In this document: in pieces, positions 1 to 64,000 of the stretch | Layout: each line of letters opens with the position of its first letter | Position numbering within the stretch: position 1 is the stretch's first letter | Source: a virus | Strand: one strand, 5' to 3' | IMG/VR virus record: IMGVR_UViG_3300013006_000023 | Coordinates: 1-64,000 of that record | DNA length: 64,000 nt | Notes under the pieces: model-generated | Database searches by the model: none | Told to the model about the DNA's origin: nothing | Seen by the model: the letters and a program-made list of their open reading frames with translations, nothing else | Translations under genes and position numbers: made by a program

Positions 1-120
1 TATGAAAATTGTTGGCTTAAGGATGAGAGGTTAAAGGACAAGGTAACTGTTTTAAAAGGAACAGTGGAAGAACGCATGGAAGCAATTAAAATAAAACTAC
101 ATGAATACGCAATTAGATAA
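1..120 (+). CDS. partial CDS (3' end), probably AAA_28/NadR-type P-loop kinase
   Basis: Frame 1 is open from the window edge: YENCWLKDERLKDKVTVLKGTVEERMEAIKIKLHEYAIR*. The GTVEERME tail resembles GTPEQRVE at the C-terminus of the 21714-22454 kinase. Overlaps the queF start. Confidence 0.45.
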   Translation, partial: YENCWLKDERLKDKVTVLKGTVEERMEAIKIKLHEYAIR

Positions 121-1021
121 CAGTAACATATCAAAGCATCTTGGTAAAATAACTGGGTACAAATGTACCTATGACCCTTCTCTCTTAGTTCGTGAGCCAA
201 GGCAGAACAATAGAAAGCATTTGGATATCTCTGATGATAATCCACCGTTTTGTGGCTATGATGTTTGGAATGCTTATGAAGTGTCTTGTCTGACTGGTGA
301 AGGCATGCCCATTTCAGCCATTGCCAAAGTTGTATACCCTGCAACCAACAAGTACATTGTGGAGTCCAAGTCCATCAAGCTGTACATGAACACTTTCAAC
401 ATGGAGACGTATCAGGGCAACATTATTAGTGTCTTGCAGCAATTAGAAGCTGTGATGGAAAACGATTTGTCTAAGCTATTAGAAACAGAAGTTAGAGTTT
501 GTGTCAGACTTACAAAAGCTATTGATGATGCAATGTACTATCCACCCTTGTTCTCTACTGCTGATTATCCTACATTGGAAAACAATATTGATGTGACGTC
601 CATTAAGTCAAGAGGATATAAAGAGGATCCCTCTCTTCTTGGCTGGTTGGAAGGTGATTCGAATAAAGTGCAGCGCTTTCATTCAGCCCTTTTAAAGAGT
701 AATTGCAGGGTCACATCTCAACCGGATTGGGGGGATGTTTATATTCATTACAAAGGTCCTTATGAGCTCAATCAAACCTCTTTGTTGCAATACATTGTTT
801 CATTCAGAGATGAATGCCATTTTCATGAGGAAATTTGCGAGACCATTTACAAGCGGTTATATGACTTGGTTAAGCCAGAAGAGCTGATGGTAGCTTGTCT
901 GTATGTTAGACGTGGTGGAATTGATATCAATCCCATTAGAGCCAATAGCCCAGAACTGTTGAAGCAGAATGGTGCTTTGTGGGATAAGTGGAAGTACTTC
1001 ACCAAGACAGTGCGACAATAA
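101..1021 (+). CDS. queF: NADPH-dependent 7-cyano-7-deazaguanine (preQ0) reductase, bimodular type
   Basis: QueF motif VESKSIKLYM, catalytic LKSNCRVTSQPDWG, FHEEICE, and YVRRGGIDINPIR. Confidence 0.93.
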   Translation: MNTQLDNSNISKHLGKITGYKCTYDPSLLVREPRQNNRKHLDISDDNPPFCGYDVWNAYEVSCLTGEGMPISAIAKVVYPATNKYIVESKSIKLYMNTFNMETYQGNIISVLQQLEAVMENDLSKLLETEVRVCVRLTKAIDDAMYYPPLFSTADYPTLENNIDVTSIKSRGYKEDPSLLGWLEGDSNKVQRFHSALLKSNCRVTSQPDWGDVYIHYKGPYELNQTSLLQYIVSFRDECHFHEEICETIYKRLYDLVKPEELMVACLYVRRGGIDINPIRANSPELLKQNGALWDKWKYFTKTVRQ

Positions 1022-1414
1022 TTAACCGTTAAGATTCCAAAGCCTGAGGCCTTCAGGGCTCACGCTATCAAAACCATTATCAGCTAATGTCTGTGTTCCA
1101 ACACCTGTTACACAAGTAAAGATTGAGCTTGATCTGTCTGCTCTTTGCAGTGCAAATTGCACACCATTATAGGCTCTGTCAACTCTAAAAGTTGTATTAA
1201 CACCATCTAGAGTGCCTGTAAGAATTGCATATGTGTTTGTCAAGGTACGGGTAGCAGCTTGAAACAACAATGATTGTGCGGTGCTGCCTAAAGTAACTAA
1301 GTTAACACCTAAAAAATTACCTGCAGCATTAAAAGCTGACTTTGATAGATTTAGAGATGTGGGGTTTGAAGCAGTTGGTTCTGCAACTTGAAATGAAAAT
1401 ACTATTGATGCCAT
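1022..1414 (-). CDS. putative virion structural/decoration protein
   Basis: 130 aa, rich in T/S/N/A/G, directly after the major capsid gene, with its own TAAATA late box 6 nt upstream. Confidence 0.5.
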   Translation of the reverse strand: MASIVFSFQVAEPTASNPTSLNLSKSAFNAAGNFLGVNLVTLGSTAQSLLFQAATRTLTNTYAILTGTLDGVNTTFRVDRAYNGVQFALQRADRSSSIFTCVTGVGTQTLADNGFDSVSPEGLRLWNLNG

Positions 1415-1420
1415 ATAAAT

Positions 1421-1426
1421 TATTTA
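1421..1426 (-). promoter_or_regulatory. T4-type late promoter box (TAAATA), representative of about 22 copies
   Basis: AATAAATA-atttat-ATG on the minus strand, identical to the element before the tail sheath gene (61593-61609). Confidence 0.75.
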
Positions 1427-1456
1427 TTCTAAATAGTCAATTTTTTTATAATAACC

Positions 1457-1489
1457 AAAAAAAAAGGGCCTCGCAAGAGGCCCTTTTTT
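1457..1489 (-). terminator. Rho-independent terminator after the major capsid gene (bidirectional shape)
   Basis: A9-GGGCCTC-GCAA-GAGGCCC-T6: 7-bp GC stem flanked by A/T tracts. Confidence 0.9.
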
Positions 1490-1547
1490 AAAGCTCCCGG
1501 GACGGACCGGGTGAAAAACTCTTTCTTTTGTTAATCCCAACTACTTC

Positions 1548-3044
1548 TTAGAAGTAGACGGCTTGTGTTCCAGGCGTAAATGCTACACCGAGACCAGACA
1601 CAATGATAACGTGATAATAAAGATTCGCACCAAAGATGTTATCTACAACACCATAACGGGTTAATAGACCAACACGAGGTGAGAAATCATTAGGACCAAT
1701 CGTTCTCTGCACCATGACCGGAATATATGGACAATAGATGATACCAGTGTCATAGAATTCAGGACCCTTGTAACCAAGGAGTGCATACTCAAGACGAGGC
1801 GGGGTACGAGTGGTACCGGCAGGGAACGGGCCCTTACCAGCATAGTTACCACCTGCACCAGCTTCAAATTGAGCTTCTGTGCGTGTGTCACGATAAACAT
1901 TAAAACGACCACCAAGCGAGCCTACCTTTGCGACACCAACTGGCTGAGTGTTAACATTGCCTTGGACCGGTACCCACTGAAATTCAGGGAGCATTTCCAA
2001 GATGGCGCAAACACGAGGCGTACCAACAATAAAGTTAGCAGCACCACGACGATTGCGAACAGCAATTCTGTTAGCCTCAACAATTAGTCTCTGATAGAAG
2101 TCACGATTACGTTCAACGAGCCAGCGACCATCTGCAGAAGCAGGAGACCAGACTGAGAAGCCTGTTCCTAATCCGGCATTAAGGGCGGTTTGGATCATAC
2201 GAATAATCATTTCGCGATCAATTTCGGCCTGCAACTCATACGACATAGCGTTGGTGAGTTCGGTATCGATATCGATGCCATTCATATTCTTAAGATCCTG
2301 CTCTAACTCTACAGACCAGCGGGCTGAAAGTCTACGAGTTCCTGCTTCAACAGCAGTCTTTTCGAAACTCACAACAACCTGCGGAATCTTTGAAGTTAGC
2401 TCAAACTGACTGAGCAATTGTGCAACACCTTGATCCTGCGGCAACATTGCAAAATACGAGTTACCGGAAAGAGTTCCGGCAGACGTACCAGTGAAGCGCG
2501 TATCGAGGTATTGATAGCCCAACTCGGCACCAGATGATTGTGCAGCAGCAGGTGAGGCATTATCGGAACTTCCGAGTGAGCCGTCGCCGCCGTTGACCTG
2601 TGTACCGAGGGATGAACCTTCGTACTTATATCTTAAAGCAAAAGCAAGACCTACTGGGCCGCTCATGGGTTGCACACCAACGATTTCGTTAGTGATCAAC
2701 TCAGGAAACGTACGGCGAATCATGGGAATGAGGATCTTAGGGAGACGAGCATCGCCAGCAGCGTATGCGGAGTCATTCTGCGAAGGGAACTGGTTACCAT
2801 AGTAACCGGCGCCAGCAGCAGGACCACCAAATACATTGCTTGTGCCACCAGCAACGTTGCTGGCTTCAAAACACCACTTCTCTTGGTTTTCCAGGAGGAT
2901 GGCGGTGTTTAAGCGAGTGTGATCGTCTTCAATTGCGCGAACGTTATCTGAGGAGTAATCCAATACTGGACCCCACTTCTCGAGAAGAACCTTAGCGCGT
3001 GACTCATCAATGTAAGCCTGTGTAGGACGGATTTGTTTTGACAT
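1548..3044 (-). CDS. gp23: major capsid protein (T4 gp23-like)
   Basis: LLEKWGPVLD, TAILLENQE, VGVQPMSGPVGLAFALR, ELEQDLK, EIDRE, YCPYIP, PRVGLLTRYG. Confidence 0.97.
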   Translation of the reverse strand: MSKQIRPTQAYIDESRAKVLLEKWGPVLDYSSDNVRAIEDDHTRLNTAILLENQEKWCFEASNVAGGTSNVFGGPAAGAGYYGNQFPSQNDSAYAAGDARLPKILIPMIRRTFPELITNEIVGVQPMSGPVGLAFALRYKYEGSSLGTQVNGGDGSLGSSDNASPAAAQSSGAELGYQYLDTRFTGTSAGTLSGNSYFAMLPQDQGVAQLLSQFELTSKIPQVVVSFEKTAVEAGTRRLSARWSVELEQDLKNMNGIDIDTELTNAMSYELQAEIDREMIIRMIQTALNAGLGTGFSVWSPASADGRWLVERNRDFYQRLIVEANRIAVRNRRGAANFIVGTPRVCAILEMLPEFQWVPVQGNVNTQPVGVAKVGSLGGRFNVYRDTRTEAQFEAGAGGNYAGKGPFPAGTTRTPPRLEYALLGYKGPEFYDTGIIYCPYIPVMVQRTIGPNDFSPRVGLLTRYGVVDNIFGANLYYHVIIVSGLGVAFTPGTQAVYF

Positions 3045-3120
3045 AATAATTAATTTTCCTTTGTGTATTGTCGACCTTATAATTCTTTTCAGGGCATAGC
3101 CCTCAGAAATCTAGTAAAAC

Positions 3121-3999
3121 TTAATATTTACCTAATTCACTCAGGTAAGAATTAAAAGAGGGATCATTTTCATCCTTCAACTCAACTGATTCAGCCACCA
3201 CAGGACGATCAACTTCTTTAGTCACAGTCTCTGTGATTGCTTCTCTTTTTAGATTTCCAAGTCGCTCAACTTCGGCGGTATCAAGCATCTTAAGCGTGTA
3301 ATCGAAATTTTCTTTAATGAACTCGTATGACTTTTGAGAGAGCATTCTTTTCATATACTTCTTCTCTTTTTCATCGAGATCGGAAACTTTCGTTTCTAAG
3401 AGAACAGCAGCTTTAAGCTTCTTATTCTCTTCGCTAAGATTATTGATCTCCTTGTTAGCAACTTCAAGCTGATTAACAGCTTCATCTATTTTTGTCTTTC
3501 CGTCAATTACAGCATCACGAATTCCTTCGCTTGCCATAATCATATCAACAGAAAGCATTTTGCGGAAATTTTCTAGAACAGCAACTGCTCTTTTATTCTT
3601 CACCGCTTCATTAATGTCAGCCATGGGCAGCTTCTCATCAATATAATTTTCTAAGTATTTAGAAATATTCTCAACTAAATTGGTCTTGAAGCTTGAGGCT
3701 TCACTGTTTAAAACTTTTTCGTACTTCTCGACAACAGTCTTTAATTTGACTGCTCTGTCTGCATCAATAGCACCAACAACTTTTTTCAACTTATTTGTAT
3801 GATCGGCATCAATGGCTTCAATTAGTGTTTCGAGTTTTTTTGAATAATCTTCATCTTGTTCAATCAAAGCTTTTTCAACATGAAGCTTTACTTTCTCATC
3901 CACAGAAGCATTAAATGCCGATTCAATGTCTTTTAAGACATCTTCTGTCAAGATATCTTTTGCAACCGTCTTTAATGTGTCTGTTATGTTTGTTTCCAT
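3121..3999 (-). CDS. gp22: prohead core scaffold protein (gp22-like)
   Basis: Coiled-coil, E/K-rich, C-terminal FNSYLSEL; lies between the protease and capsid genes. Confidence 0.8.
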   Translation of the reverse strand: METNITDTLKTVAKDILTEDVLKDIESAFNASVDEKVKLHVEKALIEQDEDYSKKLETLIEAIDADHTNKLKKVVGAIDADRAVKLKTVVEKYEKVLNSEASSFKTNLVENISKYLENYIDEKLPMADINEAVKNKRAVAVLENFRKMLSVDMIMASEGIRDAVIDGKTKIDEAVNQLEVANKEINNLSEENKKLKAAVLLETKVSDLDEKEKKYMKRMLSQKSYEFIKENFDYTLKMLDTAEVERLGNLKREAITETVTKEVDRPVVAESVELKDENDPSFNSYLSELGKY

Positions 4000-4000
4000 A

Positions 4001-5185
4001 TTAAAATATTTTGTTGTTTAGAGAATTCTCAATCCTTTCTTTTAACTTAGAACTGATGATGCTCTCTAAATATTTATTGGCTTCAGCGTAATTTTTTTGT
4101 GATATATTGTGAATAAATTTTACTATATCTGAAGATTCCTTAATCTTCTTTTTCTTTTTCTTTTTTCTATCTTCTTCATCTTCACCTTTAATAGCCCCTT
4201 TTATTTCCTTAACTGCACCGGGAGCAGCACCACCAATGAGACCACCAAGAGCAGCGGCACCAGCCGTTCCACCCATTAACCCGCCAGCTACGGCACCAAG
4301 AGTACCTGTGGCCAAGCCTTCCTTAGCTATAATCTTTTTTTTCTTTTTCTTTGACTCTTCCATCTCATTATTATTTATTGGCTTATTACCATTTTTCTGC
4401 TGTAATTTTTTATTAATAGCTTTAGCAGCTAAATCTGTCCCAGCTTGTAAAGCTATTTGTCGTGCAATTGCTGGGGCTAGTGCGTTTGCTCCTGCTGCTA
4501 AAGCTCCTACAAATTCTTTTACAACTTCTGGTTGCATTGACTCCATAGCTGTAAGAAGATATGTATCGAGAGTATCATCATCTTTTAATCCATACTTCTT
4601 TTTAATAGTTTCTCTATCCTTGTCAACTGAAGTCGATCGGCCGTAAAAAATATCTTGTGCCGCGGGATCAGCTTTTATCTTGTTTATTGTGTCTTTGGAT
4701 AATGATGTGGATGTCGACGAAGATGGAGCCACTGGCGAGGATGCAGTTACTGGTGATGCTGGTTTGGTGGCAGTTCCTGCAGTGGGAGTAGTTAACACAG
4801 GCGGGGTTGCTCCTGGAGCTGCTGCTGTGGGTGTGGCGGGTGATGCAGCTGTGCGTGCAGCAGGTGATGATGCAGAACTATTGGACAGCATGTTAATCAC
4901 AGAGTCAGGTATGTCAATATTAAATCTTTTTTTGAAAACATCTTTTGCAACTGCTGGTCCCACTTGTTTAATAACAGGAGCTAATGCGTTAATCAAAGAG
5001 CTGCCTATTTGTCCTGCAGAGCTACTAATCTTAGAAATGGTATCTGGATTTTTTGATACAAATTTACCAACTTGTTTGCCAAGTTTGTTTGCTTTGTACA
5101 ATGCTGCCCCACCAAGAGTTGCAGCAAGAGCTCCTTTGCCAAGCGCACCAAAGTTTACTTCGTTGACCAAATTACCATTCTTCAT
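4001..5185 (-). CDS. prohead core / internal head polyprotein (low complexity, Gly-zipper segments, poly-Lys tracts)
   Basis: Between gp21 and gp22; repeated x-x-E sites (LVNE, VVKE, IAKE, KIKE); the C-terminal 45 aa look like small T4-like prohead core proteins. Confidence 0.5.
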   Translation of the reverse strand: MKNGNLVNEVNFGALGKGALAATLGGAALYKANKLGKQVGKFVSKNPDTISKISSSAGQIGSSLINALAPVIKQVGPAVAKDVFKKRFNIDIPDSVINMLSNSSASSPAARTAASPATPTAAAPGATPPVLTTPTAGTATKPASPVTASSPVAPSSSTSTSLSKDTINKIKADPAAQDIFYGRSTSVDKDRETIKKKYGLKDDDTLDTYLLTAMESMQPEVVKEFVGALAAGANALAPAIARQIALQAGTDLAAKAINKKLQQKNGNKPINNNEMEESKKKKKKIIAKEGLATGTLGAVAGGLMGGTAGAAALGGLIGGAAPGAVKEIKGAIKGEDEEDRKKKKKKKIKESSDIVKFIHNISQKNYAEANKYLESIISSKLKERIENSLNNKIF

Positions 5186-5853
5186 ACAGTTTTAAGCACT
5201 TTGAAGAAGCTAATAATCTGTTCCTTTAAATAGTCCTGAACATCTTTTCTGGGCAAATTCAAAAGTGAACGCTCGAAATTACTATAAACTTCTTCAAGAT
5301 ATTTGTCGTCTTTCAATACAAACTGTTTGCTTTCTAGAATTCCATTAACGAAAGCTTTGGGGCACGACGGATCAGCCACACAATCAATGGCTACCAGTCT
5401 CATGTCTGTAACACGGTTGATACCACCTGCTTCTTCATTCAATTTCCCTAGAGCGCGGCTTGACATGCCCACTCTAACACCATCATTGATTAAAGATCTG
5501 ACAATCTGACCCATGGGGGTGGACAATACTTGGCTCCTGCCCATGACGTAATTGTTTTCAACTTTAAGATTTGTAACAATGTGACATGCTCTCTCTAAAT
5601 CTACCTCAGCGCTTGTGGGATGATTCAATTCACCCATGGCTCTTTTGGGTTCAACCATTTCCTTTACATAGCGGTTTACTTCCTTGACCATGTCATCTTT
5701 AGAATAAATTCTTTGGTTTTTATTAACCGTTTCATACATCATGTATGGCCCTTGAATAAATAATTTGGCCGCTCCTTTAGAATTTTTTTCTTCTAGAATA
5801 TATTCAAATTGTTCTTCTGGTGCAGGTGTTTCGACTAATAATCTATATGCCAT
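5182..5853 (-). CDS. gp21: prohead maturation protease (gp21-like)
   Basis: NKNQRIY, AMGELNHP, TPMGQIV, GMSSRALG, DCVADPS. Confidence 0.95.
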   Translation of the reverse strand: MAYRLLVETPAPEEQFEYILEEKNSKGAAKLFIQGPYMMYETVNKNQRIYSKDDMVKEVNRYVKEMVEPKRAMGELNHPTSAEVDLERACHIVTNLKVENNYVMGRSQVLSTPMGQIVRSLINDGVRVGMSSRALGKLNEEAGGINRVTDMRLVAIDCVADPSCPKAFVNGILESKQFVLKDDKYLEEVYSNFERSLLNLPRKDVQDYLKEQIISFFKVLKTV

Positions 5854-5883
5854 AATATTATTTATTAATTTGTAATGTATTTA

Positions 5884-6336
5884 TTATAAACCTAGCTCTT
5901 TCTCTGTTAATATTAGAAACTTATAACTCCTTTGTGCACACCATTTTTTAGCCGCCTGCCATTTGGCTGCATTTTGAATATATCGTCTACCCTCATATAT
6001 AACAGTGCTATTGCGCTTTTTGCCTGTTGTTGGTGGTTTTGTCTGACTGCTTGGTTTTATTTCGACAATATATTTAGACACTGTGTCACCTTCTTTGATT
6101 ACAAGCACACCATCAGTAAAATAACGGTGCACTTTACCGTCTATTGGATTGGTGTAAGGGATGACTATTGCTTCACTTGCCCATTCTAATACATTACTGT
6201 TCTCATCACACCATCTAAAAAATTTTAACTCCCATCCACTTCGGTACACTGGGTAGCCTTTGCCTACATATTTCTTATGGTTTCTTGGCTTGAAAACTCC
6301 TTGACGGAATTTACCTGAACTATTGATGGGTATCAT
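5884..6336 (-). CDS. gp4: head completion protein (gp4-like, TnsA-type nuclease fold)
   Basis: YRSGWELKFFRWCD, WASE, HRYFTD, IVEIKP, NAAKWQAA, ILTEKEL. Confidence 0.88.
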   Translation of the reverse strand: MIPINSSGKFRQGVFKPRNHKKYVGKGYPVYRSGWELKFFRWCDENSNVLEWASEAIVIPYTNPIDGKVHRYFTDGVLVIKEGDTVSKYIVEIKPSSQTKPPTTGKKRNSTVIYEGRRYIQNAAKWQAAKKWCAQRSYKFLILTEKELGL

Positions 6337-7409
6337 CCTACAAAGAATGATGGAGGTGCAGCATCTCCCAGCCCTGGTGCGCCTTCATATAGTTTTTGCT
6401 CAAGCGCGGCTTTCTCACTCAAGCCTTGATTGAGCAAGTCACTGTAATTAATTTGCCCGCCACCAAATAATTGGGTTCCTGTGTATTTACCTCTTACGTT
6501 ACCAATACATATCTTTGTTAATGCGAGAGCATATTGATAGACCCAATGCTCCTTGATTAAATCACGCAACGGTCTTTCCACATAACAACTAACAACACCA
6601 TAAAATCTGCTTCCTGAGCCTGGGGTTCTGGGTGGTGGGTAGAAAACCAGATACTGTGTGCGGTCATCAAAAGTAAAGTATCTTCTTTGAGCTAAAAGTT
6701 TTTCTCTTACTTCTAGCCAATTCTTAAGGGTGTACCAACTAATCAAATCAAACCCATAGTTACCCATGGCATAACTAAAATATGTTTGCTGAGCTAAAGT
6801 TTGTTCAATAGTGAACAATGTATTGACACCAGTTGTAGAACCCTCTTCAAAATCTATGATATCAATAACTTTTCTATAATCCATTACATCATAGTCAAAA
6901 CTGTTAACAAGTGATGCTTGTGAGTTTCTGGAAGGCTCGAAATAATTGCCGAGTATACCGTTAAAATTTATAACACTTAGATAGTTATATTTTGTTAAAA
7001 TTTGGTTTTCGAAAATACCATCCTTATAGGTTGCTGATAGAGAAGTTGAAGTAGAAAAGGCTTGAGAAGAAATTGATGATGTTGCAACATATACTGTGTT
7101 GTTTGGTGTATTGACTCTGTTGAAAGTCGGTGTAATACTAAACAATTCATCAAGTTTTACACCCTTGTAGTCTTTGTAAAGATCAGAATCAAAAACAAGT
7201 ATTTCTTCTGTATAGCCTGCAAACTTTGCAAACATTTCGCATGCTATGGATATGTTCTCAAATAGTTGATCCTGATGTACTTCCACATTGATCATTGGTG
7301 CACCAAGTGAACGAGAGATGCGTTCACCCAATCTCTGAAATGAATCCATCTTACTGTTGAGATTGGTGCTTTGAAATGCTGTTATCGGGGTAATTGCAGA
7401 ACAGTCCAT
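6333..7409 (-). CDS. gp13: neck protein (gp13-like)
   Basis: RSLGAPMINVEV, WVYQYALALTKICIGNVRGKY, LFGGGQIN, C-terminal FFVG. Confidence 0.85.
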   Translation of the reverse strand: MDCSAITPITAFQSTNLNSKMDSFQRLGERISRSLGAPMINVEVHQDQLFENISIACEMFAKFAGYTEEILVFDSDLYKDYKGVKLDELFSITPTFNRVNTPNNTVYVATSSISSQAFSTSTSLSATYKDGIFENQILTKYNYLSVINFNGILGNYFEPSRNSQASLVNSFDYDVMDYRKVIDIIDFEEGSTTGVNTLFTIEQTLAQQTYFSYAMGNYGFDLISWYTLKNWLEVREKLLAQRRYFTFDDRTQYLVFYPPPRTPGSGSRFYGVVSCYVERPLRDLIKEHWVYQYALALTKICIGNVRGKYTGTQLFGGGQINYSDLLNQGLSEKAALEQKLYEGAPGLGDAAPPSFFVG

Positions 7410-7437
7410 AATTTTATTTAATAAAAATTACTATATA

Positions 7438-9222
7438 TTATGCCACTGCAGGGGCTTGAGGCACTGATCCACCAGCAGCTGCTGCATCACCCTGTGCAGC
7501 ATCAGGCGCACCTGTTTCACCACCTGCTGCTGCTGGTGATGGACCAAACTCAGGTGGCAATCTTGAGCCACCAGCTGCACCTGCACCTGCGACTGCTTGA
7601 CCCTCTGCTCCTGCAACAGGCTGCGCTCCTACTTCACGCCAATTTGGACCACTATTAGTAATTTGATCAAGCTCCCATAGAATCTCTCTGTCTTTTCTAA
7701 GAAACTCGCGATTTGCCATGATGTCAGTTTCTGACCATCCTAGATATTTTTTTTGCGCAAAGGTCTTGGAGACCAGATCACCTTGGGTAATATTATTGAA
7801 ATTTTCTGCTTTGAGTTGGAATCTTTGATTTTCTCTTAGTTCATAAAAATTAGTTGGCACATTAAAGTACATCTCTATGTGACTTTCGTGTAGCTTATAT
7901 TCTTCAAATATTTTCTTTAACCTCAAGTGTGTAAGGAATCCGTTCTTTAATCCACTAGCAAAATGTTGTTGCATGCGAATAATAAATCTGGCAAACTTTA
8001 ATTCTTCTCTAAGAATCTCAGCTCCATCTCTGAATACATCTTCACTGTTCAAACGGCTAGTTGGTACTTTGAGTGCTTTGTATAGTTTGCCAACAAAATA
8101 CATCAAATCTGTTAGTTCACCGAGATTCTGACCTCCTTGGAGCTGGTCCACTGTCGTGCCCGTGCTGCCTTGTCTTTTTGCAAACCAGAAACTATCTAGC
8201 ATGGACTGTGGGTTAAATTTTTGCACTGATGCACCCTGGTCAGCATCATATGTGCGCCTGGACCAATAGTTGGTCATGAGTTTGCGAAGATATGCTTCAG
8301 CTTTCGGAGGAGGCATATTACCCACATCAACATTGAATACAAGTCTTTCAGGGGCTCTGACTAACCGATAGATAACTATTGCATCTTCAATTAAAGAAAG
8401 CTGTCTGTACGATCTTCTGGCATTTTCAATGTATGGTAATCTCAGAGTTTTATTTTCATTCCAGATGCCAGAGTTCACATATGTGACTTGATTGACATCC
8501 ATTGGCACAAGCTCTATCTTGGATACTTTGCCCGGGTTCTTTACATCATAAATATTTTTTCTTAATAAATATCCTTTTATAATTTGGTTCTGCACATTCT
8601 CAAAGATTGGATCAATAATATCAGAAGATATATTTACAACGCCCAATATGCCTTCCTCAGGATACTTCTTGTGAATAATATGCTCCCAATAAACCTCTGC
8701 ATCAACTAGCAGCTGTCTTATGTACTCCCAACCCTTATTCTCCAAATCAAAGAAACTAATATATTTCTGAAATTCTTTTCTAAGCTTTTCCTTCTGTTCT
8801 TCAGATAAATGTGAATCTTTTAATTTTAACTTCACTATGTCACCATTATCATCTTTGTTAATAAATTCATCGCATATTTCGTCCAACGCATCAGCTACTT
8901 CTGAATAAGCTGCCATGACTCTGTAATCGCCTAACCTCTTGCCTTTGTCAGGCTGAATGTTAGCATACATGAAGTTATGATAGTCCTTGTTCTGAAGAAC
9001 ATTAGCATATAATTCTTCATTGTATTGAATTGAAGAGGAAATGGATTGTCTGGATAGAGCTTCATCTCTTTTTGTACCTTTGTCAAAGAACTCTTCAAAC
9101 TTTGGATTCAGAGTTTTAATCTTATCTTCAACACTAAGAGATTGATATGGAAGCTTGGATGAAATGTATTTGACAAGATCCCGTCCGAAAGTACTTTCTC
9201 TATTAGAATTCTGATCAGCCAT
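7438..9222 (-). CDS. gp20: portal protein (gp20-like)
   Basis: YSEVADALDEI, QLSLIEDAIVIYRLVRAPERLVFNVDVGNMP, FWFAKRQG, LYKALKVPTSRL, REELKF. Confidence 0.96.
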   Translation of the reverse strand: MADQNSNRESTFGRDLVKYISSKLPYQSLSVEDKIKTLNPKFEEFFDKGTKRDEALSRQSISSSIQYNEELYANVLQNKDYHNFMYANIQPDKGKRLGDYRVMAAYSEVADALDEICDEFINKDDNGDIVKLKLKDSHLSEEQKEKLRKEFQKYISFFDLENKGWEYIRQLLVDAEVYWEHIIHKKYPEEGILGVVNISSDIIDPIFENVQNQIIKGYLLRKNIYDVKNPGKVSKIELVPMDVNQVTYVNSGIWNENKTLRLPYIENARRSYRQLSLIEDAIVIYRLVRAPERLVFNVDVGNMPPPKAEAYLRKLMTNYWSRRTYDADQGASVQKFNPQSMLDSFWFAKRQGSTGTTVDQLQGGQNLGELTDLMYFVGKLYKALKVPTSRLNSEDVFRDGAEILREELKFARFIIRMQQHFASGLKNGFLTHLRLKKIFEEYKLHESHIEMYFNVPTNFYELRENQRFQLKAENFNNITQGDLVSKTFAQKKYLGWSETDIMANREFLRKDREILWELDQITNSGPNWREVGAQPVAGAEGQAVAGAGAAGGSRLPPEFGPSPAAAGGETGAPDAAQGDAAAAGGSVPQAPAVA

Positions 9223-9241
9223 ATTATTACTTATAAGCTTT

Positions 9242-10042
9242 TTATATATATTCTAGTGATGAAATTTGTGGGTTGGCACTAATTGAAACTGTTTCCAATG
9301 TTTCAACAACACCTGTGCTTAGCGGGTAGACATCTGTTTGACCGCTTAATTCTGAGTATGTTGTAATATGTGAGCGTGCTCTAAAGTTACTATCAATATA
9401 AAAGATATTGCCTACAGAATTCTGCAGGTACGGGAACAACCACCCCTTTATTACAAAGCTTGTATCGCCCGAAATTCTATATTTTTCATTCGATGAAATA
9501 TCTGTAGGGTAATTTAAGGCTATATTACCATTCCAGAGCACTTCACTGCGTATTTCTTCATTTTGAGCAAAACCGTCTTGTACAAGATTATTAGGAATCT
9601 TCCACGAAATAATGATGTAAGGGTTATTATATGGAACAAAGTTGGATATAATTTGATCCATGTCAGTTTGAAATTTTGTTAATATTGACATGTTAACTGT
9701 AATGTTTATAGGAACAGGTGTTCTATAAAATTGTGATTCTCTTTTTGTATCTCTTTCGGTACTGCCCCTAGTAACATAGAAACCGCTTAATTTATTAAAA
9801 ACGCGCGATTCGTCTCTCGAAACGTTAGAAATACTTACAGCTACAACAGGTACAGTCATATTTTGTGCTTTGTTAACAATGTCAAATAAAACTCTCTGCT
9901 TGGGAGCATACACATATCGGGCTTGTACACGGCTTTGTGGCACTCGGTTCTTATCAAATCTCTTAATAATGATACTATCAAAAGCTGTAATAAACTGAGT
10001 TATTAGATCTTTTATCTCAAAATGAAATGTTTGGTTTATCAC
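9242..10042 (-). CDS. gp15: tail sheath stabiliser/terminator (gp15-like)
   Basis: FHFEIKDLITQFITAF, YVYAPKQR, PVPINI, DMDQIISNFVPY, FVIKGWLF. Confidence 0.8.
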   Translation of the reverse strand: MINQTFHFEIKDLITQFITAFDSIIIKRFDKNRVPQSRVQARYVYAPKQRVLFDIVNKAQNMTVPVVAVSISNVSRDESRVFNKLSGFYVTRGSTERDTKRESQFYRTPVPINITVNMSILTKFQTDMDQIISNFVPYNNPYIIISWKIPNNLVQDGFAQNEEIRSEVLWNGNIALNYPTDISSNEKYRISGDTSFVIKGWLFPYLQNSVGNIFYIDSNFRARSHITTYSELSGQTDVYPLSTGVVETLETVSISANPQISSLEYI

Positions 10043-10053
10043 AGTTATATTTA

Positions 10054-11685
10054 TTAACTAATCCTATCAATAAAAGAATTAGGTAGCTTGTCTTTTGCTC
10101 TTTTTAATGCATTGATACTATTACCATCAAGTATGTATGTGGTTGAAAAGTCATGTTTGCTCCTGGTGGCACGACCACATGCCTGAACAAGAGCGTTTAA
10201 CATCTTGTTTTCATACCAATCCTTATCTATGTCAAATAATTGTTTTATTCTTTTAGAAGATAGTGGCAGGAAGGGCAGCTTAACAATTACTTGGAATCTG
10301 GCCAATTCATCTTTTAGATCAATACCAAAAGACAGTGAGGGTGAAACAAGTATGGTTGGCTCTTTGCTTTGAAAATGCTCTCTAAGAATCTCTTCATTAT
10401 TAGATGCAGTATCTCTGAAGAGATATCTTTTGTCATTACTGAGTTTTGTTTTTAAGAACTGTGTGATGTCATTTGAATGTGTGTGAATAATGCCTTTTTC
10501 AGTTTTATGGTGTTCGGTTATGGTTTTTATCTGGTCACATATTTGTGGCAATACTATGGGAAGATTTTTGTAGTTCAGTTTGTTTTGTGATGAAACAAAG
10601 ATGGGTGATTTACTGGCATCAAAATCACTCTCCACTTCTACATATTCATAATCTGTAATACCCAGCGATTTTGCAAAATGCTTGTGGTCAATTATTGTGG
10701 CAGACATAAGCAATACATTGTCTGCATAATTAAAGATATATTTTGTTAAGCAATCTGCTCTAAGAGGTGTAAACGTTACTGATTTAATTGTTCTATCAAT
10801 CACATACTCACAATTTTTCCATAAACCATCAACAGTAGTTAGCGAGCCATGTAAGTTCTTAAGATATGTGAGCTTAATTTTTTCTGGTTGTGAGAGTGTT
10901 CTGTGTTTTTTATTAACTCTATTAATCAAAACATTCATCTGCTCACTGATGTTAAAAATTAAATCAGTTAACCAATTGCGAGATCTCTCTTTATTATCAG
11001 TAATTAGCGGATGCACATCAATACCGTAGTAACTCAATCTTTCAAAATTTACGTCAGCAGAAAATTGCTTTATTAACTCATCTTCAAGCTCTGATGCTTC
11101 GTCACATATAATAAAAGATTTTCTCTTAATATGGTTAGGCAGAGCAAGAAACATCTTGTAATTTAAAACAGAAAATTTAGAAAGAAGCGATTTATTACGT
11201 GCATTATAATATGTGCATCGGTTTTTTTCCCAGCAGTCTTCCCGTATCTTTGGAACCAAAACACAAGGTGCAGTCTCAACATCAAAATTATTATCCAAAT
11301 CACATGTATAGTTAGTTTTGCCTTTAAGAATGTCGGTGTCAGGAAATAAACTTAAATACTGATCTTGCAGTGATTTTGTTATGGTTAGAGCAAACGTGCC
11401 AAATGGCGGTTGCTTCAAACACTCAATTTCATTAATATAGTTGCCGTTAAAATCTTGCTTGTAAGCTGCATAAGATGAAATAAGTTCCTTGAAGTCATTT
11501 GTGCAATCCGAACTAATGCCGGATATTGTTTTGGCTAGAAAACTTTTGCCAGACCCCGTGGGCGCGCAACATATGACAAATTTTTTACCTCTATTGAATG
11601 CGCGTTCAACGCTTTTTATTATTTTTACTTGCTGATTACTTGGATTGTACTCTTTTGGAAATTGAGCTAAATAACGACTGAACAC
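10054..11685 (-). CDS. DinG/Rad3/XPD-family Fe-S DNA helicase
   Basis: Walker A APTGSGKS, four Cys of an Fe-S domain, ICDEA, LMSAT, GIDL, QACGRATRSKHD. Confidence 0.85.
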   Translation of the reverse strand: MFSRYLAQFPKEYNPSNQQVKIIKSVERAFNRGKKFVICCAPTGSGKSFLAKTISGISSDCTNDFKELISSYAAYKQDFNGNYINEIECLKQPPFGTFALTITKSLQDQYLSLFPDTDILKGKTNYTCDLDNNFDVETAPCVLVPKIREDCWEKNRCTYYNARNKSLLSKFSVLNYKMFLALPNHIKRKSFIICDEASELEDELIKQFSADVNFERLSYYGIDVHPLITDNKERSRNWLTDLIFNISEQMNVLINRVNKKHRTLSQPEKIKLTYLKNLHGSLTTVDGLWKNCEYVIDRTIKSVTFTPLRADCLTKYIFNYADNVLLMSATIIDHKHFAKSLGITDYEYVEVESDFDASKSPIFVSSQNKLNYKNLPIVLPQICDQIKTITEHHKTEKGIIHTHSNDITQFLKTKLSNDKRYLFRDTASNNEEILREHFQSKEPTILVSPSLSFGIDLKDELARFQVIVKLPFLPLSSKRIKQLFDIDKDWYENKMLNALVQACGRATRSKHDFSTTYILDGNSINALKRAKDKLPNSFIDRIS

Positions 11686-11691
11686 AATACA

Positions 11692-12039
11692 TTATACCGT
11701 ATGAAGTGTTAGTTTTCTATCATAAAATTTAGAAGCTTTTTTAGTCTTTACTTTACTGACTAAATCATAAAGTTCTTTGTTGCCTTTGGTAAAGGCATTT
11801 ATTGAGTAGTCAAAAGTAACAGAATCTCTGTGTCCCAGGATATCATATGGGTAAGGTATTTCAAATACAATTTTTTTATTATTTTTTTCTTCACTCAAAA
11901 GGGTGAAGATACAGAAGAAGTCTTTTACACAGAATAAAATTAGTTTACCCTTTTTGAGTACTTTGTTTTCTATTTTAAAAATAACACTTCTCTGTAAGAA
12001 GTTATTTACTTGAGATTCAATTTCTAATATGGATGTCAT
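11692..12039 (-). CDS. hypothetical protein
   Basis: 115-aa ORF with ATGA overlap on the upstream gene. Confidence 0.6.
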   Translation of the reverse strand: MTSILEIESQVNNFLQRSVIFKIENKVLKKGKLILFCVKDFFCIFTLLSEEKNNKKIVFEIPYPYDILGHRDSVTFDYSINAFTKGNKELYDLVSKVKTKKASKFYDRKLTLHTV

Positions 12040-12413
12040 GAATTCATAAACCTCACTTTATCTAGTGTTTGCATGAGTGAGAGCTTGTCGTTAAAGTACT
12101 TCCAAAACGTTTTATTAGCAGGTATTACATTAATCATGTCGCATGCAATCATATTAATACAACGATAATCCTGCATAAAAATATCCCAAGTAATCAAAAG
12201 ATTTTTAAGATTAGGATTATATTTGGGTTGGTTAATGGCTCGTCTGTAATTTAGTGCAAGTCGACCTTCTGGACTCATGAGGAGTGGTAAACAATTCGTG
12301 CATAACATTCGTCTAGTCGCTGGCGCACCTGCTTTTGGTCGCCGACGAATAAACTTTATTTCTGCCACGTTATTTAGAAGAACGTTTTTTAATGTGGGAA
12401 GCGACACTTTCAT
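12036..12413 (-). CDS. hypothetical protein, SH3/WYL-like fold (DUF2693-like)
   Basis: AEIKFIRR...RRMLCT...ITWDIFMQDYRCI pattern. Confidence 0.5.
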   Translation of the reverse strand: MKVSLPTLKNVLLNNVAEIKFIRRRPKAGAPATRRMLCTNCLPLLMSPEGRLALNYRRAINQPKYNPNLKNLLITWDIFMQDYRCINMIACDMINVIPANKTFWKYFNDKLSLMQTLDKVRFMNS

Positions 12414-12816
12414 TGTCTTGTCTTACTGTAACGATACCGAAGATACGTTGTTCATTTAAGAATAAACCTTTCTTGAGTGTACCATAACCTTCAACTTCAA
12501 TATTAGCAATTGGAATGCCGAGATTATTTGGAAAACAAATGTGATCTCCGTTTTTAACATGTTTAGAGTTTGGCCCACATAAAATAATCTCTCCTATACG
12601 CCATGCCTTAGTCTCAGCATTAATGGGCACAACAATGCCGTTTCTAAGAATGGATGTTCCATCATCTGTTTCGTCCACATATCTTACTAGCAAAATGTCG
12701 TCCAACAGACTCTTAAGATTGTAACCATAAAGAACAGAGTTGAATGAATTCTTTGGTAGTTCTGACAAATCAATCAAACTCTTTTGGGTGGGAAGTAAAT
12801 CGATATTTGCTGGCAT
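12370..12816 (-). CDS. GroES-like co-chaperonin (gp31 analogue)
   Basis: LDDILLV...NGIVVP...GEIILCGP...VKNGDHICF...LNEQRIFG. Confidence 0.8.
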   Translation of the reverse strand: MPANIDLLPTQKSLIDLSELPKNSFNSVLYGYNLKSLLDDILLVRYVDETDDGTSILRNGIVVPINAETKAWRIGEIILCGPNSKHVKNGDHICFPNNLGIPIANIEVEGYGTLKKGLFLNEQRIFGIVTVRQDNESVASHIKKRSSK

Positions 12817-12830
12817 ATGTAAGGACTTAT

Positions 12831-13202
12831 TTAGTTAGTTGCTGAATTCAACGTGTGTATATAATTTTTTATTTCACGGATGGAGAGCTCGCTGTTGTGT
12901 GCAAAGATTTTTATCTTTGCCTCTTGCTCTGCATCTTTAGATTCTTTTGTCTTCTTGAAATATTGAATCTTTTTACTCGGTACCCTGGGCATCACGCCTT
13001 GAAATAGAGTATATAAATCGCGCTTATTTTGAAATACAGACAAATACTTGTTAATTTTATTACACTCTTTTGCCATGGAAGTAGAGTACATGCTCAACCA
13101 TCTATTAATAAGATAGGGTGAAAATTCTTGCTCTTCATCTATTGTATTAAGATTTCTTTTTTTTGTAAAAAGAATATCACTAATAAAATCAAATATAGTC
13201 AT
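12831..13202 (-). CDS. clamp loader small subunit (gp62-like)
   Basis: TIFDFISDILF...FSPYLINRWLSM...ELSIREIKNY. Confidence 0.6.
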   Translation of the reverse strand: MTIFDFISDILFTKKRNLNTIDEEQEFSPYLINRWLSMYSTSMAKECNKINKYLSVFQNKRDLYTLFQGVMPRVPSKKIQYFKKTKESKDAEQEAKIKIFAHNSELSIREIKNYIHTLNSATN

Positions 13203-13789
13203 TAACAAATAACTTTTGTGGTAGCGATAAAGATATCGTCATTCATCGCATAGAAAATATTAATTACGTCTTTTGCAAATTGTGTTGCTTGTTCGTCATT
13301 GAGCTGGGTTGAGAAGGCAAATGCGGGTGCTTTTTTGCCTGCGGTAATATTAATGCCGGTATGACCAAGAGCAATATTATTTTTTGAGTAGGTAATGCTC
13401 ACACTGCATTTGCCCTTTGTTTGTGTAATACCGCCTTGTGTATGCTCTTTATGAACCATGAGATCGTCGCCATCAACTTCTATTGGAGCATTAATATATT
13501 TACTACTCAAAATATTAGCAATCTGCGTATTGAAAAGACGTTGCCAAGCTACTGCACCAAAAGAATCGAGATATGGTATCTCCCATAAGAAATTAATTGC
13601 ATCATCGCTGTAGATAAAATCGTTATTAATTACATCCTCACTGTCAATCATTCCTTCTGTCTCAACTTTCATGGGTGCGCGGAACGCAATAATATTGCCT
13701 ATGGGAAGAGTTTTATTCCTAAAGAATTTATAAGCAAAGCGCGCGTGAAGAAGTTTACCGTCATATACTTTAATATCGTTTACTATCAT
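13202..13789 (-). CDS. DUF366-family protein (biotin/lipoate-ligase-like fold)
   Basis: YDGKLLH..FAY, IIAFRAPM, MIDSED, IYSDD, QRLF, GDDLMV, KCSVSI, HTGINI. Confidence 0.7.
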   Translation of the reverse strand: MIVNDIKVYDGKLLHARFAYKFFRNKTLPIGNIIAFRAPMKVETEGMIDSEDVINNDFIYSDDAINFLWEIPYLDSFGAVAWQRLFNTQIANILSSKYINAPIEVDGDDLMVHKEHTQGGITQTKGKCSVSITYSKNNIALGHTGINITAGKKAPAFAFSTQLNDEQATQFAKDVINIFYAMNDDIFIATTKVIC

Positions 13790-13795
13790 AAAATG

Positions 13796-13823
13796 ATTAT
13801 ACGTTATATAATTTAAAAATCAA
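13796..13823 (-). promoter_or_regulatory. sigma70-type promoter
   Basis: TTGATT-16 nt-TATAAT-6 nt-ATG. Confidence 0.75.
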
Positions 13824-14422
13824 TTCTTTTTAAATATTAAGAACCCGTGACGGTGATCAGGGTTGTCTTCTAATATTTTAAATTCTGCAGAGTTGAGAAC
13901 TTCTTCTCTAATAGCTTTACACTTGAGGCACTTGGTATCATCAAGCACCACATAATTAGCTCTATCTTTCATAAGACGCCATTCATAAAATGTGGAAAAT
14001 TCACCCCCATCCAGCAACAAAAAGTCAATTTTCTCGGGAAGTAGAAAGCTTAAATTGGGTATTTTTGACATTCTTTCTTTATCTTCTCTCAACCACGTGA
14101 CTTGATCAGGTATAAGCGATCCATGGTCAAACCAATTATCTATTGTATCTTCGTCAACTAACTTACCAAGATGTATAAAGAAATTGTTGTTTAGCTTATT
14201 TTTATTATTATCAATAGCCTGCAAATACATCTCAGGATTACACTCAAAAGATAAGAAATTGTATGTTGTTTTATGTTTTAAGCCTTCCAGTATGCATCTT
14301 GTTGTACCAAGACCGTTCCATGTTCCAACTTCGACAATATTTGTTATGGACTTGTGTGCAGCTATCTCCACAATACGCTGGCCCAGTATATCATCTTCAA
14401 AATTAATTTGCCCGGTACTCAT
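13820..14422 (-). CDS. class I SAM-dependent methyltransferase
   Basis: IVEVGTWNGLGTT, SFEC, FLLLDGGE, VLDD. Confidence 0.7.
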   Translation of the reverse strand: MSTGQINFEDDILGQRIVEIAAHKSITNIVEVGTWNGLGTTRCILEGLKHKTTYNFLSFECNPEMYLQAIDNNKNKLNNNFFIHLGKLVDEDTIDNWFDHGSLIPDQVTWLREDKERMSKIPNLSFLLPEKIDFLLLDGGEFSTFYEWRLMKDRANYVVLDDTKCLKCKAIREEVLNSAEFKILEDNPDHRHGFLIFKKN

Positions 14423-15224
14423 TTGCTTCCTTCTTTATTATATCAAACCAATAATCAATATTCAACATATTATAATCAATTGAAATTTTTTTCTCCTTAA
14501 ACTGGCTAACATAGTTTTCCAGGAAGTTGTTATAATTTAAATTGTCCCATGAATCTATTTGTATTATAGGATATTGAAAGGTATCGTAAATTATATGCTT
14601 CTCTACTATGGGGATACTGCCTGCATATAAAGCATCCCAGGTTCTATGACAATCAATACCATTACCCCGAGGGGATGCAATAAAGAGAAATTGTTTTAAT
14701 TCCTTAAAGTAGTCTTTGTATGGTTTTTGTGTTGCCACAGCAGCCATGTCTTTACTAATTAATTTATTTAGAACATTCAATCTGTTGTGATGTGTGTGCA
14801 ATGAAAAATTACAATAAAGTTTATTAACTATTTTATTAATTCTTTCTTCCTTCCATTCAACAGTTTCTAAAAAATTATAATCTGTCCATTTGCCTTGTTC
14901 TCTACCGCTATGATTTTCAATACCTATAGGAAGAGGGACTAGATCTTTGTGCTTAAAATCAACATTTTGTGCATACCATTTCTTAATGCAATCAGGTCTA
15001 TTGTTAAAGACTTCTTCATTAATTGGATAGTCGGAGCAGTGGGTAATAAGAATAAAGCTTTCTTTTCTATTTTTTAATTCAGCAAACAGTCTGTCTAGAA
15101 AATCTGTCTTGCACCATACTACAGACCCCGACTTTATATTATCAATTTCAAATACATCAATATCTACCACCCCATCGGCTATCTGTTTAAAATTTATTCC
15201 GTTGATATACTTTGTTATGTTCAT
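14403..15224 (-). CDS. exostosin/GT47-like glycosyltransferase
   Basis: FIASPRGNGIDCHRTWDALYAGSIPIV. Confidence 0.75.
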   Translation of the reverse strand: MNITKYINGINFKQIADGVVDIDVFEIDNIKSGSVVWCKTDFLDRLFAELKNRKESFILITHCSDYPINEEVFNNRPDCIKKWYAQNVDFKHKDLVPLPIGIENHSGREQGKWTDYNFLETVEWKEERINKIVNKLYCNFSLHTHHNRLNVLNKLISKDMAAVATQKPYKDYFKELKQFLFIASPRGNGIDCHRTWDALYAGSIPIVEKHIIYDTFQYPIIQIDSWDNLNYNNFLENYVSQFKEKKISIDYNMLNIDYWFDIIKKEANEYRAN

Positions 15225-16288
15225 TTAGATAGAATTTCTTTACTCTTATCTAATAAGAACTCAATTTCATTTTTAACATGATATTTTTCTGAATAAGCAT
15301 AAACCTTCTTGTAATTAAAGGGTTTATTGAGAGCTTCGATTAGTTCGGAGGTGTCATTGGAACAGAAGCCTACATCTTTCTTATCTATATTTTCCGGTAT
15401 TGCCCCGTATTTGGTGCCAACAACAGGTGTACCCTTGGTGATTGCCTCTAGCCAAACTCTACCAAATGCTTCGTTTGTCTTTGTGAGCATGGCAAACATT
15501 TTTGCTTTTTTAAATACAGTGCGGTGCTGCTCACCTCTTGATAGTCCGCCTTTGTAATGAAAATTGGGAATCTCTTTGTTAAGCTCTCTCAAATAATTTT
15601 CTAAAGATGCATTGCCTGTGCCATATGCAACAAATTCTTGCTTTGGCACACGCTTAGCCATTTCAATGAACACATCCAGCCCTTTTGCTTCCATACCCCA
15701 GTTAAGACCTGCTACCCAAAGAACATAATCTTCTTTTGTAGGTTCAAAGTCATACTCCTCATCACATGCACCCACATAGCACCAAAAACTTTTTGATTTT
15801 ATTTGATTTATGAATGCATTTTGTTTTGAATCCTCAAATGTCAAGTCAAAGATATATTTTGAAATGAATCTGTAATAGATATTGTCATCGAAAACAAATT
15901 TATTATCTTCCCAACCACCACTGTCATGAATGTTGCATATTACTGGAATACCTATTCCCTGTAAACTCTTTGCTGACCATGCACTCTGAGACCAAATAAT
16001 GTCTGGCTTGGACGGTGAATTTTCAATATAAGAACGTACTTCGTTCATGAAAGTAAAAGAATTTTGACCGGATTTACTAGACTCAACAAAATCAGTATCT
16101 ACAATATTAAACTCGTATTTTTCGCTGCCTTTTTCTATAATTCTTGGAACTATGACACAAAATTTGTGCTTGTCATTATAATGCTTGTGAAATCCTTTTA
16201 CTAAATTCTCAACACTAGCCTCAATACCGCCATATTCAATTAGGGGAAACTGTTGCTTGTATTCATTGCCTATAATGCATATTTTCAT
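15221..16288 (-). CDS. GT4-family (GT-B) glycosyltransferase
   Basis: YGGIE, KGLD, EAFGRVWLEAITKGTPVVGTKYGAIPE; TAAATA box 5 nt upstream. Confidence 0.85.
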   Translation of the reverse strand: MKICIIGNEYKQQFPLIEYGGIEASVENLVKGFHKHYNDKHKFCVIVPRIIEKGSEKYEFNIVDTDFVESSKSGQNSFTFMNEVRSYIENSPSKPDIIWSQSAWSAKSLQGIGIPVICNIHDSGGWEDNKFVFDDNIYYRFISKYIFDLTFEDSKQNAFINQIKSKSFWCYVGACDEEYDFEPTKEDYVLWVAGLNWGMEAKGLDVFIEMAKRVPKQEFVAYGTGNASLENYLRELNKEIPNFHYKGGLSRGEQHRTVFKKAKMFAMLTKTNEAFGRVWLEAITKGTPVVGTKYGAIPENIDKKDVGFCSNDTSELIEALNKPFNYKKVYAYSEKYHVKNEIEFLLDKSKEILSK

Positions 16289-16296
16289 AATTTTAT

Positions 16297-17004
16297 TTAA
16301 ATGATGTTCCAGTTAATTCTACTTTGTGAAAAAGTGTAATCTTTGACTGTGTTGTTTTCCAGGTGCAAGTGGTAGAACAAATTCTCTCTATTAGAGAATA
16401 GTGAATCAATTAGAAGCTTGAAGCAACTATCTATGCAGTGTATTTCTTTGGCATTTTCAATCAAAGTAAGATAATCAAAAATATTATTGGTATGCGATTC
16501 ATCAGGGGTAAAGATAGGTAGCTCTTTATTAACTATGTATTTTTCTTTTATTTTAAACCCGCGGTTTTTGTCATCATGCAAGAAGATGTAGCTGTCTTTC
16601 TTAAGATCAAAGCGGTTAAAAAATCTCTCTTCTTCTTCAATGTTACGTACCGCTTTAAAATCGTCCCACCTTCTGGAGAATTTTAATCCTACTTGTTTAT
16701 AAAAAGCTTCATCAAAATTTAAACCTTGTACCATATAATCGCTTAAAAAATTATGACCTATTTTAATTTTGTCTTCCCAGGAGATGCCGTTTAAAAAAAT
16801 TTGAACATCATGATCGTCTTTTTCCTCTATTGTTAGATTGGAGATATGTTTAAACATAAATTTTACAGATTTTGCAAATTTAGGTTTGGCAAAAAGTATG
16901 ATATTTTTATCATGCATTTTTTTACATATATTATTAATAATACCATTACATATAATTTGATCTCCAAGACCAAGATGGGTATAAACGTAGAATGTGTTAT
17001 GCAT
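16297..17004 (-). CDS. putative glycosyltransferase (GT-B-like)
   Basis: HLGLGDQIICNG, FDEAFY, IENAKEIHCIDSCF; lies in the GT cluster. Confidence 0.55.
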   Translation of the reverse strand: MHNTFYVYTHLGLGDQIICNGIINNICKKMHDKNIILFAKPKFAKSVKFMFKHISNLTIEEKDDHDVQIFLNGISWEDKIKIGHNFLSDYMVQGLNFDEAFYKQVGLKFSRRWDDFKAVRNIEEEERFFNRFDLKKDSYIFLHDDKNRGFKIKEKYIVNKELPIFTPDESHTNNIFDYLTLIENAKEIHCIDSCFKLLIDSLFSNRENLFYHLHLENNTVKDYTFSQSRINWNII

Positions 17005-17770
17005 AGCTTTTTAGAATGTTATCAAGATATTGTTTATTTTGAGGCCAGAATAACATATTTCTGTGATGCAGAAAAATCTGTTTGTAATCGCGTGGGTAAT
17101 TGTTTCCCCATTCTGAGGGGTCAGGAGATAGATCAATATTGTGCTTTTTTGCAAGTAATGAAAGAATAGATTGATCGTGTCTATGATCTTCAAAGTCTTT
17201 TATGTTTTCTTTTGTTATGTTAGGTGCATCAGTTATTATGTTTGCATTCTGCGAGAACTTTAAATATTCATCTATAAAATCGTTATTTTTACTCGTCTTC
17301 TTGATACCAATATATGAGCCGTTAGCTTGATCAGCTTTATAATATCTCTCTTCATCACAATCCATTAGAACAAAGCAGTCTCTCTTTGTCCATCGTGAAT
17401 TATGATGTATTTTACCTTCATAGTTACCATCTCTATTGGCAAATAAAGCAATATCTTGCTTATTAATAATATCAAAAAGAGGAGCTACATCATTAATAAT
17501 CAAGTTGCCACTATCTACGTAAAATATGATATCACCGTCATTAACCATGTCCAATGCATCCTTTATAATAAAGGACTTCCATGCCCAGAATCCGTAACCA
17601 CGTTTTAAATCTTTGAAGATTAAGGGATTATTTTCTATGAATTTTTTATCTAAATTCTTTTCCGTATAATCTATATACCCGTCAAATCCATAGCGTTTAG
17701 CGCTCTTGCCCAGCAAGTACTGTGACTGATACCATTTCTCATTTGCAAAGCTTATTAATATTTTTTTCAT
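16997..17770 (-). CDS. putative glycosyltransferase (GT-A-like)
   Basis: GYGFWAWKS, IFYVDSG, DHRHDQSILSLL. Confidence 0.6.
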   Translation of the reverse strand: MKKILISFANEKWYQSQYLLGKSAKRYGFDGYIDYTEKNLDKKFIENNPLIFKDLKRGYGFWAWKSFIIKDALDMVNDGDIIFYVDSGNLIINDVAPLFDIINKQDIALFANRDGNYEGKIHHNSRWTKRDCFVLMDCDEERYYKADQANGSYIGIKKTSKNNDFIDEYLKFSQNANIITDAPNITKENIKDFEDHRHDQSILSLLAKKHNIDLSPDPSEWGNNYPRDYKQIFLHHRNMLFWPQNKQYLDNILKSYA

Positions 17771-18441
17771 TATGGAAAATTCTTCTGATGTCTCAAGTTA
17801 AAATTTTGTTCGTCTAGAGTTTTTAGATTGTCATTACGCAGGTAGAGCTTGTCAGGCTGTTCTTTAATTATAGAATACTGCTTGTGTAATATCAATTGCA
17901 TGTCTATGTATTTCACTTTCTTTAATTTCATTGATACCATTGTAAATTCAGTATCACAGTAAAGTGATTTATAGGACGGGTGGTAGATGTAGTTAAACCT
18001 GTCATAATATTTTTTACCCAGAATGCAGAGGGTATTGAGATTATTTTTTTGAAATCCATCGTTTTGCCACAATACACCATCATAATCTGGAAAATAATTT
18101 ACAAGAATATTTTTAATCAATACGTCATAACCATGAACGACAGGCTCCATATCATCTGATGCAAGCAGTAAAATATCAAAATTCTCCTGTTTTAAGTTGT
18201 TATTAATGGCCTCAATTTTAGATTTATTGTTGTCGAAGAAGACTTCTAAATTGCGGTAATTTTTAAGCTTGTTTTTAATGGCCGTATTATTCATAGTTAC
18301 ATCATCTGTATCGCAGGAGATTATGAATTTAAAATTATCACCTACCATCAGGTGATAGTATTTGTCGAGATAATGGAAGAACTTTTCCGGTCGTTCTCTA
18401 GTCGGAAATTTGATTAAGAGTTTTGAATTTTTCATATTCAT
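17770..18441 (-). CDS. GT2-like glycosyltransferase
   Basis: KFPTRERP, SCDTDD, SKIEAIN, LLASDDM, YCDTEF. Confidence 0.7.
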   Translation of the reverse strand: MNMKNSKLLIKFPTRERPEKFFHYLDKYYHLMVGDNFKFIISCDTDDVTMNNTAIKNKLKNYRNLEVFFDNNKSKIEAINNNLKQENFDILLLASDDMEPVVHGYDVLIKNILVNYFPDYDGVLWQNDGFQKNNLNTLCILGKKYYDRFNYIYHPSYKSLYCDTEFTMVSMKLKKVKYIDMQLILHKQYSIIKEQPDKLYLRNDNLKTLDEQNFNLRHQKNFP

Positions 18442-19141
18442 GAGACCTGCCTTGTGTGTTGTGGCTATCTAACGCTTTATGCACAAAGCATACAGGGTTA
18501 ATAAAACTAAATTCAATATTATTAATGAAGCAATATGCAGTGAGATATCTCTCAAGATTGTGCCCGGACATTTTGTCGTTATTTAAAAAATTCATAAATT
18601 TAAGTGTAAATGGGTCAAGCATAAATTTATAGAAAAAGTCTGATTTGAAATAGAAGTTATTAGTTGTACTCCAGAAATTATTATTTGGAACAATTTGTTT
18701 TATATTATTCTGCTTTAAATAGTCTAATAGTTTTTCTGAGAATATAGTTTTTGTAAGAAAATCATGTTCAATACCTAGAGGAAAAAAGCCAACTACATCT
18801 TTATCACCATTTAAAACATTTTCTTCCATTTCAGCAAACTTCTCAATGTCTCTTAAATCGGTATCATATTCCAGGAAGCAGACATATTTTGAATTGTGTG
18901 AAACTAGATTATTGGCTGCAGCCGCAAACCATGCAGTATAAGCAGTACAATGGTTGCAATGCTCTATGTGATTCGCTTGCTTGTTGCATTGTATGATATG
19001 ATCATTGCTGAAGTCGGTTTTGTAGTTTTTTACTAAAAGATATTTGTAGTTTTTTAAGGTTTTATACTTCTCCGCTTTTTCGAAAAACTCAATAATTGCT
19101 GGGTTATGCACCACAATGTAATACTCAAAATCAGCCTGCAT
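18398..19141 (-). CDS. putative glycosyltransferase
   Basis: YTAW, CFLEYDTD (DxD-like), GHNLER; lies in the GT cluster. Confidence 0.5.
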   Translation of the reverse strand: MQADFEYYIVVHNPAIIEFFEKAEKYKTLKNYKYLLVKNYKTDFSNDHIIQCNKQANHIEHCNHCTAYTAWFAAAANNLVSHNSKYVCFLEYDTDLRDIEKFAEMEENVLNGDKDVVGFFPLGIEHDFLTKTIFSEKLLDYLKQNNIKQIVPNNNFWSTTNNFYFKSDFFYKFMLDPFTLKFMNFLNNDKMSGHNLERYLTAYCFINNIEFSFINPVCFVHKALDSHNTQGRSHEYEKFKTLNQISD

Positions 19142-19868
19142 AAATTTTTACCTCACTATATTTTGCAATTTCGCTTTGATATGTTTCTTCGATATGCTTG
19201 CCGTAAAGATAGAGATTTTGGTTATCGTGCGTTGCATCTTCATTTATGTCAATGTTACCATCTGGCATATTTTTATTAAACTTTAAAGTTCTCCACGACA
19301 TACCTTCATAATGTCTGTAGTAATCATTATTTAAATTTACATCTCCTATCTTGAGCTTGTTCTTATGTATATCTTCAAAAAACATTGACCCTATATCATA
19401 ACCAACATCATGAACAACACTCTGCCTTTCTTTATCATAAAATTTAATCTTGTTTTTCCTTATATTTTCAACATTAATAAAGCAATGCCAAGGGTGTACT
19501 CTTTTGTGCAGCTTTTTGCCTCCCCTATCGCCGCATATTTCACCCAACAGAGTTAAATTATTTTCTTTAAATTGTTCAAAAATATCTTGGTGATTCTTAA
19601 GAAAAATTATGTCTGTATCAACTAAGAGCGCATATTCTGTTTTACAGTTTTCCAATAAAAGATTAACTGCTGGCCCGTGTAACATTTTTTTATTTCTTAG
19701 GAAATTAATATTATTCTCTTTTAAAATTTTTACTGTAGAGTCATTTGTTGAATTCTCACTTATTAAAACCTTTACTTGATAGGGGTGATGAAAGAAGAAA
19801 GATTGCAGCATTGTCTTGGTGACTTCAGGAGTGTTGTATGAAGCAGAGAGTAAGGTTAAATCCTTCAT
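19131..19868 (-). CDS. GT2-family glycosyltransferase
   Basis: SASYNTP, ISENSTND, HGPAVN, LLVDTDI. Confidence 0.75.
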   Translation of the reverse strand: MKDLTLLSASYNTPEVTKTMLQSFFFHHPYQVKVLISENSTNDSTVKILKENNINFLRNKKMLHGPAVNLLLENCKTEYALLVDTDIIFLKNHQDIFEQFKENNLTLLGEICGDRGGKKLHKRVHPWHCFINVENIRKNKIKFYDKERQSVVHDVGYDIGSMFFEDIHKNKLKIGDVNLNNDYYRHYEGMSWRTLKFNKNMPDGNIDINEDATHDNQNLYLYGKHIEETYQSEIAKYSEVKIYAG

Positions 19869-20704
19869 TTTTTTATTTTCTTGAGAAACGCTACCACTTC
19901 TTCTTGTGATTTTTGTGGGGCTGTATTTGGATATATGCCGTGTTTCTTTAGGTATTTCTCTCGACCTTCATGTATGTTCTTATACCAGTCTTCTGATTTG
20001 GATATTGAGCTTTTTGTAATTGCTTCTTGCTGCACAGAGAGGTATTTCTCGCTGTCTCCTATGTCTGCAAACCACCAGAACGGTGGGTGCAGTTCGTGCT
20101 GAATAATTCTATACGTATGGTCCACATGATCCCATGCATTGTAGAATTGTTCGTCAAATAGCCCAACCTTGTCAAGTGAATTTTTAGTAAAAAAAGAAAA
20201 GAGACCTGCAATGTGTTCATACAGGCTAACTGATGTGTTTTTGTATTGCACAGTGAGCTTGGGATTCGGTATACTGTTATTTTCAAGTAAGTGCCTGTTG
20301 TGAAGATCAAAATTTGTATTTTGTTTGCGGTTAAATGGAGTGCCTGGGCCATAGTTGAAATGCTCTATGCCTGTATTTTTGTATGCATCAATATAGACTT
20401 TAAAAACATCTGAGCTCTTGATCTCAATGTCATCTTCTATTATGAATACATAATCACATTTTTTTTCAGTCAAGTATGAAAGAATTTTATTTTTCGATGC
20501 ACCTACACCAACGTTTTTTTCGTTATGAACATAGTGAACTTTCTTAATTGCATTAAGTTTTTGCCAGTCATCAAAATTGCTCCCATCGTTAACTACAATA
20601 AACTCATCAAGTTCAGCATTTTTTAACGATTTGAAGCACTTGATAAAAAATTCTGGTCTATTGCATGTGACAATACCCACACCTATTTTTTCGTTATTAT
20701 ACAT
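19865..20704 (-). CDS. GT2-family glycosyltransferase
   Basis: GIVTCNRP, VVNDGS, NVGVGASKN, IIEDDI, VGLFDEQF. Confidence 0.85.
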   Translation of the reverse strand: MYNNEKIGVGIVTCNRPEFFIKCFKSLKNAELDEFIVVNDGSNFDDWQKLNAIKKVHYVHNEKNVGVGASKNKILSYLTEKKCDYVFIIEDDIEIKSSDVFKVYIDAYKNTGIEHFNYGPGTPFNRKQNTNFDLHNRHLLENNSIPNPKLTVQYKNTSVSLYEHIAGLFSFFTKNSLDKVGLFDEQFYNAWDHVDHTYRIIQHELHPPFWWFADIGDSEKYLSVQQEAITKSSISKSEDWYKNIHEGREKYLKKHGIYPNTAPQKSQEEVVAFLKKIKK

Positions 20705-20735
20705 TGATTAGTATATTTTAATATAAATATATGGG

Positions 20736-21497
20736 ATGGCAATTGACACAACAAATTCAAATTCTGTGAATATTAGCAATCTGCCTAAAGCGCAAATTGC
20801 TGTCGATAGTGATATGCTTATTTTGCAAACTCAAAATGGTACACAGACTATAACATTTAGCGATTTTAATGTTGTAAAGACAGATGCAGCTGGTAATGCC
20901 ACAGTAATAGGAGATTTATCCGGGAATACAAGTGTTCTTAACAACGGTCTATTTAAAAATGCTCTGAGTGCAGCTTCATATTATTCAAATAACATACCAG
21001 GCACTAACAACAGTTTTGGATTCTATAATGTTTTCACCGTTTCCAATGGCTTGATAACAAGTGCTTCTTACAGAATCGGTTCAAATGAATACAATAATAT
21101 TGTTAATACTGTGATACCTGCAGTCACTGCCAATCAAACCAAAGTATACAAGTATGTTGCTTATGCAGATAATGAAACAAGTCCTATTGCTGTTCCGCCT
21201 GGTTTCAGAAGAGCACCTACAGATTTTATTATATCAAACTTCTTTGTAACTAACCCGGGCGTGGTGCTAACACCTACAGTGGGTTCAGATAATCCTATTA
21301 AGGCATGGCATTTTAATCTACACACAAATTTTGGCAGTTCTGGTAATTTCAGATTGTCATCTTATCCATTCGTTACCAATCTTGTTCGCAATGGTCCGGA
21401 TTTGAAGTTAAATGTGGATATTGGATACACTAACCCGTCCAGCTCTGATATTAACTTTTACTTTAGCTTGGTTTACCCGTACGTTCCAGTTAATTAA
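20736..21497 (+). CDS. putative virion structural (tail/fibre-associated) protein
   Basis: N-terminal VNISNLP motif typical of fibre proteins, N/S/T-rich; TATAAATA 6 nt upstream. Confidence 0.55.
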   Translation: MAIDTTNSNSVNISNLPKAQIAVDSDMLILQTQNGTQTITFSDFNVVKTDAAGNATVIGDLSGNTSVLNNGLFKNALSAASYYSNNIPGTNNSFGFYNVFTVSNGLITSASYRIGSNEYNNIVNTVIPAVTANQTKVYKYVAYADNETSPIAVPPGFRRAPTDFIISNFFVTNPGVVLTPTVGSDNPIKAWHFNLHTNFGSSGNFRLSSYPFVTNLVRNGPDLKLNVDIGYTNPSSSDINFYFSLVYPYVPVN

Positions 21498-21709
21498 CCA
21501 AGAGCGTGAAACATTAAAGCTTTGCTCAATCTAATCAATGTCTTGCGAGGTTCATGACCTTCATCAATTAATCTCTTGTATTCTGTTTTAAAAGATTTTA
21601 CAAAATTTTCTGATAACTTAAAATTTCTTGGATAAAAATCTCTCTTAACTGTTCTAATTGATTTGAAACTTTCCAAAAGCTGATCATACTCTTCATTAAA
21701 ATTCTTCAT
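21494..21709 (-). CDS. small putative internal head protein
   Basis: Leader MKNFNEEYDQLLE; TAAATA 5 nt upstream. Confidence 0.55.
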   Translation of the reverse strand: MKNFNEEYDQLLESFKSIRTVKRDFYPRNFKLSENFVKSFKTEYKRLIDEGHEPRKTLIRLSKALMFHALG

Positions 21710-21713
21710 ATCA

Positions 21714-22454
21714 TTATTTATTGCCAGTTATGATTCTATTCTTAATATTTTGCTCATATTTCTCATCATACATAATGTCCTTCTGTGTTTTGAGCAGTCT
21801 CTCCATGGTTTCAATGTTACTAGTATTAAGAACACTCTCATCACTATCCACTACACCGCCTTTTTCATTTACGTACAATTTTATCATTTCAACGCGTTGT
21901 TCAGGTGTACCAAATATTTCAATGATTGGAGGTCTATCATCTTTTGCCATGAAGGGACAAACGCCTGTGGAAGCCATTGTATGGCTGATGGCTTTGAATA
22001 TATTATCAATTTCCTTTATGAAAGTCTCATCAATTTCACGATCAGCTCTTTCGACCAACTTCACAGGTGCAACTTTAGTTATGGGCAGAAAGAATACTAT
22101 GTCAATGCTCTTCATGCTCTCCTGTATTAGAGGTATGCATTTCTTTAGAAAGTCATGATCAATGTCTGAGGTTTTTTTATCTTCAGCCCAAATAGAATAA
22201 ATCAAATTATCTAACGGGCATCTGTCAAAAATTACATTATCGCTTTTTTCTGTTTTCTGCAAATCGTCAATTAAGCAATTCAAGATCTTCCACTGACCAT
22301 GTTGATCAACAGCTTTGTTAATGTTGAGTTTTTCTTCCTTAATCACTGCACGATAAGATTCATTTGACCTCTTGTACATGGGCCAATTTTTAAGAAAATC
22401 GTCCACAAGAGTCGATTTGCCCTGACATGCTGTTCCTGATATTGTGATTCTCAT
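21714..22454 (-). CDS. AAA_28/NadR-type P-loop nucleotide kinase
   Basis: ISGTACQGKSTL, IFDRCPLD, DIVFFLP. Confidence 0.7.
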   Translation of the reverse strand: MRITISGTACQGKSTLVDDFLKNWPMYKRSNESYRAVIKEEKLNINKAVDQHGQWKILNCLIDDLQKTEKSDNVIFDRCPLDNLIYSIWAEDKKTSDIDHDFLKKCIPLIQESMKSIDIVFFLPITKVAPVKLVERADREIDETFIKEIDNIFKAISHTMASTGVCPFMAKDDRPPIIEIFGTPEQRVEMIKLYVNEKGGVVDSDESVLNTSNIETMERLLKTQKDIMYDEKYEQNIKNRIITGNK

Positions 22455-22618
22455 TTCTTAAGTTTATTTATAAAACTACCCACAATAATATACACCTTTT
22501 CAACATCCAACCCTTTGCCATCAGTAAGTTCATTTATCCATTGCTCGACAGTAAACTTGTCTGTCATTTCTGATTCTTTCTGTTTCTCTGGACCATTGAC
22601 AAATTCTGTAAACTTCAT
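22451..22618 (-). CDS. hypothetical protein
   Basis: ATGA-coupled to queE and to the kinase; the likely start is MKFTEFVN at 22618. Confidence 0.5.
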   Translation of the reverse strand: MKFTEFVNGPEKQKESEMTDKFTVEQWINELTDGKGLDVEKVYIIVGSFINKLKK

Positions 22619-23367
22619 ACCTTTAAAGCTTTGTCCCAAATTACAAGCTGTAGTCGCGGACTGAAATTAAAATTATACTTCTTGCAAAGATCAGCAACAA
22701 CATGAGCTTTTTCTGAATGCTCAGCTCTGCTACCACAACAAGGCATCAACCAAATACGATCAGTAGGCACTTTGCATTCATAAACATACTTTTCTAATAT
22801 TTCTCTGACTTCCGGCTCACCACTAACAACAAACTTAAACCCTGATCGGTTTTTAGCATGCCATTTCAATACTTCAGGTTTATATCTCTTTTCAACAGGA
22901 TCGCCATTGTTACTTAGCTTTGGTGATGTTGTGAATGTAGCCTTCCAATCAAGCCATTGCTGATCAGGCATGATGGTTGCATTGGTTTCAAAATCAATCT
23001 TCGGTATATAACCAAATCTAAAAATATATTGGTCGACAAGCTCCAGTAACACTTTTTGTTGTATAAGAGGCTCACCACCTGTAATTTTCCAGATTGCACC
23101 ATCGCGCAAGCGACACTGATATCCATTTTGTGTTATGAAGTCAAAGACTTCATTATATGTCATTCTATTTTTCACAGTCCAGCTAACAAAGCTATCACAA
23201 CCATTAGGTGAATCAGCAGATGCGAATCCTTTGCAAGTAAGATTGCACATGGATAAGCGCATAAACACAGAAGGCCGACCCACATACTCACCTTCACCTT
23301 CAATTGTATAGAAGATTTTATCATCACTCAGAAAGATGGTTGGACTGCTCGGTGGTGCTTTTTCCAT
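22615..23367 (-). CDS. queE: 7-carboxy-7-deazaguanine synthase (radical SAM)
   Basis: FYTIEGEG..VGRPSVFMRL, CNLTC...CDS, ITGGEP, FETN, TSPKL, FSPRLQ. Start set at ATG 23367, 6 nt after a TATAAT box. Confidence 0.9.
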   Translation of the reverse strand: MEKAPPSSPTIFLSDDKIFYTIEGEGEYVGRPSVFMRLSMCNLTCKGFASADSPNGCDSFVSWTVKNRMTYNEVFDFITQNGYQCRLRDGAIWKITGGEPLIQQKVLLELVDQYIFRFGYIPKIDFETNATIMPDQQWLDWKATFTTSPKLSNNGDPVEKRYKPEVLKWHAKNRSGFKFVVSGEPEVREILEKYVYECKVPTDRIWLMPCCGSRAEHSEKAHVVADLCKKYNFNFSPRLQLVIWDKALKV

Positions 23368-23374
23368 AAGATGA

Positions 23375-24331
23375 TTATAAACTATTTTTATAGAAATCAA
23401 TAGTCTTTTCTAAGCCCATGTCAAAATCTGTACTGGGTGACCAGCCTAACATTTGTTCTATCTTATTGCTATCAATAAAATATTTAAAATCATGTCCTTT
23501 TCTGTCTTCAACAAAACAAATTAAGGATTCATCTTTCTTGAGTATGCTTAAAACCTTTTTTACCATGGATATATTGCTAATGGTATTTGCTGTGCCAATG
23601 TTGTATGTGTTACCAGGTAGGCCTTGCTGCATCACTTTGACAATTGCTTCACAGTGATCTTTAACATATATCCATTCCCTGACATTATCACCTTCACCAT
23701 AAACAGGTATTGCATGATTTGCAAGTGCATTAATTATGACTTTGGGTAGTAATTTTTCCTTGTTCTGTCTTTCGCCATAATTATTACAGCATCTGGTTGT
23801 GCAGGTATTAAGTTTATATGTTTTAAAATAACTATTCACCAGGAGGTCTGAAGATGCTTTTGTTGACGAATATACAGAACTTGGATTAAGAATATCTGTC
23901 TCTTTGAATCCAGCATTGTTGAGTTCATTTTTTTCAATTGCACCATACACTTCATCAGTACTCACATGCACAAATTTCTTAACACCCTTGTGCCTAGCAA
24001 GCTCTAACATATTAAACGTACCCAGAACATTGGTTAGAACAAAGATCTCAGGTCTATTAATACTATTATCAACATGTGATTCAGCTGCTAAGTGAATCAC
24101 GTAATCAATGTCATTGAGGTATGGTGTTATGCATTTGGTTTGTTCATTGTTGGATATATCCACCTTGTGGAAGAACACTCTTTTGTCATGACTCATTTTA
24201 TTCTTGAAAATGAGGTCTGCAGCATAGGTCTCATTATCTAAGCAATGTATATTTGCATCTGTTCTTTGCAAAAGAACTTCAATCAAGTGTGAACCAATGA
24301 ATCCTAAGCCTCCAGTAACAATAATATTCAC
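23375..24331 (-). CDS. rmlB: dTDP/UDP-glucose 4,6-dehydratase
   Basis: VTGGLGFIGS, HLAAESHVDNSI, STDEVYG, YSSTK, NNYG, EDRKGHD. Confidence 0.92.
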   Translation of the reverse strand: MNIIVTGGLGFIGSHLIEVLLQRTDANIHCLDNETYAADLIFKNKMSHDKRVFFHKVDISNNEQTKCITPYLNDIDYVIHLAAESHVDNSINRPEIFVLTNVLGTFNMLELARHKGVKKFVHVSTDEVYGAIEKNELNNAGFKETDILNPSSVYSSTKASSDLLVNSYFKTYKLNTCTTRCCNNYGERQNKEKLLPKVIINALANHAIPVYGEGDNVREWIYVKDHCEAIVKVMQQGLPGNTYNIGTANTISNISMVKKVLSILKKDESLICFVEDRKGHDFKYFIDSNKIEQMLGWSPSTDFDMGLEKTIDFYKNSL

Positions 24332-24383
24332 TTATTATTAATTTAAATGACAAAAGAAGTTTATCAAGAATAAATACTTATAG

Positions 24384-25127
24384 ATGTCGAAAAAAGACAG
24401 ACAGCTTAAAAAAGCTGCCAAAGCTAAAGATGAGAATGGTATTATAAGAAACGATATTTTTCTCAACTTTAAAATTGACCAAAAATTTCATTTAAATGAT
24501 CATCACAAAGCTTTTGTTGAAAAAGCTACAGATGAAACATCACAAATTTTATTTTGTGATGGCCCAGCTGGATCATCCAAAACTTACCTGGCTGTATATG
24601 TGGCATTGACCATGCTTAGAGATAAGAAAATTGATGAAATTGTGTACATAAGAAGCATTGTTGAATCAGCAACCAGAAAGCTTGGAAGTCTTCCAGGTGA
24701 AGTGGATGAGAAGTTTAAACCATGGAGCATCCCTCTCATAGAAAAATGTGATGAGTTGGTAGGAAAGCAAATAACAGAAATGTTGTTTCAAAGTGATTAT
24801 TTGAAAAGCATACCAGTTAATTTCCTGCGAGGTGCAACATTTACTAACAATGTTGTAATTGTTGATGAGGCACAAAACCTTGAGCACAGTGAGCTTGTAA
24901 CAATATTGACAAGATTTGGCAAGAATTGCAAACTATTCGTCATTGGTGATTCTCTGCAATCTGACATTCAAAAATCAGGTTTTGCAAACATAATGAAAGC
25001 TTTTGATACTGATCAAAGTCATGATAACGGTATTCATGCTTTTCACTTTACTGAAGAAGATATAACAAGAAGTAAGTTACTTAAATATATTGTTAAGGTG
25101 ATAGCAACAATAAAAGCTAAACTTTAA
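24384..25127 (+). CDS. phoH: PhoH-family ATPase
   Basis: GPAGSSKT, LGSLPG, FLRGATF, VDEAQN, TRFG, GDSLQSD. Confidence 0.92.
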   Translation: MSKKDRQLKKAAKAKDENGIIRNDIFLNFKIDQKFHLNDHHKAFVEKATDETSQILFCDGPAGSSKTYLAVYVALTMLRDKKIDEIVYIRSIVESATRKLGSLPGEVDEKFKPWSIPLIEKCDELVGKQITEMLFQSDYLKSIPVNFLRGATFTNNVVIVDEAQNLEHSELVTILTRFGKNCKLFVIGDSLQSDIQKSGFANIMKAFDTDQSHDNGIHAFHFTEEDITRSKLLKYIVKVIATIKAKL

Positions 25128-25820
25128 TTACACACCCCAAGAAGTTCCACCAAAAAGATTGCCATAACCTGTAGAAACATTTGATCTGCCCACATTTGCA
25201 GGTCTGGGTTGACCAGGCGCCCCACCAGCTGGAGGTGGGTTCTTGATCACATTAGTTAAATCGACGCCGGTTGTTTCTTTGACTTGTTCTAAAAAGTCTA
25301 TAGATTGGTTGACTTGTGGTATGTGGACTGGCACATTGTTAATTTCAACTGTATTGTTGTTTTGTTTTGTAACGTTATCATTTGCAAAGCAAACAATTGC
25401 AGAATTTTTATCATGTTCCCACACTTCAACCTTGTCCACCCAGCATCTGTTGTTAGTAATGCCTCTCACATGTCCATCAGCCACATCAAAACACCATTCG
25501 GCCGTCCTTTCAATACCTACACCTTTGGTCATTACGCGTAAATCTGCAGCACCACTGGCATGTAATTGTTCAAATAGAGGCAGCAATGGATCATCACCTG
25601 AAATGCATAAGGTATGGTCAAATTGCTTTTCAAAAACAGCCTTTAATTCCTTTAGTCCACCAAAGTCTACTACCCAATTCTTATCATCTAATGCATTGCA
25701 ACCAAACCAAAGCTTTGCAACTAACCTGTATCCATGTACAAATTTGCAATGACTACTAGCTCTCCATTGTCTAAATGCACAACTTCCAAGTTCAAAAATC
25801 TTAGTAGATGAAAAATTCAT
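25128..25820 (-). CDS. queD: 6-carboxy-5,6,7,8-tetrahydropterin synthase with C-terminal extension
   Basis: HCKFVHGY, WVVDFGGLK, FDHT, VWEHDKNSA. Confidence 0.88.
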   Translation of the reverse strand: MNFSSTKIFELGSCAFRQWRASSHCKFVHGYRLVAKLWFGCNALDDKNWVVDFGGLKELKAVFEKQFDHTLCISGDDPLLPLFEQLHASGAADLRVMTKGVGIERTAEWCFDVADGHVRGITNNRCWVDKVEVWEHDKNSAIVCFANDNVTKQNNNTVEINNVPVHIPQVNQSIDFLEQVKETTGVDLTNVIKNPPPAGGAPGQPRPANVGRSNVSTGYGNLFGGTSWGV

Positions 25821-25878
25821 TATTCGTCTTTAACAATATCTCTTAATATTATAAGAGCTTTTTTTTAGAAATCAACTA

Positions 25879-26049
25879 TTATTTTATCGATGCCTGTATA
25901 TTATTTTCCTTGAGGTATGATTCTGCCTCATCTACTGTCTTAAAAGTTACAGGCTTGCCGTTATTGCAAACAATTTCACCTGTTGCATCATTGATGCAGA
26001 TAAAACCGGCCTTGACTAAGCGTGGTTGTGGTTTGCTCTCCATTGACAT
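25879..26049 (-). CDS. small hypothetical protein (56 aa, below the ORF-track cutoff)
   Basis: MSMESKPQPRLVKAGFICINDATGEIVCNNGKPVTFKTVDEAESYLKENNIQASIK*; fills the gap in the local gene orientation. Confidence 0.6.
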   Translation of the reverse strand: MSMESKPQPRLVKAGFICINDATGEIVCNNGKPVTFKTVDEAESYLKENNIQASIK

Positions 26050-26052
26050 ATA

Positions 26053-26667
26053 TTATATTTTATTCGCAGGCATTACAGTTAAAGCACCTTTAACATTGTC
26101 CACCACTCTGTAAGGCTGTAATGCACCACCATATTTACTTCTTATTGAGAACACGTCACCTCGCACCAGCTTATCCGGTTGTTTGTTTGACTTGTATATG
26201 CTTGGATTTTGCATGAAATAATCAACATCAAACATCTGCGCATTTTTTTGAAAATCACTTGTACCATAAAGCCTCTTCATTTGATCCTTCTGCAATTGTG
26301 TATCAACGGAGCTCTTTGCACCCTGTATTCCTTTTGAGATACCTCTCTCTGCACCAGCTAAAGCTTTTTGCGCTCCACCTAATACAGGGTTCGTTATATT
26401 TGATATATCACCGCTTGAATTTGGTCCGTAAACTATTCCTTGTCTCAAGGCATTTACAGCTGCACCCGGCGCGCCAATTGCCCCTTTGAGTCCTCCAGCT
26501 ACTGCACCTGCACCCTTAAGATATGTTCTCGGATCAATTGCTTTTTTAGCTAGATAGCCTGCACCTTTGAATGGCGCTTTAATAGCTGTTTTAGCTGCAG
26601 CTTTAATATAATCACTCATGGCTTCGGCAATAATTCTATCCACTGCTTCATCAAACTTAAGATTCAT
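26053..26667 (-). CDS. putative internal head protein (Gly/Ala-rich, basic)
   Basis: Leader MNLKFDEAVDRIIAE followed by amphipathic G/A/K helices. Confidence 0.55.
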   Translation of the reverse strand: MNLKFDEAVDRIIAEAMSDYIKAAAKTAIKAPFKGAGYLAKKAIDPRTYLKGAGAVAGGLKGAIGAPGAAVNALRQGIVYGPNSSGDISNITNPVLGGAQKALAGAERGISKGIQGAKSSVDTQLQKDQMKRLYGTSDFQKNAQMFDVDYFMQNPSIYKSNKQPDKLVRGDVFSIRSKYGGALQPYRVVDNVKGALTVMPANKI

Positions 26668-27091
26668 CTAGTATATAACTCCTATAAATTTCATTTATTC
26701 CTTCTGCATCATAACCATTTTGCTTTAAAAAGACTTCAATATCATCAAGCTCAGAGCAATTATTTATATTCTGAATCAAAGGATCACCCTCTTTCTTTCC
26801 ACACTTAATTAATTGCTCAATAATAAAAGCTTTCAAATCATCAACACAATTGTAGGATTCATCATTAGCAATATATTCAATTAAATCTGGTGTCACGTCT
26901 TCAACGGACATCTCTGGTTCTAGAACCAGAATCTTAATTGTTTTAATTCCTTCCATCAATATATACCCTTCATAACTTGTGCATTTTGTGAAATCGCTCT
27001 GACCGCCTGTTTGGCCTGGATCCACCTTAACTCTAACCCTGCGGAGAGATGTATTTTTAATATTCTCCTCCAAGATGTGCCTAAATCTCAT
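26657..27091 (-). CDS. putative internal head protein
   Basis: Leader MRFRHILEE; TAAATA 5 nt upstream. Confidence 0.55.
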   Translation of the reverse strand: MRFRHILEENIKNTSLRRVRVKVDPGQTGGQSDFTKCTSYEGYILMEGIKTIKILVLEPEMSVEDVTPDLIEYIANDESYNCVDDLKAFIIEQLIKCGKKEGDPLIQNINNCSELDDIEVFLKQNGYDAEGINEIYRSYILDES

Positions 27092-27104
27092 ATAGATATT
27101 TATG

Positions 27105-27132
27105 TTGAAATGAACATATCTTAATATATAAT
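27105..27132 (+). promoter_or_regulatory. sigma70-type promoter for folE
   Basis: TTGAAA-16 nt-TATAAT-6 nt-ATG. Confidence 0.75.
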
Positions 27133-27138
27133 TCTCTT

Positions 27139-27798
27139 ATGTTAAAGAATAAACGTAATTTACCGTATGCCAATCATAACCAGCCTGTAACTGAAGAAGA
27201 GAAGAAAGACATTATTGATAGAGCTGCCAAAGCATATGAAGCATACATGGATGCATTGGGGTATGACTGGAGAAATGATCCTAACAGCAACAATACACCA
27301 CATCGCGTGGCAAAAGCTTTTGTTGAGGATTTTGCATGGGGGTGTTACAGCCTGCCACCCAAAATCACAGCTTTTGATAATGTAGACAAATATGATGGCA
27401 TAGTTGCACAAACAAACATCAAGGTCACTTCATTATGCTCACATCATCATGCACCATTTACCGGGTTTGCTCATGTTGCCTATATACCCTCTAAATCTGG
27501 CAAGGTCATTGGGTTAAGCAAATTGAATCGCGTGGTTGATTGGTTTTCACGCAGACCACAAGTACAAGAGAATCTCACAATGCAAATTCATGATTATATC
27601 AACATTATTTGCGAGAAGAATAACGGTGTTGCAGTAATGATTGAGGCAGGCCATACTTGTTGCGCAAACCGTGGCATAAGACATGATTCAACAATGAGAA
27701 CTGCCAGAATGTCTGGCACGTTTTTGGATAACAAGGATAACTCTCGCGCTGAATTCTACAAGTTTGTCGAATTTGCTCAGAACAGAAAACTCACGTAA
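27139..27798 (+). CDS. folE: GTP cyclohydrolase I
   Basis: TPHRVAK, SLCSHHHAPF, GLSKLNR, RRPQVQE, HTCCANRG. Confidence 0.95.
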   Translation: MLKNKRNLPYANHNQPVTEEEKKDIIDRAAKAYEAYMDALGYDWRNDPNSNNTPHRVAKAFVEDFAWGCYSLPPKITAFDNVDKYDGIVAQTNIKVTSLCSHHHAPFTGFAHVAYIPSKSGKVIGLSKLNRVVDWFSRRPQVQENLTMQIHDYINIICEKNNGVAVMIEAGHTCCANRGIRHDSTMRTARMSGTFLDNKDNSRAEFYKFVEFAQNRKLT

Positions 27799-28200
27799 TC
27801 ATTGCTTGTTCACATCAATCACTGCATTCAATTGTTTCAGAAAAGGTTCACCCACAAGTATTGGATCTTCATTTTCTGATCGATCTGCTATGCTGAACGG
27901 TATATTCTTATAATCTTTACCATTTATTCTTATGTTAAGATTCACAATGGGTCTGTCTTCCTTTACACCGCTGCCAATGTGTATCTTTATATCACCACTC
28001 TTTGGTGCTTGGAATTTCTTATTCCCAACTGTTGTAAATGATACAGTCTCACCCTCTTCCGATACATCCACACCATGCAGAACATTGTATGCCTCATTAC
28101 CACTATCAATTTTTGCTTTAATCTTGCCAAGCCCTTCAACGTCAATATATTCATTAACACCCAATATAACCTTATTATAATATTCTTTGAAATTATCCAT
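27799..28200 (-). CDS. retropepsin-like aspartic peptidase (RimK-associated family)
   Basis: KAKIDSGN catalytic motif, EDRP, FSIADRS, ILVG. Confidence 0.75.
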   Translation of the reverse strand: MDNFKEYYNKVILGVNEYIDVEGLGKIKAKIDSGNEAYNVLHGVDVSEEGETVSFTTVGNKKFQAPKSGDIKIHIGSGVKEDRPIVNLNIRINGKDYKNIPFSIADRSENEDPILVGEPFLKQLNAVIDVNKQ

Positions 28201-28268
28201 ATCTTTTGCCTGTGGCTTATTCTAATATATTTATTGGTTGCAGTGACATAAAAAGATTAAATAATTAC

Positions 28269-28907
28269 ATGTTTGCAAGAGATTACAACACATTAAATGA
28301 ACTGTATGATACGAAAATTATCAAAGAAAATGTAGGCCTAGGCCCGCTAGCAGACAACAACAATACTACACCTAGTAACACACAAGCAGTAAGAATTAAG
28401 ATGCCACCCAAAAGAACCTGCGGTGAAAATGAAGAGCATTGTGCTTATGCTGCACAAGGTTGTGAATGTGGTGAATGTAGTGAATGTGCACACTCTGAGA
28501 GCTCCTCAGAAGATTGTGAAGGATACGATCCATCATCATACGATAGTAACGGTAAAATGGCAAGACAATTGCTTTTCAGAGTTCATAAACTTTCTGCCAT
28601 GCTTCACGATTTATTAAACAATAAAGACAATATTGAAGCCTGGGTGTTGAGTAAAATTACAAATGCACATGATCAGATAGCATCAGTATTTGGTTATGAA
28701 GATTATGAAGCTGCACTCAATTCAAATCATGGAATGTGTGGTGATAATTTAGAAGAGAATAATGAAGAAGAGCTTTTTAAGAGAATTGATGCAGGTGGAC
28801 TTGACATTCTTGATTTATTAAAATCAAAACTTAGCAGAGAATCAAAAGAGACATTAGAGAAGGTGTTGCTTGAAACAATTATTTTGTTAGAGAAGAAGTC
28901 TAAATAA
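28269..28907 (+). CDS. putative internal head protein with Cys-rich insert
   Basis: Start moved to ATG 28269 (TAAATA 5 nt upstream); leader ends IIKE; contains a GKMARQLL...WVLSKIT helical domain. Confidence 0.6.
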   Translation: MFARDYNTLNELYDTKIIKENVGLGPLADNNNTTPSNTQAVRIKMPPKRTCGENEEHCAYAAQGCECGECSECAHSESSSEDCEGYDPSSYDSNGKMARQLLFRVHKLSAMLHDLLNNKDNIEAWVLSKITNAHDQIASVFGYEDYEAALNSNHGMCGDNLEENNEEELFKRIDAGGLDILDLLKSKLSRESKETLEKVLLETIILLEKKSK

Positions 28908-29553
28908 GTTTCTTATTAAATAGATCAAAAATCCTTGGATCAAACTTACCTATAATTTGCGCTATATATTCTTTTCTCTGTTGGTCGTTGGCCGATTTGT
29001 ACATGTTCCTTAGTTCTGTTGCACTGGATATGCTCTTTCCACCCACATTGAATTGCACTGTGCCAGGAGAAAAAATGTATCCATGTCCGCCATCTTGCTT
29101 GAAGGGTACCATATCACTTAGACTTACAAATGGCTGAAAATATGTAGGGCGGCCGTCTCTTGTTACACCAAATTTAAATCTTGGATCTTCCTTCATATCC
29201 TTCTCTCCAACAGCATAAACTGCTTTGGCAACATTCTGGTCATAATCATTTAAAATTTCTATGGGTTTGTAAGGTTGCTTAACCTGCACTATCTCATGAC
29301 TGGGTACACCTGCTGCTTCCATGATTTGTTTTTTCTCTTGAAAGCTAAATGGATATCTACTTGCATCGTCTGTCTTCTGTGGAGCATCTGAGGTAGCTAT
29401 AAAAAAATCAGCTCCTGGAAATTGCTTCTTGGCCATATCAAAGAATTTCTTGTGACCAATGTGAAATGGCTGAAATCTGCCTGGAAAAATAACTATAAGA
29501 TTATTTTTTTGGTGCTGCAGCACTTCACTAATATATTGTTTAAATGTTTTCAT
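28900..29553 (-). CDS. HIGH-motif nucleotidyltransferase (cytidylyltransferase/NMNAT-like)
   Basis: FPGRFQPFHIGH, YPFSFQEK, AVGEKD, SATELR; leader MKTFKQYISE. Confidence 0.85.
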   Translation of the reverse strand: MKTFKQYISEVLQHQKNNLIVIFPGRFQPFHIGHKKFFDMAKKQFPGADFFIATSDAPQKTDDASRYPFSFQEKKQIMEAAGVPSHEIVQVKQPYKPIEILNDYDQNVAKAVYAVGEKDMKEDPRFKFGVTRDGRPTYFQPFVSLSDMVPFKQDGGHGYIFSPGTVQFNVGGKSISSATELRNMYKSANDQQRKEYIAQIIGKFDPRIFDLFNKKLI

Positions 29554-30755
29554 GCTCTTGGTGTCAGCACATTTGCTGAGCCTTCCATGCCATAAGGCGG
29601 GTTTGTTTGATAGTTCATTCTATTACCTACTGTGTTAATATTCTTCAACTCACTTGTAACATTGCTCTCTTCTTCAGATTTTTTCTGAGCAAACTTACCA
29701 GCTTCTTTACCAGTAATAAAATTGCCGGTAATCTTTACTGGGTTATTCGATATGGATGCATCGCGTACTACTATACCTTCTTGTGTATTCAAAGAGCCAA
29801 GGTCTGATGTAGCCGCATCCTTAATGGCCTGTCCAAGTGAGATAGTAGCTTGATAAAAAACAGCACCATCAATTACTGTTTGCATTGATTTTTCATCATT
29901 AACATACAAATCCAATGGCATGCTGCTCGAAACATTCTTATAATTCTCCAAACTCATAGCTGCTATTGTTCTTCCGGACTTAAGCTTAATTTTTTCATTG
30001 CGCGGATTTTTTGCTGTTGCAAGCCATTCACTAAGAGGCTTTGTTACTATATTTTTTGTATTGTAAGCAACTGTAAAAGGACTACGTAATGCAACGTTTA
30101 GATTCATATTATTTAACTTTATAGTGAACTCATGCTCCACATCAAAACCTTGTTTCTTTGCTATGGGATTTATTTTATCTATCAATGTTAACAAAGCATT
30201 TTTATCAAATGATATCTCTCTGGATGCTCTGCTCATACTGCCACGCACCGGGCTCTTCACACTAATAATTTCATTCAACCCATGAATTGCAAGAAAATTA
30301 TTTGCATATCCAACCACATTGGTCTCACCTTTAACATATTCCATGTTAAATAAAATTTTATCATTGTCCCACATGCCCAACTTCTTCAGATCCTGCTCTA
30401 TAGAAGGAATTGCTGTGTTAAAGATATTTAAAACAGTGGCTCCTATGGTGAGCATTCCATGACCTGCCGGAAACCTGCCAGCAAGTCTGCCCACTGTTAC
30501 ACCAGCCACATCTTCAGGCTTATTTGAACCTCTATCAAGAGCAAATTCTTTTTGATCTTCTTCATTGTTGATGAGTCTAATGGATGCATTAATGCCATCA
30601 ATCTTTAATGAAGCAGGTGTCTTAGCCAAGCTTTTTATTATTTTATTAAAGATGTTAATTAAATTTTTACCAGTATTTGCTTCTGGTAGATCAAATGGAT
30701 GTGCCATATGCCCTGCTACCCCGCCTTCTAATAAGAACTGCTTAAACGTTATCAT
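29550..30755 (-). CDS. RNA-ligase-like covalent nucleotidyltransferase with capsid-targeting-like leader
   Basis: Motif I SLKIDG, NMEYV, motif IV QEGIVVR, motif V PVKITG; leader MITFKQFLLE. Confidence 0.6.
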   Translation of the reverse strand: MITFKQFLLEGGVAGHMAHPFDLPEANTGKNLINIFNKIIKSLAKTPASLKIDGINASIRLINNEEDQKEFALDRGSNKPEDVAGVTVGRLAGRFPAGHGMLTIGATVLNIFNTAIPSIEQDLKKLGMWDNDKILFNMEYVKGETNVVGYANNFLAIHGLNEIISVKSPVRGSMSRASREISFDKNALLTLIDKINPIAKKQGFDVEHEFTIKLNNMNLNVALRSPFTVAYNTKNIVTKPLSEWLATAKNPRNEKIKLKSGRTIAAMSLENYKNVSSSMPLDLYVNDEKSMQTVIDGAVFYQATISLGQAIKDAATSDLGSLNTQEGIVVRDASISNNPVKITGNFITGKEAGKFAQKKSEEESNVTSELKNINTVGNRMNYQTNPPYGMEGSANVLTPRA

Positions 30756-31668
30756 TATTCCTTTTTTTACGCGACTTATTATTCAACAAATGCATTAAAA
30801 TTTTCTTTACATCTTGAGGGGATTCCAGATTCAAATTGCTTGGCGCAAGGTCATAAGATTGTAATTTAGGTGTTATGCGATATAAGGCAGTTCTTATACG
30901 AATAGGTGCACCTTTGTATGTGATGCTTCTGCTGCCGTTTGGACCTAATCTACATTCTATTGTGCATATGCCTTTGAATTCTGGTACACCTATGCCTTGA
31001 ATATCTGTACCCAAATAGTAAAGTCCCAACCCACCAATTTGAATATAATAACAATCCTTACTATTGTAGTGTTTGATAATAGTACTCACATCATTATTTT
31101 TTAAACGCACGTTAAGATCACTTAGTAAACCTTCCTGAGCTGCTTTGTCCCATGCTGTTACTGCTATCTTTCCTGTTGGTGCACGATACTGTAATGCAGA
31201 ATGTAATTCAATTGGATCACACTTCTTTATATATTCTATGTATGCTTGAAGTGCAGGTAATCTGCTTTGTGCTGCTTTTGTTACAAAGGGCAAAACAGCT
31301 GAATCTACACTGCTTGCATCAACAATTTCTACTTTACCAGTTGTTGCATCCATTCGCACAGATGTTGAACCCATTTGAGCATCCCTATTCATCTTCACTT
31401 CAACGTTGAACGGTGCACCATCTGCTTCAATACGCACATCAGCTCCGACATTACTAAAAGCACTTCCTCTGCGATTTATCTTGACTTTTGATAATGAAAA
31501 ATCCTCAATAACACTCTGAATTAATTGTGTAATCTTATGCTCATATACTGCACCACCCATGCCAGCCTTCTCCCTGTGCAACACATCATGAGCAGGTAAG
31601 AGTGGTACCTCTCTTGCGAAAGTCTCAGCAAGGTACACATCACTCAAACTTTTGTAATTTTTACTCAC
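30742..31668 (-). CDS. PD-(D/E)xK restriction-like endonuclease
   Basis: GAVYE...GADVRI...FNVEVKM; YNSKDCYYIQIG. Confidence 0.6.
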   Translation of the reverse strand: MSKNYKSLSDVYLAETFAREVPLLPAHDVLHREKAGMGGAVYEHKITQLIQSVIEDFSLSKVKINRRGSAFSNVGADVRIEADGAPFNVEVKMNRDAQMGSTSVRMDATTGKVEIVDASSVDSAVLPFVTKAAQSRLPALQAYIEYIKKCDPIELHSALQYRAPTGKIAVTAWDKAAQEGLLSDLNVRLKNNDVSTIIKHYNSKDCYYIQIGGLGLYYLGTDIQGIGVPEFKGICTIECRLGPNGSRSITYKGAPIRIRTALYRITPKLQSYDLAPSNLNLESPQDVKKILMHLLNNKSRKKRNNDNV

Positions 31669-32105
31669 GACTTGACATCATTACTATATCTCTTCATTGC
31701 AGATAAAATTTGTTTATACTTTGCCATAAAATTATCCTCATTAATTGTATCAACAAATTGCTTAAAATGAGGATTGTCCAATCTCTCTGGATTATCTTCA
31801 TAGTTTAAGTTCTGACTTATGGCCTCTTGCAAGCCTTCTCTAATGTTCTCAACATTTTCACGTGTAATGGTAGTTGTAAAGAGTGTGTCAATAGAACCAG
31901 ATGGTATATTCATTATCAAGGCTTTTGCGAGAAGCCTGACTAGATCCACGTATCCTTCTGGTGGCAGAGCCTGTGGTGGTGTCTTTATCTGCGGATTGAC
32001 TGCCGGATCTTCATTTGGAGCAGGGGTAGTTGCATCCTGGGGGTTAGGCTCTCCAACAGCTTCAAATACTGACATGTATGCTTCAATTTTTTTACTAAAA
32101 CTCAT
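31665..32105 (-). CDS. putative internal head protein
   Basis: Leader MSFSKKIEAYMSVFE; TATAAATA 5 nt upstream; first gene of a four-gene operon. Confidence 0.55.
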   Translation of the reverse strand: MSFSKKIEAYMSVFEAVGEPNPQDATTPAPNEDPAVNPQIKTPPQALPPEGYVDLVRLLAKALIMNIPSGSIDTLFTTTITRENVENIREGLQEAISQNLNYEDNPERLDNPHFKQFVDTINEDNFMAKYKQILSAMKRYSNDVKS

Positions 32106-32118
32106 ATGTTTATTTATA

Positions 32119-32685
32119 TTAAACCAACATAAGCTGCTTTGTTTTAAGCTGATTAAAATACTTCTCGCTCAAGAACAACAATTCATTCTGTTTGGCAAAT
32201 TTCTGTATTTTATTAAATGTATACTTCTCAAAAGTAATATTATCAACATATGTTTTTAAGTTGCTAACTATCTCAATACCACGGCCATCTCTTGTTTTTA
32301 ACAGATGGGCAAGAAATTCAATATTGTAGCTGGCAATAAAAACTCTGATGGGTAATAATTTTTTAATCTTCAACACTATTGCGTTTAATACAAGTAATAG
32401 TGCTTTTTCATCGTAATATTTTAAAATTTGACAGCTATCAGGGATATGTGATGACGAGAAGAACAACACTACCTTTTCGCTATACTTCTCCCTGAGCAGC
32501 ACCTCACATACACCATGAAACATGTGATGAAAGAAGAGTTTTCTTGCTGTTGCATTCAGCCGATCTGACAGCAAGTTGTATTTATGCAAATCATCAATTA
32601 ACTCTGTCTCAATTATATCTTTAAATAAAAAATTTAAATTAAGTACAACAAAATTATAAGGCTTAAATTCTAATAGTTTCTGCAC
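32119..32685 (-). CDS. hypothetical protein
   Basis: 188-aa ORF in operon orientation, GTG start. Confidence 0.6.
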   Translation of the reverse strand: MQKLLEFKPYNFVVLNLNFLFKDIIETELIDDLHKYNLLSDRLNATARKLFFHHMFHGVCEVLLREKYSEKVVLFFSSSHIPDSCQILKYYDEKALLLVLNAIVLKIKKLLPIRVFIASYNIEFLAHLLKTRDGRGIEIVSNLKTYVDNITFEKYTFNKIQKFAKQNELLFLSEKYFNQLKTKQLMLV

Positions 32686-32689
32686 TTAC

Positions 32690-33121
32690 TCAGTATAAAT
32701 GTTTATTTTGTTCTATCAAGCTTTTTGGTGGCCGGCCAATTCTTACATTCATTATACCATTATAATATTCATCGCTTAACAATACCCCCCTGTTTATTTG
32801 TTCCTTTATTTCAAAATATGCCAACTCCCACTTTGATCCACATATTTTAATTATTTCAAAAGTAAAGCTGTTCTTTCCAAGCTTTATAATGTCTTCATTC
32901 AACTCAACTGAGCTGCTTGTATAAGCTCTCCAATCTGTTTCCTTTACTTCAATTCTCTTGTTCCTCTTGCCCTTGAGAGGTTTTCTCTTGTATTTCGTTT
33001 TGCACTGCTTCTTACCTATATACTTTCTGTTATTAGTATTATTTGTAATTTCATATATAAAGCCAAAAGCCTCATCACTTAATATGACATTCTCTCTTAA
33101 AATCCAATGACCTGTATCCAT
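32690..33121 (-). CDS. GIY-YIG-fold nuclease-like protein
   Basis: GFIYEITN...KYIGKK...DWRAYTSSS...YYNG. Confidence 0.7.
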   Translation of the reverse strand: MDTGHWILRENVILSDEAFGFIYEITNNTNNRKYIGKKQCKTKYKRKPLKGKRNKRIEVKETDWRAYTSSSVELNEDIIKLGKNSFTFEIIKICGSKWELAYFEIKEQINRGVLLSDEYYNGIMNVRIGRPPKSLIEQNKHLY

Positions 33122-33130
33122 AAAGTTATA

Positions 33131-33367
33131 CTATAAACCTGCAAAAGATCTTCTTTTTAATTTTGTTTTTTTCTTTTTCTTGCCAAACGGCCATCTAGAA
33201 TCACCAGGTGCATATGCTAAATCGTTTTGTGAAGGGAATTGATTGCCATGGCTGCCGGCTGGGCCACCAGCACCTGTACCAAATACACCTTCAGCTCCTC
33301 CGGCGACATTCATATCTTCTAATAGTGCTCTATTAAATGCGTCTTCAAAATTTAGTATGGATTTCAT
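33131..33367 (-). CDS. 78-aa protein mimicking the mature N-arm of the major capsid protein, with basic tail
   Basis: GNQFPSQNDLAYAPGDSRWP versus capsid GNQFPSQNDSAYAAGDARLP; leader ends LLE; C-terminal KKKKKTKLKRR. Confidence 0.8.
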   Translation of the reverse strand: MKSILNFEDAFNRALLEDMNVAGGAEGVFGTGAGGPAGSHGNQFPSQNDLAYAPGDSRWPFGKKKKKTKLKRRSFAGL

Positions 33368-33392
33368 AATATAGTATACTATTATTTATGTA

Positions 33393-33785
33393 ATGCTACT
33401 TGAAGATTATATCAATGAACTGGAAAGCGACCTTAAAATAGATGAGCTTATTCTCAAAGACTATCAGCTCAAATTACCTGGCATCAAGCATAAGTGGACT
33501 GGAAGATGCATAAGGCACAAGCTACAATTGTTTCAGATTAAGAAAGACAGAGAAACAATTAAAAAGAATCTGGTAGATAAGCTTCAACAGGCAAGCCCAG
33601 TTAAATTGGCTCAACCTGTGGCTGAAAGAACAGTAGAGAAGCATAGTGAGATTCTTGAAATAGACAGTAAAATAAAAGAATTAGACTTAATTGTGGAATT
33701 GCTTGAAAGGTCTGAAAAAACATTCAGTTCGACTTCATATGATATTAAAAACATCATAGATATTATAAAGCTTGAAACTACATGA
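33393..33785 (+). CDS. uvsY: recombination mediator (UvsY-like)
   Basis: DLKIDE..L, LPGIKHKW, YDIKNIID; immediately upstream of uvsW. Confidence 0.7.
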   Translation: MLLEDYINELESDLKIDELILKDYQLKLPGIKHKWTGRCIRHKLQLFQIKKDRETIKKNLVDKLQQASPVKLAQPVAERTVEKHSEILEIDSKIKELDLIVELLERSEKTFSSTSYDIKNIIDIIKLETT

Positions 33786-35251
33786 TTAACTTTCAGTTTG
33801 ATGAAAAGAAAGATGCTGGTATTATTACTTCCACTTTCCTAGATGAAATAAGAGAGGCTTTCTCTGTAAAAAATGATGCTGCGTTTTTCATGCGCAAAAG
33901 ATACGGCAGATTCCTACCTCAACGAACATATGCAATTACCCCTACCGGTAGATTTGACCCCGGTCTATATCTTGAAATAAGAAAATTTTTAACCAAAAAA
34001 CAGTATGTAGGTGAAGTTGTAACTGATGAATTACTCTTGAATATAATTAAGCCCTCGCAAAAATGGAATAATGATCCAAAGTTTAGTCTAAATGTAATAC
34101 CTCTTTCAATACCATTAAGGGATTACCAAGAGGAAATAGTTAAAAAATCTTTAACCTTTGGCAGGGGCACAATAATTCTCGCAACTGCTGGAGGCAAGAC
34201 ATTAACAGCAGCTTCGCTTTTAACTAAACTCTTCTATACATATGGCTCATCATTCAAATGTTTGTATATTGTACCTGATCTAGGATTAGCAGAACAGACA
34301 TCTGATGATTTTAAGAATTATAATGTACCGTTTTTTACTGCCAAATGGACCGGTTCATGTCCTCTGGATGAAAAACAAATGGCCATTTCAAACGTTATAA
34401 TTGCTAATCTTGGTATTCTGCAAAGCAAAAACACTGATCTTACATGGATTAGAGATATTGATGTATTAATAGTAGACGAAGTTCATAAAATAAGAAGAGG
34501 CAACGAAGTCAATAAAGTTATAAAAAATATAAAGACGCCGGTGCGCTTTGGGTTCACCGGAACTATGCCTGAAAATTTACTTGACCAATGGAACATTATT
34601 GGAAAAATTGGACCTGTAATTTATGAGAAAAATAGCTATGAACTTAGATTGGAAAAGTATATTAGCGGGGTAAGCGTGCAGATATTCAAAATTAAATACA
34701 AAGAAGACCCATTTAAGGATCTAGTAATTTCAGCTGTTAACAGGTATAGAGAAGAGCAGAAGTTTTTAATAAGAAATGAATTTAGAAATCATTTACTGAG
34801 TAAAATTTGTTGTAAGTTAAGCAATAATGCTCTTATATTGGTTGATTTAATAGAGCACGGTCAACGACTGCATGATGAGCTCAAAATTATGTGCCCAGAC
34901 AAAAAAATATACTTTATTCGTGGCGATGTGGAGATTGAACAGAGAGAACATGTTAAAAAATTAATGGAAGAGCATATGGATGTTGTAGTGGTGGCTATAT
35001 CAAAAATATTTTCTACTGGCATTAACATTAAAAATCTTCACTACATACTTTTTGCCTGTGGCGGAAAAGCTAAAATAAAGGTTGTCCAATCCATTGGAAG
35101 AGGTCTTCGCTTGCATAAGGATAAAGATAAGCTTATAATCATGGACATTGCGGATGAACTAAAGTACAGTTTAGCCCATATGCAGAAACGAATACAATTA
35201 TATGAAAAAGAAAAAATTAATTACAGCATCAAACAAATTGATGAAATCTAA
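33782..35251 (+). CDS. uvsW: UvsW-like SF2 DNA helicase
   Basis: LRDYQ, ATAGGKT, VDEVH, GFTGT, FSTGINI, QSIGRGLR. Confidence 0.92.
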   Translation: MINFQFDEKKDAGIITSTFLDEIREAFSVKNDAAFFMRKRYGRFLPQRTYAITPTGRFDPGLYLEIRKFLTKKQYVGEVVTDELLLNIIKPSQKWNNDPKFSLNVIPLSIPLRDYQEEIVKKSLTFGRGTIILATAGGKTLTAASLLTKLFYTYGSSFKCLYIVPDLGLAEQTSDDFKNYNVPFFTAKWTGSCPLDEKQMAISNVIIANLGILQSKNTDLTWIRDIDVLIVDEVHKIRRGNEVNKVIKNIKTPVRFGFTGTMPENLLDQWNIIGKIGPVIYEKNSYELRLEKYISGVSVQIFKIKYKEDPFKDLVISAVNRYREEQKFLIRNEFRNHLLSKICCKLSNNALILVDLIEHGQRLHDELKIMCPDKKIYFIRGDVEIEQREHVKKLMEEHMDVVVVAISKIFSTGINIKNLHYILFACGGKAKIKVVQSIGRGLRLHKDKDKLIIMDIADELKYSLAHMQKRIQLYEKEKINYSIKQIDEI

Positions 35252-35789
35252 GCCATCGAGCTTGGAGCAGGATCTGGTCTTAGCAAAGACTGCAACTGGT
35301 GCACCAAGCATTACACCTACAGTCACAAAGAAGGTTAAAATTAAGCCCAAGGATAAAGTACACTATGTGAATGGTAAAGAATTTGAAGAAGAGATACGAG
35401 CTTATTACAAGGGTGGTGTTGTGACACAGAAACTTGGAGAAAGTTTAACCAAGATTGCCAATGGTTTGTCGTACGCTCCAAACTTTATTAACTACTCCTA
35501 TAAAGATGATATGATTGGTGATGCCATAGTAAAAATGTTCTCCGCTCTAAAGAACCACAAGTTCAGACTAGATACCGGTTTTAGCCCATTCTCCTACTTC
35601 ACTACCATTGCATTTCATGCTTTCATTAACCGTATTAAAAAAGAGAACAAACACCACGCTGTAATTAATGAATACAAGGAGAAGGTTTATATGGATCATA
35701 TGATTAATCCGGATATTACTGGGGGCGCGCATATCTATGTGGAGCCGTCAAGTAACGACGACAATTATAACACCCAGCATGACAATTAA
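35202..35789 (+). CDS. gp55: late-transcription sigma factor (gp55-like)
   Basis: HYVNGKEF, KIANGLSYAPNFINYSYKDDMIGDA, PFSYFTTIAFHAFINRIKKE. Confidence 0.92.
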   Translation: MKKKKLITASNKLMKSKPSSLEQDLVLAKTATGAPSITPTVTKKVKIKPKDKVHYVNGKEFEEEIRAYYKGGVVTQKLGESLTKIANGLSYAPNFINYSYKDDMIGDAIVKMFSALKNHKFRLDTGFSPFSYFTTIAFHAFINRIKKENKHHAVINEYKEKVYMDHMINPDITGGAHIYVEPSSNDDNYNTQHDN

Positions 35790-36855
35790 AAAGCAGGATA
35801 TACAAACTACAAATAATAAAGTATGCTGTATTGCAGATTTACACATTGGCGTACATCAAAATAATATCTTTTGGCATGAGACTGCGTTAACATGGGCCAA
35901 ATGGTTAAAGAGTCAGCTTGAAGAAGCTGATATTAAAGACATCTTTATTCTAGGTGATCTATATCATTACAGGGATGAAATTGCTGTTAATACTATTCAT
36001 GTTGTTAACCAAATACTAACATTATGGTCTGATTTTAATATTGTTATTTTGGTTGGCAATCATGATGCTTATTACAAAGACAGGTCTGACATAAACTCTC
36101 TGTCCATTCTAAATGGCTGGAAGAATATCCATGTCATCAGTCAACCAGCTGTACACACCCTCTACGGCAAGAGCATATGTTTTGTACCGTGGGGTACAGA
36201 TGTTAATGATATGGAGCCATGTGATATTATGTTTGGACATTTTGAAATTGAAACATTTAAGATGAATAGCCATAAAGCTTGTGATCATGGAGTAAAGTCT
36301 GCAGATCTTCTTTCTAAGGCGAATCTCATCTTCACAGGTCATTTTCATCTAAGAGACGAAAGAACCTACAAAGATAAAACAATTGTTTATGTTGGCAATC
36401 CATTTGAAATGGACTTTGGTGATGCTGGTTCAACCAAAGGTTACTACATACTTGATCTTGCTACCAGTAAATATGAATTTTTTGAAAACAAGCTCTCACC
36501 TAAGCATAAGAAAATATCTATTACAGATTTAACTGCTCATAAATCTCTCAGTGCTACAGAAATAAAAGATGCCGTTAATAACAACATCATCAAGCTTGTC
36601 ATAGATAAAAAAATATCAAGTGATAGTATTGACATACTAATACAGAAGATGTCCGCATTCAAACCTTTTAATTTCTCTGTTGATTACACACTCTACAATG
36701 ACTCTATCACAGTAAATGAAGACCAGGCTTATGACTTATCAGGTGTTGATATGGGCAAAGCTATTGAGGAATTTGTTTCCCTTCTCGACATTGATAGAAA
36801 AAAAGAAGTGTCGCAGCAGTGCCTAGAATTGTACAAGAAAGCCATTAGCACATGA
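35779..36855 (+). CDS. gp47: recombination nuclease subunit (gp47/Mre11-like)
   Basis: ADLHIG, LGDLY, VGNHD, GHFE, TGHFH, YVGNP. Confidence 0.92.
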   Translation: MTIKKQDIQTTNNKVCCIADLHIGVHQNNIFWHETALTWAKWLKSQLEEADIKDIFILGDLYHYRDEIAVNTIHVVNQILTLWSDFNIVILVGNHDAYYKDRSDINSLSILNGWKNIHVISQPAVHTLYGKSICFVPWGTDVNDMEPCDIMFGHFEIETFKMNSHKACDHGVKSADLLSKANLIFTGHFHLRDERTYKDKTIVYVGNPFEMDFGDAGSTKGYYILDLATSKYEFFENKLSPKHKKISITDLTAHKSLSATEIKDAVNNNIIKLVIDKKISSDSIDILIQKMSAFKPFNFSVDYTLYNDSITVNEDQAYDLSGVDMGKAIEEFVSLLDIDRKKEVSQQCLELYKKAIST

Positions 36856-47107: not shown

Positions 47108-48430
47108 ATGGCTCAGTTAGATTTAGACTTTTTTGAGACTATCATAGCATACAAATGTCTTACAGATGAAATATATCTGGCTTCTGTTATTGACCATCTA
47201 AATCCTATCTTCTTTAAGAACAAAGACACCAAAGCTATTTTTGAGCTAATAAAAGGGTTTTATACCAAAAATAGTGCTTGCCCCACTATAACTGAAATAA
47301 AGGCCTACCTGACAACTGACGAGTTAAAGACGTCTTTAAAAAATGTGGTATCACTATTCACCGGCATAGACAAAAATTTTAATAACGATGAGCTAACTAC
47401 AAATACAGAGAAATTTTTGAAAGAAAAAGCCGTCTACCATACAATGATGAGTGTAGTGGATGACATATCTAAAAACGATGTTGATACATCAAAAATATTA
47501 GAAAAATTCGATAAAGCTTGTAATATTACACTCACTACTCAAATAGGTTTAGATTTATTCACCGACATTGATATGGTAATAAATGACCTCAACTCCACAG
47601 AGAAATACATTCCCTCCAAATGGAAATGGCTTGATGATAAGATCGGTGGCGGGTTTCTAGAGAATGGCAGGTCGCTCTATCTTTTTGCTGGCGAGACCAA
47701 CATCGGCAAGTCTATATTCTTAGGCAATGTAGCAGTCAACATTGCACAACAGGGCAAAACAGTTCTTCTTGTGTCTCTTGAAATGCCTGAACTCATATAT
47801 GCAAAAAGATTATGCAGCAGTGTTTCAAAAATACCGCTAGGTCAGCTCAAGGCTGAATGTGTAACACTCAAGAATCAAATTAGTGAATATTGTCTCGAAA
47901 ACCCGCAATCAAAAATTCTTATCAAAGAGTTTCCGCCAGCAACCATAACTGCACATCAACTCAAATCGTTTATTCAAAAAATAATTCAAAAAGGTATTAA
48001 CATTGATGCCATAGTACTAGATTATGTCAATCTTCTTAAACCAGCTTTTGGTGATTCAAGCTATGAGCGTATTAAGAACTGTACAGAACATCTTCGTGCT
48101 CTGTCATATCATTTTAATTGTCCAGTCATCTCTGCAACACAACTCAATAGAGAAGGGTATGAAATTACTGATCCTGGTCTCAAGACAATATCTGAAAGTA
48201 TAGGCTTAGCCATGACAGGTGATGTTATTCTGAGTATTTGGCAAGAAGATACAGATAAAGAATTAGGCGTTATCAAAATGGGCTTCATGAAAAACCGGTT
48301 CGGTCCAAACTTCGGACATTGTTCTATGAGAATTGATTACTCGACCTTAACAATTACAGAAGATGAGCATGCTAATGATACTGAGGGCAGTTCTAGTACA
48401 ATTTCTACTCTTTCCAAGCTATCGTTATAA
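47108..48430 (+). CDS. gp41: replicative DnaB-like helicase (gp41)
   Basis: GETNIGKS, SLEM, IKEFP, LDYVNL, SATQLNR, SESIG, KNRFG. Confidence 0.93.
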   Translation: MAQLDLDFFETIIAYKCLTDEIYLASVIDHLNPIFFKNKDTKAIFELIKGFYTKNSACPTITEIKAYLTTDELKTSLKNVVSLFTGIDKNFNNDELTTNTEKFLKEKAVYHTMMSVVDDISKNDVDTSKILEKFDKACNITLTTQIGLDLFTDIDMVINDLNSTEKYIPSKWKWLDDKIGGGFLENGRSLYLFAGETNIGKSIFLGNVAVNIAQQGKTVLLVSLEMPELIYAKRLCSSVSKIPLGQLKAECVTLKNQISEYCLENPQSKILIKEFPPATITAHQLKSFIQKIIQKGINIDAIVLDYVNLLKPAFGDSSYERIKNCTEHLRALSYHFNCPVISATQLNREGYEITDPGLKTISESIGLAMTGDVILSIWQEDTDKELGVIKMGFMKNRFGPNFGHCSMRIDYSTLTITEDEHANDTEGSSSTISTLSKLSL

Positions 48431-48471
48431 ACTGTTGATTTGCATTAAATAGTATATAATTAACAGTAACT

Positions 48472-48759
48472 GTGAATGGACTTAACCCCACTGAAAATTT
48501 GAGCTCGTATGAGTACACACATCTCTTTCTTTCCTTTTGTAGTTTTGTTACATTATTACATACTAAGAAATTAAACATGGCTAACGTCTTTATTATGCTA
48601 TTGCAACGCGAGGATTTGAGAGATCTATTTAAAAAGTATTGCGACCTACAGAACAATTTTTCTGCAGTCACTTTTTTTCTTCAATTTGAGCCTGGACTTT
48701 ATAAAAGTAAGTATATAATGAAGTATCTAAACAGTCATACCAACAATCTACCATTATGA
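48472..48759 (+). CDS. hypothetical protein
   Basis: 95-aa ORF after a sigma70-like promoter, ATGA-coupled to the next gene. Confidence 0.55.
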   Translation: MNGLNPTENLSSYEYTHLFLSFCSFVTLLHTKKLNMANVFIMLLQREDLRDLFKKYCDLQNNFSAVTFFLQFEPGLYKSKYIMKYLNSHTNNLPL

Positions 48760-48965
48760 ACCAACCAAATATAAATGCAGCAGTTATCTTAGATCCAAAA
48801 AAATGCACAGAGAAAATGTATTTTGATAAAATGTACACCAAGTTCAGCAGGCAAGTAATTACAAGCGGTGTTCTGGATGACCTTAGGTTAAGAAGACGGT
48901 TCTTAACACCATCCCAAAGAAAAAAACTCAAAGTTCAGCTTGCCAACAAGAGAAGATTTGCTTGA
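48756..48965 (+). CDS. rpsU: ribosomal protein bS21 homolog
   Basis: 69 aa, basic; FDKMYTKFSRQVITSGVLDDLRLRRRFLTPSQRKKLK fits the bS21 pattern F..(AL)..F.R....G.L..LR.R..(Y/F).(K/T)PS..(R/K)K.K. Confidence 0.7.
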   Translation: MNQPNINAAVILDPKKCTEKMYFDKMYTKFSRQVITSGVLDDLRLRRRFLTPSQRKKLKVQLANKRRFA

Positions 48966-49603
48966 TTACAAATTTCGATAAACACATATACAATTCTTTT
49001 CTAAAAGCCTCACGCGCTTCAAAAAATCTGCCTTTCAACTATAGAAAGGACTTTAACAAGCTTGATGACGTAAAATATGTATCTCTTAAAAGATTAAGCT
49101 CTTTTTTTAAAAGGTTTCCAAACATCTCAATGGACGATTTCTTTAGTGCGCCCTACACTCTCTATAAAGATGAGAATTTTTTCCCCATTGAATACTTTAC
49201 AACATTAAAAGCTACAAAAGCCTATACGCTTTTTCAAAAAAATAAAATTAATCAGGATCCCGATTCTGATGAACAGTTGAATAGCATCAAAAACTCTTTA
49301 ATCTTTATTAAGAATTTTTGCAAAGAGAGTAACATAGACATAAAAAACTACATATGCAACAAAACCAACAATCAGCACTCATTTCTACTTCACCTGAGAG
49401 ACCACAAGATAAACTTCTATACATTATTTGGCTTTTCAAATTTTGACACTGTGCTTAAGAGCATTAATCCTGATATTGTCAAATTTACTATTAACGAAGA
49501 TCTTTACAATAAAGTCTCCTTCTTTAGAACCAAGCTGTATAATTCAAAAAAAGCCCTGAACCTTGTCACCCTGGGATTAGATAAAATTACGAAAAAGAGT
49601 TGA
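48962..49603 (+). CDS. hypothetical protein, possibly helicase loader (gp59-like)
   Basis: 213 aa, basic/aromatic, immediately upstream of gp32 as gp59 is in T4; position-based call only. Confidence 0.4.
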   Translation: MITNFDKHIYNSFLKASRASKNLPFNYRKDFNKLDDVKYVSLKRLSSFFKRFPNISMDDFFSAPYTLYKDENFFPIEYFTTLKATKAYTLFQKNKINQDPDSDEQLNSIKNSLIFIKNFCKESNIDIKNYICNKTNNQHSFLLHLRDHKINFYTLFGFSNFDTVLKSINPDIVKFTINEDLYNKVSFFRTKLYNSKKALNLVTLGLDKITKKS

Positions 49604-49633
49604 TTTATACATTATATCTGTTATTATTAGTTT

Positions 49634-50497
49634 ATGAGTACATTTACAACATCCATGTTTGAGAGCATCAAAGGTGCTCTTTCCAAAAATAACGAAAAAT
49701 CATCAGGTGCAAAGGATTTTATCCGCACAGAAGTAGGCAATACATACACTGTAAGATTGCTTCCCAATTTAAAGGACCCTACCAAAACATTTTTACATTA
49801 TTATTCCTATGGCTGGAATAGCTTCGCTACCGGTCAACTCATTACTGCAGTAAGTCCATCCACATGGAACCAGAGGGATCCCATTGCAGAAGAGCGATAT
49901 AAAGTTCTAAGAACAGGTACTGAGAAGGAAAAAGAGAGAGCCAAGGCCATCAACCGCACTGAACGCTGGCTTGTAAATTGTTATGTTGTTAATGATCCAG
50001 TTAATGCTGAGAATAACAACAAGGTAAAGATTCTTCGCTTTGGCCGTCAACTGCATAAAGTAATTATGGAAGCTATTGAGGGTGAAGAAGCATCAGAGCT
50101 TGGTCCAAGAATTTTTGATCTGTCTCCAAAAGGCTGCAATCTTCGCATTAAAGTGGAAAAGCAGGGTGACTATCCAACCTATGTTTCATCTAAGTTTACA
50201 ACACCCAAAGAGCTTGAAAATGTTGATGAGGATAGTTATGATAAGGTTTACAAGAGCTCTTTTGACCTAGAATCGTACGTAACTGCAAAGAGTTATGATG
50301 AGCTCAAGAGTCTCATGGATACACATTATTATGCAACAAAGGATGTCGACGATGAGGGCACAAGCACACCAGTCGTTCATACTGAGGTTAAGGCTTCTGC
50401 TCCAGTTCCCAGTGTTGCACCAACTAAGAGCGTGAAGATCTCCTCTAATAAGACTTCTGAAGATGACTCTATCAATGAGTTGCTCAAAGACCTATAA
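49634..50497 (+). CDS. gp32: single-stranded DNA-binding protein (gp32)
   Basis: VRLLP, DPIAE, YVVNDP..ENNNKVKILRFG, IFDL..GCNL, YVSSKF, acidic tail. Confidence 0.88.
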   Translation: MSTFTTSMFESIKGALSKNNEKSSGAKDFIRTEVGNTYTVRLLPNLKDPTKTFLHYYSYGWNSFATGQLITAVSPSTWNQRDPIAEERYKVLRTGTEKEKERAKAINRTERWLVNCYVVNDPVNAENNNKVKILRFGRQLHKVIMEAIEGEEASELGPRIFDLSPKGCNLRIKVEKQGDYPTYVSSKFTTPKELENVDEDSYDKVYKSSFDLESYVTAKSYDELKSLMDTHYYATKDVDDEGTSTPVVHTEVKASAPVPSVAPTKSVKISSNKTSEDDSINELLKDL

Positions 50498-50500
50498 TCA

Positions 50501-50911
50501 ATGGATACATTCCGAGAGCTAACACCTGAAGAAATAAAGTTAACAACTATTCAGTTCATGGGACAGCATCTCATGGGTGAAATGAAAGAGTTGGATAGAA
50601 ACATTATTTCCAAGAGTAATAGTCTCCAGGGATTGACATTAAGACCAGAACAGATTATAGAAAGTGTGGGTGTATCGCCGCAAATAGCTTCTCCTGTCAA
50701 TACTGTTAACCCTGGCATTAACTTGCAGCCAGCTCTTGCTCAGCAGATGCAATTGTCTATCAATAATACTGCAGCAAGCAATGGCACACCCAATGATCCA
50801 AACCAACTTGAGTTTGACTTTAATAACTGTAACTATGCAAAACTAATTTTTGATAAACTTGATTACCTTGATATCAAAATGGATCGACTAATTGAGCTAC
50901 TTAAAAAGTAA
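50501..50911 (+). CDS. hypothetical protein
   Basis: 136-aa ORF in operon, contains DPNQLEFDF. Confidence 0.6.
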   Translation: MDTFRELTPEEIKLTTIQFMGQHLMGEMKELDRNIISKSNSLQGLTLRPEQIIESVGVSPQIASPVNTVNPGINLQPALAQQMQLSINNTAASNGTPNDPNQLEFDFNNCNYAKLIFDKLDYLDIKMDRLIELLKK

Positions 50912-50945
50912 TTGATTTAGCTTCACTCTTACATTATAATATGTT

Positions 50946-51677
50946 ATGAAGCTTTTGATAAGTGATAAAGATAAATTTGTTAATAATTTCTTATCCCCTC
51001 TTAGCCGAGTAGTTGATAGTGCAGTTATTAATATCGACAAAGGAAAAATTTCAACGCTCATTGCAACTAGTGATAATACCGTTATTGTTAGCAGTGTCTT
51101 TAATGATGAAAATATAGACATTAAGAAAACCTTAAATGTACCGGATCTAAAAAAACTTAATCGTGTCATCTCATGCATTGAGCCGTCTGCTTTTGAATTA
51201 GATGTTTCATCTAATTTTATAGGTTATACGTCTAATACAATCAGGTTTAAATACCATTTATATGATGATAATATCATCTCTTCACCAAAAGTGAACATTG
51301 ATAAAATAAATGCATTGGAGTTTGACGGTAAATTTACACTGCTACAAAATACAATTCTTAGTCTCATTAAAGGTAGTACGATTACCACTGAGTCAAATAA
51401 AATATATATTAGCGTTAAAAACAGTTCAGTTCTTGGTGAGCTCACAGATAAGACTCGCCCCAATATCGATTCCTATGGTATTGAGATCTCCAATAATTAT
51501 GAAGGTACACAGTTTGCAGTACCTATACCGTTGAATTTTGAGATATTTAGAATAATATCTTCTATGAAGTTCAAAGACATACAATTCAACCTTATAACAA
51601 AGATGGGGGTGGGTGTACTGGATTTAAATCAAGACAATACTTCGTTTAAATTCATTATATCTGCTCTAACAAACTAA
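50946..51677 (+). CDS. gp45: sliding clamp (gp45/PCNA-like)
   Basis: 243 aa with clamp-like beta-alpha pattern (LNVPDLKKL, FKYHL), in the replication module; own TTGATT-17-TATAAT promoter. Confidence 0.65.
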   Translation: MKLLISDKDKFVNNFLSPLSRVVDSAVINIDKGKISTLIATSDNTVIVSSVFNDENIDIKKTLNVPDLKKLNRVISCIEPSAFELDVSSNFIGYTSNTIRFKYHLYDDNIISSPKVNIDKINALEFDGKFTLLQNTILSLIKGSTITTESNKIYISVKNSSVLGELTDKTRPNIDSYGIEISNNYEGTQFAVPIPLNFEIFRIISSMKFKDIQFNLITKMGVGVLDLNQDNTSFKFIISALTN

Positions 51678-52051
51678 TGAGCAAAAATAAATTAAGAACA
51701 CCTAGTTATTTCATAAAACGTCTAAAAGACAATGGTTTTGTTGTTTTGAAAGTCTTCAATGTGTATGCTAAATCTGATCCTCGCCAGTGGACAATCATAG
51801 TTAATCCAACTGAAGCTTCAGTCTTTATAACTTGTTATTTTAACAAAAGTAATATAAATGAAGTGCTATTTGAGATGAATGATGGCGGCAGACGCATTCA
51901 AAAGAATTTCTATATAGCAACTGATAGCATAGAAGTAATCATCAACTTTTTATTAAAAAGCGGCGTATCCAATGGTGTCGATTACCCAGGACGCAATAGA
52001 TATCTTCGTCAAAGAATAAATAAATATGATGAGCAAAAGCAATCCTCCTGA
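51677..52051 (+). CDS. hypothetical protein
   Basis: 124-aa ORF, TAATG-coupled to the upstream gene. Confidence 0.6.
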   Translation: MSKNKLRTPSYFIKRLKDNGFVVLKVFNVYAKSDPRQWTIIVNPTEASVFITCYFNKSNINEVLFEMNDGGRRIQKNFYIATDSIEVIINFLLKSGVSNGVDYPGRNRYLRQRINKYDEQKQSS

Positions 52052-52358
52052 TAGCAATCTAAACAATTTTAACCCCAATGAGAACAAGGAGGTTAAAGAG
52101 CTCACTCATAAAGCATTAATTAACTTTTTAAAAGAAGAGATAACTAATAAGCATGCATTAAAGAAGGATCTAGATGCTCTCAATTCTACAATATCAGAAT
52201 ATTTAAATTGTTTTATTCTATTGGGATACAATTGTGATGGTGATCCTGTGCAAACTATTTTTGCACACAATCAGCAGGAAGCTGATTCTCTTGGCACACT
52301 GGTTAATAAGTTTATGTTCAGTACACGCGAAAAAGATGATGATCGTGGAGATTTGTAA
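52026..52358 (+). CDS. hypothetical protein
   Basis: 110-aa ORF; TAAATA 6 nt before the second ATG (52029). Confidence 0.6.
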   Translation: MMSKSNPPDSNLNNFNPNENKEVKELTHKALINFLKEEITNKHALKKDLDALNSTISEYLNCFILLGYNCDGDPVQTIFAHNQQEADSLGTLVNKFMFSTREKDDDRGDL

Positions 52359-52379
52359 AAACTAATATAAACTATATTA

Positions 52380-53264
52380 GTGAAAAACATAATAATTCTT
52401 GGCAAAGGCTTTGTCGGCAACCATATCTTCAATCATTTTAAAGAATGGTTCAACATGCATGCAGTTATAGTTGACAGGAAAGAAGTTGACTATTTCAATG
52501 AAATTGCATTGAAAAAATTTCTAAGGGAGCTTCATTGCTATCCAGAGAATGACATTGTGTTTATTAATTGTTCTGGATACACAGGCAGACCCAATGTTGA
52601 TGCATGTGAGTTGAACAAAGAAATTTGTGTGGAATACAATACTAAATTGCCCATTTTCTTGAGCAACTTCTGCCAAAAATATAAACACTATCTCATCAAT
52701 GTGTCAAGCGGGTGTATTTACAGCGGTTATGAGAAAGACTACACAGAAGATGACGTTCCGAATTTTGGAATGTATTCCAATGTTAGCAGTTTTTATTCTA
52801 AAACAAAACATCTAGCTGAACTGCTCTATACAAAGACACATTCATCAATCCTCAGAATACGTATGCCATTCTGCTCATATTCTTCTGAACGCAATATCAT
52901 TAATAAAATTATAAACTATGATAATCTCATATCTTTCAAAAACAGTTTAACCTCTCTTGATGATTTGTCAGTCTTTATTAACAAATTCATAGTTCACGAA
53001 TTTTACAAGACTAAACCTGATATATACAATGTGGTCAACCCAGGTGGAATTGATGCAAAGGAGATAGTTCAGTTACTTTCAAAAAATAACATCATTAATA
53101 AGAATTGGAAGTTTGTAGATATTGAAAATTTGCAACTCAAAGCAAATCGTTCCAATTGTGTTTTGTCTACTGAAAAAATAGCTGATCTTGGATTAGACCT
53201 GCCCCCTGTGCATGAAACACTGCTGTCTAGTATTGAGAAACTCTCCCATGAAACAGCTGTTTAG
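52380..53264 (+). CDS. NDP-4-keto-6-deoxyglucose 3,5-epimerase/4-reductase (RmlD/UER1-like SDR)
   Basis: ILGKGFVG, INCSGYTGRPNVDACE, SSGCIY, FYSKTK, LRIRMP, RSNCVL. Confidence 0.8.
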   Translation: MKNIIILGKGFVGNHIFNHFKEWFNMHAVIVDRKEVDYFNEIALKKFLRELHCYPENDIVFINCSGYTGRPNVDACELNKEICVEYNTKLPIFLSNFCQKYKHYLINVSSGCIYSGYEKDYTEDDVPNFGMYSNVSSFYSKTKHLAELLYTKTHSSILRIRMPFCSYSSERNIINKIINYDNLISFKNSLTSLDDLSVFINKFIVHEFYKTKPDIYNVVNPGGIDAKEIVQLLSKNNIINKNWKFVDIENLQLKANRSNCVLSTEKIADLGLDLPPVHETLLSSIEKLSHETAV

Positions 53265-53529
53265 TTTGTTCAGCAAACATCCTCGCGAGCGTCATGTATA
53301 TGCTGTTTGTGGTGGTAAATACTTGGGTGAAATGTTTGTTTTTATGGAAAAACGAGATGCAGAATACTATTTCCTATCATTACCAGACATGCAAATCAGA
53401 CAGGTGCCTATTGAAAAATTCGATACAGGATTAAAGGAAAAGATACTGGATGTTGTCAACAAGCTGCCTGTAGAGATCTATAGTATGTGTCAAAAACAGT
53501 ATAAAACAAATAAGACTATTGATAAATAA
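53248..53529 (+). CDS. hypothetical protein
   Basis: Likely start MKQLFSLF at 53248. Confidence 0.55.
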   Translation: MKQLFSLFSKHPRERHVYAVCGGKYLGEMFVFMEKRDAEYYFLSLPDMQIRQVPIEKFDTGLKEKILDVVNKLPVEIYSMCQKQYKTNKTIDK

Positions 53530-53551
53530 TTAGGGTGGTATAAATAGTTCT

Positions 53552-53761
53552 ATGAATTTAATTATTGAAACAACTTTTAGGTCTGAGAAAGATAAGAATA
53601 AGGACGTGGAATCATTTACAGTTCTTTGTGATATTGATGCTATTCAAAATATTATTAATACCAAAGGCGTGGAGGCTGCAAATACTGCGCTGGATTCATA
53701 TGTTGCAAAGTTCACAGAGGATTTCAAGAGAAAGCTTTCCACTGCCTTGAGAAAGGTCTGA
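53552..53761 (+). CDS. hypothetical protein (late)
   Basis: TATAAATA 5 nt before ATG. Confidence 0.6.
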   Translation: MNLIIETTFRSEKDKNKDVESFTVLCDIDAIQNIINTKGVEAANTALDSYVAKFTEDFKRKLSTALRKV

Positions 53762-53762
53762 T

Positions 53763-53948
53763 ATGGATCTTATTGACCCTCGTCCCATCACTTCCCCCAT
53801 TAGTGGACAGCCTGTCAGACCAGTCTTAAAGACCTTTATTCGTGGTAACAAGGAAATAGTTGAAGCGCATTATATTGATCCTGCAAGTGGTGTTTTCATA
53901 CGCAAAGGCCTGGTATCAGTAAAAGATATTGAACCTCCAAAGAAATAA
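53763..53948 (+). CDS. hypothetical protein
   Basis: 61-aa ORF abutting the previous gene. Confidence 0.55.
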   Translation: MDLIDPRPITSPISGQPVRPVLKTFIRGNKEIVEAHYIDPASGVFIRKGLVSVKDIEPPKK

Positions 53949-53962
53949 GTTATAATATTTTT

Positions 53963-55006
53963 GTGGTTATACCTCAAGAATATATTGTTCAGAAATTCTA
54001 TCAGTATGCAGGTTACCCTAAGTTCAAGAAATTTAGCAACACATACATGGCCGGGTGTCCAATATGCAGAGAAGGAAAATCATGGAACAAAAAACGTAGA
54101 TGCATTTATTTGGTAGATGATAATAAAATTTGCTGTCATAATTGTGGTTGGTATGGTGATACTGTCAAGTGGGTGCAAGAAGTCTCCGGACTTACTTTTG
54201 TGGAAATTATAAATGAATCGAAAAATTATGAGATTTTGCCTCTGGAAGCATTAGCGGACGACCAGAGAAGCGACATTCAAAAACCCATCAAAGTTGAAAG
54301 ACTGCCACTTGAATCAATTGATTTATTTGACAAGATGCAGATTAATTACTATAACAACAATAGGACAGTTAATGATGCACTGCTCTTGTTAGAGAAGAGA
54401 AGAATGATTAACGCTATCAATAGACCCAAATCTTTGTTTCTATCATTGAATGATAAAGTTCATAAGAACAGAATCATAATACCTTTCTATAACGAGGAAA
54501 ATGAGGTCATCTTCTATCAATCAAGAATCATCTATGATAAAGATCTGAGGCTGTATCCCAAATACTTGAGCAAAATAAATGGTGAAAAATCTCTGTACAA
54601 CATTAACAACATAAATGCAGATTTAGAATATATCTTTGTTTTTGAAGGCCCTATTGATGCATTTTTTGTGCGCAATGGCACAGCAATTTCAGGTATTCAA
54701 GAGAATAGCCACACCATGTTTTCTGCATTACAGGAGAATCAGCTGAATTCATTTAAATTTCACAAACGCATTTGGGTGCTGGATAGTCAATATAATGATA
54801 GGGCCAGCAGAAACAAGACTGAGAAGCTCATACAAAATGGTGAAACTGTATTCATATGGCCTGAAAATGACGGCAAAAAATACAAGGATATTAATGATCT
54901 GGTAATAGATAAAAAAATAGATTCAGTGGATCCAAGTTATTTTGTTGAAAATTCCCACAGCGGAATCAAGGCAAAATTATTATTATCTGTCATTAGCAGA
55001 AATTAA
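53963..55006 (+). CDS. gp61: DNA primase (gp61)
   Basis: Zinc finger CPICREG...CHNCG, RIIIPF, YQSR, PKY, TOPRIM FEGPIDA, KDIND. Confidence 0.92.
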   Translation: MVIPQEYIVQKFYQYAGYPKFKKFSNTYMAGCPICREGKSWNKKRRCIYLVDDNKICCHNCGWYGDTVKWVQEVSGLTFVEIINESKNYEILPLEALADDQRSDIQKPIKVERLPLESIDLFDKMQINYYNNNRTVNDALLLLEKRRMINAINRPKSLFLSLNDKVHKNRIIIPFYNEENEVIFYQSRIIYDKDLRLYPKYLSKINGEKSLYNINNINADLEYIFVFEGPIDAFFVRNGTAISGIQENSHTMFSALQENQLNSFKFHKRIWVLDSQYNDRASRNKTEKLIQNGETVFIWPENDGKKYKDINDLVIDKKIDSVDPSYFVENSHSGIKAKLLLSVISRN

Positions 55007-55390
55007 GTACCCCTTCATTGATTCACTCAATGAGCTTAATTCTGCGGCCAGCCTGGCAATCTTCTTTTTCTCACTTCTGGCCATGTCCTCAAATATTGAA
55101 TCACAAGGAGCAGCATGCAGCTGCACTTGAATAGAATCAGAATCTGTGCCATTTAAAAATTTAATAAACACATCAATTTGCTCAATCCATCCTCTTAATG
55201 ACTGCAATTGATGTTGCTTGTTTTGATCAACAACTGTCTCTCTGCCTTTAATATCATAGTCTTCAGGTGCTGTGGTTTTTAGAGTTTGCGCCATGGCATT
55301 TCTATCATTTTGTGGAGCTGCTACTGCAGTATCATCCATGTTCTCATCCGCTTCAAGCACTGTATCAAACACCTTATTAAAGAGACTCAT
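54983..55390 (-). CDS. putative internal head protein
   Basis: Leader MSLFNKVFDTVLE; TAAATA 5 nt upstream. Confidence 0.55.
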   Translation of the reverse strand: MSLFNKVFDTVLEADENMDDTAVAAPQNDRNAMAQTLKTTAPEDYDIKGRETVVDQNKQHQLQSLRGWIEQIDVFIKFLNGTDSDSIQVQLHAAPCDSIFEDMARSEKKKIARLAAELSSLSESMKGYLISANDR

Positions 55391-55424
55391 AATATTATTT
55401 ATTCCAAAAAGATTAAATAATTAT

Positions 55425-55787
55425 GTGAAACATACTCTTTTGTTTGATGAAGTGATGCAATATAACAAATGGGTAAGCGGCATTGCATCCAGAGATCTGT
55501 CAACTCAACGTGTCACTCTGAATGACATTTTTGACACCAACAAAAACCCGCAAATTCCAGGTGCCATCAAAGCTGGCAATGATCTGCCATACCCACTTAG
55601 AAACGTTATAAATCAGCTTGGTGATCTGTATGTAAACTCTTCTAATTCAGTGGAGCTCTTCAAGCAATCATTGAACAATCCAAATATTGAGTTCAATGAT
55701 GATGCCAAGGCTTACATCATTTCTGCAATCAAGAAACTCACAGTCATACAAAACTTAATAAAAACTGTTATCAGTGGTAACAAATAG
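55425..55787 (+). CDS. hypothetical late protein
   Basis: Start moved to GTG 55425 (TAAATA 5 nt upstream); leader MKHTLLFDE. Confidence 0.55.
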   Translation: MKHTLLFDEVMQYNKWVSGIASRDLSTQRVTLNDIFDTNKNPQIPGAIKAGNDLPYPLRNVINQLGDLYVNSSNSVELFKQSLNNPNIEFNDDAKAYIISAIKKLTVIQNLIKTVISGNK

Positions 55788-55824
55788 CTTGCTGATATTG
55801 GAATTGTAATATATAATACTATAT

Positions 55825-56250
55825 ATGCTCAAAAAGCTATTGAATCAGCTATTCACACTGTGCCTTGTGTCTTTGCTATTTGCCATTATTTTTTATCTGC
55901 TGAAGCTTAATTTTGTTGCAGGCATACTGACAGGTATCGTCTTTCAGTTTACTGGTTTTTACTTGTATTCAACCTTTTTACGAATTTACACCGGTCTTCA
56001 AATAAAAAAAATCGAAAATGAAATGCTCAAGGAGCTGTCTTTTCAAGGTTTGGAAGTGGCATGCCCTTGCTACAAGAAGGTTGTGGAATTTGTACCCATT
56101 AGACTCAATGCAAAGAATTATTACAAATGCACGCAGTGCAACAAGAAAATAAGTGTAATAATTGACGCGGAAACGGCCATTGCAACAGAAGCCATTGAAA
56201 ACCCATCAGCTGTTTTAAATAATCTAAGGATTCCAGATGCAAATTCCTAA
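55825..56250 (+). CDS. membrane protein with C-terminal zinc ribbon
   Basis: Two hydrophobic N-terminal helices; CPC...CTQC; sigma70-type promoter. Confidence 0.6.
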   Translation: MLKKLLNQLFTLCLVSLLFAIIFYLLKLNFVAGILTGIVFQFTGFYLYSTFLRIYTGLQIKKIENEMLKELSFQGLEVACPCYKKVVEFVPIRLNAKNYYKCTQCNKKISVIIDAETAIATEAIENPSAVLNNLRIPDANS

Positions 56251-56686
56251 AAGCATTGAGAAATTGACAACCAGCATACCGCCCAATAGCATTGACCGTG
56301 CAGTTGAATCTGCAAGCTTGCTTCCAGATGACATTATACTTTTTTTTAAAAAGTATCTGACCATAGCTGACTACCAAAAATTTGAATATGGCTTTGTATC
56401 TCTTAAAAAAGTATCTGATGAAAGAGTTTTCTTCTCCGGTTTAAATAATCTCTTTTATGATGCGTTGAGTGCCTCTATCAAAAATAGCGATGTGTTGGAA
56501 GAACATAAAGAACAAATTACCAGATGCTGCCGCACATTCTTTGAAGCACAAAACACGTCTTTGAATGCATTTCTTGAAGTGATAACTTTTTTTAATAAAA
56601 ATAAGAATCTTCTTGACGTAAAAGATCTTTCATATATTATTATTGGATATGCAATTAGTACCATCAAAAAACTCCATAACAGTTAA
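56237..56686 (+). CDS. hypothetical protein
   Basis: 149-aa ORF in operon. Confidence 0.55.
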   Translation: MQIPKSIEKLTTSIPPNSIDRAVESASLLPDDIILFFKKYLTIADYQKFEYGFVSLKKVSDERVFFSGLNNLFYDALSASIKNSDVLEEHKEQITRCCRTFFEAQNTSLNAFLEVITFFNKNKNLLDVKDLSYIIIGYAISTIKKLHNS

Positions 56687-56975
56687 GACCAATTCAAATA
56701 AAGTTCATGAACTTAAACTTCAAGAATATACCAGGTGGATATGCTTGGTTGAAGCCTTGGATTACATATCAAAAAAAGCAGGCAATTTCAAATGCAATTT
56801 GCAGGACAATGATGACTGGATCAAGCCCTTGGCTTTTCAAAAATATATTGCTGAGAGGTATGAATCCATGCTAGATGAAATTTCATTAAATGAATTCAAT
56901 ACAATGCACACTGTACCACCTAGTTTAAATGAGGAGAATGCATGCACTACATCGTTGGAACCAGCTTCACTATAA
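56649..56975 (+). CDS. hypothetical protein
   Basis: ORF in operon, contains WIKPLAFQKYI. Confidence 0.55.
   Translation: MQLVPSKNSITVKTNSNKVHELKLQEYTRWICLVEALDYISKKAGNFKCNLQDNDDWIKPLAFQKYIAERYESMLDEISLNEFNTMHTVPPSLNEENACTTSLEPASL

Positions 56976-64000: not shown

Follow-up and report, generated by a model that had tools for sequence, protein, structure and literature searches.

Are the products of a late operon in a distant T4-like myophage packaged into the capsid and delivered to the next host with the DNA, and which activities would they bring? The question is raised by four overlapping genes on the minus strand, encoding proteins of 146, 308, 401 and 217 amino acids, two of which begin with a decapeptide resembling MKTYQEFIAE, the capsid targeting sequence of T4 (PMC8442874). 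The answer that we favour, and hold to be moderately probable, is that the products of the operon are loaded into the prohead through their leaders, trimmed by a gp21-type protease and injected, and that they comprise a pair of enzymes plus variable cargo.

A late operon in a T4-like genome

According to a sequence-only reading of the window (the whole stretch of 64 000 nucleotides that was analysed), four genes lie behind a single TATAAATA box; all the ORFs and the box were found in place on the minus strand:

32111..32118, minus strand: late-promoter-like box TATAAATA, 5 nt 5′ of the ATG of the first gene
31665..32105, minus strand: 146-aa protein with an amphipathic leader ending in V-F-E (residues 13-15), a Pro/Gln/Ala-rich linker and a C-terminal domain (PPEGYVD..LAKAL), conserved across loci
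30742..31668, minus strand: 308-aa putative cargo protein of a hypervariable slot, with a GTG start and an orphan body
29550..30755, minus strand: 401-aa predicted ligase-like covalent nucleotidyltransferase (family motifs, structural matches)
28900..29553, minus strand: 217-aa HIGH-motif adenylyl/cytidylyltransferase of the PPAT/NMNAT branch (profile and structure-database matches)

Adjacent reading frames share 4 nt (GTGA), 14 nt and 4 nt (ATGA), and the box abuts the stop codon of the gene upstream. As an exact octamer it shows no enrichment in the window (5 occurrences seen versus 7.1 expected); the TAAATA core is found at most 16 nt upstream of the start codon in 33 of 117 genes, versus an expectation of 0.9, usually at a distance of 5-6 nt, and head and tail genes are among its carriers. 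Of 19 related contigs that were examined, nearly all have kept a box upstream of the 146-aa homologue; in one of them (L009) it lies at 13 nt. The coupling of the overlapping genes, the enrichment of TAAATA before starts and its retention in relatives all support the view that the four genes form a late operon.

The genome is that of a distant, uncultured T4-like myophage and encodes a T4-type head module with gp23, gp22, the gp21 protease and gp20 (Pfam matches Gp23, Portal_T4, T4_CASP and PF03420). We propose that the leaders are processed by this protease:

5182..5853, minus strand: T4 gp21-type prohead protease (Peptidase_S77, PF03420; profile match 3e-33)

The same protease family co-occurs with the 401-aa protein family elsewhere: all 10 tested contigs with members of the latter also have PF03420.

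Leaders and their predicted cleavage

The four leader ends that had been pointed out (SVFE, YLAE, FLLE and YISE) are all present, and the leaders of the two enzymes are of the short, T4-like kind:

30726..30755, minus strand: capsid-targeting-like leader of the 401-aa protein, MITFKQFLLE, 10 residues, with a predicted cut after E10 that would yield GGVAGHM
29524..29553, minus strand: capsid-targeting-like leader of the 217-aa protein, MKTFKQYISE, 10 residues, with a predicted cut after E10

In T4, gp21 cleaves after L/I-X-E, the 10 N-terminal residues of IPIII suffice for targeting, and within the leader targeting is set by residues 4 and 7 and processing by residues 8 and 10 (PMC9026906). Both leaders listed above have F/Y at positions 4 and 7, L/I at 8 and E at 10, and they belong to the only two of 117 proteins in which aromatic-x-x-aromatic-[LIV]-x-E occupies residues 4-10, a pattern with a background rate of 2.3e-4 per residue. 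Throughout the 401-aa family, 203 of 206 members have E as the residue preceding the conserved GGxxGHM (P1) and 204 of 206 have L/I/V at P3; P4 is hydrophobic, and this (L/I/V)-x-E|GG junction is maintained whether a short or a long leader or complete domains of 200-900 aa precede it. Fusions in which the 401-aa family precedes the 217-aa family mostly retain an L-x-E site at the domain boundary. In 22 members the protein begins at M-GG, and Shine-Dalgarno-like sequences precede these starts; since the other members would be cut after E, a free Gly-Gly N-terminus appears to be conserved.

The leaders of the 146- and 308-aa proteins are of another, longer type. In the 146-aa leaders P3 is sometimes other than L/I/V, and VLHRE, the second site in the leader of the 308-aa protein, fits the cleavage motif poorly. 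The description of the 308-aa leader by its YLAE end holds as far as that end goes, but the leader comprises more than YLAE: about 35 aa form a conserved module, common to unrelated proteins and also found before E|GGAAGHM in distant 401-aa homologues:

31567..31668, minus strand: long conserved slot leader, approximately residues 1-34 (YKSLxDVYLxE..VPLLP), 50-75% identical across otherwise unrelated slot proteins

Evidence from virions comes from cyanophages. A cytidylyltransferase was found by LC-MS in CsCl-purified virions of the T4-like cyanophage S-SZBM1 (PMC9146016), and likewise in those of S-CREM2 (PMC10665884). S-SZBM1_140, a homologue of the 217-aa family by hhalign (95.7%), has the N-terminus MRFRQFIIE; the product of gene 141, its leaderless DUF6267 neighbour, is absent from the virion list (PMC9146016). 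Together with the gp21-type protease and the family-wide junction, the published virion detection of a homologous transferase backs the interpretation of the leaders as signals for capsid targeting and cleavage. Many relatives have no N-terminal leader (M-GG forms, and the cytidylyltransferases of P-HM1 and S-CAM3), so that packaging would not be universal for this module.

Such leaderless members, including the 22 that begin at M-GG, would also fit an alternative in which the enzymes are not packaged at all and act in the cytoplasm as late or auxiliary metabolic enzymes, on nucleotides or a cofactor, the N-termini being ordinary amphipathic helices or reflecting codon preference in the region of the start codon. 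The cyanophage DUF6267-cytidylyltransferase pair indeed adjoins mazG and a primase-helicase gene, away from the head genes, and the virion detection could be a carry-over of abundant proteins, a possibility raised by the S-CREM2 authors themselves (PMC10665884). However, the persistence of the junction behind large upstream domains and the occurrence of an identical type of 35-aa leader on unrelated proteins speak against it, the operon box resembles the late boxes of head and tail genes, and constraints of leaderless mRNAs are inapplicable to the 401- and 217-aa genes because both are internal and coupled. We therefore regard a purely cytoplasmic role as unlikely, albeit the most serious competitor of packaging.

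The two enzymes

The 401-aa protein is a member of a new virus-only family, the modelled fold of which (AF2, pLDDT 77) is distantly like Pfam DUF6267. This tie is at the level of the fold only, via the S-PM2 fusion: there was no Pfam match to DUF6267 at E ≤ 0.1 for the protein or at E ≤ 10 genome-wide, and hhalign of the two families gave an E-value of 0.063. A sequence-level link to any known ligase family was not found either. The top VIA matches of the model are DNA and RNA ligases and capping enzymes, with modest Z scores of 4.5-6.7 (below 8) over about 105 residues; the alignments span residues 50-210 of the model only and begin at residue 99 of T4 Rnl1, 27 of the Chlorella virus ligase and 481 of LigD. 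Phage RNA ligases are among the Foldseek matches in BFVD, and against the PDB Foldseek gave no match below 1e-3. Motifs I, III, IIIa, IV and V stand in the ligase order and are invariant in the family (K51-I-D-G, N137-x-E139, F154, E326-G-x-V and K341 in 20 diverse members). The proposal of a ligase-type core, which had been founded on KIDG, EGIVV and VKITG (all present), is thus strengthened by structural matches that are dominated by ligases and start at their catalytic lysines, as well as by the invariance of the motifs.

30594..30605, minus strand: motif I, K51-I-D-G, with the candidate nucleotidyl-lysine; family-invariant and aligned with the catalytic lysines of ligases and capping enzymes

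Judging from motifs and model, K51 is likely to be the nucleotidyl-lysine.

The assignment of the 217-aa protein to the HIGH transferases, suggested by GRFQPFHIGH, was confirmed by a match to Pfam PF01467 CTP_transf_like (3.2e-9, 37.5 bits for a cut-off of 21) and by a second motif, ISSATELR, fitting ISxxxxR:

29452..29463, minus strand: nucleotide-binding motif H31-I-G-H34 (HIGH motif) within GRFQPFHIGH

A profile search with the family retrieved PPAT (1e-6) and NMNAT (4e-6 to 6e-4), covering the first ~75 residues only, and in a PDB search PPAT scored as well as NMNAT. As for an NMN adenylyltransferase equivalog, the best NCBIfam NMNAT models stayed below threshold (17-29 bits versus cut-offs of 127-449).

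The two families are often fused, in both orders, which argues that the ligase-like and HIGH enzymes act in one pathway; the HIGH motif is present in 58 of 108 multi-domain representatives, and a 401/HIGH fusion with the junction IAE|GGLGGHM is carried by the cultured Microcystis phage Mel-JY01. As their most likely activity, the enzymes would transfer nucleotidyl groups to, or ligate, either a polynucleotide end, in the manner of RNA ligases, or a nucleotide cofactor. Three more specific functions that had been suggested for the operon, namely sparing of a 7-deazaguanine-modified genome, RNA/tRNA repair and NAD restoration, gained no support. TGT/DpdA, a Pnk-like AAA_33 kinase and Nampt were not found in the record, which is only about half complete as estimated by CheckV.

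The slot protein and the 146-aa protein

The 308-aa protein has a sole homologue, one 90% cluster. In relatives the slot is occupied by proteins with bodies unrelated to it, at least six unrelated bodies having the leader alone in common. Its sequence, in which the ADVRI..NVEVK stretch noted earlier is present, suggests that it may be a PD-(D/E)xK nuclease with D77 ... E90-x-K92. These residues fall on predicted strands 76-82 and 85-91, an order that is compatible but unreliable (the model, with a pLDDT of 37, is unusable). An Atlas search gave one lead, a cluster of rank 11 with R-HINP1I in 14% of its members, and no nuclease match was obtained in Pfam, PHROG and PDB searches. Homologues of the 146-aa protein hold the same position in 21 related loci, with leaders ending in hydrophobic-x-E; no family was found for it in Pfam, PHROG or NCBIfam, and the Atlas search was uninformative.

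The 146-aa protein, with no enzyme motif and a low-complexity linker resembling those of scaffold proteins, brings up another possibility, that the proteins are loaded and cut as parts of the prohead core or scaffold and then degraded or expelled, instead of being injected as working enzymes; the T4 core proteins gp22, gp67 and gp68 are cleaved at the same motif. We find this improbable: neither enzyme varies in its catalytic motifs across more than 1000 homologues, only one or two sites are predicted in each of the two, N-terminally as in the T4 internal proteins and Alt and unlike in scaffolds, and in relatives the polypeptide also contains a cell-wall hydrolase domain, Amidase_2. Very improbable, finally, is a cut by self-cleavage or a host protease solely to expose Gly-Gly for activity, with packaging uninvolved, for although it would suit the conservation of the free Gly-Gly and the H6, H9 and D/E12 of distant DUF6267 proteins, which lie equally far from the N-terminus there, P3 and P1 follow exactly the T4 gp21 motif, a gp21-type protease is encoded by every tested contig, and the 217-aa and slot proteins have similar sites without GG.

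Proposed mechanism and significance

In the packaging model that we prefer, the N-terminal leaders would bring the operon products into the prohead, the gp21-type protease of the phage would trim them after (L/I/V)-x-E within it, and the trimmed proteins would be retained once the head is filled and pass into the next host along with the DNA. The conserved enzyme pair would consist of the ligase-like covalent nucleotidyltransferase and the PPAT/NMNAT-branch adenylyltransferase, the 308-aa protein would be a swappable cargo behind its ~35-aa leader, by analogy with the diverse T4 internal proteins, and the 146-aa protein a conserved operon member. A more speculative extension, which we think rather unlikely, starts from the conserved Gly-Gly N-terminus of the 401-aa family and the HxxHxxD that follows it: the 401-aa enzyme may be a zymogen of a new nucleotidyltransferase class, in which the prohead cut after E10 frees the alpha-amino end of Gly-Gly and thereby completes an active or metal site with the invariant HxxHxxD. 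Together with the adenylyltransferase that is fused or coupled to it, the enzyme would stay inactive in the producing cell and act only in the capsid and in the next host, providing a pre-made device for counter-defence or end repair in the first minute.

If loading and injection prove true, T4-type capsid targeting would be no peculiarity of coliphage T4 and small internal proteins, but would serve aquatic T4-like phages in general as a cargo system. Its cargo would be a conserved two-enzyme module, represented by well over 1000 metagenomic proteins and, as DUF6267 plus cytidylyltransferase, by most T4-like cyanophages, and the same system would also deliver fast-swapped, strain-specific cargo. 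This would give a handle, testable for function, on two widespread and functionally uncharacterised phage families, and (L/I/V)-x-E before a domain would become a simple sequence rule to predict injected proteins in metagenomes.

Comparison with known systems

With RNA ligases (T4 Rnl1, Rnl2/REL1, archaeal Rnl3, Naegleria Rnl5, fungal Trl1), DNA ligases and capping enzymes, the 401-aa protein may share, according to its model, the nucleotidyltransferase core fold. Its motif I, KxDGxN, aligns with the catalytic lysine and has N where DNA ligases have R; the E of motif III, the aromatic residue of IIIa, EGxV of IV and K of V follow in the right order. It differs in an insert of about 110 residues between motifs IIIa and IV, in having neither an OB domain nor a known C-terminal ligase domain, and in a unique N-terminal element, GGxxGHMxHPFD. 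The GRFQPFHxGH of the 217-aa protein is the first motif of the NadM type (archaeal NMN adenylyltransferase), whereas its C-terminal half resembles neither NadM nor bacterial phosphopantetheine adenylyltransferase, and no Nudix or Nampt partner goes with it.

The pair as a whole resembles the cyanophage DUF6267 plus 'cytitidyltransferase' pair (T4-like gene clusters 71 and 190), in which a ligase-like gene is likewise followed by a coupled HIGH transferase, the two being fused in some phages, e.g. S-PM2. Shared are HxxHxxD/E close to the N-terminus, KxDG some 40 residues further on and EGxV...K at the C-terminus; a Foldseek match (E 6e-5) ties the 401-aa model to the fusion of S-PM2, and the transferase is the protein detected in S-SZBM1 and S-CREM2 virions. 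In contrast, the 401-aa family does not match DUF6267 significantly in either sequence or profile comparisons, and DUF6267 proteins have neither the GG start nor the leader and are encoded with their partner in a replication/mazG region.

The closest parallel for delivery is provided by IPI, IPII, IPIII and Alt of T4. The cargo families here are unrelated to these proteins, a second leader type of ~35-45 aa with two sites is present, and some relatives are polyproteins with internal sites. In both systems, however, leaders of 10 residues have aromatic residues at 4 and 7, I/L at 8 and E at 10, the genome encodes a gp21-type protease, the genes are expressed late, and a conserved leader precedes diverse cargo; in T4, too, the cargo includes an enzyme, Alt.

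Genomic setting of the operon

The window covers the first 64 kb of a virus record that consists of one 107.6-kb contig. Its virus is a distant T4-like myophage with genes for a Gp23 major capsid protein, a scaffold and a portal of T4 type, and a gp15-like protein. The four ORFs described in the sequence-only reading proved to be real and to lie on the minus strand; from the first to the last gene, the overlaps are GTGA, 14 nt and ATGA. The features on which the following argument depends are these:

5182-5853: Peptidase_S77 (gp21-type) prohead protease
32111-32118: TATAAATA box, 5 nt ahead of the first ATG of the operon
31665-32105, minus strand: 146-aa ORF
30742-31668, minus strand: 308-aa ORF, GTG start
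29550-30755, minus strand: 401-aa ORF
28900-29553, minus strand: 217-aa ORF

The exact octamer TATAAATA is not enriched in the window (5 occurrences versus 7.1 expected). The core TAAATA lies at most 16 nt from the start codon of 33 out of 117 genes, where 0.9 would be expected, mostly at a distance of 5-6 nt, and among the genes so preceded are that of the protease and many for head and tail proteins. Since, in addition, the box upstream of the 146-aa homologue is retained almost throughout the 19 related contigs that were examined, we assign the operon to a late, genome-wide promoter class. In the whole genome, TATAAT-like boxes precede many other genes at a spacing similar to that of TAAATA, and no Shine-Dalgarno sequence is visible at gene starts; boxes so close to start codons, together with the lack of a visible Shine-Dalgarno sequence, point to largely leaderless mRNAs.

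Neither the DNA of the operon nor the 401- or 308-aa protein had a match among 50,697 phage records (DNA and tblastn searches). The 146-, 308- and 401-aa proteins matched nothing in Pfam, PHROGs or NCBIfam apart from a short match to PHROG_26930, a group of unknown function.

Leaders and the E|GG junction

In T4, the gp21 protease cleaves after L/I-X-E, head targeting needs no more of IPIII than its first 10 residues, and targeting is set by leader residues 4 and 7 while processing is set by residues 8 and 10 (PMC9026906); the capsid targeting sequence is MKTYQEFIAE (PMC8442874). The 401- and 217-aa proteins begin with MITFKQFLLE and MKTFKQYISE, respectively, i.e. with an aromatic residue at 4 and 7, L or I at 8 and E at 10. 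Among the 117 predicted proteins, these two alone have this pattern at residues 4-10, for which the background is 2.3e-4 per residue. The predicted cleavage sites are FLLE|GG in the 401-aa and YISE|VL in the 217-aa protein.

The strongest evidence for a leader that would be cleaved comes from the junction statistics of the 401-aa family, a family with over 1000 homologues in metagenomes, all without a Pfam family, and with 570 representatives after clustering at 50%. In the 206 members with an extension ahead of the invariant GGxxGH(M), the preceding residue is E in 203 and the P3 residue is L, I or V in 204, while P4 is hydrophobic. The rule applies equally to members with a leader of 10 residues, with one of 30-45 residues, and with other domains of 200-900 residues ahead of the junction. 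Another 22 members begin directly at M-GG, and Shine-Dalgarno-like sequences are found upstream of these starts. Thus, L-x-E appears to be present only when something needs to be removed, and the conserved outcome in the family is a predicted free Gly-Gly N-terminus. A double-glycine bacteriocin leader, which is cut after GG, is rejected because of the 22 members that begin at M-GG. The Peptidase_S77 protease is encoded by all 10 of the tested contigs that carry family members. The idea that M-GG forms are confined to phages devoid of the protease was also rejected, given that five out of five encode it, so that this test is neutral.

In the M-GG relatives, exemplified by contigs L092, L093 and L098, the ligase-like and HIGH domains form a single chain, with a conserved C-terminal segment, ..LEExSxMxGGxVxG, that is reminiscent of the capsid-protein cut site. 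By analogy with T4 Alt, this segment may be a C-terminal propeptide.

A second, long leader and a variable slot

The 308-aa protein starts differently (YKSLSDVYLAE..VPLLP). The related contigs have, between the 146- and 401-aa homologues, a slot occupied by 370-535-aa proteins of at least six unrelated groups, which have in common just a leader of about 35 residues (50-75% identity); behind it there is usually another (L/I)-x-E site. The same long leader stands ahead of E|GGAAGHM in more distant 401-aa homologues. Since it moves between unrelated proteins, we infer that it acts as a targeting module. No Pfam family was found for any slot protein of the relatives, and the 308-aa protein has an orphan body, for which two homologue searches (5.8 billion proteins) retrieved nothing but its own 90% cluster. 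Its AlphaFold model, built from two input sequences, was unusable (pLDDT 37) and was excluded from fold searches. The earlier assignment of this protein as a PD-(D/E)xK nuclease is unsupported; it draws on D77...E90-x-K92, a compatible predicted strand order taken from the unusable model and one weak language-model lead. The block has a second variable spot, between the 188-aa and 146-aa homologues, where some relatives carry an extra gene for a 300-380-aa protein starting MADxxISQL.. (L002 3140-4057, L007 2912-4051, L010 3405-4304, L011 2460-3368).

The 401-aa protein probably has a ligase-type fold

The AlphaFold model of the 401-aa protein, from 20 sequences, has a pLDDT of 77, with residues 1-15 and 351-401 disordered. 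Neither Foldseek with this model against the PDB (threshold 1e-3) nor the profile against PDB sequences (E <= 10) gave a match. With an exhaustive structural aligner, the top matches were ATP-dependent DNA/RNA ligases and capping enzymes: Prochlorococcus ligase (Z = 6.7), ASFV ligase (5.6-5.8), archaeal RNA ligases (4.9-5.3) and T4 Rnl1 (4.8), but also Trl1, REL1, the Naegleria ligase, LigD and the PBCV-1 capping enzyme. These alignments all cover residues 50-210 of the model and start at residue 99 of T4 Rnl1, 27 of the Chlorella virus ligase and 481 of LigD, which are the catalytic lysines of these enzymes; for Rnl1, this fits the PDB entry title 'T4 RNA Ligase 1 (K99M)'. Invariant in the family are K51-I-D-G, N137-x-E139, F154, E326-G-x-V-x-R and K341, and motif I has the KxDGxN form of RNA ligases, not KxDGxR. 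A Foldseek search of BFVD with the model likewise returned RNA ligases of phages and giant viruses. The Z values being modest, we consider a ligase-type fold only probable, and ligase activity putative.

The transferase, its fusions and cultured relatives

The 217-aa protein is a HIGH-motif transferase: it matches PF01467 (3e-9), and its first motif, GRFQPFHIGH, is of the NadM type, the second being ISSATELR. The sequence does not point to a single substrate: PPAT (1e-6) and NMNAT (4e-6 to 6e-4) are matched by the family profile with similar strength, and only within roughly the first 75 residues. In related contigs the 401- and 217-aa enzymes are fused in either order, and the HIGH motif occurs in 58 of 108 multi-domain representatives. 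Where the 401-aa part comes first, L-x-E is mostly retained at the domain boundary, inside a segment resembling the 217-aa leader, which argues that many of these 'fusions' are probably polyproteins. Amidase_2, GNAT and SET domains also occur in fusions; where long multi-domain relatives are extended, the added parts contained no recognisable domain besides CTP_transf_like, Amidase_2, GNAT and two weak DUFs.

Among cultured phages, Microcystis phage Mel-JY01 encodes a 639-aa protein in which a HIGH and a ligase-like part are fused and meet at IAE|GGLGGHMNHPFD (hhalign 96.8%). In T4-like cyanophages, a Pfam DUF6267 protein is followed by a coupled 'cytitidyltransferase' in 383 records, and in S-PM2 the two are fused. 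The DUF6267 layout is that of the mature 401-aa protein (H6, H9, D/E12; KxDG near residue 50; C-terminal EGxV..K), and Foldseek matches the 401-aa model to the S-PM2 fusion (E 6e-5). Comparison of the 401-aa family by hhalign with a four-sequence DUF6267 alignment, or with S-SZBM1 genes 139, 141 and 142, was not significant, so that homology is probable at the level of the predicted fold only. A cytidylyltransferase was found by LC-MS in purified virions of S-SZBM1 (PMC9146016) and of S-CREM2 (PMC10665884). S-SZBM1_140, a homologue of the 217-aa family (95.7%), starts with MRFRQFIIE and has a predicted cut at FIIE|AVAAA; its leaderless DUF6267 neighbour is absent among the 30 listed S-SZBM1 virion proteins. 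A literature search on Mel-JY01, DUF6267 and Syn9 gp184 turned up no papers. The latter, encoded in Synechococcus phage Syn9 by the gene after that for DUF6267 (L086 3408-4556), starts with MKKFSAFLSE, the exact T4 targeting pattern (F4, F7, L8, E10).

Proposed DNA modification and NAD or RNA repair

Four enzyme homologues and one kinase are relevant to the functions proposed earlier:

101-1021: QueF-like
25128-25820: QueD/PTPS
27139-27798: FolE
44038-44784: QueC-like
21714-22454, minus strand: P-loop kinase of AAA_28/deoxynucleoside-kinase (dNK) type, behind a TATAAATA box

The 107.6-kb record, an estimated 51% complete (CheckV), yielded no TGT/DpdA transglycosylase; hence neither DNA modification nor the suggested sparing of modified phage DNA from the nuclease is established. 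Restoration of NAD and repair of RNA or tRNA likewise lack support; neither Nampt nor an AAA_33 Pnk-type kinase was found in the record. Because AAA_28 includes the NadR ribosylnicotinamide kinase, a link between the 21714-22454 kinase and the NMNAT-like 217-aa enzyme is possible.

Neighbouring genes and comparison with T4

Several genes around the operon deserve mention:

33131-33367, minus strand: 78-aa protein
32690-33121, minus strand: SegE-type GIY-YIG endonuclease domain protein (PF19835, 2e-28)
28206-28907, plus strand: convergent Cys-rich 233-aa ORF, 8-nt overlap with the operon end
27799-28200, minus strand: retropepsin-like aspartic peptidase (RloA-like, Zn_protease family)

In the 78-aa protein, which is likely a basic protein of the head interior, the leader MKSILNFEDAFNRALLE is followed by NVAGG..GNQFPSQND, which resembles the capsid-protein arm after its predicted cut (..CFE|ASNVAGG), and by a poly-Lys tail; the L080 homologue has a leader of the same type as that of the ligase-like protein (MITFNQFCSE). 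The SegE-type protein keeps its position in 37 related loci at ~70% identity, which is atypical of a mobile homing endonuclease. The 233-aa ORF, kept in 27 related loci, likely has its true start at 28269, giving a leader-like N-terminus, MFARDYNTLNELYDTKIIKE. The peptidase starts MDNFKEYYNK...GVNE and its homologues MQTFKEFYNK, a capsid-targeting-like leader.

As to the central proposal of the sequence-only reading, that the operon proteins are packaged in the head, this is well supported by the logic of the sequences and by one published proteome, although it is unproven. Capsid-targeted cargo is, as a kind of system, already known from T4. What is new relative to T4 is which protein families would form the cargo, that a second type of leader and polyprotein forms exist, and that a free Gly-Gly end is conserved.

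What the first reader, a model, noticed from the sequence alone, without database searches (positions are those of the whole stretch)
33131..33367. Stand-alone 78-aa mimic of the major capsid protein's mature N-terminal arm, fused to a poly-basic tail
Seen: residues 17-60 (E-DMNVAGGAEGVFG-TGAGGPAGSH-GNQFPSQNDLAYAPGDSRWP) align with gp23 residues 60-102 (E-ASNVAGGTSNVFG-GPAAGAGYY-GNQFPSQNDSAYAAGDARLP, nt 2739-2867), 30 kb away. The last 20 residues are 16/20 identical. In the identical GNQFPSQND block, 7 of 9 codons differ only at third positions (ggt aac cag ttc cct tcg cag aat gac vs ggc aat caa ttc cct tca caa aac gat), which argues for selection on the peptide rather than a recent duplication. 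Similarity starts at a Glu in both proteins (CFE|, LLE|) and stops where the capsid fold begins, replaced by KKKKKTKLKRR. Known: T4 gp21 cleaves gp23 and internal proteins after (I/L)-x-E, and the mature N-arm binds neighbouring subunits. Inference: this is a packaged, protease-matured spare N-arm that fills vacant arm-binding grooves (portal or pentamer vertices) and tethers DNA to the inner capsid wall, or a decoy that regulates or poisons capsid assembly. I know of no described equivalent.
Basis: partly seen in the sequence, partly recalled or inferred. Interest (0 to 1): 0.92.

Follow-up and report, generated by a model that had tools for sequence, protein, structure and literature searches.

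The report
Free-standing copy of capsid arm
A small, conserved phage gene encodes a loose copy of the major capsid protein's N-terminal arm, preceded by a T4-style head-targeting leader and interrupted by a lysine run; the copy changes in step with its own phage's capsid arm, so it is probably a new kind of head-internal accessory protein.

Summary
The ORF at 33131-33367 (-) matches gp23 residues 59-116 (E=3e-15). It is not an accident or a remnant.

- It is a positional ortholog, sitting between uvsY (divergent) and a conserved SegE-type GIY-YIG gene. It occurs in a large clade of uncultured ~200-kb T4-like phages with no gp24 paralog: 73 of 80 loci anchored on the GIY gene carry it, and about 160 clusters at 50% identity match the family profile.
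- It is under purifying selection, with dN/dS 0.18 overall and 0.05 in the core.
- Its arm segment tracks the cognate gp23 arm between lineages (permutation p about 3e-4; the arm tree mixes the two genes). Synonymous sites are scrambled, so recent gene conversion does not explain the match.
- Its 17-residue leader is a helix ending in L-L-E. It belongs to the same leader type as T4 IPII/IPIII and as neighbouring enzymes of this phage.
- The poly-Lys is an insertion inside the arm, not a tail. Similarity resumes at RRSFAGL against gp23 RRTFPEL.

Best reading: a leader-targeted head-internal peptide, cut by gp21, that docks where gp23 arms dock and contacts DNA. Packaging, cleavage, docking and DNA binding are all inferred and none is shown. 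Some relatives fuse the module to enzymes, which suggests a cargo tag. No described equivalent was found.

The parts
33131..33367 (-). Small ORF, 78 aa plus stop: leader, gp23-arm copy, Lys-rich insertion, RRxFxxL end
   Evidence: purifying selection
33317..33367 (-). Leader, residues 1-17, a predicted helix ending L-L-E. Putative capsid-targeting and propeptide segment, with the inferred gp21 cut after E17
   Evidence: Helix 3-18 in the AF2 model. Same leader type as window genes 28900-29553 and 29550-30755 and as T4 IPII/IPIII. Sub-lineages of the family carry 10-aa T4-like leaders
33188..33316 (-). Arm copy, residues 18-60, homologous to gp23 61-102 (N-fist plus start of N-arm by alignment to T4 gp23)
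   Evidence: co-variation
33188..33247 (-). Invariant core, residues 41-60 (GNQFPSQND..YAPGD.R.P)
   Evidence: Invariant columns in A1; dN/dS 0.05
33149..33181 (-). Lys/Arg-rich insertion, residues 63-73
   Evidence: Present in nearly all family members and absent from gp23
33134..33154 (-). C-terminal RRSFAGL, the counterpart of gp23 R110-L116 (RRTFPEL)
   Evidence: relatives L270 and L231 keep near-exact gp23-like versions
33383..33389 (-). ATAAATA late-promoter-like box, 15 nt before the ATG, in the 25-nt gap to uvsY
   Evidence: degenerate (TTAAATA) in most relatives
2697..2864 (-). gp23 residues 61-116: the arm that the small protein copies
1548..3044 (-). gp23 major capsid protein gene
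   Evidence: phrog_138 E=4e-81; matches PDB T4 gp23
5182..5853 (-). gp21-type prohead protease (Peptidase_S77), the presumed processing enzyme
32690..33121 (-). Conserved SegE-type GIY-YIG protein, 143 aa, the next gene in the same operon
   Evidence: PF19835 E=2e-28; synteny
33393..33785 (+). uvsY, the divergent neighbour that marks the conserved position
   Evidence: phrog_231

Best explanation
The ORF is a genuine, ancient gene of a large clade of uncultured T4-like phages. It encodes a 78-aa pre-protein with three parts. (a) A 17-residue helical leader of the T4 capsid-targeting type, ending in L-L-E. (b) A copy of the segment of gp23 that becomes the N-fist and N-arm of the mature capsid protein. 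(c) A Lys/Arg run inserted into that arm before the conserved RRxFPxL element. The inferred mechanism runs as follows. The leader takes the protein into the scaffolding core of the prohead. The gp21 protease cuts after E17 and releases a 61-aa, 6.3-kDa peptide of pI 10. The arm part of that peptide binds the same surfaces of the gp23 lattice, or the same assembly partner, that gp23's own arm binds. Candidate places are sites that gp23 arms leave empty, such as around the portal or at penton-hexon junctions. The basic loop contacts packaged DNA. Selection keeps the copy matched to the phage's own capsid arm. Shown here: the homology, the conservation, the selection, the co-variation, the leader class and the operon position. 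Inferred only: packaging, cleavage, docking site and DNA binding.
For: Homology to gp23 59-116, E=3e-15, far above shuffles. Conserved position uvsY | small - GIY-YIG - o188 in close relatives and in distant ones (uvsY 27-48% identical). 73 of 80 loci fetched through the GIY gene alone carry a family member directly upstream, often with stop and start overlapping. About 160 clusters at 50% identity match the family profile. Pooled dN/dS is 0.18 overall and 0.05 in the core, with synonymous sites saturated; gp23's own arm shows the same pattern. Between-lineage tracking: the cognate pairing of small arm and gp23 arm beats permutations over 13 gp23-body clusters, p about 2-4e-4. In L213/L277 and L099/L193 both proteins carry the same lineage-specific arm, unlike the window's. 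The L099 pair is 30/44 identical in protein but only 10/30 at third positions of the shared codons. In an ML tree of arm segments the two genes are intermixed: well-supported branches force at least 3 changes, and 0 of 200 bootstrap trees give one origin. Leader: window genes start MKTFKQYISE and MITFKQFLLE, and T4 IPII/IPIII start MKTYQEFIAE, read from NC_000866. Family sub-lineages have 10-aa leaders of the same type. The leader is the only predicted helix. A Glu precedes the arm in every member, including internal copies in fusion proteins. A gp21-type protease is encoded in the window. Precedent: P1 DarA-Hdf pairs sit on the inner capsid surface at penton-hexon junctions and touch DNA (PMC12810830). 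T4 shows unassigned helical densities under vertex subunits that may be core-derived peptides (PMC9546572). T4 N-fists facing the portal are unbound (PMC7136217).
Against: There is no direct evidence of expression, cleavage or virion association. In T4 the N-fist and N-arm end on the outer capsid surface after expansion (PMC9958956), so a peptide that stays inside cannot simply occupy the same sites. Within the window's own clade the arm does not track the cognate gp23 beyond the shared invariant motif. Fusions to bulky domains at either end fit badly with a tightly packed lattice element. Some distant members have lost most of the arm motif (L247, L265, L248). The late-promoter-like box has atypical spacing and is degenerate in relatives. 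The tight coupling to the GIY-YIG gene is not explained by this reading.
Confidence: 0.4

Rival explanations
1. Loading tag and ejected DNA-bound internal protein. The arm copy is not a lattice element. It acts as an extended targeting signal that binds the scaffolding core (or whatever the unprocessed gp23 N-terminal region binds inside the prohead). The protein, or any enzyme fused to it, is thereby incorporated. After the core is degraded the basic peptide rides on the DNA and is injected with it, like the T4 internal proteins.
For: T4-type leader. Basic mature peptide. Natural fusions of the module to a GNAT acetyltransferase, DUF5661, a cREC_REC domain and unknown domains, at either end and always with the Glu site kept. 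Downstream genes of the same block also carry such leaders. The scaffold protein diverges fast between lineages (gp22 30-66% identical), which could drive parallel change in both arms.
Against: The leader alone suffices for targeting in T4 (PMC9026906), so a second signal seems redundant. The most conserved part of the arm is invariant across phages whose scaffolds differ a lot. No binding data exist.
Confidence: 0.25
2. Assembly regulator or decoy. The protein competes with the gp23 N-terminal region for a shared partner (gp21 protease, scaffold, portal or a folding helper). It times cleavage or expansion and is then degraded or lost, so it is not a stable virion component.
For: It has the same cleavage-site context as gp23 (E followed by x-N-V-A-G-G) and the same arm. 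It tracks the cognate arm. T4 has a head-located inhibitor of gp21 (Inh) encoded near segE/uvsW/uvsY; that comes from my own knowledge of the T4 map and was not checked here.
Against: A poly-Lys insertion and cargo fusions are not needed for a decoy. The strongest conservation lies far from the cut site. There is no similarity to any known inhibitor.
Confidence: 0.17
3. Partner of the downstream GIY-YIG nuclease. The protein is a small DNA-binding or inhibitory subunit, translationally coupled to the nuclease, and its capsid-arm likeness serves only to place the pair in the head or is historical.
For: It lies next to the GIY-YIG gene in 73 of 80 loci, with stop and start overlapping or a few nt apart. 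No terminator lies between them. It has a basic run.
Against: Some lineages have the small gene without an adjacent GIY gene (L058, L106-L108, L112, L115). This reading does not explain why the arm must keep matching gp23 or why there is a cleavable leader.
Confidence: 0.08
4. Dead remnant of a partial gp23 duplication, for example carried along by a homing endonuclease. The synonymous differences would then be inherited from a diverged donor gene.
For: A GIY-YIG gene of the SegE type lies next to it.
Against: The GIY gene is itself a conserved, syntenic core gene (57-85% identical across loci) and not a mobile insertion. The small ORF stays intact in well over 100 loci, with dN/dS 0.05-0.3.
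Confidence: 0.01

Closest known systems
T4 internal proteins IPI, IPII, IPIII and other proteins bearing a capsid targeting sequence (CTS), such as Alt
   Same: Short N-terminal leader of the same sequence type ending in hydrophobic-x-Glu. Small and basic. Encoded outside the head gene cluster. The leader is also found on diverse enzymes in the same phage (PMC9026906).
   Different: No sequence similarity in the mature part. T4 IPs vary from phage to phage, whereas this gene is a conserved positional ortholog. No T4 IP contains a copy of the capsid protein's arm.
N-fist and N-arm of mature T4 gp23* (residues 66-91 and onward)
   Same: By alignment to T4 gp23, the copied segment runs from the maturation site to the RRxxPxL element. 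It is extended and unstructured on its own.
   Different: Here the segment is a separate polypeptide with its own leader and a Lys insertion. Sequence identity to T4 in this segment is negligible.
Phage P1 DarA-Hdf pairs
   Same: Head-internal proteins bound to the inner capsid wall at penton-hexon junctions that also touch DNA and leave with it (PMC12810830). This is the closest precedent for the proposed role.
   Different: Unrelated in sequence, much larger, and not derived from the capsid protein.
Encapsulin cargo-loading peptides and separate versus fused scaffolding (delta) domains of HK97-fold capsids
   Same: Short peptides or N-terminal extensions that bind the luminal side of an HK97-fold shell and can carry cargo. 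This comes from my own knowledge and was not tested here.
   Different: Those peptides are not copies of the shell protein's mature arm, and no co-evolving duplicate is known.

Membership tests
T4-type CTS-bearing head-internal proteins | N-terminal leader of 10-19 residues resembling the IPIII targeting sequence | tested here: met
   The window leader has 17 residues and is helical. Sub-lineage leaders and two neighbouring window genes nearly match the T4 IPII/IPIII leader read from NC_000866. This is a comparison by eye of short motifs, with no statistic.
T4-type CTS-bearing head-internal proteins | Cleavage by the prohead protease after (L/I)-x-Glu | not testable with these tools
   The L-L-E motif is present at residues 15-17, a Glu is conserved at this place across the family, and a gp21 homolog is present. 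Cleavage itself needs protein chemistry.
T4-type CTS-bearing head-internal proteins | Presence inside proheads and virions | not testable with these tools
   No cultured member was found and no proteome is available.
Gp23/HK97-fold major capsid proteins | HK97 fold (P and A domains) | tested here: not met
   Only gp23 residues 59-116 are matched. There is no Pfam or PHROG hit. The AF2 model has no fold beyond the leader helix.
Homing-endonuclease-associated gene fragment or pseudogene | Sporadic distribution, linkage to a mobile endonuclease, relaxed selection | tested here: not met
   Near-universal synteny, a conserved GIY gene, and dN/dS 0.05-0.3.
Capsid-wall-bound, DNA-contacting internal proteins (P1 DarA/Hdf-like, by function) | Binding to the inner capsid surface and to DNA | not testable with these tools
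   The complex prediction returned no verdict. Only the basic run and the arm homology suggest it.

The most novel reading that the evidence does not exclude
The peptide is an 'arm in trans'. It is a co-evolving free copy of the capsid protein's N-fist/N-arm that is loaded into the prohead and cut by the prohead protease. It then occupies arm-receptor sites that the lattice's own arms cannot fill (portal-proximal or penton-hexon positions in a phage without a dedicated vertex protein), and its Lys loop ties DNA to the shell. The same module serves as a natural tag that loads enzymes into the head. That would be a new class of capsid accessory protein.
Probability: 0.3. Interest if true: 0.9.

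Novelty: new variant of a known kind. Interest (0 to 1): 0.74.

Why it matters
If the reading holds, a whole clade of abundant lake and marine T4-like phages completes or equips its capsid with a separately encoded copy of the capsid protein's own arm. The copy is kept matched to the capsid by selection. This would be a new answer to how HK97-fold shells deal with sites their own arms cannot reach, and to how DNA is coupled to the shell. It would also offer a natural, portable tag for loading proteins into T4-type heads. Independent of mechanism, the work defines a large unannotated protein family (about 160 clusters) with a clear architecture and a rare, clean case of two genes in one genome evolving in concert at the protein level without recent gene conversion.

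Tried and rejected
- Homing-endonuclease remnant: rejected, because the GIY gene is a conserved core gene and the ORF is under selection.
- Recent gene conversion as the cause of similarity: rejected. Third-position identity is 0.31 for cognate against 0.32 for non-cognate pairs in the window's clade, and 10/30 in the L099 pair.
- Fine-scale tracking within the window's clade: not found. The variable arm gives p=0.57. A weak core signal (p=0.02) rests on two related phages.
- Complex prediction (two gp23 bodies 117-498 plus peptide 18-78): no verdict, score 0.00, controls not run.
- Sequencing runs: no RNA holder listed; the stretch is held by lake-water DNA runs of several studies.
- Cultured phages: no match to the window DNA, the small protein or two distant members.
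- Pfam, PHROGs, the PDB profile search and the ESM Atlas gave no name for the small protein.
- BLASTP of the fusion proteins P0070 and P0103 against the Ala/Gly/Lys-rich core-region protein 4001-5185 showed only compositional likeness.
- The sigma-70 promoter scan was not above shuffles.
- The search for related loci with the distant-member alignment A2 failed for lack of a conserved stretch.

Full report
**1. Observation**

The window holds a 78-aa ORF at 33131..33367 on the minus strand. BLASTP against the major capsid protein gp23 (1548..3044, minus, 498 aa; phrog_138) aligns its residues 16-78 with gp23 59-116. The alignment has 34/63 identities and E=3e-15. The local score is 136, against 32 +/- 5 for 2000 shuffles.

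Two corrections apply. The Lys run is an insertion, because the match resumes at the C-terminal RRSFAGL against gp23 RRTFPEL. And the protein is far from unique.

**2. A conserved gene, not a remnant**

- The neighbouring 143-aa gene is a SegE-type GIY-YIG protein (PF19835). This first suggested a fragment dragged along by a homing endonuclease.
- That idea fails. In 80 IMG/VR loci found with the small protein, the order uvsW-uvsY (one strand) | small - GIY-YIG - o188 - o146 (other strand) is kept, and the GIY protein is 57-85% identical.
- The same order holds in much more distant phages, with uvsY only 27-48% identical.
- In 80 loci fetched through the GIY protein alone, a profile of the family finds a member directly upstream in 73. 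Two more have an ORF of the same build. The gap is usually -1 to 29 nt, often with stop and start overlapping.
- A profile search of 1.84 billion representatives gave 167 clusters at E<=0.001 and 29 at E<=1e-10. Nearly all are 55-100 aa, and a few weak long hits are probably Gly-rich noise.
- No cultured phage matched. No library names the protein.
- The phages are about 200-217 kb. Three records at least 91% complete (two 100% by CheckV, one of them with terminal repeats) have a single gp23 hit, so they have no gp24-type vertex paralog.

**3. Selection**

Over 33 distinct small genes, synonymous sites are saturated (pS about 0.7). Pooled Nei-Gojobori dN/dS values are below.

| Region | dN/dS |
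|---|---|
| Small gene, overall | 0.18 |
| Small gene, leader | 0.30 |
| Small gene, variable arm | 0.29 |
| Small gene, core (residues 41-60) | 0.05 |
| gp23, variable arm | 0.26 |
| gp23, core | 0.07 |

The gp23 arm shows the same profile as the copy.

**4. Tracking of the cognate capsid arm**

Within the window's clade (9 genomes holding both genes) there is no fine-scale tracking. Third-position identity between the two genes is 0.31 for cognate and 0.32 for non-cognate pairs, so there is no recent conversion either.

Between lineages the picture changes.
- In L099/L193 and L213/L277 both proteins carry one and the same lineage-specific arm, quite unlike the window's.
- The L099 pair is 30/44 identical in protein but only 10/30 at third positions of the shared codons, with Ser and Arg encoded by different codon families.
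- With 21 cognate pairs grouped into 13 clusters by gp23 body identity, the true pairing beats permutations at p about 2-4e-4.
- Under independent evolution after one old duplication, cognate and non-cognate pairs should be equally distant. This excess is therefore not a by-product of shared phylogeny.
- An ML tree of the arm segments mixes the two genes. Well-supported branches force at least three changes of label, none of 200 bootstrap trees gives one origin, and the L213/L215 arms of both genes form one group at 100/99. Only 61 columns were used, so the detail is weak.
- Some relatives even keep near-exact copies of the gp23 RRTFPELIT element after the basic run (L270, L231).

The copy has thus been kept, or repeatedly made, like the phage's own capsid arm at the protein level.

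**5. Anatomy**

- Residues 1-17 form the only predicted helix and end in L-L-E.
- Window genes 28900-29553 and 29550-30755 begin MKTFKQYISE and MITFKQFLLE.
- T4 IPII and IPIII, read from NC_000866, begin MKTYQEFIAE. The first ten residues of IPIII are the capsid targeting sequence, and gp21 removes them (PMC9026906).
- Sub-lineages of the small family carry ten-residue leaders of exactly this type (L048, L206).
- A Glu precedes the arm in every member, including internal copies in fusion proteins.
- A Peptidase_S77 (gp21) gene lies at 5182-5853.
- By alignment to T4 gp23 (PDB 6uzc), RRTFPEL at gp23 110-116 equals T4 RRAIPNL ending at residue 106. The copied part is therefore the N-fist (T4 66-91) plus the start of the N-arm (PMC7136217).
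- The mature peptide would have 61 aa, 6.3 kDa and pI 10.2.

**6. Fusions**

In relatives the module is joined to other domains, either after the RR element or in front of the leader-like segment. These include a GNAT acetyltransferase, DUF5661, a cREC_REC domain, a Cys-rich tail and several unknown domains. This is the pattern of a portable tag.

**7. Expression signals**

- ATAAATA occurs 46 times on both strands of the 107-kb record, and 26 of these lie within 45 nt upstream of 24 genes. Most are at -12 or -13, which implies very short leaders on late mRNAs.
- The small gene has the box at -22 (33383-33389), with a chance expectation of about 0.01 per 45-nt upstream stretch. Most relatives have TTAAATA there instead. 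That variant makes up about 14% of boxes at gene starts in relatives.
- The sigma-70 scan is not above background, and no terminator separates the small gene from the GIY gene.
- Timing is unresolved.

**8. Mechanism**

In T4 the N-terminal region of gp23 is disordered inside the unexpanded head. On expansion it moves to the outer surface and forms the N-arm and the N-fist, which contacts four subunits and helps form the Soc site (PMC9958956, PMC9546572). N-fists that face the portal stay unbound (PMC7136217). Unassigned helical densities under the vertex subunits may be core-derived peptides (PMC9546572). In P1, 55 DarA-Hdf pairs sit on the inner wall at penton-hexon junctions and touch DNA (PMC12810830).

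Against this background, the best reading is a leader-targeted, gp21-cut internal peptide. Its arm copy binds what the gp23 arm binds, and its basic loop binds DNA. I put the whole chain at 0.4.

The main rival, at 0.25, is that the arm copy is an extended loading signal for the scaffolding core and that the peptide then travels with the DNA. The fusions and the fast-evolving scaffold favour that rival. Next come a decoy or regulator of gp23 processing (0.17) and a partner of the GIY-YIG nuclease (0.08). The complex prediction gave no verdict, and no RNA run holds the locus.

**9. Novelty**

The leader class and the idea of small basic head-internal proteins are known from T4. A conserved, separately encoded copy of the capsid protein's mature arm that evolves in concert with it has no described equivalent. 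That statement covers the libraries and the papers I could search. I file it as a new variant of a known kind, with a 0.3 chance that it is a new class of capsid accessory protein.

Noticed in passing
window 28900-29553 (-), 29550-30755 (-), 31665-32105 (-), 26053-26667 (-), 54983-55390 (-): Several proteins, among them a cytidylyltransferase-like enzyme and a 401-aa protein, start with T4-type targeting leaders ending in hydrophobic-x-Glu. The 401-aa protein continues G-G-V-A-G after the Glu, like the small protein and gp23. They may be packaged enzymes.
   Followed up: partly
G000 whole record; e.g. window 1415-1427, 32106-32118, 5854-5866: ATAAATA boxes sit at a fixed -12/-13 from the start codon of about 20 genes. 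This implies late mRNAs with almost no 5' leader. gp23 itself has no such box within 70 nt upstream.
   Followed up: partly
window 32690-33121 (-): The SegE-type GIY-YIG protein has no DNA-binding domain and is a conserved core gene, not a mobile element. It is usually translationally coupled to the small gene. Its first ten residues (M-D-T-G-H-W-I-L-x-E) are strongly conserved and also end in L-x-E.
   Followed up: partly
window 4001-5185 (-): A 394-aa Ala/Gly/Pro-rich protein with two Lys runs lies between the prohead protease and the scaffold gene, the position of T4 gp67/gp68. It is a likely prohead core protein, and its length varies widely among relatives.
   Followed up: no
G025, G026, G027 (records behind L213, L248, L243): Complete or near-complete ~200-217 kb genomes of this clade have one gp23 gene and no gp24-like paralog, so gp23 presumably also builds the pentons.
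   Followed up: partly
L125:7245-8186, L166:4122-5486, L129:3664-4305, L116:8007-8378; proteins P0097, P0125, P0094: The arm plus poly-Lys module is fused to large unknown domains, a GNAT acetyltransferase, DUF5661 with cREC_REC, a DGxHR-containing domain and a Cys-rich tail in different lineages.
   Followed up: partly
window 5884-6336 (-): A TnsA-like endonuclease N-terminal domain protein (PF08722) lies just upstream of the prohead protease gene. A homolog appears in distant relatives near other conserved genes.
   Followed up: no
L247:2238-2501, L265:2280-2501: In two lineages the ORF at the family's position keeps the leader, the Lys run and the RR element but has lost the recognisable arm motif.
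   Followed up: no
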